From an uncultured archaeon (GTDB lineage Archaea > Asgardarchaeota > Jordiarchaeia > Jordiarchaeales > Jordiarchaeaceae): a stretch of 20,486 nt of DNA. The DNA is taken from contig CAZECW010000168.1 in assembly GCA_964510585.1 (NCBI GenBank), forward strand, positions 1 through 20,486. Reading direction: 5' to 3'. The translations under genes were made by a program, and so were the position numbers. This document shows positions 1-20,486 of the stretch, in pieces. Below the pieces are notes generated by a model. That model saw only the letters and a program-made list of their open reading frames with translations. It did no database searches and had not been told where the DNA came from. Position 1 is the stretch's first letter. Each line of letters opens with the position of its first letter.

Positions 1-46
1 TCCAGAAATGGTTAATAAAGAAAAATCTCCTAAACAAGAAACATGA
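1..46 (+). CDS. Possible 3' end of an upstream gene, truncated by the window edge
   Basis: The frame from nt 2 is open (PEMVNKEKSPKQET) and ends TGA at 44-46, 19 nt before the trmO start. Too short to assign. Confidence 0.3.
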   Translation, partial: PEMVNKEKSPKQET

Positions 47-65
47 TTAAGGGAAAGGGGAGAAT

Positions 66-539
66 ATGAAAAACAAAAAATACAAAATAGCAGTTTTCAA
101 GCCCATAGGATACGTTGAATCAATTATTGATTCTGAACACAAGTACGAACCCAAAGAAGTGCTAGCAAAAATCATATTAGAAAAAGACCTAGAAGAGACA
201 CTGGACGGAATCGAAGACTTTACACACATAATAGTAATTTACTGGACACATCAACTTGCAGGCATACCATTTCCCAAAAAAGTACACCCAAAACGCGACC
301 CAAACCTGCCCGTCAGAGGAGTGTTAAGTACAAGATCCCCAATCCGACCAAACTGTATAGGACTAGCAGTAGTAAAACTGGAAAAAAGGAAAAACAATGT
401 CCTAGAAGTCAGAGGCTTAGATGCTTTTAATGGAACACCAATACTGGACATAAAACCATACATCAAAAATTTAGACTGTGTACCAGAAGCTAAGGCTCCA
501 CCATTCATTGAAAAGGAAAAGAATTATTTAACACGATAA
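66..539 (+). CDS. trmO: TrmO/TsaA-family SAM-binding tRNA (t6A37) N6-methyltransferase-like protein
   Basis: Family motifs PIGYV, L.GIEDFTHIIVIYW, RGVLSTRSPIRPNCIGL and GLDAFNGTPILDIKPY. Purine-rich RBS upstream. Confidence 0.85.
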   Translation: MKNKKYKIAVFKPIGYVESIIDSEHKYEPKEVLAKIILEKDLEETLDGIEDFTHIIVIYWTHQLAGIPFPKKVHPKRDPNLPVRGVLSTRSPIRPNCIGLAVVKLEKRKNNVLEVRGLDAFNGTPILDIKPYIKNLDCVPEAKAPPFIEKEKNYLTR

Positions 540-1120
540 TAATTCACACCAGAACTACAGGGAATGCATAGAACCCTCCCATTTTTAACTACAGTCTTTG
601 TTTCCATAGTCATTTCTCCACACCCCTCGCATCTCACAGATTTCCTAATCTCTGCCATCTGCGGCTCCACCATATCAACAATGCTTATTTTAAAAACTTC
701 ATCGTCAGGTAAATCCGCAAATCTTTTAGCAATCTTAGAAAATTTAGCCATCTTTAATTCCGGATGTTGTTCACGCATGGCCTCCTCTAAATCCGCATTT
801 CCAATCTTCTCAAAACTTTCGGGTTTAAACACTAGCCTAAGAGCAATTTTTCTGGACCTAAGGTAAAAAGTGGCTGCCATCTTTCCATAATCCCTAAACG
901 ACAGGTTACCTTTACCAAAAGTCACACCTACAACAACTTGCAAACCGTCCACTGAACAGTTGTCATTCTCAACAACCGCATAGAGCTCCTCATCTGAAGC
1001 CCGACTAACACCCAAAAGATTCAGAGCAGCAACACCCATCCTAACACCAATAAGCAGCCCGGGACAAATATGTCCATGAAACTTCACAGCCTCTTCAACT
1101 AAGCCCCAAAAATCAGCCAC
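524..1120 (-). CDS. fmdE: FmdE-family protein (formylmethanofuran dehydrogenase subunit E-like) with C-terminal zinc finger
   Basis: FHGHICPGLLIGVRM, VENDNCSVDGLQVVVGVTFGKGNL, GKMAATF, and C-terminal CEGCGE...LCIPC. GTG start 8 nt after GGAGG. Confidence 0.85.
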   Translation of the reverse strand: MADFWGLVEEAVKFHGHICPGLLIGVRMGVAALNLLGVSRASDEELYAVVENDNCSVDGLQVVVGVTFGKGNLSFRDYGKMAATFYLRSRKIALRLVFKPESFEKIGNADLEEAMREQHPELKMAKFSKIAKRFADLPDDEVFKISIVDMVEPQMAEIRKSVRCEGCGEMTMETKTVVKNGRVLCIPCSSGVNYYRVK

Positions 1121-1124
1121 AAAA

Positions 1125-1134
1125 TCAACCTCCC
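1125..1134 (-). promoter_or_regulatory. Shine-Dalgarno site of fmdE (GGGAGGTTGA)
   Basis: GGAGG lies 8 nt upstream of the GTG at 1120, the same spacing as the iscU fusion gene. Confidence 0.65.
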
Positions 1135-1185
1135 TAAAGAATTATTCCCATAAAAAATATGGCGCCAAATTAATAAAATATTAGA

Positions 1186-1313
1186 GGAAACACGTCTCCT
1201 ATTTTGGATTCGAAGATCCTCAAACCCAGCAATGCTAGGATTGCCGTCCTTACTACTATCGGAGCTAGTTGAGGATCCCAAAGGATGGAGGTAGATAAAG
1301 GAGACGCGTTCCC
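1186..1313 (-). ncRNA. Candidate structured RNA (long multi-helix hairpin), family unknown
   Basis: On the minus strand GGGAACGCGUCUCCU (1313-1299) pairs with AGGAGACGUGUUUCC (1200-1186): 15 bp including 2 G-U. Inner helix UUUGGGAUCCUCAA (1282-1269) pairs with UUGAGGAUC-[UUCGAAU]-CCAAA (1223-1203). The G-U pairs would be A-C mismatches on the plus strand, which favours the minus strand. Confidence 0.5.
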
Positions 1314-1334
1314 ACACAAATTATGTTTTCCGAT

Positions 1335-2681
1335 TTAAAAACCCTTTTGCTTCTGAACATATTCTGAAACCCTATGAGCTGCAGTAGCCCCTTGGCTGAC
1401 CGCAACTACTAGAAGCTGCAAATCGGTTGTCACATCGCCCACAGCATAAACACCTTCGATATTAGTCCTTTGATCCCTATCAACCTTTATAAATCCCCTC
1501 TCATCAATCTCAACACCCAGCTTACGGTAAATTTCCGTGTTAGGGGTCATACCCACTGCAAGAACCACCATATCCACCACCAGTTCAAAATCCTCATCTT
1601 CATCCAAGTCATGCAAAACTACCTTCTCCACAGTATCGGTTCCCTCGATTTTCACCAGCTCCGTCTTTGACAAAAGCTTAATCCTATCTGACCGCTTAAC
1701 CGCCTTAACGTTCTTGTCAAAACCCACAAGATCCTTCTCCTTATAGGCAAAGGTAATCTTATCCGCAATATTCTCCAAAGCCAAAGCTGACTCTAAAGCT
1801 TGCTCTCCATTACCATAAACCAGCACCCGCTTACCCATAAACTTCTCGGGATAAGACACATAATAGTAAACGCCCTTATCGCCCTTAGTGAAATCAGCTT
1901 CGCCAGGAATACCACAAGCTAGAGGGAGAGTGCCCGTAGCAATAATCACCGCTCTTGCGCGATACTCACCCATAGAAGTCTTAACCACCTTCTCTGGAGA
2001 GACCTCATTCACAAACTCGTTTTTCATCTCTACACCCAATTCATGTGCCTGCTTCAACAGATTAGTAACAAAATCTCTGCCCAAGGTGTTGTCAGGCAAC
2101 CCCGGAAAATTGAGAATCTTCTTGTTGGGATAAATTGTTGATAAAACGCCACCCCAAGATTTACCCTCAAAAACCGCCACACTCAAACCCCTAGCAGCGG
2201 TCTGAATAGCTGCAGTAAGCCCAGCAGGCCCACCTCCAACAACAATCACATCATAATCAAAAGCACCCTCAACCCTCGCCTGAACACCAACCTCGCCTTT
2301 TTCCTTACGGGACAAATAATCCTTGATAGCAGCATGCAAAGCATCAGCAGCCAAATTACTACAATGCATCTTAATAGGGGGCAAACCCTCCAACTCATCC
2401 GCCACATCTTTGCGAGTAATCTTCAAAGCCTCCTCCAAAGTTAAACCCTTAGCCATCTCAGTAATAATACTACTAGTAGCAATAGCCGAACCGCAACCAT
2501 AAGTTTTGAACTTTATATCCTCAAGACGCCCATCTTTTGAAACTTTTATAGTCATTTTCATCATGTCACCGCATAGGGGATTCCCCACTGTTCCTTCTCC
2601 GTCTGGGTTTTCTATTTCTCCGACATTTTTTGGATTTTTGAAGTGTTCTTTTACCTTTTCACTATATTGTGTAGGTTTCAA
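1335..2681 (-). CDS. iscU: Fusion of an IscU/NifU-N Fe-S scaffold (aa 1-~125) and a TrxB-fold, YumC-type ferredoxin:NAD(P)+ reductase-like flavoprotein (aa ~141-448)
   Basis: IscU motifs GNPLCGDMM (C37/D39), YGCGSAIA (C63) and KMHCSNLA (H106/C107). FAD motifs VIVVGGGPAG, GGVLSTIYPNKKILNFPG, VIIATG and TNIEGVYAVGDV. No CxxC. TTG start 8 nt after GGAGG. Confidence 0.9.
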   Translation of the reverse strand: MKPTQYSEKVKEHFKNPKNVGEIENPDGEGTVGNPLCGDMMKMTIKVSKDGRLEDIKFKTYGCGSAIATSSIITEMAKGLTLEEALKITRKDVADELEGLPPIKMHCSNLAADALHAAIKDYLSRKEKGEVGVQARVEGAFDYDVIVVGGGPAGLTAAIQTAARGLSVAVFEGKSWGGVLSTIYPNKKILNFPGLPDNTLGRDFVTNLLKQAHELGVEMKNEFVNEVSPEKVVKTSMGEYRARAVIIATGTLPLACGIPGEADFTKGDKGVYYYVSYPEKFMGKRVLVYGNGEQALESALALENIADKITFAYKEKDLVGFDKNVKAVKRSDRIKLLSKTELVKIEGTDTVEKVVLHDLDEDEDFELVVDMVVLAVGMTPNTEIYRKLGVEIDERGFIKVDRDQRTNIEGVYAVGDVTTDLQLLVVAVSQGATAAHRVSEYVQKQKGF

Positions 2682-3158
2682 TGGCCATTCCTCCCATTTC
2701 TTATCTCTTTTTTATTTATAATTATCTTAATTTTGAACTTTTCTTATTTTCACATATTAACTTGTGTTTACAATTGTTAATCTACAATTAGAAACACCAA
2801 TTAATTGCCTATAAATGTTATTGTATCAGCTTCACAACACCTCTTTTTCTAGAATCCCTCATATTTATGACTATTATAAATAAAGGAATTAAGGTTCGTT
2901 CTTTTAGATTTAATTTTAATTAGGGTAAGGATTTTTTTAACACCATATTTTTCCGAGGGGGTTCGTGTTTTTTGGGAAGGAGGAGATGACAAAAATCGCC
3001 TTTTGGGAGGCTGTGGGGGAAGTTAATAATTTAAGGGAGTAAAAGAGTCACTAAATGATGAGTTAGGGATCCCACTTGTTTCTGAAGCAACTCTTTATGT
3101 GTAACGTCTGTAGAAGCTATGAACAAACTTGATGTTTTAGTGTCAGGTTTGAATATTT

Positions 3159-3653
3159 TTAGATGAGGTTTAGTATTTGGCCAATGTTTTTTATGTCTGT
3201 GCTTAAATGTACTGCCTTTATGCCGGGGCATCCTTTCATAACGCTTCTGATGTTTAGTTCTTGGTCGTCAACGAAAATTATTTCAGGATAGTTTATCTGG
3301 ATTCCTTCTTTTTCTTCGAGTAGTTTAACTATTGTTTTTATGTTTCTGTTTTTGCCTTTGTGATTAACTTGGGGATAGATGAAGTAGTCTGCGATTTTGA
3401 AGAGTCTGAGACACTCCAAAACTAGGTTGGGTTCAGGGTCGTTTAGGCTGGCTATTGACATTAGGATGCCTTTTTCTTTTAGAGTTTTGAGGAGTTCTCG
3501 GACTTCTGGGAAGAGCTTGACCTTTGCGTCTTGGGAGTCTCTGATTTCGTTGGTCTCAACTAATCTTAGTGGGGGTTTAAGGAAGGATGTAAAGGTCACA
3601 CTGACACTCCAAAGGGTTTCGTCCACATCGAAAACAATTAATTTAATTGGCAA
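3159..3653 (-). CDS. HAD-superfamily subfamily IIIC phosphatase, magnesium-dependent phosphatase-1 (MDP-1)-like
   Basis: Motif I LIVFDVDETLW, LFPEVRELL..LKEKGI.MSIAS.N, motif III K (KGK) and motif IV IIFVDD...N. Cap-less length of 164 aa. Confidence 0.8.
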   Translation of the reverse strand: MPIKLIVFDVDETLWSVSVTFTSFLKPPLRLVETNEIRDSQDAKVKLFPEVRELLKTLKEKGILMSIASLNDPEPNLVLECLRLFKIADYFIYPQVNHKGKNRNIKTIVKLLEEKEGIQINYPEIIFVDDQELNIRSVMKGCPGIKAVHLSTDIKNIGQILNLI

Positions 3654-3922
3654 AGGGGTTTAACTCCGGTAGGCGCATATCCATTAGCGTTATCAGAGGA
3701 TTAAAGCTTAAACCGCATAAAAAAATTTTTGTGTATTTTTGGTTCTTAAAATTTTGATATTTGGGATTCACTCGGTCTCTTCTTTTGTTGCCACACTTTT
3801 TAACTGAAAAATTGTTTTTGATTCATTAGTTTAAAGGGTTTTAGGATTTGGAACGGGTCTAGATAGTTTTATTAGGAGACTCAACTATAAATTAAGGCAT
3901 TAGAAAAAGGGAGTGATGCCAT

Positions 3923-5377
3923 TTGAAGGGGTCAACTGTCCTCTTGATGATTTTGGGGATTTCGATTCTGCTGATTGGTGGTGGACTTTTTGTTACGCTG
4001 CCCAATCAAACATTTTTCACCAATAACTATCCAGCACAGAACGCCCCCTTTGGAATTTTGGCCTTCGGCTATTCTTTTGGAGAATATTTCTTCATTTATA
4101 TGACTCCGGCGTCGCAGGCGATGCAGTTTATTTTCTACCCTCTCACTACGCTCAACTACTTTGGGGGATTCCTTACATCCAATAATGCTGTGAATATCAA
4201 GGTATTTGGACTTTTAGATCTTAACACACCCTTGATTCAGATTAGTAATACGCATCTGGCAACCTACTTTTCCGAACTTTACACAAAACCATCGGCGCTT
4301 GGAGGCGTAATACTAAATATTGAGAATCCAAGTGGCGCACCAGCGATTGTGATTGGACAAAGCAGACAGTTCGCGGTGAGCCTGAAGTGGAATCCCATGA
4401 TACTTATGAGCCTTTCACTTTTGGCGCTAGGCGTCTTCGTCGCACTAGTAGGTGTAGTGGGTGAGAAGACAGAATTTGAGCCACTTCAAAGTATACCCTC
4501 CACCGCGGGAGAAACTATCACCACAGGATTGAGAATCTGGAAGAAAATATTCGCTTCGACTGTACTTCCCTATGGGCTCATATTCTCCATTTATGAGTTG
4601 ATTGTTCTTCTTGGCAACAATTATTCCCTTATGCGTCTCTACTCCACTAGCTCAGCGGCGTTCACAGAAGCTTACGCAGTTCTGTACGGCGTTATGTTTA
4701 TTGGCTACTTCTTTATTGTGCTGGCAACGGGCATAGTCATAAAGGCTACCTCAGACATGATTGAGGGTAAAAAGCCGAGCCTAACTCAGAACTTTAAACA
4801 TGTTCTAAGGCGCTTATGGAAAATGTATATTGCTTACCTTGTTTACAGCTTGATTGTTGGAGTCGGGTTCCTCCTGCTTATAATTCCTGGGATCTGGTTG
4901 GCAATAATTTTCTCTTTAGTACTACCTGCCATAGTGGTTGCAGATAACGGGCCAATGGAATCTTTCGGAACTAGTAAGAGCCTCACCGAAAATGATAAAT
5001 TGAGAACCCTCGGAGTTCTCCTCGCATCAGGCCTAATCGCTCTCATAGCGTCAATTCCAGCCCTTCTGGTATACAATCTCTTCTATCCGATGACCTTATC
5101 AGCTGGCTCCATTTTCAGTGAGCCAATAACCAGCCAATTCATAGCCTTTAACCTGCCCTATGCGTTCGCCTGTGTAATTTTAATGATTATAGGCGCAACA
5201 ACAGGCATAATTTCCCCGATAATCTTAACAACTTGGTTCTATGCCCTAGGAGGCTCACCCGGATTAACCCAGAGACCCTACACGGTAAAGCCGGGTGAGG
5301 AAGAAATAGTCTGCCCCAACTGCAAGAGAACAATTCCCAAATCAAAGTTCTGCCCTTACTGCGGCAAAAGCACATAA
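3923..5377 (+). CDS. Multi-pass membrane protein: N-terminal TM plus putative extracellular region, DUF975/YciC-like membrane domain, C-terminal zinc ribbon
   Basis: Numerous hydrophobic helices. IIPGIWLAIIFSLVLPAIVV.DNGPMESFGTSKSLT is typical of such membrane domains. Ends CPNCKRTIPKSKFCPYCGK. TTG start after GGAGTGA. Confidence 0.7.
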   Translation: MKGSTVLLMILGISILLIGGGLFVTLPNQTFFTNNYPAQNAPFGILAFGYSFGEYFFIYMTPASQAMQFIFYPLTTLNYFGGFLTSNNAVNIKVFGLLDLNTPLIQISNTHLATYFSELYTKPSALGGVILNIENPSGAPAIVIGQSRQFAVSLKWNPMILMSLSLLALGVFVALVGVVGEKTEFEPLQSIPSTAGETITTGLRIWKKIFASTVLPYGLIFSIYELIVLLGNNYSLMRLYSTSSAAFTEAYAVLYGVMFIGYFFIVLATGIVIKATSDMIEGKKPSLTQNFKHVLRRLWKMYIAYLVYSLIVGVGFLLLIIPGIWLAIIFSLVLPAIVVADNGPMESFGTSKSLTENDKLRTLGVLLASGLIALIASIPALLVYNLFYPMTLSAGSIFSEPITSQFIAFNLPYAFACVILMIIGATTGIISPIILTTWFYALGGSPGLTQRPYTVKPGEEEIVCPNCKRTIPKSKFCPYCGKST

Positions 5378-5712
5378 TTTAGCTTCTATCTCAATAGTTA
5401 ACACTTTTAATTTTTATAGCAATACACCATTCACGCCTTTTCTATTTTTTCATCTATGATTCACAAGTGGCGAACACTAACCTTCACCGAAAAATTAGAG
5501 TTTCTAAATCTCTGCAGGAGAAATAGTAGAAATCGGAAAAAATTCACGAAGGGTTAAACGTTTGTGTCCCGCGTTTACTATGTTGGAGTGGTAACTGTCG
5601 GGGTATGGAACGCGAGAAAAAATTTTTGGAATCGAGTTCTCCCTTCAATTTCACAATTTTGTTATAACTAAAATTTGTTTGGATTAAGGTCTGCACGCTA
5701 TGAATGTGGGCT

Positions 5713-5719
5713 AAAAAAA
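5713..5719 (-). terminator. Possible oligo-U terminator of iscS
   Basis: T7 tract (CCTCTTTTTTTAG on the minus strand) about 30 nt after the iscS stop. Confidence 0.35.
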
Positions 5720-5747
5720 GAGGTTATTATTTTTTGGTTTCGGACCT

Positions 5748-6986
5748 TTATTGTTCCTCTTTGGGTGTTAGGGGAGAGAGTTTTCTGAGTCTCTCTATTA
5801 CTTGTGGCAGGGCTTCGAGTAAGTAGTCCACGTCTTCTTCGCTGTTGTATTTGCCCAATGTGAGTTCCAGTGAGCCGTGTGCTTCTTCTTTTAGCAGCCC
5901 CGTGGCTATAAGTACATGTGAGGGCTCAAGTCTTTTTGCGGCGCAAGCAGAGCCAGTTGATACAGCTATTCCCCTCATGTTTAGACCTAGTAATATTGCT
6001 TCTCCCTCAACATAGTCGAATCTGAAATGAGCATTGTTTGGTAGTCTCAGAGTAGGGTGCCCGTTAAGATAGGAATGGTCAATAGTATCCAGCACAGTGC
6101 TTATGATTCTGTCTCTCATCTTTTGTATTCTAGCACTGTCACCATCCATCTCTTTTTTGGCTATCTCCGCTGCTTTTCCCATACCTACAATGCCTGGCAC
6201 GTTCTCGGTTCCAGATCTTAGACCTCTCTCTTGTCCTCCTCCCTGTATTATGGGCTCTATCATAGTTCCAGATTTTATGTAAAGTGCTCCCACTCCCCGT
6301 GGACCATAGATGTCATTTGAGGATAGTGTTAGCAAGTCTATTCCGTCTTTTTGCACATCTATGGGTATCTGTCCCTCAGCTGCTACGGCGTCCACATGGA
6401 GGAGCACATTATGGTCGTGAGCTATTTTCGATATTTCTTTTATGGGTTCTATGGTTCCTATCTCGTTGTTAGCATAGTTTATTGATATGAGTAGAGTTTC
6501 GGGCTTAATTTGTCTCTCCAACTTATCGAGGTTCACTAATCCATACTTGTCAACGCCAACACTACTCGTTTTGAACCCAAATTTTTCAAGATATTTAGCT
6601 ATGTTTATGATGGATATATGCTCTATAGCGGATATTATTAAGTGGTTTCCTTTGTTCTGATTTCTAAAGCATACCCCTTTTAAGGCTAGATTGTTGGATT
6701 CTGTTGCACCTGAAGTGAAGACAATTTCTTTGGGATCCTTGGCGCCTATAAGGTCAGCAACCTTTTTTCGAGCATCCTCCACGGCTTCAACTGGTAAGTC
6801 ACCAAGAAGATGTAAAGAAGAGGGATTACCAAAAATTTCCCTATGGTAGGGATTCATTGCCTCCAGCACTCTAGAATCCACCGGTTTACCAGAAACATAA
6901 TCCATGTAGACAAGACGAAAACGCCCCTCCTGTTTCAGCGAACCCAGATCAGGTACTTCACAAAAATCATCTTTTCCTTTCAACAA
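5748..6986 (-). CDS. iscS: IscS/NifS class-I family protein of the Archaeoglobus type (PLP Lys replaced by Asp; probably not an active cysteine desulfurase)
   Basis: GNPSSLH, IVFTSGATESNNLALKG, SAIEHISI, ANNEIGTIEP, HVDAV, GGGQERGLRSGTENVPGIVG and STGSAC(348) are present. Canonical S.HK.YGPKG reads SSNDIYGPRG. Confidence 0.9.
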   Translation of the reverse strand: MLKGKDDFCEVPDLGSLKQEGRFRLVYMDYVSGKPVDSRVLEAMNPYHREIFGNPSSLHLLGDLPVEAVEDARKKVADLIGAKDPKEIVFTSGATESNNLALKGVCFRNQNKGNHLIISAIEHISIINIAKYLEKFGFKTSSVGVDKYGLVNLDKLERQIKPETLLISINYANNEIGTIEPIKEISKIAHDHNVLLHVDAVAAEGQIPIDVQKDGIDLLTLSSNDIYGPRGVGALYIKSGTMIEPIIQGGGQERGLRSGTENVPGIVGMGKAAEIAKKEMDGDSARIQKMRDRIISTVLDTIDHSYLNGHPTLRLPNNAHFRFDYVEGEAILLGLNMRGIAVSTGSACAAKRLEPSHVLIATGLLKEEAHGSLELTLGKYNSEEDVDYLLEALPQVIERLRKLSPLTPKEEQ

Positions 6987-7339
6987 TTAACACCTTCAAA
7001 AACTTTTATTCTGTGCATGCGTCAGCTTTACCCAGCATACAGACCCCATTCACATCAACTATTAAGCCTTTTTCTTCCCCTTAAAGAGTACTAGGATTAT
7101 GAGTACGCCGAGAGCTTACGCATAACAGTTTTAATTCACTAGCTCCTTTAAAAAATGGAAGAATTTCCAATTTTTATCTTTTTTTATTTTTCTGCCTCTC
7201 CAAACATATTTTACATTCTTCAAGAAATAATGTTTATTCAAACATAGTGAAAAACATTTGTTAAATTTTTAATTAAACAACCTACCCACAGATTTTATTC
7301 ACTATTACTTTTTCCAACACTGGCTATTAGATATTCAAT

Positions 7340-7606
7340 TTATTTTAGCTTTTTCACCAGAAAGCGAAGTGTTCTTCCACTCTTTTCTAATTTTAAAATT
7401 TGGTTTCCGGTTCTTTTAGCCCATCGAGTTATGTCTTCCTCTGCAGCTGGATCGTCAGCCAGAATCTCCAAGACCTGGCCAACTTCTAGCTTTTCGATCT
7501 CTTCTTTAGTTCGGAATATGGGCTCTGGACAGTAGAGTCCAATTGCGTCTAATGTACGGTCTGCCTTAACCTCCTCTTGGCCCTTCTTTTCTTTGGAGCT
7601 CGACAT
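7340..7606 (-). CDS. tusA: TusA/SirA-family sulfur-carrier protein
   Basis: LDAIGLYCPEPIFRT (CPxP motif) and GQVLEILADDPAAEEDITRWAKRTG. ATG 10 nt after GGAGG. Confidence 0.9.
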   Translation of the reverse strand: MSSSKEKKGQEEVKADRTLDAIGLYCPEPIFRTKEEIEKLEVGQVLEILADDPAAEEDITRWAKRTGNQILKLEKSGRTLRFLVKKLK

Positions 7607-7627
7607 ATTTAAAATTCCTCCTAACCA

Positions 7628-7738
7628 TTAATTAGTTGTCAATTCTTCATCCGTTCTCTTCTCTTTTGTAAAGTTTTTACAAGCGTCATAAGCTTTTCTT
7701 AAAGCAGCGTAGGCAGCATATATCAATAAACCAAACAA
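7628..7738 (-). CDS. Candidate 36-aa small membrane-associated protein upstream of tusA (not in the ORF track)
   Basis: TTG start, MFGLLIYAAYAALRKAYDACKNFTKEKRTDEELTTN, TAA 21 nt before the tusA ATG. AAAGGGAAG and TATATTTAAA lie upstream. Could instead be the tail of a decayed gene. Confidence 0.35.
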   Translation of the reverse strand: MFGLLIYAAYAALRKAYDACKNFTKEKRTDEELTTN

Positions 7739-7809
7739 TTTATTCTACTTCCCTTTAAATATAGTTTTTAACAATTGTTAATTTCTTTTCGATTTTAGGA
7801 ATAAGTAAA

Positions 7810-8000
7810 GCCTTATAAATATTTCCCGAACGCAGCTATAAGCAGCGGATTACTACCCCCCGCATAAAGCTCAATTAACACTTCATTAAGCCGCAGAACA
7901 GGCTACACAACCAATAGTAGGTCATAGAGATTCAGGTAAAAACTCGCCGAAAAGCAGCCCAAGGCCGAAAAGCATAGCTATCGCATCGCTTCATAGAGTT
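7810..8000 (-). pseudogene. Possible decayed membrane-protein gene remnant
   Basis: Protein-like hydrophobic fragments in shifting frames with stops: AIAMLFGLGLLFGEFL / NLYDLLLVV* / PVLRLNEVLIELYAGGSNPLLIAAFGKYL*. No family recognised with confidence. Confidence 0.2.
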
Positions 8001-8061
8001 AGCTTATCGCTCCTTAGATAATTTTTTAGGGTTTTTTGATACAGTTTAACTGTGGTTTTGA

Positions 8062-8724
8062 ATGCGATACTCAATTTTTAAGGATCGGGAACATGCCGGC
8101 AAGGAGCTCGGAAAACGGTTAGCCGAAAAATATCGGAACAAAGACGCTATAGTGCTAGCCATACCGAGGGGGGGCGTCCCTGTAGGCGTCTATGTAGCTC
8201 TTGAACTCAATGCGGAGCTAGATTTGATAGTCACTCGTAAAATTCAGATTCCCTGGAATCCAGAAGCAGGGTTTGGTGCGGTAACTGTAGACGGTACGAT
8301 TGTACTGAATGAACCTCTTGTGGCGCGCCTCGGTTTGGAAAAAGGGGAAATTGAGGAACTAGCAGAAGGTGTTCGGAGAGAGATAGAGCGAAGAATAAAG
8401 GAATTTAGAGGGGATAAGCCACCCCCAAATGTAAGGAATCGCACCGTCATAGTTGTGGATGACGGATTGGCATCAGGCTACACCATGATTGCTGCAGTTA
8501 AATCAATCAGAAAAGATGAACCGGAAAAAATAGTGGTAGCGGTACCAGTATCTCCAAGAAGCTCTCTCGCAAGAGTGGAAAAATTTGCAGACGAAATAGT
8601 TTGCCTCATTGTTAGCGAAGCATACATGTTCGCGGTTGCAGACTATTATGAAAACTGGTACGACTTAACAGACGAAGACTTGAAAAAGTACATGAGAGAA
8701 TACAATGAGAAAAAGAGCAGATGA
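8062..8724 (+). CDS. Type I phosphoribosyltransferase-family protein (Rv0571c-like group)
   Basis: FKDREHAGKELG, VLAIPRGGVPV, RKIQIPWNPEAGFGAV, PRPP loop VIVVDDGLASGYTM, VVAVPV and F.AVADYYENW. Confidence 0.85.
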   Translation: MRYSIFKDREHAGKELGKRLAEKYRNKDAIVLAIPRGGVPVGVYVALELNAELDLIVTRKIQIPWNPEAGFGAVTVDGTIVLNEPLVARLGLEKGEIEELAEGVRREIERRIKEFRGDKPPPNVRNRTVIVVDDGLASGYTMIAAVKSIRKDEPEKIVVAVPVSPRSSLARVEKFADEIVCLIVSEAYMFAVADYYENWYDLTDEDLKKYMREYNEKKSR

Positions 8725-8828
8725 GACGCAATTCCTAATAGAATCCCGAGGTATGGTATAAATTTCATCCAGTTGTGATGCGAAAAAAGGAGTTTATGAG
8801 GGATGTAACTGAGATTTGTTTCCCAATT

Positions 8829-9755
8829 TCACTGTTCCTTATGGAGAAGCCCAAGCTTTTTCATGGTAAGCTTCAACTTTTCAAGTTGCTCTGTGTTTAT
8901 TTGCGGCAGTGGACTTCTAACCACCGTGCATATTTTTCTACCATAGAGCATCATTGCATTTTTTATTAGGGAAGGCCCACATTCCACTGGAGCTACTAGT
9001 AGTAATTCTAAAAGTTTAGTGGCTTCAGGCATATACGCCTTCGCCTTTTCCATATTTCCAGAGTTATATAGTCTGAAGACCTCGCATAGGGGTTTGGGTT
9101 CAATGTTGGAAGTTCCAAAGATTGCCCCCTTTGCTCCCGCTTCCAATGATGCTTGTAAAGTTAGCTCGCTTCCAGGCATTACTATAAAGTCCTCGGGAAC
9201 AAGCTCCAAAACTCTTTTGGTATGATTAGCGTCTATAACAGTGTCCTTCAAACCTACAACGTTATCAATTTCAGCCAACTTGGCAATAGTTTCAGGACTT
9301 ATATCGAACCTAGTTACCATTGGGAAATTATAAACGAAAACCGGTATATTTACTTCCTCTGCCAGTTTCTTATAATAATTGTAAACCATTTCCTCAGTTA
9401 GGGGAAAATAGGGAACTAAAACAGACATTACAGCGTCGGCACCCAGTTTTTCCGCCTCACGGGAAAGCCTTATGGAAACCCTTGTGCTAAAATGGCTTGT
9501 TCCCGCAATAACGGGAACCCTACCAGCAACCTGATCCACCACTATCTTAACAGTTTTGTTTCGCTCCTCCTCAGATAAATAGGCAAACTCACCCATACTA
9601 CCCAGACAAAAAATGCCGTGAACACCCTTCTCCAGCAAAAAATTTACATGTTCACGCATAGCAGTTTCGTCCAACCTCTGCTCCGCATCAAAAAGAGTCA
9701 CCATAGCAGGTATAACACCCTGTACTTTTTTAATACAGCTCAACCTCCACAACAA
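8829..9755 (-). CDS. DHDPS/NAL-family class I aldolase, more like 2-keto-3-deoxy sugar-acid aldolases than true DapA. Start uncertain (9755, 9743, or ATT at 9734)
   Basis: GVIPAMVT, GVHGIFCLGSMGEF, GRVPVIAG, GADAV, YNFP (Tyr) and VVGLKDT (Schiff-base Lys). GSMGE instead of GTTGE; YNFPMVT lacks the DapA Arg of YNxPxRT. Confidence 0.85.
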   Translation of the reverse strand: MLWRLSCIKKVQGVIPAMVTLFDAEQRLDETAMREHVNFLLEKGVHGIFCLGSMGEFAYLSEEERNKTVKIVVDQVAGRVPVIAGTSHFSTRVSIRLSREAEKLGADAVMSVLVPYFPLTEEMVYNYYKKLAEEVNIPVFVYNFPMVTRFDISPETIAKLAEIDNVVGLKDTVIDANHTKRVLELVPEDFIVMPGSELTLQASLEAGAKGAIFGTSNIEPKPLCEVFRLYNSGNMEKAKAYMPEATKLLELLLVAPVECGPSLIKNAMMLYGRKICTVVRSPLPQINTEQLEKLKLTMKKLGLLHKEQ

Positions 9756-9863
9756 GTATTTAATTTAACTAAAAGAGGACTTCATTTATTAATTTATTTT
9801 CAAGAACCAAAAAAATGTGAAAAAGTAGAAGAAGCGGGAAAAGTTTCCCCTAATAAAAAAGGG

Positions 9864-10880
9864 TTAAGCTATGCTTAGGTGCGCTTCTCTCCAAATTCTG
9901 TACTTTTCAGGAAAGCCCAAATCCGAAACTATTTTGGTGGCCTTGAACCTGTTAGCTATACTCTTAACCGTTTCAAAATCACTCTCATTAACCAGAGTCC
10001 AGTACTTGAAGGAAACCTTCCTTCTACGAGCAGTTATGTTGTCAATGAACCTCATTTTCTCAATCTCAATATTATACTCCTGCGAACCGGGACTAGGCAA
10101 GATAGGAGACCACGGATTAATGTTAACCAGCAAATGTCCAGATATTCCAGACAACGCCTCCACGTCCTGTCCAAGCTGTCTGAAGGCACCCTTCTCGTAG
10201 CCCACCTCAGGATCAATATCAACACCAATCAAGAAATCTAATCCTTCCTTCTTCTTAGCTACACTATAGATTCCCGAAAGGGCATTGTACATTTTTTCAG
10301 CTCTCCAGTCCAACCACTTGGAGAAGAGTTGATCATTATCCCTCAGTCCGTCCCATGTAAACGACTCATCTATCCCCGCCGCTGCTGAGAACTCCTTTTT
10401 ACAACTATCACAGAAGCAAAACTCCTGCCTCACAAAGGTATTACCCAAAAGTATGATGCCGGCGATAGGAAACCGAATCACTTCCTCAACAACACTTTTG
10501 AGATAAGCCCAGAAAGGCTCCCTAGCAGGGCAGACATAATGCTCATTAGCCACGCCATTAGCATTGTATGTCTTATAGGAGGGGTCCACACCATAGTAAT
10601 TGTCTACAAAGGTGTAAATAACCGCATAAAGCTTAATCCCTGCAGCCTCAGTAATCTTCGCAACCGTTGAAAAAAAGTCACCATACTTCTCATGTATAGG
10701 AGCCACATTACTCTCATACAAAGCAAAACCAGAATCATGCTTTGCAACCGCGGCAATCTGCTTCATATATCCCCCAAAAGTTGCAAGAAATGAATCAGCG
10801 CTTTCCTCTTTCATAGTGTCAGGACTCATTATAGGCAGAACATTCCGAATAAGTAAATTACGAACTTGCTCCATAGTCAA
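9864..10880 (-). CDS. GHL10/DUF4015-like glycoside-hydrolase-like TIM barrel with Cys cluster, apparently lacking catalytic acids
   Basis: GFALYES.VAP, GIKLYA, YVCPARE..W.YL..VVEEV, FCFCDSCKKEF, W.DWR and GQD match the family pattern. The usual DG(I/V)xxD reads AGIILLG. Confidence 0.6.
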   Translation of the reverse strand: MTMEQVRNLLIRNVLPIMSPDTMKEESADSFLATFGGYMKQIAAVAKHDSGFALYESNVAPIHEKYGDFFSTVAKITEAAGIKLYAVIYTFVDNYYGVDPSYKTYNANGVANEHYVCPAREPFWAYLKSVVEEVIRFPIAGIILLGNTFVRQEFCFCDSCKKEFSAAAGIDESFTWDGLRDNDQLFSKWLDWRAEKMYNALSGIYSVAKKKEGLDFLIGVDIDPEVGYEKGAFRQLGQDVEALSGISGHLLVNINPWSPILPSPGSQEYNIEIEKMRFIDNITARRRKVSFKYWTLVNESDFETVKSIANRFKATKIVSDLGFPEKYRIWREAHLSIA

Positions 10881-11007
10881 GCCTCATAAAATTTTTACAG
10901 TTACTATATAAAGACACAAATATTTGATAAATAGTTTACGTTAAACAAAAACACTTAATAAAAGTAATAATAATATTCAGTCTTATTAATCTTAACTAGG
11001 AAATCTC

Positions 11008-13674
11008 CTAAACCCACATGTCTAACCTAGTGACCCCAATGATTTTTTGGAAATCTACACCTATCGCATCCAGAACCTGCTCAAAAGTAGATTTAAGATA
11101 CTCTTGATACTTTTCAGTATCAATCTCCTCTTTACTGGCAAGTTCCACCGGCCGCACACCATCTCTACCCCTGACCTTCACAAAAGAGATTATATCCCCT
11201 GGTTTAAGCTCCTTCCCATTCTTGGTGAGCTGCCTCGCCGCCTTCACATGCTGCGGGGTGGTCTTAACATAGCTGTTAAGGGGCTTATTTATTTGTATGT
11301 GAAATGCAAACTCTTCCAAGCTGAATTCTTTGTTTCTTATTTTGTTATAGCAAGTTCTCGCGATTTCTTGAATCTCTTTTTTGGCTTTGTCAAAGTCCTC
11401 CTGGGATTGGACCCGGCTTAAAGTTTCCACCATTTTGAGAAAGGATTCCTGAGCAAATTGAGGGGTGTTCCTCTTTTTTCCAGTGAGACCCTTTATATCC
11501 ACGGAACCATCCTTGAAAACTCCAAGATAGTTCTTCTTACGATCTGACAACGCTACGTAGCGATATTCCTTATCCAATTCTAGGTCTATTTGGAGTTCCT
11601 TTTTGCTCCAGTTTCTGAGTTCTTCTATGGATTTTGGTGAGGGGTTTTTTATGAAGACGCTGTCGGTGTCGCCGTAGATTATTTTCATTCCTAGGGATTT
11701 GGCTTTGTCTATGGCTCTTTGGATGGCGTATCTTCCTATGGCTGCAGTGCTTTCGGCTACTGGTAAGCAGTAGAAGGGGAAGTGTTCGGCGCCGAAAACT
11801 CCGTAGCTGGCGTTTAGGTATACTTTTAGTGCTCTTTCGACTATGGAGTTCCATGTTCGTTCTTCTTCTTTTAGTGTGCGGTCTTTGGATTTTGGTTTGA
11901 ACCACTTTACGCGTATGTCTCTTAGGAAGCCTATTATTATGGAGGTTATTCCGTTGCGTTTTGTGCATACCCAGTGGTTTGTTTCTGGGACAATGTTTTT
12001 TCTGCATTCGGGGTGTGGGCATCTTACGGTTTCGTAGCTTAGGTTGTATTCTTTTATGATGCTGGGGTAAAGGGAGGCGAAGTCGAGTACTGCTACGTTG
12101 AAGTGTACTCCTGCTTCTGGTTCAACTACTATTGCTCCTCTGAATTTTTTGTCTTTGATGATTGCTTTGGTTTCGCCGATTCCTTTTATGCGGTTTATGT
12201 CTTCTGGGAGGGGTATGAGGTAGTTTCTTATGCGGTGTTCGTAGTAGAACAGGTTTTTTATCCAGGAGGATACTCCTTGTCTTGTTAGGTCTTCTGCGGA
12301 TAGTCGGGAGATGCGCATTAGTAGGATGATTAGTTTCATGACTAGGTTGTCGTCGAATTGTGTTAGTTTGAGGGTGACTTGGGAGTCCCACCAGCAGTAG
12401 TATGCGAGGTCTAGGAGGGATAATTCGTGGATTGATTTGTCGAGGGTGAGTTTTCCGACGTTTAGGAGGGCTTTTGATATGGCGTCTAGTGTTTCTTCTT
12501 TGTAGCGGTCTGAAAATGCGTAGACTTGGATGGATCTGTTGTGGAAGAATCGGTATAGGTCGATGTGGATGCTTGTGGTCATGTAGGCGAATTCGTTTGT
12601 TAGGATTATGGGTATTTCTTCTTTTTTGATGCCTAGTTTGAGGGCTCTATTGTATAGGTATCTTAGGTCGAAATTGTCGCCGTTGAAGGTGACGATTATG
12701 GGGTATTCGCTCATGGCTTCGAAGGCTCTTTTTAACATTTGGGGTTCGCTGTTGAAGTATTCTATTTTGACGTCTGGGGGTAGGCCTTTGGGCCATTCTC
12801 CGGCTTCGACGTCTTCTCTCTTTAGGAGCAAAATTGTGTTCTTGTTTTCGCTGGAAACTAGGGATACGCATATTACTTGGTTTTCTGCGGTTGATGAGTC
12901 GGGTATTCTGTCTCGGATGGGAGAGTAAACTTCTATGTCTATGGCGGCTCTTTTTATGTCTGGTACTGGTGTTAGGAATAGGGGTAAGAACTCGTCAAGT
13001 ACGTCTTTGAATTTGGTTGTTTCTCCCAGGGCGGTTTCCATTTCTTTTTTTATATGGGCAGGGATTTCGGTGGGGGTTTTGATTATATTTCCTTTTTCTA
13101 TTCGGTAGAAGAGACCAGGTATTATGTTTCTGTCGAAGATAAAGTTGTCGTGGTATCTGATTTTGGCCTCCCAGGCTTTTGGCAGAATTTCTCTTATGGA
13201 GTTGCTTTTGCCTCCTATGGCTAGGGGATCCTTCGCCACAATTTTTGTCATTTTTACGGTTTTGTCGGAGAGCAAATCATATTTTTCGACTTCTTCAAAG
13301 TTTAGTAAACCTTCGTGGCTCATCAGTTTTTTATTCTGTCTTAATTTTTCGCAGTCAAGGTCTGAGTAGCAGTAAGGGTGGTGGTTGGTGTTATCATACC
13401 AGCAAAAGAGCTTTTTGGTTTTGGGGTCGTATAAACGTGTGAATGCTAGATTGTTTTTTCCGTCATACTCCACCGATAGAACTAAACCCGGACCGTAATT
13501 TTCTGGGCAAAAATAGGGCAGTCCCTCGAACTTTACCTCCACCTCTTCCTCCTCGTCGCCACTCACCTCCTCGTCAACTTCGGTTTCGACTTCCTCTATT
13601 TTTTCTTGAGGAGGTTCCTTTTTGGGCGTAGGTTCTTTTTGCATGTATTTAAGAAGACCCGCCTTTTCACTCAT
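11008..13674 (-). CDS. polB1: Family B DNA polymerase, PolB1 (Sulfolobus Dpo1-like) clade
   Basis: VEYDGK and YDNTNHHPY (PolB1 N-terminal pattern). Exo motifs AIDIEVY, TFNGDNFDL and YCWWD. Pol motifs LDFASLYPSII, KVYLNASYG, IYGDTDS, KKNY.G and KKRNTP. TPQHVKAA. Confidence 0.95.
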   Translation of the reverse strand: MSEKAGLLKYMQKEPTPKKEPPQEKIEEVETEVDEEVSGDEEEEVEVKFEGLPYFCPENYGPGLVLSVEYDGKNNLAFTRLYDPKTKKLFCWYDNTNHHPYCYSDLDCEKLRQNKKLMSHEGLLNFEEVEKYDLLSDKTVKMTKIVAKDPLAIGGKSNSIREILPKAWEAKIRYHDNFIFDRNIIPGLFYRIEKGNIIKTPTEIPAHIKKEMETALGETTKFKDVLDEFLPLFLTPVPDIKRAAIDIEVYSPIRDRIPDSSTAENQVICVSLVSSENKNTILLLKREDVEAGEWPKGLPPDVKIEYFNSEPQMLKRAFEAMSEYPIIVTFNGDNFDLRYLYNRALKLGIKKEEIPIILTNEFAYMTTSIHIDLYRFFHNRSIQVYAFSDRYKEETLDAISKALLNVGKLTLDKSIHELSLLDLAYYCWWDSQVTLKLTQFDDNLVMKLIILLMRISRLSAEDLTRQGVSSWIKNLFYYEHRIRNYLIPLPEDINRIKGIGETKAIIKDKKFRGAIVVEPEAGVHFNVAVLDFASLYPSIIKEYNLSYETVRCPHPECRKNIVPETNHWVCTKRNGITSIIIGFLRDIRVKWFKPKSKDRTLKEEERTWNSIVERALKVYLNASYGVFGAEHFPFYCLPVAESTAAIGRYAIQRAIDKAKSLGMKIIYGDTDSVFIKNPSPKSIEELRNWSKKELQIDLELDKEYRYVALSDRKKNYLGVFKDGSVDIKGLTGKKRNTPQFAQESFLKMVETLSRVQSQEDFDKAKKEIQEIARTCYNKIRNKEFSLEEFAFHIQINKPLNSYVKTTPQHVKAARQLTKNGKELKPGDIISFVKVRGRDGVRPVELASKEEIDTEKYQEYLKSTFEQVLDAIGVDFQKIIGVTRLDMWV

Positions 13675-13726
13675 TTTTGGTCTCCCAGCGTTTTTTGTTT
13701 GGCTAACACCCTTTGCGAATGAATTC

Positions 13727-13734
13727 CTTATATA
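13727..13734 (-). promoter_or_regulatory. Possible TATA box for polB1 in the divergent polB1/PPC intergenic region
   Basis: TATATAAG on the minus strand about 53 nt upstream of the ATG; GGGAGA RBS-like sequence near the start. Confidence 0.35.
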
Positions 13735-13889
13735 GTTGGTAGATTTGAGGATAGAATCAAGACTATATTATTGAAGTGTGAGAAACATAAATAAGTCTAA
13801 CCTAAGGTTAAAAAAATTATCCATCTAAGAAAACGGTGAACGTCAAAAATTGGAATTTTGTCCTCCACGATTTTATAGGGGTGAAGAAA

Positions 13890-14312
13890 TTGAAGTCAAT
13901 AGAGTCGAACTCTAAAAGGATTATTGTTGCAAAACTGGAAAAAGGAGAGGATCTATTAGAGGCATTAGCGGAATTAGCTAAAAAACATGAATTAGTTTCC
14001 GGCTTTTTTAGCGCCATTGGAGCTTTATCAAAGGCCAATATTGGTTTCTTTGAAGAGGGTGAATATAAATCCGTAAAGTTGGAATCAGATTTAGAATTGT
14101 TATCATGCATTGGAAATGTTTCCTACAGGGAAGGGGAAGTGATGGTTCACGCCCATGCTGTGGTAGGTGACCGGGAAGGAAAAGCTTTTGGCGGACATGT
14201 ACTTAAGGGATGCGTTGTTTCAGTCACTTGTGAAATATTTTTAGTAGAAATAGACAAAAAGGTAATACGGACTAAAGATAACGCTACGGGACTCTATCTC
14301 CTAGATTTTTAA
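13890..14312 (+). CDS. PPC-domain (DUF296) putative DNA-binding/zinc protein
   Basis: RIIVAKLEKGEDLL, AIGALS, LELLSCIGNVS, HAHAVVGDREGKAFGGHV and VSVTCEIFL. Start moved from 13836 to the TTG at 13890, which follows GGGGTG (GTG at 13881 also possible). Confidence 0.85.
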   Translation: MKSIESNSKRIIVAKLEKGEDLLEALAELAKKHELVSGFFSAIGALSKANIGFFEEGEYKSVKLESDLELLSCIGNVSYREGEVMVHAHAVVGDREGKAFGGHVLKGCVVSVTCEIFLVEIDKKVIRTKDNATGLYLLDF

Positions 14313-14455
14313 GCAGAACTTGAAATTATAAGTTGTAATAAAAAGGGGTAAGCAGCTACTGAGAAGAGGCGTTTAAAATAATTTTTTAAACATTCGTATA
14401 AAAAAGATTAAAAGCTTTATTTCTAAAAATATCTTTTAGAGATTTAAAAAATCGA

Positions 14456-14463
14456 TTTATAAT
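14456..14463 (+). promoter_or_regulatory. Possible TATA box for the GIFT-domain gene
   Basis: TTTATAAT preceded by an A-rich BRE-like stretch, about 37 nt before the TTG; GGAGG 7 nt before the start. Confidence 0.35.
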
Positions 14464-14499
14464 ACAGATTACATCACCATATTAATAGGAGGCTCACTG

Positions 14500-15741
14500 T
14501 TGGCTGAAATTAAGTGGCGAGTTCTATTTGATGAAACACAGAAAGAACGGGGACGTATTACAACAAGTTACGCTGCACTCAAAGGAGTTCTGGAAACTGA
14601 GGGCATTCAAAGTATAAGATTTGTTGATTTTCCAATAACATTGGATAAATTGAAGGACTTTGACGCTGTGGTATTCCCTTGTCCAGACCAGTCTAAACTG
14701 CAGCCTGGTGAAATTCGAGCGGTTTTGGATTACGTTTCCAGAGGTGGTGGAGTAGTTTTATTAAGCCATGCTGGCGGTGACAGGGGACTGAGAACCAATC
14801 TTAATGAGCTGGCTGAAAATTTTGGAATATCTTTTCAGAATAACCAAGTAACAGATGAGAGACAAAACTTGGGTTTGGAGAATCTACCAAAAATCACCAA
14901 GTTTAAGGATCACCCTGTTACCGAGGGAATAACAGAATTATGCTATTCTGCAGGTTGCAGCATAAAAATCGTTGGGGAAGCAGAAGCCTTAGCAATTACA
15001 AGCAGAACCGCTGAACCTCCAGATGCCATTATTCTAGCAGTTGCTAATTATGGAAATGGTAAGGTTGCCGCCCTAGGTTCATACGAAATTTTTAGAGATA
15101 GAATAATGGGTGGACTCAATACCTCGCAAAATATGGTTTTAGCAAAAAACATCTTTAAATGGATACTTACACCTTCAAAGCCTAAAGAAGCTCCTGCTAT
15201 ACCGGCTAAGGAGAAGATTAGTGAGGCAGTAGTGGAACCTAGTGTATCCCCGGAGGTTACACTAGGCGAAGAGAGAGTTAAACCCGTATTGACAGCGAGG
15301 CCTATGGAGGATGTTTCAAAAGCTCCGCAGCCTATAGCCGCTGCGTACACCCCTCAAATTGACAAGTTAATGACTGAGGTTACAACTTTAAGAAGGAGAT
15401 TCGATGCATTCATAGATGAGTTTAGAGAGTTTGCTGCACGAGTGCTGAGTCAAGGTATTACGCCTTCTGAAACTATTCGGACGGTTACACGTTCAGTACC
15501 TGTATCCTCGTCTCTAATAACTGATGTCGCTAAACGTGAAGAACTAGAAAGCTTAGAGTCAAGAATGCGCTCGCTCCAGAACCAGTTGGACTACATTACT
15601 AAGAGGTACCAGTCTGGAGCATTACAAAAAGCAGAGTACGCCGCACAAAGAGCAAAAATTCGGGGAGAAATGAGAACTATACAACAACAGATAAATGCAA
15701 TAACAGGAAAGACTGAGGAGCTACTGCCCACTGAGGATTAA
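14500..15741 (+). CDS. Cytoplasmic GIFT-domain (GldG/IFT52/DUF4350-like) protein with Pro-rich linker, coiled coil and C-terminal helical hairpin
   Basis: aa 1-224 align by eye to the IFT52 N-domain (VLFDETQKE, ITLDKL, EIRAVLDYVSRGGGV, GGD...TNLNEL..NFGI, GKVAALGS..IF.D, NIFKWI). No signal peptide or TM segment. Confidence 0.75.
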   Translation: MAEIKWRVLFDETQKERGRITTSYAALKGVLETEGIQSIRFVDFPITLDKLKDFDAVVFPCPDQSKLQPGEIRAVLDYVSRGGGVVLLSHAGGDRGLRTNLNELAENFGISFQNNQVTDERQNLGLENLPKITKFKDHPVTEGITELCYSAGCSIKIVGEAEALAITSRTAEPPDAIILAVANYGNGKVAALGSYEIFRDRIMGGLNTSQNMVLAKNIFKWILTPSKPKEAPAIPAKEKISEAVVEPSVSPEVTLGEERVKPVLTARPMEDVSKAPQPIAAAYTPQIDKLMTEVTTLRRRFDAFIDEFREFAARVLSQGITPSETIRTVTRSVPVSSSLITDVAKREELESLESRMRSLQNQLDYITKRYQSGALQKAEYAAQRAKIRGEMRTIQQQINAITGKTEELLPTED

Positions 15742-15871
15742 ATGACTTTTAGTGGTAAAGTCAATCTTTCTACCCATTTTTAGTAAACATTGATGAGAAC
15801 CTGTCACTTGTTGAGACAAGTGTGCTTCGCAGATAAATCATGAAAATGCTGTTCGTAGGGGAAACTTTGCA

Positions 15872-16438
15872 CTATTCTTTCATTTTTTTAAGGGTTTCGT
15901 CTCTTTCAAAGGCTTTTACTTTGTTTCTTATCCAAGTGTTTATCACCGCCTTAGCTTCTGGCATCAGTGTTTTCACCTTATCGAACAGTCCTAGTATGAA
16001 GACTATAATCTCGTCTTTTCTCCAACGGTCTTCCTGTTTAAAGAAGAATGTTATGTCGTAACCTTCTTCAGGGTTCATAACGTTAAGTTTCTCCCGAACC
16101 AGTTCCCGAACCAGTTTACTAATCAGGTATTCTTCGAAGGCGTCTCTCTTTTCAAAGTTGAGAGATAGTAGGGAGCTGTTAACTGTTTTTTGACCTTTTC
16201 CACGCATAACTTTTACTTCTTTGCACTGTCCGACATCGCATTTATTTTCGCAGAGTATACAGGGGTAGTCGCTGCCTCTGATTACGCAGACATGTGGCTG
16301 CAGGTCTAAAAGGAACTCTAAGGCGTCAGCTAATTCTTCAAGTTCAATTATTGTAACTTCTTCAACCTTGTCAAACCTTTCATCCAAAGACAGAGTGTCT
16401 AATGGCTCATTCGGTGGTTTGCCATATTTTTCTCCCAA
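15872..16438 (-). CDS. ARP2/3 complex subunit 4 (ARPC4)-like protein with Cys-rich insertion
   Basis: [20 protein letters not shown]...[26 protein letters not shown] and the C-terminal helix mirror ARPC4 [18 protein letters not shown]...[26 protein letters not shown] (recalled human sequence). Confidence 0.7.
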   Translation of the reverse strand: [188 protein letters not shown]

Positions 16439-16879
16439 GGTAGTTTCACCACGAGAAAATATCAGAACTCGTATAGAATATTTAACCTGAAGCTATTTAT
16501 TTCTTCCCAGCAACTTTTGAGGAACAATACAGCTTCGTTTGATTTATCCCCCCGAATAAGCTTTTTTATGGAGACTTATTTTTCCACTATGAACCCCATA
16601 AATGAGGAAATGAATTTGAAAAATTCAGGCCACAAACCCAAATTTGAAGACTCCAAACTTTTCTTATGCAAACTATGAAAATTTTCTTGTCGAAAACTCA
16701 GATAAGAAAATAATTGGTATACTATGTACCTTTTAGGTAACCAAAACCTAGAAATACAGCCAATTCTCTTATCATAATTAATGACAAACTTCAATCATTG
16801 TTTTTAAGCACTCAAAAAGTCATGCGAACAAGCCTAACTTTTGATGATATTACCGAGTATGGAAATTGGTGATTTGGAT

Positions 16880-17569
16880 ATGCCGGTATTAAAGTACTTT
16901 GGCCACGCGGCATTCAAATTCTACTCGCCTAAGGTCAGCGTAATTTTCGATCCGGGCATAGTGAGTAATAAGGCGTTGGTGCCCGAGTCTGAAAAAACAA
17001 ATATCATCTGTGTATCACACGAGCATAGGGATCATTTGGGTAACGCTGCCCAACTTTCCGCAAAACAAAAGGCATTCCTACTGGGGAACGAGCAAACTAT
17101 AAAAGTAGCTCTAAAGGAAGGCGCGCCGGAATGGCTTGTAAGGAAAATACAAAGCGGAGAAACCTTTGAGAGACCCAACATAAAAGTAACAGCTCTGGAA
17201 CTTAGGCACGGCCCATCCACAGAGCCGATTAACACCCCCAATTTATGCTTCATAGTAGAAATTGACAAAGTGCGAGTAGCAAACCTCGGGGACGCCATGA
17301 CTAAGGGACTATTAGAACAGTATCCAATTGATGTTTTACTTATTGGAGTAGACGAAACAGAAGCCTTCAACAGTAACCAATCACTAAACGCCATCGCAGA
17401 CATTAAACCACAGCTAGCCATACCCATGCACATTAGAACCGAGCATGAAATAGACTACTTCTTTACCCATGCACAAACCGTAGCTCCCAAAACCAATTTC
17501 AGAAAAATGAAGCCGGGCGATGAAATAAGAGTTGAATGGCTAGCAGGAACAGAGTTTAGTATAAGTTAG
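16880..17569 (+). CDS. Metallo-beta-lactamase-fold hydrolase (UPF0173 / Lactamase_B_3-like)
   Basis: LKYFGHAAF, IFDP, VSHEHRDHLG (HxHxDH), HG, GDA and AIPMH. Start moved from 16841 to the ATG at 16880, which follows GGTGAT. Confidence 0.85.
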   Translation: MPVLKYFGHAAFKFYSPKVSVIFDPGIVSNKALVPESEKTNIICVSHEHRDHLGNAAQLSAKQKAFLLGNEQTIKVALKEGAPEWLVRKIQSGETFERPNIKVTALELRHGPSTEPINTPNLCFIVEIDKVRVANLGDAMTKGLLEQYPIDVLLIGVDETEAFNSNQSLNAIADIKPQLAIPMHIRTEHEIDYFFTHAQTVAPKTNFRKMKPGDEIRVEWLAGTEFSIS

Positions 17570-17716
17570 AATCTAAAAGTAGAATTCAAGCGCCAACACA
17601 CAATCAAAAAATCAATTTTGAGTGCAAGTAAAAAGGTTAAAGAATGTCGAAGTGTAATAAAATAAGTAATAATAAAGAAAATGGTCGCGCCTAAATAATT
17701 ATGTGAGGGAAAGGCT

Positions 17717-19498
17717 GTGAGCACAGAAGGAATAAAACTTAATGTGGATGTAACTGAGAACGTTGATTGCGTTATCACAGAGAAACATGAAATCAAAAGT
17801 CTAAATGTAAAAGGCGTCATTTCCGTCAACAACAATAGTTCTAAGAATAGGATATGGAATGCTGAGCTTCGATTAGGAGGCATCGAAACCACTTCCTTGA
17901 AGGAGAGTGTCATACCAGTTGGCGCGGTACAGGCAGGCAAAAAATGGACAATGGAGTATAGCGTACCCGTTGAGGAAACAGTACTCAAATTAAAGGAAGT
18001 AATAGACACCTGTTACGAAGATGATATAGTTAACTGGGCGCTGGTCTATCGTAGACCCATGCCCGTAAGCAGCACTATAACAGTTAGTAATCCTACAGAC
18101 GCCTACATAGACAGTGTAAAGGTTAGAAAGGTTATACCGAAAGGTTTTGGAGATCCAGAAATAGAACCGCCTAACACGGGAACCGCAGAATTTGAACCCG
18201 AAACAAGGGAAGTTGTATGGAAGAACTTCGAACTATCTCCGGGAAGTGAAGCATCACTAGTTGTTAAATTTAATATTACCGCAGAGTCCATAGACCCAAT
18301 TGCTGCGGGTAAAGTTATCGCAGAGTACCACATTAAGGATAGAACCAGATCGCTCCTCAACCCTGACATTATTTCTGTTTCTGACAGCAGATTTGCGCTG
18401 GAACCGGCAGAATCCCCCACCCAACCATCAACTTGGGATTGCACACTCGAATTTATGAACACCAGCGAATTTCTACAAAGGCTCCTCAAAGTGGAAGTCT
18501 TCCAAATAAAAGGAGAAAAGAAGGAGCCACTCCTCGCCCTGGAGCCCAACAAGGATATTCCGCCCAGACAATCTTGGGAATACAAATTTAGCATAAAAAG
18601 TCCTACAATCCCAGTTTTTGAAACAAACGTCGACTACAAAGTGGTTAAAGAGGTAACACGACACGTATATGCCAAGATTACAAAGGAGGACACCATACTA
18701 CCGGTAGAAAGAATTCTGGTTGAGAAGACATTTACCCCACCCCAAGTTGACGCCTACGACAAAACACCTATGACGGTAACGGTACAGGTGTCAAATGTTG
18801 GCAGCGCCCCGCTGGATCAGGTGACAATATACGACACTGTTCCAGAAGACTTCAAACCTCCAGCGCATGAACGCGTAAAGGTTTACGTAAATGAAAAGGA
18901 GTTATCTCAAGGCATAGAAATTATAACCAATCCCAACGACGATAATCCCGCCACAAGACACGGACTTACGGTTTTTGTCAGGAACCTGAAAAACTTTGTG
19001 GGTGGATTAAACCCTGGACAGTATGTAAAATTTGTTTACCCCATTATGGCTTGGGAGCCGAAGCCTGAGAAGAACTATACAACCCCACTAAGAGCAACGG
19101 CGAACACAACATCACCAGGACCCAATGTAGAATACTTGGAGCTGGAAACAAACCCCCCAAAAATTGGAATCAAATATACTCGACGCGCTGTAAGAATATA
19201 TAAAGAGGCTGTGTCTCCCGGCGCAAAAGCGGGACAACACATAATTCCACTGACAATATTGAATACTGGAGAAGTTTCCATCGCAAACGTCACAGTAAAG
19301 GACTTTGTAGCCCCAGGTTTCAGCTTGGTGGAGTGGAAACCGGAGGAAATACCCCCAAAAGTTACTGAAACCATCGATGGCTTAGTGCTTACATGGAAAT
19401 TTATGAGAATAGAGCCGGGACAGGAAATTTCACTATCCTACACTGTTGAAGGCGAAGGCAAATATACCAGGAAAGAACCCCAAATTTCAATCGAGTAA
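17717..19498 (+). CDS. Cytoplasmic all-beta protein: N-terminal adaptin mu-homology-domain-like region plus two DUF11-like Ig domains
   Basis: DVTENV...G.I...ELRLG, V....P....P....G.....PE..EVVW, and Y.I...T.S match mu1/mu2 MHD patterns. Later repeats V.K....../V.V.N.G......V.I.D.VP are DUF11-like. No signal peptide or TM segment. Confidence 0.65.
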   Translation: MSTEGIKLNVDVTENVDCVITEKHEIKSLNVKGVISVNNNSSKNRIWNAELRLGGIETTSLKESVIPVGAVQAGKKWTMEYSVPVEETVLKLKEVIDTCYEDDIVNWALVYRRPMPVSSTITVSNPTDAYIDSVKVRKVIPKGFGDPEIEPPNTGTAEFEPETREVVWKNFELSPGSEASLVVKFNITAESIDPIAAGKVIAEYHIKDRTRSLLNPDIISVSDSRFALEPAESPTQPSTWDCTLEFMNTSEFLQRLLKVEVFQIKGEKKEPLLALEPNKDIPPRQSWEYKFSIKSPTIPVFETNVDYKVVKEVTRHVYAKITKEDTILPVERILVEKTFTPPQVDAYDKTPMTVTVQVSNVGSAPLDQVTIYDTVPEDFKPPAHERVKVYVNEKELSQGIEIITNPNDDNPATRHGLTVFVRNLKNFVGGLNPGQYVKFVYPIMAWEPKPEKNYTTPLRATANTTSPGPNVEYLELETNPPKIGIKYTRRAVRIYKEAVSPGAKAGQHIIPLTILNTGEVSIANVTVKDFVAPGFSLVEWKPEEIPPKVTETIDGLVLTWKFMRIEPGQEISLSYTVEGEGKYTRKEPQISIE

Positions 19499-19500
19499 AA

Positions 19501-19520
19501 TTTCCCTCCTCTTTTTTATT
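19501..19520 (+). terminator. Possible pyrimidine/oligo-U terminator
   Basis: TTTCCCTCCTCTTTTTTATT immediately follows the stop at 19498. Confidence 0.4.
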
Positions 19521-19716
19521 TGTCCTCCATATTCCGCTCCCAATAGTACAGACAAAAATATGATTGGCGTTAAACATATGGAAGAGTTAATTGTCCTGGT
19601 AGAGGGAACTTTTAAAATAAACCGCTTTTTTGGAAAGAAGTAAATAATGTTAGATCAGTCCCCTTATGAACTAATACGCATCTAGGTTTTGTTTAAAAAA
19701 TCAAATAATTTCAATG

Positions 19717-20172
19717 CTATTTTTGTTCCTCTTTTACGGAAACGGCAATTATTTCTGCGAGGGCTTTGAGGGTTTCACTTATTCTCTGATCCACCCTTGA
19801 CGAGGACTCTTCAAGAGTGGTTTGAAAGCCCTTTATAATTTCAGCTATGTCCATCATGATCCCCTGGAGTGTTTCCCATTTCTCTTTTTCACTTTTGACC
19901 AACGCCTCTAACTGTTTACTAACCTTCTCCAGTTTCTGTGACATAACTTCAAAGGAAACTGTTTCCTCCGCAACCAGTTTACGGATATTTCTGAGCTCTT
20001 TATCTATGGCGGACATATTACTTGCTACATTCATACTTAGGTTGACCATGTCAGAGTTTAGGGTGTTTAAACCGTTTACCACCCTTTTCAAAGATTCCAC
20101 TGTGGGAACCTCACCCGCCGGTGTTTTGATGGCCTCAATCTGAATTTTAACTTTCTCTTTTTCTTCAGACAA
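19717..20172 (-). CDS. Hypothetical long coiled-coil protein
   Basis: Short N-terminal beta-hairpin-like segment (IEAIKTPAGEVPTV) then about 120 aa of heptad-like helix. TTG start after GAGGG. Confidence 0.7.
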   Translation of the reverse strand: MSEEKEKVKIQIEAIKTPAGEVPTVESLKRVVNGLNTLNSDMVNLSMNVASNMSAIDKELRNIRKLVAEETVSFEVMSQKLEKVSKQLEALVKSEKEKWETLQGIMMDIAEIIKGFQTTLEESSSRVDQRISETLKALAEIIAVSVKEEQK

Positions 20173-20322
20173 ATGCCAGCCCTCAAAGGAATTGTGTTTT
20201 ATCTGAATAAATTAAGTATATCATAAGAGAGCTAAAAGTCTTGCCCAAAGTATAAAGAATTTCAATTAAAAAACCTTCAGGAGTAATAATAATCTATTAT
20301 GTGAATAAGTTCTTTAGGGAAT

Positions 20323-20486
20323 CTACAAGAAATAGTTTAATAAACAATTGGGCATAAAAAGTCTTTTGTACACTTCGAGGTTTGGAATGGTCTCTTTCAC
20401 CTTCATGAACACTTTCCGAGGCTGCGGTGACACGCTTTCTACACCCTCAAAGCCCTTGTGCTTCCCTTTGGGAAGCCTTACCAGAT
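20323..20486 (-). CDS. Possible 3' end of a gene entering from beyond the window edge
   Basis: Open frame ...LVRLPKGKHKGFEGVESVSPQPRKVFMKVKETIPNLEVYKRLFMPNCLLNYFL, TAG at 20323-20325. No family recognised. Confidence 0.3.
   Translation of the reverse strand, partial: LVRLPKGKHKGFEGVESVSPQPRKVFMKVKETIPNLEVYKRLFMPNCLLNYFL

Follow-up and report, generated by a model that had tools for sequence, protein, structure and literature searches.

A flavoprotein fused to an archaeal IscU scaffold may be an electron source for minimal Fe-S cluster assembly

Assembling Fe-S clusters on IscU requires electrons, which bacteria and mitochondria supply through a dedicated ferredoxin with its own reductase. 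For MIS, the minimal system of archaea, which is thought to be ancestral, a 2026 review stated that the electron donors are unknown (PMC13066941). We analyzed a 20,486-nt stretch of DNA from a hot-spring Asgard archaeon (the window) that carries one gene encoding both an IscU scaffold and a flavoprotein of the thioredoxin reductase (TrxR) fold. This locus raises two questions: is the fusion real, and could a flavin module tethered to a scaffold be the source of its electrons? A full-text literature search found no paper on an IscU-flavin reductase fusion, in agreement with the original note, which knew of no characterized example.

The gene and its junction are as follows.
1335..2681, minus strand: the whole fusion gene, an open reading frame whose start is shared with L001 and L002.
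2256..2300, minus strand: the linker, residues 128-142, variable in sequence and length (pLDDT, dN/dS, gapped alignment).

The frame encodes 448 amino acids without interruption and is closed by a stop codon at 1335-1337. It begins with TTG, and GGAGG lies 9 nt 5' of this start in the window. Pfam placed NifU_N at residues 5-127 (PF01592; 163 bits, cut-off 22; 4.4e-48) and Pyr_redox_2 at residues 143-431 (156.6 bits, cut-off 26.1; 1.2e-45). An identical 448-aa frame is present in a closed genome (L001) and in a further metagenome-assembled genome (MAG; L002), and more than 100 clusters of equal architecture were found in NCBI, JGI, ENA, and Logan. The junction itself is crossed by independent contigs: one of 16,088 nt from another study runs unbroken across window positions 1100-2892, and one of 958 nt from a third study covers positions 1508-2465. 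Together, the Pfam matches, the bridging contigs, and L001 and L002 bear out the proposal that IscU and a TrxR-fold flavoprotein share one reading frame. Although GenBank annotates the reductase only (318-326 aa) in three relatives (P0012-P0014), an assembly chimera or a sequencing error merging two genes can be dismissed with near certainty, given the crossing contigs, the repeated architecture, the full TTG-started frame in L001 and L002, and the finding that the two of these relatives we examined for a split form, P0012 and P0014, are start-codon miscalls. Three short contigs from an RNA library are 90-95% alike to the gene and thus come from a relative; they are a weak hint, not proof, of expression. 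The fusion is a genuine two-module protein with both modules intact.

The linker was predicted at about 15 residues near positions 2260-2310; the length held, and the place is corrected to residues 128-142, or nucleotides 2256-2300. It is gapped in most homologues in an alignment of 116 full-length sequences. Ratios of dN/dS were 0.05-0.10 in the IscU, FAD, and NAD parts versus 0.23-0.45 in the linker, and every folded part of the fusion is under purifying selection. The full-length AlphaFold2 (AF2) model (pTM 0.59) had linker pLDDT values below 50 at residues 131-139 and leaves the arrangement of the IscU and flavin domains unfixed. A complex prediction for the IscU domain, the reductase domain, and FAD gave an ipSAE of 0.00, which is uninformative either way.

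At the N-terminus lies a canonical IscU scaffold of the archaeal (MIS) type, with cluster assembly and hand-over as its predicted functions.
2301..2669, minus strand: IscU/NifU_N domain, residues 5-127 (PF01592, 4.4e-48; TIGR03419).
2571-2573, minus strand: codon of ligand C37 (codon-level check).
2565-2567, minus strand: codon of ligand D39 (codon-level check).
2493-2495, minus strand: codon of ligand C63 (codon-level check).
2364-2366, minus strand: codon of ligand H106 (codon-level check).
2361-2363, minus strand: codon of ligand C107 (codon-level check).

The domain had been described as an intact IscU on the strength of these five residues, and we found them not only encoded as proposed but invariant in 116 of 116 full-length homologues. 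It passed the NCBIfam model TIGR03419 (NifU_clost; 190.7 bits, cut-off 187.9) and carries LPPIK at residues 100-104. Its best match in the PDB was Methanothrix thermoacetophila IscU (7c8m; ~70% identity, 2e-57), and it also matched the A. fulgidus IscU of the IscS-IscU complex 4eb5 (1e-49). These archaeal IscU (MisU) proteins share its fold family and its Cys3, Asp, and His ligands; they stand alone at 130-150 aa, whereas the fusion adds 320 residues of flavoprotein. Residues D39, Y6, F58, and K104, which have been named for cluster lability and dimer coupling (PMC13066941), are all retained. The three-domain NifU model TIGR02000 aligned with residues 5-123 alone and fell short of its cut-off (146.5 versus 273.3 bits); Pfam detected NifU_N and flavoprotein families alone, with no central [2Fe-2S] or C-terminal Nfu domain. 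The only other IscU-like gene in this genome has Asp in place of C37 and Glu in place of H106.

The C-terminal module contains the following features.
1338..2255, minus strand: CxxC-less TrxR-fold flavoprotein domain, residues 143-448 (Pyr_redox_2, 1.2e-45; Foldseek; tree).
2220..2237, minus strand: GGGPAG, residues 149-154, the FAD-binding GxGxxG; G149, G151, and G154 are invariant.
2115..2132, minus strand: YPNKKI, residues 184-189, a stretch in common with TrxR-like ferredoxin-NADP reductases (FNRs) (alignment).
1851..1862, minus strand: YVSY, residues 274-277, in place of the TrxR redox CxxC (alignment to 4zn0).
1797..1814, minus strand: GNGEQA, residues 290-295, the GxGxxA of the NAD(P)H subdomain; G290, G292, and A295 are invariant.
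1728..1748, minus strand: AYKEKDL, residues 312-318, in place of HRRxxxR (alignment).

The best Foldseek match was 5mh4 (TM 0.88), and the low-Mr thioredoxin reductase model TIGR01292 scored 219.2 bits, below its curated cut-off of 343.45. The FAD motifs GxGxxG, ATG, and GD are invariant in the family, as is GxGxxA. The redox cysteines of thioredoxin reductases are missing, as originally noted: the CAIC of 4zn0 aligns with YVSY, and this column is Cys-free throughout the family. The motif GGVLSTIYPNKKI occupies residues 177-189, within which residue 184 is Tyr in the Asgard clade only and Cys in 105 of the 116 homologues. Two further features set the Asgard clade apart. Its AYKEKDL lacks the arginines that bind the 2'-phosphate of NADPH, whereas the Methanoperedens clade retains AHRKDELRA at this position, and it has no C-terminal PYW tail, otherwise a family trait.

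The original assignment of this domain to YumC-type FNRs proved partly right. The lack of CxxC and the YPxKxI stretch stand: TrxR-like FNRs share with the fusion the two-Rossmann TrxR fold, the missing CxxC, and GG.L..(L/I)YP.K.I, in which YPxKxI aligned without gaps to the FNRs 2zbw and 6gas but with a three-residue gap in the TrxR 4zn0. The remaining FNR hallmarks do not. In TrxR-like FNRs, three extra hinge residues are conserved, and a C-terminal extension covers the FAD of the other subunit (PMC8564101). Profile alignments placed neither the hinge insert (after the ATG motif) nor the FNR insert after the GD motif in the reductase domain, the family having TrxR length at the hinge. The C-terminal extension is likewise absent; FNR chains run 16-20 residues past the aligned part, whereas the fusion stops three residues after its last modelled helix (H421-445 of 448, AF2). 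The Asgard clade has also lost HRRxxxR, and TrxR-like FNRs and true TrxRs scored about equally against a profile built from the CxxC-less clade (2zbw, 283.7 bits; 6gas, 278.7; 4zn0, 278.4). In our tree, all reductase domains of the fusions fall into one clade (SH-aLRT 97) within a CxxC-less clade (SH-aLRT 99) that also takes in standalone 'PYW-tail' proteins. The tree is without YumC-type FNRs, none being among the best 150 representatives, and the profile scores serve in its place. Within the low-molecular-weight thioredoxin-reductase superfamily, the domain thus falls into a distinct CxxC-less clade. Searching the PDB with just the 37-residue motif region returned one insignificant match. 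We also considered a YpdA-type bacillithiol-disulfide reductase and rejected it (TIGR04018, 86 bits versus a cut-off of 340; the Cys of the GxGxxG loop is missing here).

More than 100 full-length homologues were found, in one Asgard genus (Freyarchaeum-like), Methanoperedens, and ANME-2, in hot-spring and sediment metagenomes; at the 50% identity level, there was one other representative among 1.84 billion. The fusions are one narrow, old family of single origin. Around the fusion in the window lie the following genes.
524..1120, minus strand: FmdE-domain protein with a C4 zinc ribbon (PF02663, 3.7e-38).
5748..6986, minus strand: IscS-like partner without the PLP lysine; SSND at 6312-6323 replaces S-x-H-K.
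5943-5945, minus strand: loop Cys348 of the IscS-like partner, retained.
7340..7606, minus strand: TusA sulfur carrier (PF01206, 6.4e-26), with CPEP at 7520-7531.

In Methanoperedens (L003, L004, L014) and an ANME-2-like Methanosarcinales MAG (L015), iscS ends 0-5 nt before the fusion, which fills the iscU slot directly after it. A DsrE gene is a neighbor at the Methanoperedens loci, and a flavodoxin gene follows the fusion in L003 and L004. In the window, L001, and L002, the fusion lies 3 kb from IscS and TusA, and the placement of TusA beside IscS is conserved in L001 and L002. The partner IscS carries SSND at all six distinct fusion loci in which an IscS was seen (window, L001, L002, L003/L004, L014, and L015). 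Standalone IscU genes in the same or sister genomes adjoin a canonical S-x-H-K IscS (L006, L020, L021, L051, L083; L014 and L020 are one MAG). A. fulgidus IscS likewise has Asp for the PLP lysine, and it had no desulfurase activity (PMC8918507). No fdx gene lies beside the fusion at the loci examined, and the three lineages have no candidate substrate gene in common. The FmdE-domain gene, 214 nt downstream of the fusion on the same strand, has the same position in L001 and L002; it is absent at the Methanoperedens loci and thus conserved within the Asgard genus only, and whether its product belongs to the fusion system is uncertain.

What, then, could the fused flavin module do? We favor a scaffold that reduces itself, its flavoprotein giving electrons for sulfur reduction or cluster coupling, and we rate this reading at about even odds. 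Either a small redox protein, for which flavodoxin is a candidate, or a pyridine nucleotide would reduce the flavin module, which in turn would hand the electrons to the fused scaffold. Because the Asgard clade retains GxGxxA but not the arginines for the 2'-phosphate, NADH would be a likelier donor there than NADPH. On the scaffold, the electrons could reduce sulfane sulfur (S0) to sulfide, the S0 arriving via a relay of TusA and the IscS cysteine rather than from cysteine, and/or could join two [2Fe-2S] clusters into one [4Fe-4S] in a two-electron coupling step. Since TrxR-fold proteins are homodimers, the fusion might hold two IscU domains together, which would suit reductive coupling. The flavin module would thereby do the job of the ISC ferredoxin and ferredoxin reductase, which no known component of the minimal MIS system fills.

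Known systems offer partial parallels to such a scaffold. Fdx/FDX2 and ferredoxin reductase of the ISC system have the same proposed job, persulfide reduction and [2Fe-2S] coupling on IscU (PMC13066941), but they are separate proteins of unrelated folds. AhpF and NTRC, like the fusion as predicted here, tether a TrxR-fold reductase through a linker to the domain that it reduces. In AhpF, which was among the HMM and Foldseek matches, the substrate domain is N-terminal, in the same order as the fusion. In AhpF and NTRC, however, electrons pass from the flavin to a CxxC and on to the CxxC of a thioredoxin fold, whereas the fusion has neither CxxC and its tethered domain is a cluster scaffold.

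Several points weigh against self-reduction. The Asgard clade has lost both HRRxxxR and the PYW tail, so that any donor named for it is a candidate. If sulfide is the sulfur source, as has been proposed for A. fulgidus, no persulfide reduction would be needed. Finally, a reductase is not a general requirement, since in many archaea the IscU that works with a lysine-less IscS is a plain one (19 loci). A bolder form of the proposal, to which we give perhaps half the credence, places the fusion, as its reductive core, in a second Fe-S assembly line that is independent of cysteine. Sulfur would pass from TusA (DsrE in Methanoperedens) to the loop Cys of the PLP-less IscS and would be reduced to sulfide by the flavin on the tethered IscU, with no ferredoxin or dithiol between. 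The flavin site opened by the loss of CxxC would then reduce persulfide on the scaffold to which it is tethered.

Among the rival explanations, the one that survives best, though still improbable, is that the Asgard-clade reductase no longer turns over nucleotide and serves as a structural or regulatory module, a platform for IscU/IscS dimerization or docking. Such a protein would be en route to a short form of 257-278 aa (L043:1308-2111, L018:4992-5804, P0125, P0127). The short form has the same IscU, sits in the same slot after a lysine-less IscS, and ends in a module homologous to residues 269-374 of the fusion (the NAD-like subdomain). It lacks the FAD domain and the GxGxxA that are both present in the 448-aa fusion, the latter being destroyed (DSGDES), and therefore cannot be a flavoenzyme. 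It is common, occurring in 13 of 80 loci from Asgard archaea and several bacterial phyla; these loci come from a search seeded on IscU peptides, are mostly standalone IscU, and give no count of fusions. A signature, VEKVV.HD.DEDE..EL.VD, is common to the short form and the Asgard clade specifically (42% identity, E 1e-17), and the nucleotide motifs appear to decay stepwise from Methanoperedens (GGGNSA, HR.DELRA) through the Asgard clade (GNGEQA, AYKEKDL) to the short form (DSGDES). The NAD-like part can thus have a non-redox role, as the short form shows, and this too counts against self-reduction. The Asgard fusion, however, retains every FAD-binding motif and the glycines of GxGxxA, and its FAD subdomains are constrained as strictly as IscU (dN/dS 0.06-0.10), which docking would not require.

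Two further rivals appear slightly weaker still. In the first, the flavin domain would load iron, turning Fe(III) or Fe(III) chelates into Fe(II) beside the scaffold; the electrons would then go to iron and not to sulfur or the cluster. SufBC2D has been proposed to reduce ferric iron with FADH2, and the invariance of the flavin-domain motifs and their dN/dS would fit iron loading equally well. S. aureus IruO, a homologue of TrxR-like FNRs, is an iron-uptake oxidoreductase (PMC8564101). The hosts, however, live as anaerobes in reduced environments that should offer Fe(II), and the strict pairing with lysine-less IscS and the TusA or DsrE neighbors point to the sulfur side.

The second, which the original note raised and which we hold to be just as unlikely, treats the IscU-like domain as a built-in ferredoxin, its permanent cluster relaying single electrons to an external partner, and the protein as an enzyme instead of a scaffold. 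NifU shows that scaffold proteins can bear a permanent redox cluster (PMC13066941), and the A. fulgidus IscS-IscU complex held a stable [2Fe-2S] cluster (PMC8918507). Azotobacter-type NifU indeed resembles the fusion in joining a U-type scaffold to a redox module thought to serve assembly in one chain (PMC13066941), but its module is a [2Fe-2S] ferredoxin-like domain, whereas the fusion has an FAD converter between two-electron and one-electron steps and no Nfu domain. Against a permanent cluster, the family never varies at D39, the ligand that makes the cluster labile, and conservation extends over the whole IscU surface (70% identity to a working archaeal IscU). The position of the gene in the iscU slot and the lack of a conserved substrate gene also argue for a scaffold over an enzyme.

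Overall, the fusion is real, conserved, and uncharacterized, and it may be where the 'minimal' Fe-S assembly system of archaea gets its electrons. As a flavin reductase tethered to its scaffold, it is a one-polypeptide, directly testable candidate for the MIS electron donor. Members of its family occur both in methane-oxidizing archaea and in a single Asgard genus, which makes it a clear example of genes shared between these lineages. Its place beside a lysine-less IscS and sulfur-carrier genes may show how 'inactive' IscS systems obtain reduced sulfur. Should the cysteine-independent line prove true, the ancestral MIS system would have its first identified electron donor in the fusion, and the persistence of lysine-less IscS proteins would be explained.

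The fusion gene (window 1335-2681, minus strand) is one uninterrupted 448-codon frame with a TTG start codon and a GGAGG 9 nt upstream, itself preceded by an AT-rich stretch. The encoded protein is divided as follows.

Residues 5-127: NifU_N (Pfam, 163 bits)
Residues 128-142 (nt 2256-2300, minus strand): linker
Residues 143-431: Pyr_redox_2 (Pfam, 156.6 bits)

The protein passes TIGR03419, the clostridial-type NifU/IscU model of NCBIfam (190.7 versus a cut-off of 187.9), and matches the thioredoxin-reductase (TrxR) model TIGR01292 from end to end with a score of 219, far below the cut-off of 343. A codon-level check confirmed all of the predicted IscU assembly-site residues (C37, D39, C63, H106, C107). 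The TrxR CxxC is missing, as had been proposed: the CAIC of Methanosarcina mazei TrxR (4zn0) aligns with Y-V-S-Y at residues 274-277.

Contigs from other studies bridge the junction, and there is virtually no chance that this genuine fusion is an assembly chimera or other artefact. A 16-kb contig from a separate hot-spring study spans window positions 1100-2892 unbroken, with 42 substitutions and a sole indel that lies outside the ORF, while a contig from a second study spans 1508-2465. When 5.8 billion protein clusters were searched, more than 100 full-length ones (433-454 aa) proved to carry both domains; they derive from NCBI, JGI, ENA and Logan assemblies, and those with a named source belong to Jordarchaeaceae, Methanoperedens, ANME-2 (Methanocomedens) and Methanosarcinaceae. 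When the window was compared with the closed Freyarchaeum deiterrae genome CP147778 (L001) and a Lokiarchaeia-labelled MAG (L002), dN/dS was 0.23-0.45 in the linker and 0.05-0.10 across the IscU part, the NAD subdomain and each of the two FAD subdomains. All three folded parts of the fusion are maintained by selection.

Three relatives are annotated as reductase only (318-326 aa). For both relatives checked, L001 and L002, a reductase-only gene was rejected as a start-codon miscall. Their 448-codon frames are intact, with a TTG start identical to that in the window, and the GenBank calls (L001:6001-6981 and L002:6001-6981, 'NAD(P)/FAD-dependent oxidoreductase') cover just the last 326 codons. 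The IscU domain was omitted from these annotations because the start is the TTG at 5635.

The fusion family is narrow. HMMER, run exhaustively against 1.84 billion 50%-identity representatives, returned a single further full-length representative (P0038, 57% identity). Of 41 Asgard genomes searched, all six from the window's own genus, including one closed at 3.6 Mb, carry the full fusion. The remaining 35, drawn from 17 further families, yielded no full fusion, and five of these 35 genomes have the short form described below in its place. Maximum-likelihood analysis placed the reductase domains of the 15 sampled fusions in a single clade (SH-aLRT 97) that additionally contains three shorter proteins. 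One of these, P0122, has an IscU-like start (MHC...) and resembles a fusion whose call was truncated. The four Asgard rows group together (100), with the Methanoperedens and ANME-2 rows as their sister, and this topology fits one origin of the fusion followed by transfer, in either direction, between Halobacteriota and one Asgard genus.

Distant matches included other unusual IscU-like proteins. In P0234 (292 aa), IscU is split directly after the first ligand Cys by ~160 additional residues with an intein-like look, and P0140 (472 aa) and P0170 (482 aa) contain three or four tandem IscU-like repeats without that Cys.

The original prediction assigned the reductase part to the YumC-type ferredoxin-NADP reductases (FNRs). 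Its closest standalone relatives (P0121, P0123, P0124, P0126, P0128-P0134 and a 318-aa own-genome paralogue on contig C25) all lack CxxC, share the motif W-G-G-(L/I)-x-x-(L/F)-(Y/C)-P-x-K-x-I, and have an aromatic-rich loop of the G-V-Y-Y-Y-V type at the TrxR CxxC position; most also have HRRDxFRA and end in (R/K)-x-P-Y-W. The CxxC-less proteins separate from CxxC-bearing TrxRs in the tree (SH-aLRT 99). In profile alignments, the YPxKxI motif invoked for the assignment does align with FNRs without a gap and with TrxR across a 3-residue gap. However, the clade has neither the 3-residue FNR hinge insert nor a second insert that follows the GD motif, its C-terminus lacks the 16-20-residue FNR extension, and against the PDB its profile scores TrxR-like FNRs and true TrxRs about equally (2zbw 283.7, 6gas 278.7 and 4zn0 278.4 bits). 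The hinge insert and C-terminal loop are counted among FNR hallmarks (PMC8564101). 'YumC-type' was therefore an overstatement, and the flavoprotein represents a CxxC-less branch of its own within the superfamily.

The C25 paralogue (L008:1492-2448, plus strand) is PYW-tailed, keeps HRRDSFRA, and converges with an adjoining true TrxR (L008:2638-3582, minus strand, 314 aa, CATC). This convergent pair recurs in three sister genomes (G003, G004, G005).

Nucleotide motifs differ by lineage, and the NADPH motif has decayed in some lineages: GGGNSA with A-H-R-x-D-E-L-R-A in Methanoperedens, which looks like an NADPH site; G-x-G-Y-N-A with V-T-(D/E)-x-x-S-F in ANME-2; and GNGEQA with A-Y-K-E-K-D-L in the Asgard clade. 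Since the FAD motifs and GxGxxA glycines are invariant throughout the family, the window's protein very probably binds FAD, and given its lineage-specific motif its electron donor may be NADH or a protein rather than NADPH. At residue 184 (window 2130-2132), which corresponds to the Tyr of LYPEK in FNRs, 105 of 116 fusion proteins have Cys, and Tyr is confined to the Asgard clade; as a single cysteine, Cys184 of the Methanoperedens and ANME-2 enzymes could take part in redox chemistry.

The gene neighbourhood ties the fusion to a particular IscS. Coding-strand order in the window, L001 and L002 is TusA, IscS, membrane protein, HAD phosphatase, fusion, FmdE/zinc-ribbon protein. The membrane protein lies on the opposite strand (L001 has a smaller gene instead), and the phosphatase gene is missing in L001.

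524-1120 (minus strand): FmdE-domain protein carrying a C4 zinc ribbon at its C-terminus, encoded on the strand of the fusion and 214 nt downstream of it; kept in L001 and L002, absent in Methanoperedens
5748-6986 (minus strand): partner IscS, with S-S-N-D for S-x-H-K at 6312-6323 (PLP lysine to Asp, His to Asn); loop Cys348 kept
7340-7606: TusA with a CPEP motif, immediately upstream of IscS

In three Methanoperedens loci (L003, L004, L014) and a Methanosarcinales MAG (L015), the fusion begins 0-5 nt past an IscS-type gene, the exact iscU slot of iscSU pairs; a flavodoxin gene comes next in L003 and L004, with a DsrE gene on the preceding side. Every fusion-adjacent IscS has S-S-N-D instead of the desulfurase S-x-H-K and retains the loop cysteine. 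The IscS of Archaeoglobus fulgidus likewise has Asp for the PLP lysine and Asn for the His, and this lysine-less type lacks desulfurase activity (PMC8918507). A second pair, canonical S-x-H-K IscS with standalone IscU, occurs in the same genomes (L006 in the window's genome; L020, L021, L051 and L083 in Methanoperedens), and L014 and L020 belong to one MAG. In these genomes the fusion pairs with lysine-less IscS and standalone IscU with canonical IscS.

The only standalone IscU-like protein of the window's genome (122 aa; L006:1501-1869, contig C28:13479-13844) starts 11 nt after a canonical S-G-H-K IscS (L006:345-1490). It is a two-cysteine 'IscU' with C37 replaced by D (NPADGD) and H106 by E (KKNEC), so that in this genome a canonical Cys3 site is found in the fusion alone. 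The genome also has a SufB gene.

Elsewhere in the window, two proteins have weak Pfam matches above cut-off, to the Arp2/3 subunit ARPC4 (15872-16438, minus strand, 30.1 bits) and to the IFT52 GIFT domain (14500-15741, plus strand, 51.6 bits). Both look like the eukaryote-signature-type proteins reported for Asgard archaea.

Assembly of a [2Fe-2S] cluster on IscU from persulfide sulfur takes two electrons, and coupling two such clusters into one [4Fe-4S] takes two more; in the ISC system, ferredoxin supplies the electrons for cluster assembly. We give roughly even chances to the fusion being a scaffold with its own reductase, in which the FAD domain, having no dithiol relay, would hand electrons to sulfur or a cluster on the tethered IscU. 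Architecture, conservation, selection and gene pairing are shown here, and FAD binding, donor, acceptor and direct transfer are inferred. This is the simplest reading of a labile-cluster-type IscU (which retains D39, Y6, F58 and K104), a flexible tether, a CxxC-less FAD domain, a desulfurase-dead IscS that keeps its cysteine, and nearby TusA or DsrE.

Short-form proteins bear on an alternative. These 257-278-aa proteins, found in 13 of 80 loci retrieved through IscU peptides, consist of IscU and ~130 further residues.

Short-form loci: L043:1308-2111, L018:4992-5804
Further short-form loci: L022, L041, L042, L044, L045, L049, L074, L079, L080, L085, L089, L091

The extra residues align with the NAD subdomain of the fusion (residues 269-374; 42% identity, E 1e-17; Pfam Pyr_redox, 25.9 bits). 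The FAD domain is absent, GxGxxA is degraded to D-S-G-D-E-S, and the genes directly follow lysine-less IscS genes. Hosts are Loki- and Thor-type Asgard archaea and several bacterial phyla (MAGs labelled Aminicenantes, Deltaproteobacteria, Spirochaetota, Stahlbacteria and Actinomycetota). The acidic signature VEKVV.HD.DEDE..EL.VD is common to the short form and, in particular, the Asgard full-length clade. Retention of an NAD subdomain without a FAD domain or intact GxGxxA suggests that this subdomain also acts with IscU or IscS in a way that does not depend on a nucleotide. Such a role would suit a reductase part that is largely a structural docking module in the Asgard clade, which we nevertheless consider unlikely. 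Slightly less probable, and on a par with each other, are a ferric reductase serving iron loading and an oxidoreductase holding a permanent cluster.

Fusion sequences are public under generic names ('NifU', 'IscU 2', 'thioredoxin reductase'), and our literature search found no paper describing or testing the fusion, in agreement with the original prediction, whose observation stands and whose interpretation is supported in part. The fusion belongs with U-type scaffolds that carry their own redox module, which in this case is a flavoprotein. No electron donor is known for the archaeal minimal Fe-S assembly system (PMC13066941), and through the fusion this question becomes directly testable.

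Follow-up and report, generated by a model that had tools for sequence, protein, structure and literature searches.

Introduction

In PMC7585200, the IscS of Archaeoglobus fulgidus is described as having no desulfurase activity, with an Asp replacing the essential Lys, and as providing a Cys that ligates the [2Fe-2S] cluster on IscU; the role assigned to it there is that of a ligand, not of a sulfur provider. The same structure is described in PMC13066941. Methanosarcina acetivorans IscS1 likewise lacks the essential Lys (PMC7585200). In work cited in PMC13066941, the IscS of Escherichia coli binds IscU and the sulfur carrier TusA at competing sites. The lysine-less IscS type is already known from structure and biochemistry, and the question of how the crystallised, inactive pair of IscS and IscU from A. 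fulgidus obtains its sulfur dates back to 2012. In the literature searched, we found no description of a link between lysine-less IscS and either TusA or DsrE.

Here, we analysed a window of 20,486 nucleotides, the whole stretch being taken from contig CAZECW010000168.1 (assembly GCA_964510585.1) of an uncultured archaeon of the Jordarchaeia. One of its genes encodes a protein whose best solved matches are the A. fulgidus IscS2 structures (4eb5/4eb7/4hvk; E 6e-142, 476 bits, residues 26-406). The printed alignment shows an identical SSNDIYGP motif and the same Ala in place of Gln in A. fulgidus IscS2, of which 4r5f is an engineered Lys variant.

Results

The gene occupies 5748..6986 of the minus strand, stop codon included, and encodes a lysine-less IscS/MisS-type protein of 412 aa, an assignment that draws on Pfam Aminotran_5, on 4eb5 and on the dN/dS values given below. 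Aminotran_5 matches the ORF at E 6.7e-77 over profile positions 1-371, indicating a full-length class-V aminotransferase, and more than 20 IscS/NFS1 structures match it at E <1e-79, which places it in the group I (IscS/NifS-type) family. Residues are numbered from a TTG at 6986, which is preceded by an SD-like GAAGGTG. This numbering, adopted in the first-pass annotation, is reasonable: because three orthologues carry Ile or Leu where the query has Met28, translation probably includes the 27 preceding residues, which would make up an N-terminal extension of about 27 aa specific to the lineage.

The motifs that the first-pass annotation had read in this protein were all located by script. SSNDIYGP falls at residues 222-229, where Asn224 (AAT, 6315-6317) and Asp225 (GAC, 6312-6314) stand at 6312..6317 of the minus strand in place of the PLP-holding His-Lys pair. 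DAVQ reads DAVA at residues 199-202 (6381-6392), with Ala202 (6381..6383, minus) replacing Gln, and the N-terminal motif is DYVSGKPVD (residues 29-37; 6876..6902, minus), in which Gly-Lys takes the place of the Thr-Thr conserved in the Lys type. The mobile-loop cysteine of STGSAC (residues 343-348), which in 4eb5 is the cluster ligand, is retained as Cys348 (TGC, 5943..5945, minus), and Cys occupies this column in 150 of 152 rows. Column comparison revealed one further loss, absent from that annotation: Glu374 (GAA, 5865..5867, minus) replaces an Arg that is kept in 99% of Lys-type relatives. In IscS, the Gln at column 202 contacts PLP and the Arg at column 374 binds the substrate carboxylate. 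The hallmarks of an active cysteine desulfurase (EC 2.8.1.7), namely the Lys of S-x-H-K, the carboxylate-binding Arg and the PLP-contacting Gln, are thus all replaced, and the plain name 'cysteine desulfurase', which relatives carry in their annotations, is as doubtful as had been suspected.

For the comparison, we used the 120 best homologues from a collection of 5.8 billion proteins and, as a Lys-type reference, 135 proteins among the 150 nearest representatives of 50%-identity clusters. SSND[I/L/M]YGP is present in 120/120 of the best homologues, whose Asp-type columns read D in 100%, N in 100% and A in 99% (121 rows in one count), against K 100%, H 89%, Q 96%, T 88%, T 94% and R 99% in the Lys type (n=135). 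At seven columns where conservation in the Lys type reaches at least 88%, the Asp type has a different residue. These are column 33 (Thr to Gly), column 34 (Thr to Met or Lys, with Lys in the query), column 174 (Asn to Gly, with Asn kept in the query), column 202 (Gln to Ala), column 224 (His to Asn), column 225 (Lys to Asp) and column 374 (Arg to Val, Leu or Glu, with Glu in the query). Given these frequencies, the Asp/Asn/Ala pattern is a fixed clade signature and not the product of chance or of a read error.

Against two Freyarchaeum-type orthologues, the gene has a dN/dS of 0.077-0.084 (Nei-Gojobori, with dS near saturation), from which it follows that the lysine-less gene is functional and that its substitutions are fixed; the active-site replacements are fixed under strong purifying selection. 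The same results refute the notion, to which we assign practically no probability, that the Asp codon arose through faulty sequencing or assembly or that the gene is a decaying pseudogene. Such a notion could appeal to the fragmentation of the assembly into 217 contigs and to the coincidence of the gene with contig breaks in some sister assemblies, but the ORF is intact, Asp is found in all 120-121 homologues, dN/dS is about 0.08, and an orthologue in a closed genome of 3.58 Mb carries the same motif.

The Asp-type iscS falls exactly into contig breaks in three of five same-genus assemblies (G028, G064 and G082) in which the flanks are assembled; strain variation or a repeat may be responsible. 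We rejected the idea that the gene is absent from G028 and G064, where contig breaks lie at the locus and there is no real absence.

The fate of the pocket bears on a further alternative, in which PLP or PMP is bound non-covalently and supports a different or slower reaction, such as external-aldimine desulfuration or transamination. Of the PLP-contacting residues, His123, Asp199 and the phosphate-binding TSGATES loop are still present, so that non-covalent cofactor binding is possible, and the strict invariance of Asn-Asp, which shows no drift, suggests that the pocket may keep some role. Against this, four residues of the canonical chemistry have been replaced together, the substrate-binding Arg among them, and the A. 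fulgidus homologue is reported as inactive (PMC7585200). We give this alternative little credence.

The nearest proteins come from a Candidatus Jordarchaeaceae archaeon (90%) and from Freyarchaeum deiterrae (88%), both Asgard archaea of the Jordarchaeia. In a FastTree phylogeny of 96 sequences, the query lies in an all-lysine-less group of 17 (14 Asp, 1 Ser, 1 Ala and 1 Pro; support 99), and a quick IQ-TREE run from which the three trait columns had been removed recovered an all-lysine-less group of 25 (SH-aLRT 85). In the latter tree, the proteins from Jordarchaeia group with proteins from Thor- and Promethearchaeota (support 99). The A. fulgidus sequence, which shares 58-60% identity with the query and has the cassette, is absent from both trees. 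The first-pass assignment to the A. fulgidus IscS type agrees with the best PDB match (4eb5), the shared motifs and the position within an all-lysine-less group, and the properties it had given for that type, no desulfurase activity and a Cys ligand to the IscU cluster, are those reported in PMC7585200.

In the IQ-TREE phylogeny, a second, separate lysine-less group (support 96) carries Gln, Gly, Arg, Ser, Asn or Thr where Lys would stand, so Lys has been lost more than once in the family. Its members include P0141, P0156, P0172, P0179, P0225, P0247 and P0262, together with locus L099. A Desulfatiglans locus with the motif ASNPFYGP has IscU upstream, and TusA is absent from it.

Two Actinomycetota proteins nest inside the Asgard lysine-less clade (IQ-TREE, support 99), and Actinomycetota MAGs (L023, L029 and L081) carry the full TusA-DsrE-IscS(Asp)-IscU cassette. 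This nesting suggests inter-domain transfer or, alternatively, mis-binning.

Upstream of iscS on the minus strand, tusA (7340..7606) encodes an 88-aa TusA sulfur carrier (Pfam TusA, E 6.4e-26) with Cys26 in a CPEP motif (codon 7529-7531). The two genes are separated by an AT-rich spacer of 353 nt (6987..7339, minus) that holds no ORF and has stops in all frames. Many lineages have a dsrE-like gene in this place, and the length of the spacer is close to that of their dsrE. Searches by tblastn for a DsrE remnant in 6987-7339 and downstream of iscS returned nothing above chance, and an Rfam scan of the whole window, spacer included, gave no match. A scan for bacterial-type promoters and terminators performed no better than on shuffled sequences. 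DsrE-family genes do occur elsewhere in the present genome, on contigs C121, C94 and C96. On C121 (genome G000; L101 and L108), a second tusA is followed by three tandem DsrE-family genes resembling TusBCD/DsrEFH, which form a separate sulfur-relay cluster.

On the other side of iscS, 3 kb downstream, lies an IscU domain fused to a thioredoxin-reductase-like flavoprotein (1335..2681, minus; NifU_N 4.4e-48, Pyr_redox_2 1.2e-45). All cluster ligands of the IscU part are intact and the flavoprotein part lacks CxxC. This is the only IscU domain within the window, and the fusion is probably the partner scaffold of the lysine-less IscS. Fusion and IscS are separated by genes for a membrane protein and a HAD phosphatase. 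The corresponding region of the closed Freyarchaeum genome reads tusA, iscS, a 136-aa ORF and the IscU fusion, the last of which starts 736 bp past the IscS stop. The fused IscU domain averages 73% identity to the IscUs of Asp-type loci, a value that is confounded by taxonomy and weakly informative. Most other Asgard cassettes differ in having an IscU with only a piece of about 130 residues of the flavoprotein domain.

The IscU-flavoprotein fusion was found in all five same-genus genomes searched, and its orthologue in one sister genome (G056:C208:1459-2802, L199) is reported to contain one in-frame TAG. Elsewhere in the window, a 338-aa ORF at 9864-10880 on the minus strand has no Pfam match; a 334-aa gene, also without a Pfam match, occupies a comparable position in two relatives.

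Across a mixed sample of species-representative genomes and metagenomes, TusA is encoded upstream in 18/18 Asp-type loci and, within 5 kb, in 0/62 Lys-type loci. IscU follows downstream in 17 of these 18 Asp-type loci, the eighteenth stopping at a contig edge; in the Jordarchaeial loci of the sample, it lies downstream yet not directly adjacent. In many Asp-type loci, tusA and iscS also flank a DsrE-family gene of 120 aa (Pfam DsrE, down to 1.3e-19).

The same arrangement was found in a sample of 151 Asgard genomes. All of the 30 best-scoring loci, which come from 30 different genomes, encode Asn-Asp save one with Asn-Glu; TusA is present in 27/30 and DsrE in 17/30, so that DsrE is missing from about 40% of the Asgard cassettes. 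Of the three loci that lack TusA, two are situated at a contig end. Second-copy loci in the Asgard genomes are of the Lys type in 19/19 cases, with TusA or DsrE within 2.5 kb in 0/19. Where both types could be read in the same genome (n=15), TusA accompanies the Asp-type locus in 15/15 and the Lys-type locus in 0/15. A lysine-less Asgard locus of the Ser variant has both TusA and DsrE. TusA linkage is a specific feature of lysine-less IscS: among the Lys-type loci sampled, about 80 in total, none has TusA as a neighbour.

In the phylum Halobacteriota, a DNA motif pattern for the Asp type matched 43 of 301 sampled genomes, against four hits for a reversed control pattern, and every Asp-type locus there with enough upstream sequence has TusA and/or DsrE. 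With 43/301 Halobacteriota genomes by DNA motif and the 30 best loci among 151 Asgard genomes, the clade is broad, and to judge from these sequences 'cysteine desulfurase' would be the wrong product name for all of it.

A genome that we take to be A. fulgidus (G326), as one of its copies has 382 residues like PDB 4eb5 and agrees with it at the N-terminus save for one residue, contains two Asp-type copies. Copy 1 lies in a TusA-DsrE-IscS-IscU arrangement. Beside copy 2, which is the crystallised IscS2, lies a truncated DsrE of 94 aa and no TusA; TusA is therefore not needed in cis. The two A. fulgidus loci (L197 and L198) are a segmental duplication in which IscU and the following 112-aa protein are nearly identical.

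The first-pass annotation had named a carrier protein as one possible source of the sulfur, and the near-universal adjacency of TusA or DsrE lends backing to this suggestion. We weighed it against the view that the lysine-less protein is solely a structural partner and cluster ligand, with free sulfide supplied by an anoxic habitat, while TusA and DsrE, placed nearby for reasons of regulation, serve another pathway such as molybdopterin synthesis or tRNA thiolation. The description of the A. fulgidus protein as a ligand in PMC7585200 fits such a view, as do published abstracts according to which sulfide can feed Fe-S assembly in minimal systems, the lack of an adjoining TusA at the crystallised A. 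fulgidus copy, and the 353 nt that set tusA apart in the present window. The TusA/DsrE link, however, spans Asgard archaea, Bathyarchaeia, the phylum Halobacteriota and Actinomycetota, and none of the Lys-type loci sampled shows it, not even those of paralogues within the same genomes. This breadth and this absence are hard to explain without a shared function, and we consider the ligand-only explanation unlikely.

The present genome also encodes a Lys-type IscS, on contig C28, followed directly by a plain IscU. It is 54% identical to the query and of the same length class, but differs from it in having SGHKIYGP, DAVQ, the Thr-Thr motif and the Arg all present and no TusA nearby, and it groups with Lys-type proteins in both trees. 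The Asp-type protein is consequently an addition to, and not a substitute for, the normal pair, and the genome contains two parallel IscS/IscU systems of different design.

We rejected the possibility that genomes with the Asp type lack any true desulfurase. Where the Asp type is the sole IscS-like gene, a SufS-type desulfurase with intact Lys and RSGxHC was found in 5/5 genomes checked, and in two of these five its gene lies directly downstream of the Asp-type iscS. Cysteine could on this account remain the ultimate sulfur source: cysteine-derived sulfur delivered via carriers is possible, as is sulfide. In the closed Asgard genomes G012 (L139/L144) and G023 (L140/L145), a SufS-type gene with intact HK and RSGxHC adjoins the Asp-type IscS; IscU was not found within 1.5 kb downstream in either.

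Discussion

The canonical PLP active site of the protein has been dismantled, while intact cysteines are found in its mobile loop and in TusA, and IscU keeps its ligands. We think it probable that the protein belongs to a lysine-less, MisS-like clade that operates without PLP desulfuration, as a platform for IscU on which Cys348 obtains sulfur from TusA or acts as a cluster ligand. Lysine-less IscS would be unable to generate a persulfide from cysteine by PLP chemistry, and may instead form a dimeric platform for IscU, here an IscU-flavoreductase fusion. TusA persulfide would then pass its sulfane sulfur to Cys348, by way of both TusA and DsrE in other lineages, and Cys348 would hand sulfur to IscU, provide the nascent [2Fe-2S] cluster with its fourth ligand, or do both. 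Electrons for reducing persulfide sulfur to sulfide may come from the fused reductase. Two features of the locus speak against this reading: tusA lies 353 nt from iscS and may be transcribed separately, and two unrelated genes lie in the 3 kb that separate IscU from iscS.

More tentatively, and with considerable doubt, the clade might be seen as far from dead, being a persulfide-relay hub for Fe-S assembly in which TusA, with or without DsrE, loads Cys348, the flavoreductase provides electrons and the Asn-Asp pocket has acquired a new role, such as binding iron or gating the Cys loop. Were this true, the Jordarchaeia would possess a self-contained three-protein machine that runs in parallel to a normal IscS-IscU pair.

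For the A. fulgidus type more widely, the TusA/DsrE linkage offers a concrete and testable answer regarding the sulfur source, and it is backed by the paralogue controls inside the same genomes and by A. fulgidus itself.

Comparison with known systems

The locus shares with E. coli the three protein families IscS, TusA and IscU. In E. coli, however, TusA receives its sulfur from IscS, which is an active PLP enzyme, whereas the persulfide-making chemistry is missing here, and for that reason any transfer would have to run in the direction from TusA to IscS. With M. acetivorans IscS1 and the archaeal minimal system MIS (MisS/MisU), the likeness is that of an archaeal two-component system of IscS and an IscU-like protein. 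MIS as described has no carrier proteins (PMC13066941), whereas TusA is a conserved neighbour here.

The closest described relative is A. fulgidus IscS2 (AF0564), with which the protein has in common its fold, its length, SSNDIYGP, Ala for Gln, an altered N-terminal motif, the loss of the conserved Arg and the retention of the loop Cys. The A. fulgidus genomic copy is 58% identical to the query by tblastn, and copy 1 resembles the present locus further in having TusA upstream, in its case together with DsrE. Several differences set the Jordarchaeial locus apart. Its IscU lies 3 kb off and is fused to a full thioredoxin-reductase-like flavoprotein, its cassette is without a DsrE gene, its IscS has the 27-aa N-terminal extension, and the lost Arg is Glu here and Leu in A. 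fulgidus. Finally, a normal Lys-type IscS is also encoded in the present genome, whereas both A. fulgidus copies are of the Asp type.

Follow-up and report, generated by a model that had tools for sequence, protein, structure and literature searches.

IFT52 (OSM-6/BLD1) is a core scaffold of IFT-B1 in intraflagellar transport, the machinery that builds eukaryotic cilia. An origin has been proposed for the coatomer-like parts of this machinery; for the IFT-B1 core (IFT52 and IFT46), the one tie to prokaryotes known to us is the general link through GIFT domains made in 2004. A gene in the stretch of archaeal DNA analyzed here (the window, 20,486 nt) codes for a protein, P0001, whose first ~224 amino acids had been likened by eye to the N-domain of IFT52. 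This raises the question of whether the archaeon carries IFT52 itself, a member of the family from which IFT52 descended, or a protein that uses the same fold for another task. The source organism is a hot-spring Asgard archaeon (Jordarchaeia/Freyarchaeia). The gene and its parts are arranged as follows.

About 40 nt upstream of the gene, plus strand: A/T-rich, TATA-like TTTATAAT, an inferred promoter.
14487 to 14492, plus strand: Shine-Dalgarno-like AGGAGG box, 7 nt 5′ of the TTG start, read directly from the sequence.
14500 to 15741, plus strand: whole gene, one open reading frame with a TTG start, coding for a soluble protein of 413 amino acids with a GIFT head, a linker, and a coiled-coil-hairpin region.
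14500 to 15177, plus strand: GIFT domain (amino acids 1–226), a homolog of the IFT52 N-domain with a class I glutamine-amidotransferase-like alpha/beta fold.
15178 to 15333, plus strand: disordered linker rich in Pro, Ala, Glu, and Val (amino acids 227–278; pLDDT <50 over 230–277).
15334 to 15450, plus strand: long helix (amino acids 279–317), a probable coiled coil, from the AF2 secondary structure.
15505 to 15720, plus strand: conserved C-terminal module (amino acids 336–407), comprising one helix and then a helix-turn-helix hairpin, from an iterated HMM.

The Shine-Dalgarno-like box and the divergence at synonymous sites indicate that 14500–15741 on the plus strand is a real gene. Specifically, differences from the contigs of a 90–95% identical relative fall almost wholly at third codon positions, so the reading frame is under purifying selection. 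Contigs covering the gene from three runs labeled as metatranscriptomic all derive from this relative; of these runs, two probably represent DNA. A database protein that is 97% identical and likewise 413 amino acids long comes from a Ca. Freyarchaeota MAG. The span given in the preliminary description, 14500–15174, corresponds to the N-terminal 225 amino acids.

The head of P0001 is a true but distant homolog of the IFT52 GIFT domain. IFT52_GIFT (PF23355) is the sole Pfam family to score above its cut-off (E 9e-14, 51.6 bits, gathering cut-off 27.2), and HMMER aligns residues 3–117 and 147–224 with mouse IFT52. The aligned rows are the same blocks that the preliminary description had listed for IFT52: ILFNAYKKE, EITSEKL, GG..GEGGE..TNINFLLEEYGI, GKLAVLGS.HMFSD, and VFQWL. 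When a profile of the archaeal family is compared with the PDB, IFT52 is the best solved match (E 9e-21), and OST48 and S1P are not matched at the sequence level. The AF2 model of the head, with pLDDT mostly >85, finds IFT52N in all top five Foldseek positions (best E 2e-15, TM 0.80–0.88, rmsd 2.4–4.6 Å, ~225 residues), ahead of OST48, S1P, ThuA-like, and GATase1-like structures. IFT52 N-domain structures (PDB 5FMS, 5FMR, and 8BD7 chain B) have the same fold and boundaries at 22–26% identity, with a best rmsd of 2.4–2.7 Å at TM 0.83–0.88. The OST48/Wbp1 N-domain and the S1P GATase-like domain, which are lumenal or membrane-anchored, have a related fold but match far more weakly (Foldseek E 5e-9 for OST48 and 3.5e-6 for S1P; TM by target 0.42–0.44).

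Sequence profiles give the same picture. Comparison by hhalign with 19 authentic eukaryotic IFT52 domains yields 99.8% (E 1e-29, 213 columns) and pairs Asgard columns 4–224 with IFT52 columns 4–254, which is the whole domain. These 19 domains were taken from metatranscriptome and metagenome contigs, and their authenticity was judged from the presence of three Pfam domains in each. In the reciprocal search with the real-IFT52 profile, P0001 is the single match in its own genome (E 2.5e-13), and the family ortholog is the best match in Jord-type, Heimdall-type, and other families. Thus, the Pfam, PDB profile, Foldseek, and hhalign results all bear out the homology that had been proposed for the N-terminal ~224 amino acids.

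P0001 is not an ortholog of IFT52. True IFT52 proteins score 280–430 bits against PF23355, versus 41–88 bits for the Asgard cytosolic family and ~52 bits for P0001. IFT52_central (PF23352), which binds IFT88/IFT70, is absent from P0001 at E ≤ 10 and from all 101 high-quality Asgard genomes. Likewise, the IFT46-binding domain Itf52_C (PF21178) is absent from P0001 and occurs in 0/101 of these genomes, as does the partner IFT46 (PF12317, IFT46_B_C), where prokaryotic controls cannot score with PF21178 or PF12317 and the PF23352 and PF21178 models did detect real IFT52. Both P0001 and IFT52 are cytosolic, with GIFT at the extreme N-terminus followed by a nonglobular region. The remark that P0001 continues, like IFT52, into a Pro-rich linker and a helical C-terminus therefore holds for the architecture, but not for IFT52_central and Itf52_C, which are unmatched.

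Residues that serve IFT52 in its complex are also not retained. A surface patch of IFT52 formed by K130 and R204 is needed for IFT-B2 binding (PMC4818760). The archaeal column aligned with K130 is variable (K in P0001; V, I, E, or L in relatives), and that aligned with R204 is Ala/Ser-like. Furthermore, IFT52 carries a ~30-residue insertion after Asgard position 127 with an invariant YKY.HPKE block (K130), whereas the archaeal family lacks the insertion. Invariant Cys, Asp, and Gln residues are in turn peculiar to the archaeal family as compared with IFT52. PF23355 does not single out this family: equally high scores are reached by Asgard paralogs and by certain secreted proteins. On archaeal and bacterial proteins, this label denotes a superfamily match and is therefore no evidence for an IFT52 ortholog.

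The gene belongs to a cytosolic protein family of most Asgard lineages, with a GIFT head, a linker, a coiled coil, and a hairpin tail. Named homologs are Freya/Jord-, Heimdall-, Loki-, Hel-, Thor-, Njord-, and Sif-archaeal; one labeled “Bathyarchaeota” (P0023) is probably a mislabel, and a genome assigned to the Asgard phylum carries a matching gene. Matches at E ≤ 1e-5 are found in 388 of the 400 genomes from this phylum and in each of the 90 high-quality ones, and ortholog-level matches (E ≤ 1e-50) in ~290 of the 400, as counted from the table. A single Asgard genome can hold up to 7–8 GIFT matches. In the literature searched, we found no paper on this family and none joining IFT52 with Asgard archaea; the one public trace that we saw is an automatic Pfam label on database entries. 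PF27016 is also listed for some of the homologs.

No signal-like or transmembrane-like stretch is present in P0001 or 18 relatives (Kyte–Doolittle 19-residue mean maximum ≤1.67). The hydropathy maximum falls within core beta strands, and the GIFT domain begins at residue 3. These data agree with the earlier view that the protein is cytosolic, although presenting this topology as distinctive was an overstatement, because Asgard GIFT proteins are as a rule cytosolic. The Asgard profile retrieves 5448 proteins at E ≤ 1e-3, among which single domains of secreted arrays score 45–100 bits, as IFT52 does. Prokaryotic GIFT, DUF4350, and GldG-type (ABC_transp_aux) domains, among them those of secreted multi-GIFT proteins from bacteria and TACK archaea, are of the same superfamily as P0001, but the proteins that carry them mostly have signal-like N-termini and tandem GIFT domains, and they form a separate clade (97 SH-like). 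Membership of P0001 in GldG/ABC_transp_aux (PF09822; 29.0 bits, cut-off 34.7) or DUF4350 (PF14258; 25.3 bits, cut-off 30.4) was rejected on the basis of these scores and the lack of a signal peptide or transmembrane segment.

IFT52 and P0001 share the blocks GG[DE]-x4-TNxN..[FY]G[IM] and G..xVLGS..[ML]F. The signature GG[DE]-x4-TNxN occurs in 17/19 IFT52 domains, a sample biased to carriers of TNxN..LE..G because it was gathered by a degenerate-motif scan, and in 30/73 core family rows and 6/16 cytosolic paralogs. Secreted multi-GIFT proteins nearly all lack it: in their clade, whose members are mostly secreted, 1 of 46 rows is a carrier. This distribution argues that the signature ties IFT52 to the Asgard cytosolic clade and not to the secreted multi-GIFT proteins. 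An IFT52 motif pattern scanned over prokaryotic genomes gave 55 pattern matches, none of which is a relative.

Maximum-likelihood trees (FastTree; IQ-TREE LG+C20+F+G4) nest IFT52 within the Asgard cytosolic family, with Njordarchaeia-type members as its sister (UFboot 97/SH-aLRT 84). We rejected this sister relation as evidence, because the signature is found in 0/6 of the Njord-type rows and because IFT52 jumps to other long branches when these rows are removed. AU tests accept two alternative placements with slightly better likelihoods, one that takes IFT52 out of the cytosolic clade (p 0.58) and one that joins it to the secreted clade (p 0.57). Among near-optimal placements, all nameable immediate neighbors of IFT52 are Asgard proteins. 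The preliminary description had named branching with bacterial or euryarchaeal DUF4350 proteins as the result that would speak against it; P0001 falls instead in the Asgard-specific cytosolic clade, in trees that left out the Thermoplasmatota, Actinomycetota, and Methanobacteriota DUF4350 proteins that also match PF23355. Its proposal of a prokaryotic relative of ciliary IFT52 is therefore upheld for the homology of the head, but not for a special sister relation, given the long branches and the AU tests. It is conceivable, though doubtful, that the IFT52 head descends from the Asgard cytosolic GIFT radiation, of which P0001 would be a conserved member.

Beyond the head, an alignment of 19 homologs shows 21 invariant columns in the head, a linker that differs in length and sequence, and a conserved tail. 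Helix 279–317 has just weak coiled-coil matches in Pfam and NCBIfam, and the AF2 model shows a second disordered stretch at residues 319–340, followed by tail helices at 341–371 and 377–402. The ~70-residue tail module, with the pattern L..[YF]I..[KR][YF]..G.[IL]....Y..Q, was recovered by iterated HMM in 58 family members. Its best PDB match is 8WHN, the cytoplasmic domain of OST1 (ribophorin I) from Prometheoarchaeum MK-D1 (PMC11417166), over residues 94–156 at E 0.0025. With 8WHN and the SHOCT and ESCRT-I steadiness-box hairpins, the tail shares a helix-G.[IL]....[YF]-helix pattern, a similarity that is sub-significant (E 0.0025–0.15). Four entries for the Vps28 N-terminus match at a sub-significant E of 0.055–0.15, and SHOCT matches P0001 at E 0.2 and 7 of 34 member tails (best 4.4e-5). 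A feature-based protein-atlas look-up with the tail gave no usable match. A complex prediction with two tail copies (residues 275–413) scored 0.02, which carries no weight for or against.

In the head, the alignment and AF2 model reveal a strongly conserved crevice of polar residues along the C-terminal edge of the central beta sheet, with the motifs CPD.SK, AGGD....N, Q..D...N, GCS, and GSY..F. Invariant residues of the head include Cys61, Asp63, Asp94, Gln116, Asp119, Cys153, and Tyr195. The Cys-His-Glu triad of class I amidotransferases is absent; the elbow after strand 84–88, where these enzymes have their nucleophile Cys, reads Ser-His-Ala-Gly-Gly-Asp, and the His preceding the elbow is replaced in Heimdall-type members. 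The score against the ThuA Pfam model (25.8 bits) is under its cut-off of 33.4. IFT52N itself neither binds sugars nor has catalytic residues (PMC4818760). The very strong conservation of the polar crevice could just as well reflect binding of a small molecule or some unknown type of catalysis.

On balance, we favor, with moderate confidence, a candidate role for P0001 as a soluble adaptor or scaffold of Asgard archaea within the GIFT superfamily. The protein would be non-enzymatic, a point we hold jointly with this explanation as a whole. In such a protein, the head may bind a partner (protein or other ligand) through the conserved polar crevice. The tail, in turn, could oligomerize the protein or dock it onto another assembly, and we propose that the heads would therefore be displayed on flexible tethers. 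Among the loci compared, no gene neighbor is conserved across Asgard classes. Neighbors include PolB and an ARPC4-like gene in Jordarchaeales loci, a DNA ligase in Heimdall-type loci, an NTP-transferase and a GPN-loop GTPase in Loki-type loci, and a RagA-like GTPase in one f19 genome.

The crevice and some of these neighbors could be taken to mean that the head is a small-molecule binding (e.g., sugar or sugar-nucleotide) or catalytic domain in glycan or nucleotide-sugar metabolism. By Foldseek, the head shares its fold with class I amidotransferase-like and ThuA-like enzymes and with the GH42 B domain, and its invariant polar residues cluster at strand C-termini, the place where this fold binds ligands. 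A same-strand upstream sugar nucleotidyltransferase with an LbH domain is present in 10/19 loci, adjoining the gene in 6; these loci are from Loki-type and related families, whereas Jord-, Heimdall-type, and Hel-type loci have no such neighbor. Other GIFT proteins, as Beatson and Ponting reportedly noted in 2004, act in glycosylation (OST48) and polysaccharide-linked gliding (GldG). With no catalytic triad, ThuA, DUF4350, and ABC_transp_aux scores that are all under Pfam cut-offs, and an IFT52N that binds no sugars, we regard a role of this kind as unlikely. A link to DNA replication or repair is the least probable of the functions considered: 4/4 Jordarchaeales loci have a divergently oriented family B DNA polymerase upstream of the gene, and 2/2 Heimdall-type loci have an ATP-dependent DNA ligase directly 3′ on the same strand, but neither association extends beyond its own lineage, both may simply reflect synteny, and the neighbors in other classes are unrelated.

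Two further readings liken the whole protein to known eukaryotic assemblies. P0001 would be an archaeal ortholog or direct progenitor of IFT52, acting as the core component of a proto-IFT-like complex for cytoplasmic trafficking, if one were to follow the top rank of IFT52 by every method used, the nesting in maximum-likelihood trees, the common signature, and the Asgard neighbors in near-optimal placements. This seems quite unlikely in view of the missing IFT52_central, Itf52_C, and IFT46_B_C domains, the unconserved IFT-B2 patch, the low PF23355 scores, a sister group that lacks the motif and whose removal moves IFT52, and the alternative placements that the AU tests accept. The order of head, Pro linker, coiled coil, and hairpin is kept in the family, and together with the tail module and its weak Vps28, 8WHN, and SHOCT matches, it could suggest an accessory ESCRT-I-like or hairpin-docked subunit, whose tail of Pro linker, stalk helix, and steadiness-box-like hairpin would plug into a headpiece made up of similar hairpins or into another complex with this module. 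Such a subunit is very unlikely, since the matches are sub-significant and stand amid generic coiled-coil ones (hemagglutinin, flagellin, prefoldin), P0001 and the tails have no Vps23_core or Mod_r Pfam match, and the 20,486-nt window holds no ESCRT genes.

For annotation, the IFT52_GIFT label from Pfam on prokaryotic proteins should be read with caution, as marking the superfamily and not IFT52 orthology. A soluble GIFT-head family that carries the signature motif of IFT52 and is present in most Asgard lineages offers a concrete candidate source of the IFT52 head. If this origin is correct, some of the core of ciliary transport would have arisen from Asgard archaea, rather than from bacteria or de novo, and the family would serve as the closest living proxy for the preciliary form. 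It also provides a tractable protein for pull-downs, structure determination, and localization in cultured Asgard archaea.

The GIFT gene is a single open reading frame of 413 codons (window 14500-15741, plus strand) with a TTG start, preceded by an AGGAGG box 7 nt before that start and by an A/T-rich, TATA-like stretch about 40 nt upstream of the gene. A recorded protein, also of 413 aa, is 97% identical and comes from a Candidatus Freyarchaeota MAG. Compared with the contigs of a 90-95% identical relative that cover it, the gene differs almost only at third codon positions, which indicates that the frame is genuine and kept by purifying selection. The span treated in the preliminary description, 14500-15174, corresponds to the N-terminal 225 residues of the product.

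Genes near the GIFT gene in the window and near family genes in relatives' loci (L numbers).
11008-13674, minus: family B DNA polymerase (PolB), neighbour of the GIFT gene
13836-14312, plus: PCC/DUF296 protein, neighbour
15872-16438, minus: ARPC4-like protein, 188 aa, convergent, just downstream
16841-17569, plus: metallo-beta-lactamase-fold protein, neighbour
17717-19498, plus: DUF11/DUF7507 repeat protein, 593 aa, in the window
L002:7390-7965, L003:9626-10216, L004:7272-8042: ARPC4-like gene, Jordarchaeales
L006:9347-11131, L007:9552-11348, plus: ATP-dependent DNA ligase, Heimdall-type, adjoining the family gene
L017:6989-8143, plus: Gtr1/RagA-like GTPase, immediately upstream on the same strand, one complete genome of family f19
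L012-L015, L019 (Loki-type family f20): 127-133-aa gene, ~320-aa gene (absent in L012), GPN-loop GTPase (ATP_bind_1), sugar nucleotidyltransferase

No universal neighbour of the family gene was found among the loci compared, and neighbourhoods vary by lineage. Two different replication enzymes adjoin it in two classes: PolB in Jordarchaeales (divergent upstream in all four loci, each with the ARPC4-like gene convergent downstream) and DNA ligase in both Heimdall-type loci, directly downstream. Of 19 loci, 10 have a same-strand sugar nucleotidyltransferase-LbH gene upstream of the family gene; at the five Loki-type loci, its product carries an eIF2B-epsilon-like LbH domain, and the gene is preceded by that of the GPN-loop GTPase within a conserved same-strand string ~4 kb upstream of the GIFT gene. 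The ARPC4-like protein, named for a subunit of the ARP2/3 complex, scores above the Pfam cut-off in the window (E 4e-7) and in a sister family (4e-8). For the 593-aa repeat protein, the adaptor-complex medium subunit family Adap_comp_sub scores below threshold (E 4.8e-6, 26.6 bits, cut-off 31.6).

The only Pfam family above its cut-off for the GIFT protein is IFT52_GIFT (PF23355; E 9e-14, 51.6 bits, cut-off 27.2), with ABC_transp_aux, ThuA, DUF4350 and DUF7408 ranked after it, each below its own cut-off. The top three phmmer matches among PDB sequences are mouse, Chlamydomonas and train-embedded IFT52, aligned over the same blocks that the preliminary description had listed for the IFT52 N-domain. 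A profile of 19 Asgard GIFT domains (A2) finds IFT52 in the PDB at E 9e-21 across the whole domain; the next entry stands at E 0.002, and OST48 and S1P are not matched in that search. The AlphaFold2 model is confident for residues 1-226, and Foldseek places the IFT52 N-domain first (E 2e-15, TM 0.80-0.88; rmsd 2.4-2.7 A and 22-23% identity for the mouse chains), well ahead of STM3548 (TM 0.65), OST48/Wbp1 (0.42-0.44), ThuA-like proteins, GH42 B domains and S1P. The proposed ranking against OST48 and S1P puts IFT52 first in both the PDB profile search and the fold search. As expected from the earlier reading, neither the GIFT protein nor 18 homologues carry a signal-peptide or membrane-type hydrophobic stretch. 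These results confirm what the preliminary description had noticed.

Authentic IFT52 sequences came from metagenome contigs, which were searched for the block T-N-x-N-x-[LF]-L-E-x-[FY]-G-[IM] by means of a degenerate DNA pattern. About 45 of the 120 motif loci hold 380-510-aa reading frames on short, cDNA-like contigs, and all ten candidates tested carry IFT52_GIFT (280-427 bits), IFT52_central and Itf52_C, and are therefore authentic IFT52. With no more than this 35-nt motif, environmental metatranscriptomes (L020-L139) yielded dozens of eukaryotic IFT52 transcripts at full length, which makes such a scan a useful way into protist IFT52 diversity. The 19 diverse GIFT domains kept from these loci (alignment A3; pairwise identity down to 34%, median 44%) align with A2 in hhalign at 99.8% probability (E 1e-29, 213 columns, 26% identity). 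They differ substantially at one point alone, where IFT52 has a ~30-residue insertion with an invariant YKY.HPKE block. Homology between the two head domains is secure.

The Asgard GIFT family is real, conserved and undescribed, with a genuine IFT52-type head, and is a fresh variant within a known domain family. Its cytosolic layout is constant: a GIFT head, a variable low-complexity linker and then helices. Twenty-one columns of the head are invariant, among them F10, G18, E71, an A-G-G-D elbow at 91-94, N100, Q116, D119, N123, C153 and Y195. A 70-residue C-terminal module, recovered with an iterated HMM and common to 58 members, consists of a helix and then a hairpin with the pattern L..[YF]I..[KR][YF]..G.[IL]....Y..Q. 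Named members come from Freya/Jord-, Heimdall-, Loki-, Hel-, Thor-, Njord- and Sif-archaeal MAGs. The head profile matches 388 of 400 genomes of the phylum at E<=1e-5, and 90 of 90 high-quality genomes. Orthologue-level matches (E<=1e-50), counted from the table, occur in ~290 of the 400 genomes and 19 of 33 families; several families, including f11 with 22 large genomes, give weak matches only. Many Loki-type genomes have four to seven head-profile matches, representing paralogues. Family proteins are already labelled PF23355 automatically in public databases. In the library searched, no paper covers both IFT52 and Asgard archaea, and none on the GIFT domain and archaea treats this family; papers on IFT52 in archaea, or on intraflagellar transport in Asgard archaea, showed nothing relevant in title or abstract.

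The GIFT protein is not an archaeal IFT52, and its status as an IFT52 ancestor is not demonstrated. The linker and helical C-terminus likened to those of IFT52 do resemble them, but in architecture only. IFT52_central and Itf52_C give no match to the protein even at E 10. These two families and IFT46_B_C are found in 0 of 101 high-quality Asgard genomes. K130 and R204 of IFT52 mediate IFT-B2 binding (PMC4818760), whereas the corresponding archaeal columns are variable or Ala/Ser-like.

The Pfam label also overstates how special the link to IFT52 is. Of 1.84 billion representatives, 5448 proteins match the Asgard profile at E<=1e-3, and over 150 of them outscore the 77 bits of IFT52. The matched proteins include secreted multi-GIFT proteins from bacteria and TACK archaea, whose individual domains reach 45-100 bits, the range in which IFT52 falls. 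PF23355 is always the top family for the core family (41-88 bits). Cytosolic Asgard paralogues score 30-73 bits with it, and certain secreted domains as much as 80. In the Atlas fold search, DUF4350 clusters from Thermoplasmatota and Actinomycetota bear the PF23355 label as well. In the reverse direction, the GIFT gene is the sole match of the IFT52 profile in its own genome (E 2.5e-13), and Jord-, Heimdall-type and several further families give the family orthologue as the best match, whereas a ~320-aa paralogue slightly outscores it in Loki-type genomes. The motif GG[DE]-x4-TNxN occurs in 17 of 19 IFT52 domains, a sample fished with part of this motif, although PDB chains of IFT52 carry it too. 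It is present in 30 of 73 core rows and 6 of 16 cytosolic paralogues, and is rare elsewhere (0/6 divergent rows, 1/46 secreted-clade rows).

In a FastTree analysis of 141 prokaryotic domains, the core family (79 rows, support 99) and paralogues form a cytosolic clade, set apart with an SH-like support of 97 from a second clade whose members are mostly signal-bearing and multi-domain. With the 19 IFT52 domains added (IQ-TREE, LG+C20+F+G4 PMSF, 123 rows, 225 columns), IFT52 is monophyletic on a stem of 1.3-1.6 changes per site, and both programs nest it in the core family, where its sister group is a set of six divergent Njordarchaeia-type rows (UFboot 97/SH-aLRT 84). This nesting is not secure. 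Constraining all cytosolic Asgard rows together, with IFT52 outside, gives a log-likelihood 5.3 above the free-search tree (p-AU 0.58), and IFT52 then pairs with a Helarchaeota singleton, on a long branch, at the base of the cytosolic clade; grouping IFT52 with the distal secreted clade is accepted too (3.8 log-likelihood units above, p-AU 0.57). Moreover, when the six rows and the singleton are removed, IFT52 shifts to two other long branches near a Sifarchaeum-containing group, and the motif common to IFT52 and the rest of the family is absent from the six sister rows. Because the motif census survives this uncertainty, we read the IFT52 head as probably allied to the whole Asgard cytosolic GIFT radiation; its exact position differs among the accepted trees, so that descent from the family is a candidate reading. 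The suggested prokaryotic relative of IFT52 holds at the level of the homologous head. Because the prokaryotic rows are the best matches of the Asgard profile, GIFT groups nearer IFT52 may be unsampled.

The GIFT-type fold usually binds ligands along the edge that immediately follows the central strands. In the alignment and AlphaFold2 model, the invariant polar residues all sit there, from which we infer a conserved crevice for binding. A Cys-His-Glu triad is absent from the archaeal head: the elbow that follows strand 84-88 reads Ala-Gly-Gly-Asp, and the His before it is not kept across the family. The IFT52 N-domain is reported to be without catalytic residues, to leave sugars unbound and to act as a protein-binding surface (PMC4818760). 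The tail profile gives weak matches only, amid generic coiled-coil matches, including the Vps28 N-terminal hairpin (E 0.055) and SHOCT (7 of 34 tails). Its best match among solved structures, also weak (E 0.0025), is 8WHN residues 94-156, from the cytoplasmic domain with which Prometheoarchaeum OST1/ribophorin I binds ribosomes (PMC11417166), and suggests that unrelated Asgard proteins also contain the hairpin module.

On balance, we lean slightly toward a non-enzymatic adaptor as the role of this protein. The anatomy of the protein is demonstrated, and we infer the remainder: the head would serve as a binding module, displayed on a flexible tether, while the tail would oligomerise or dock the protein.
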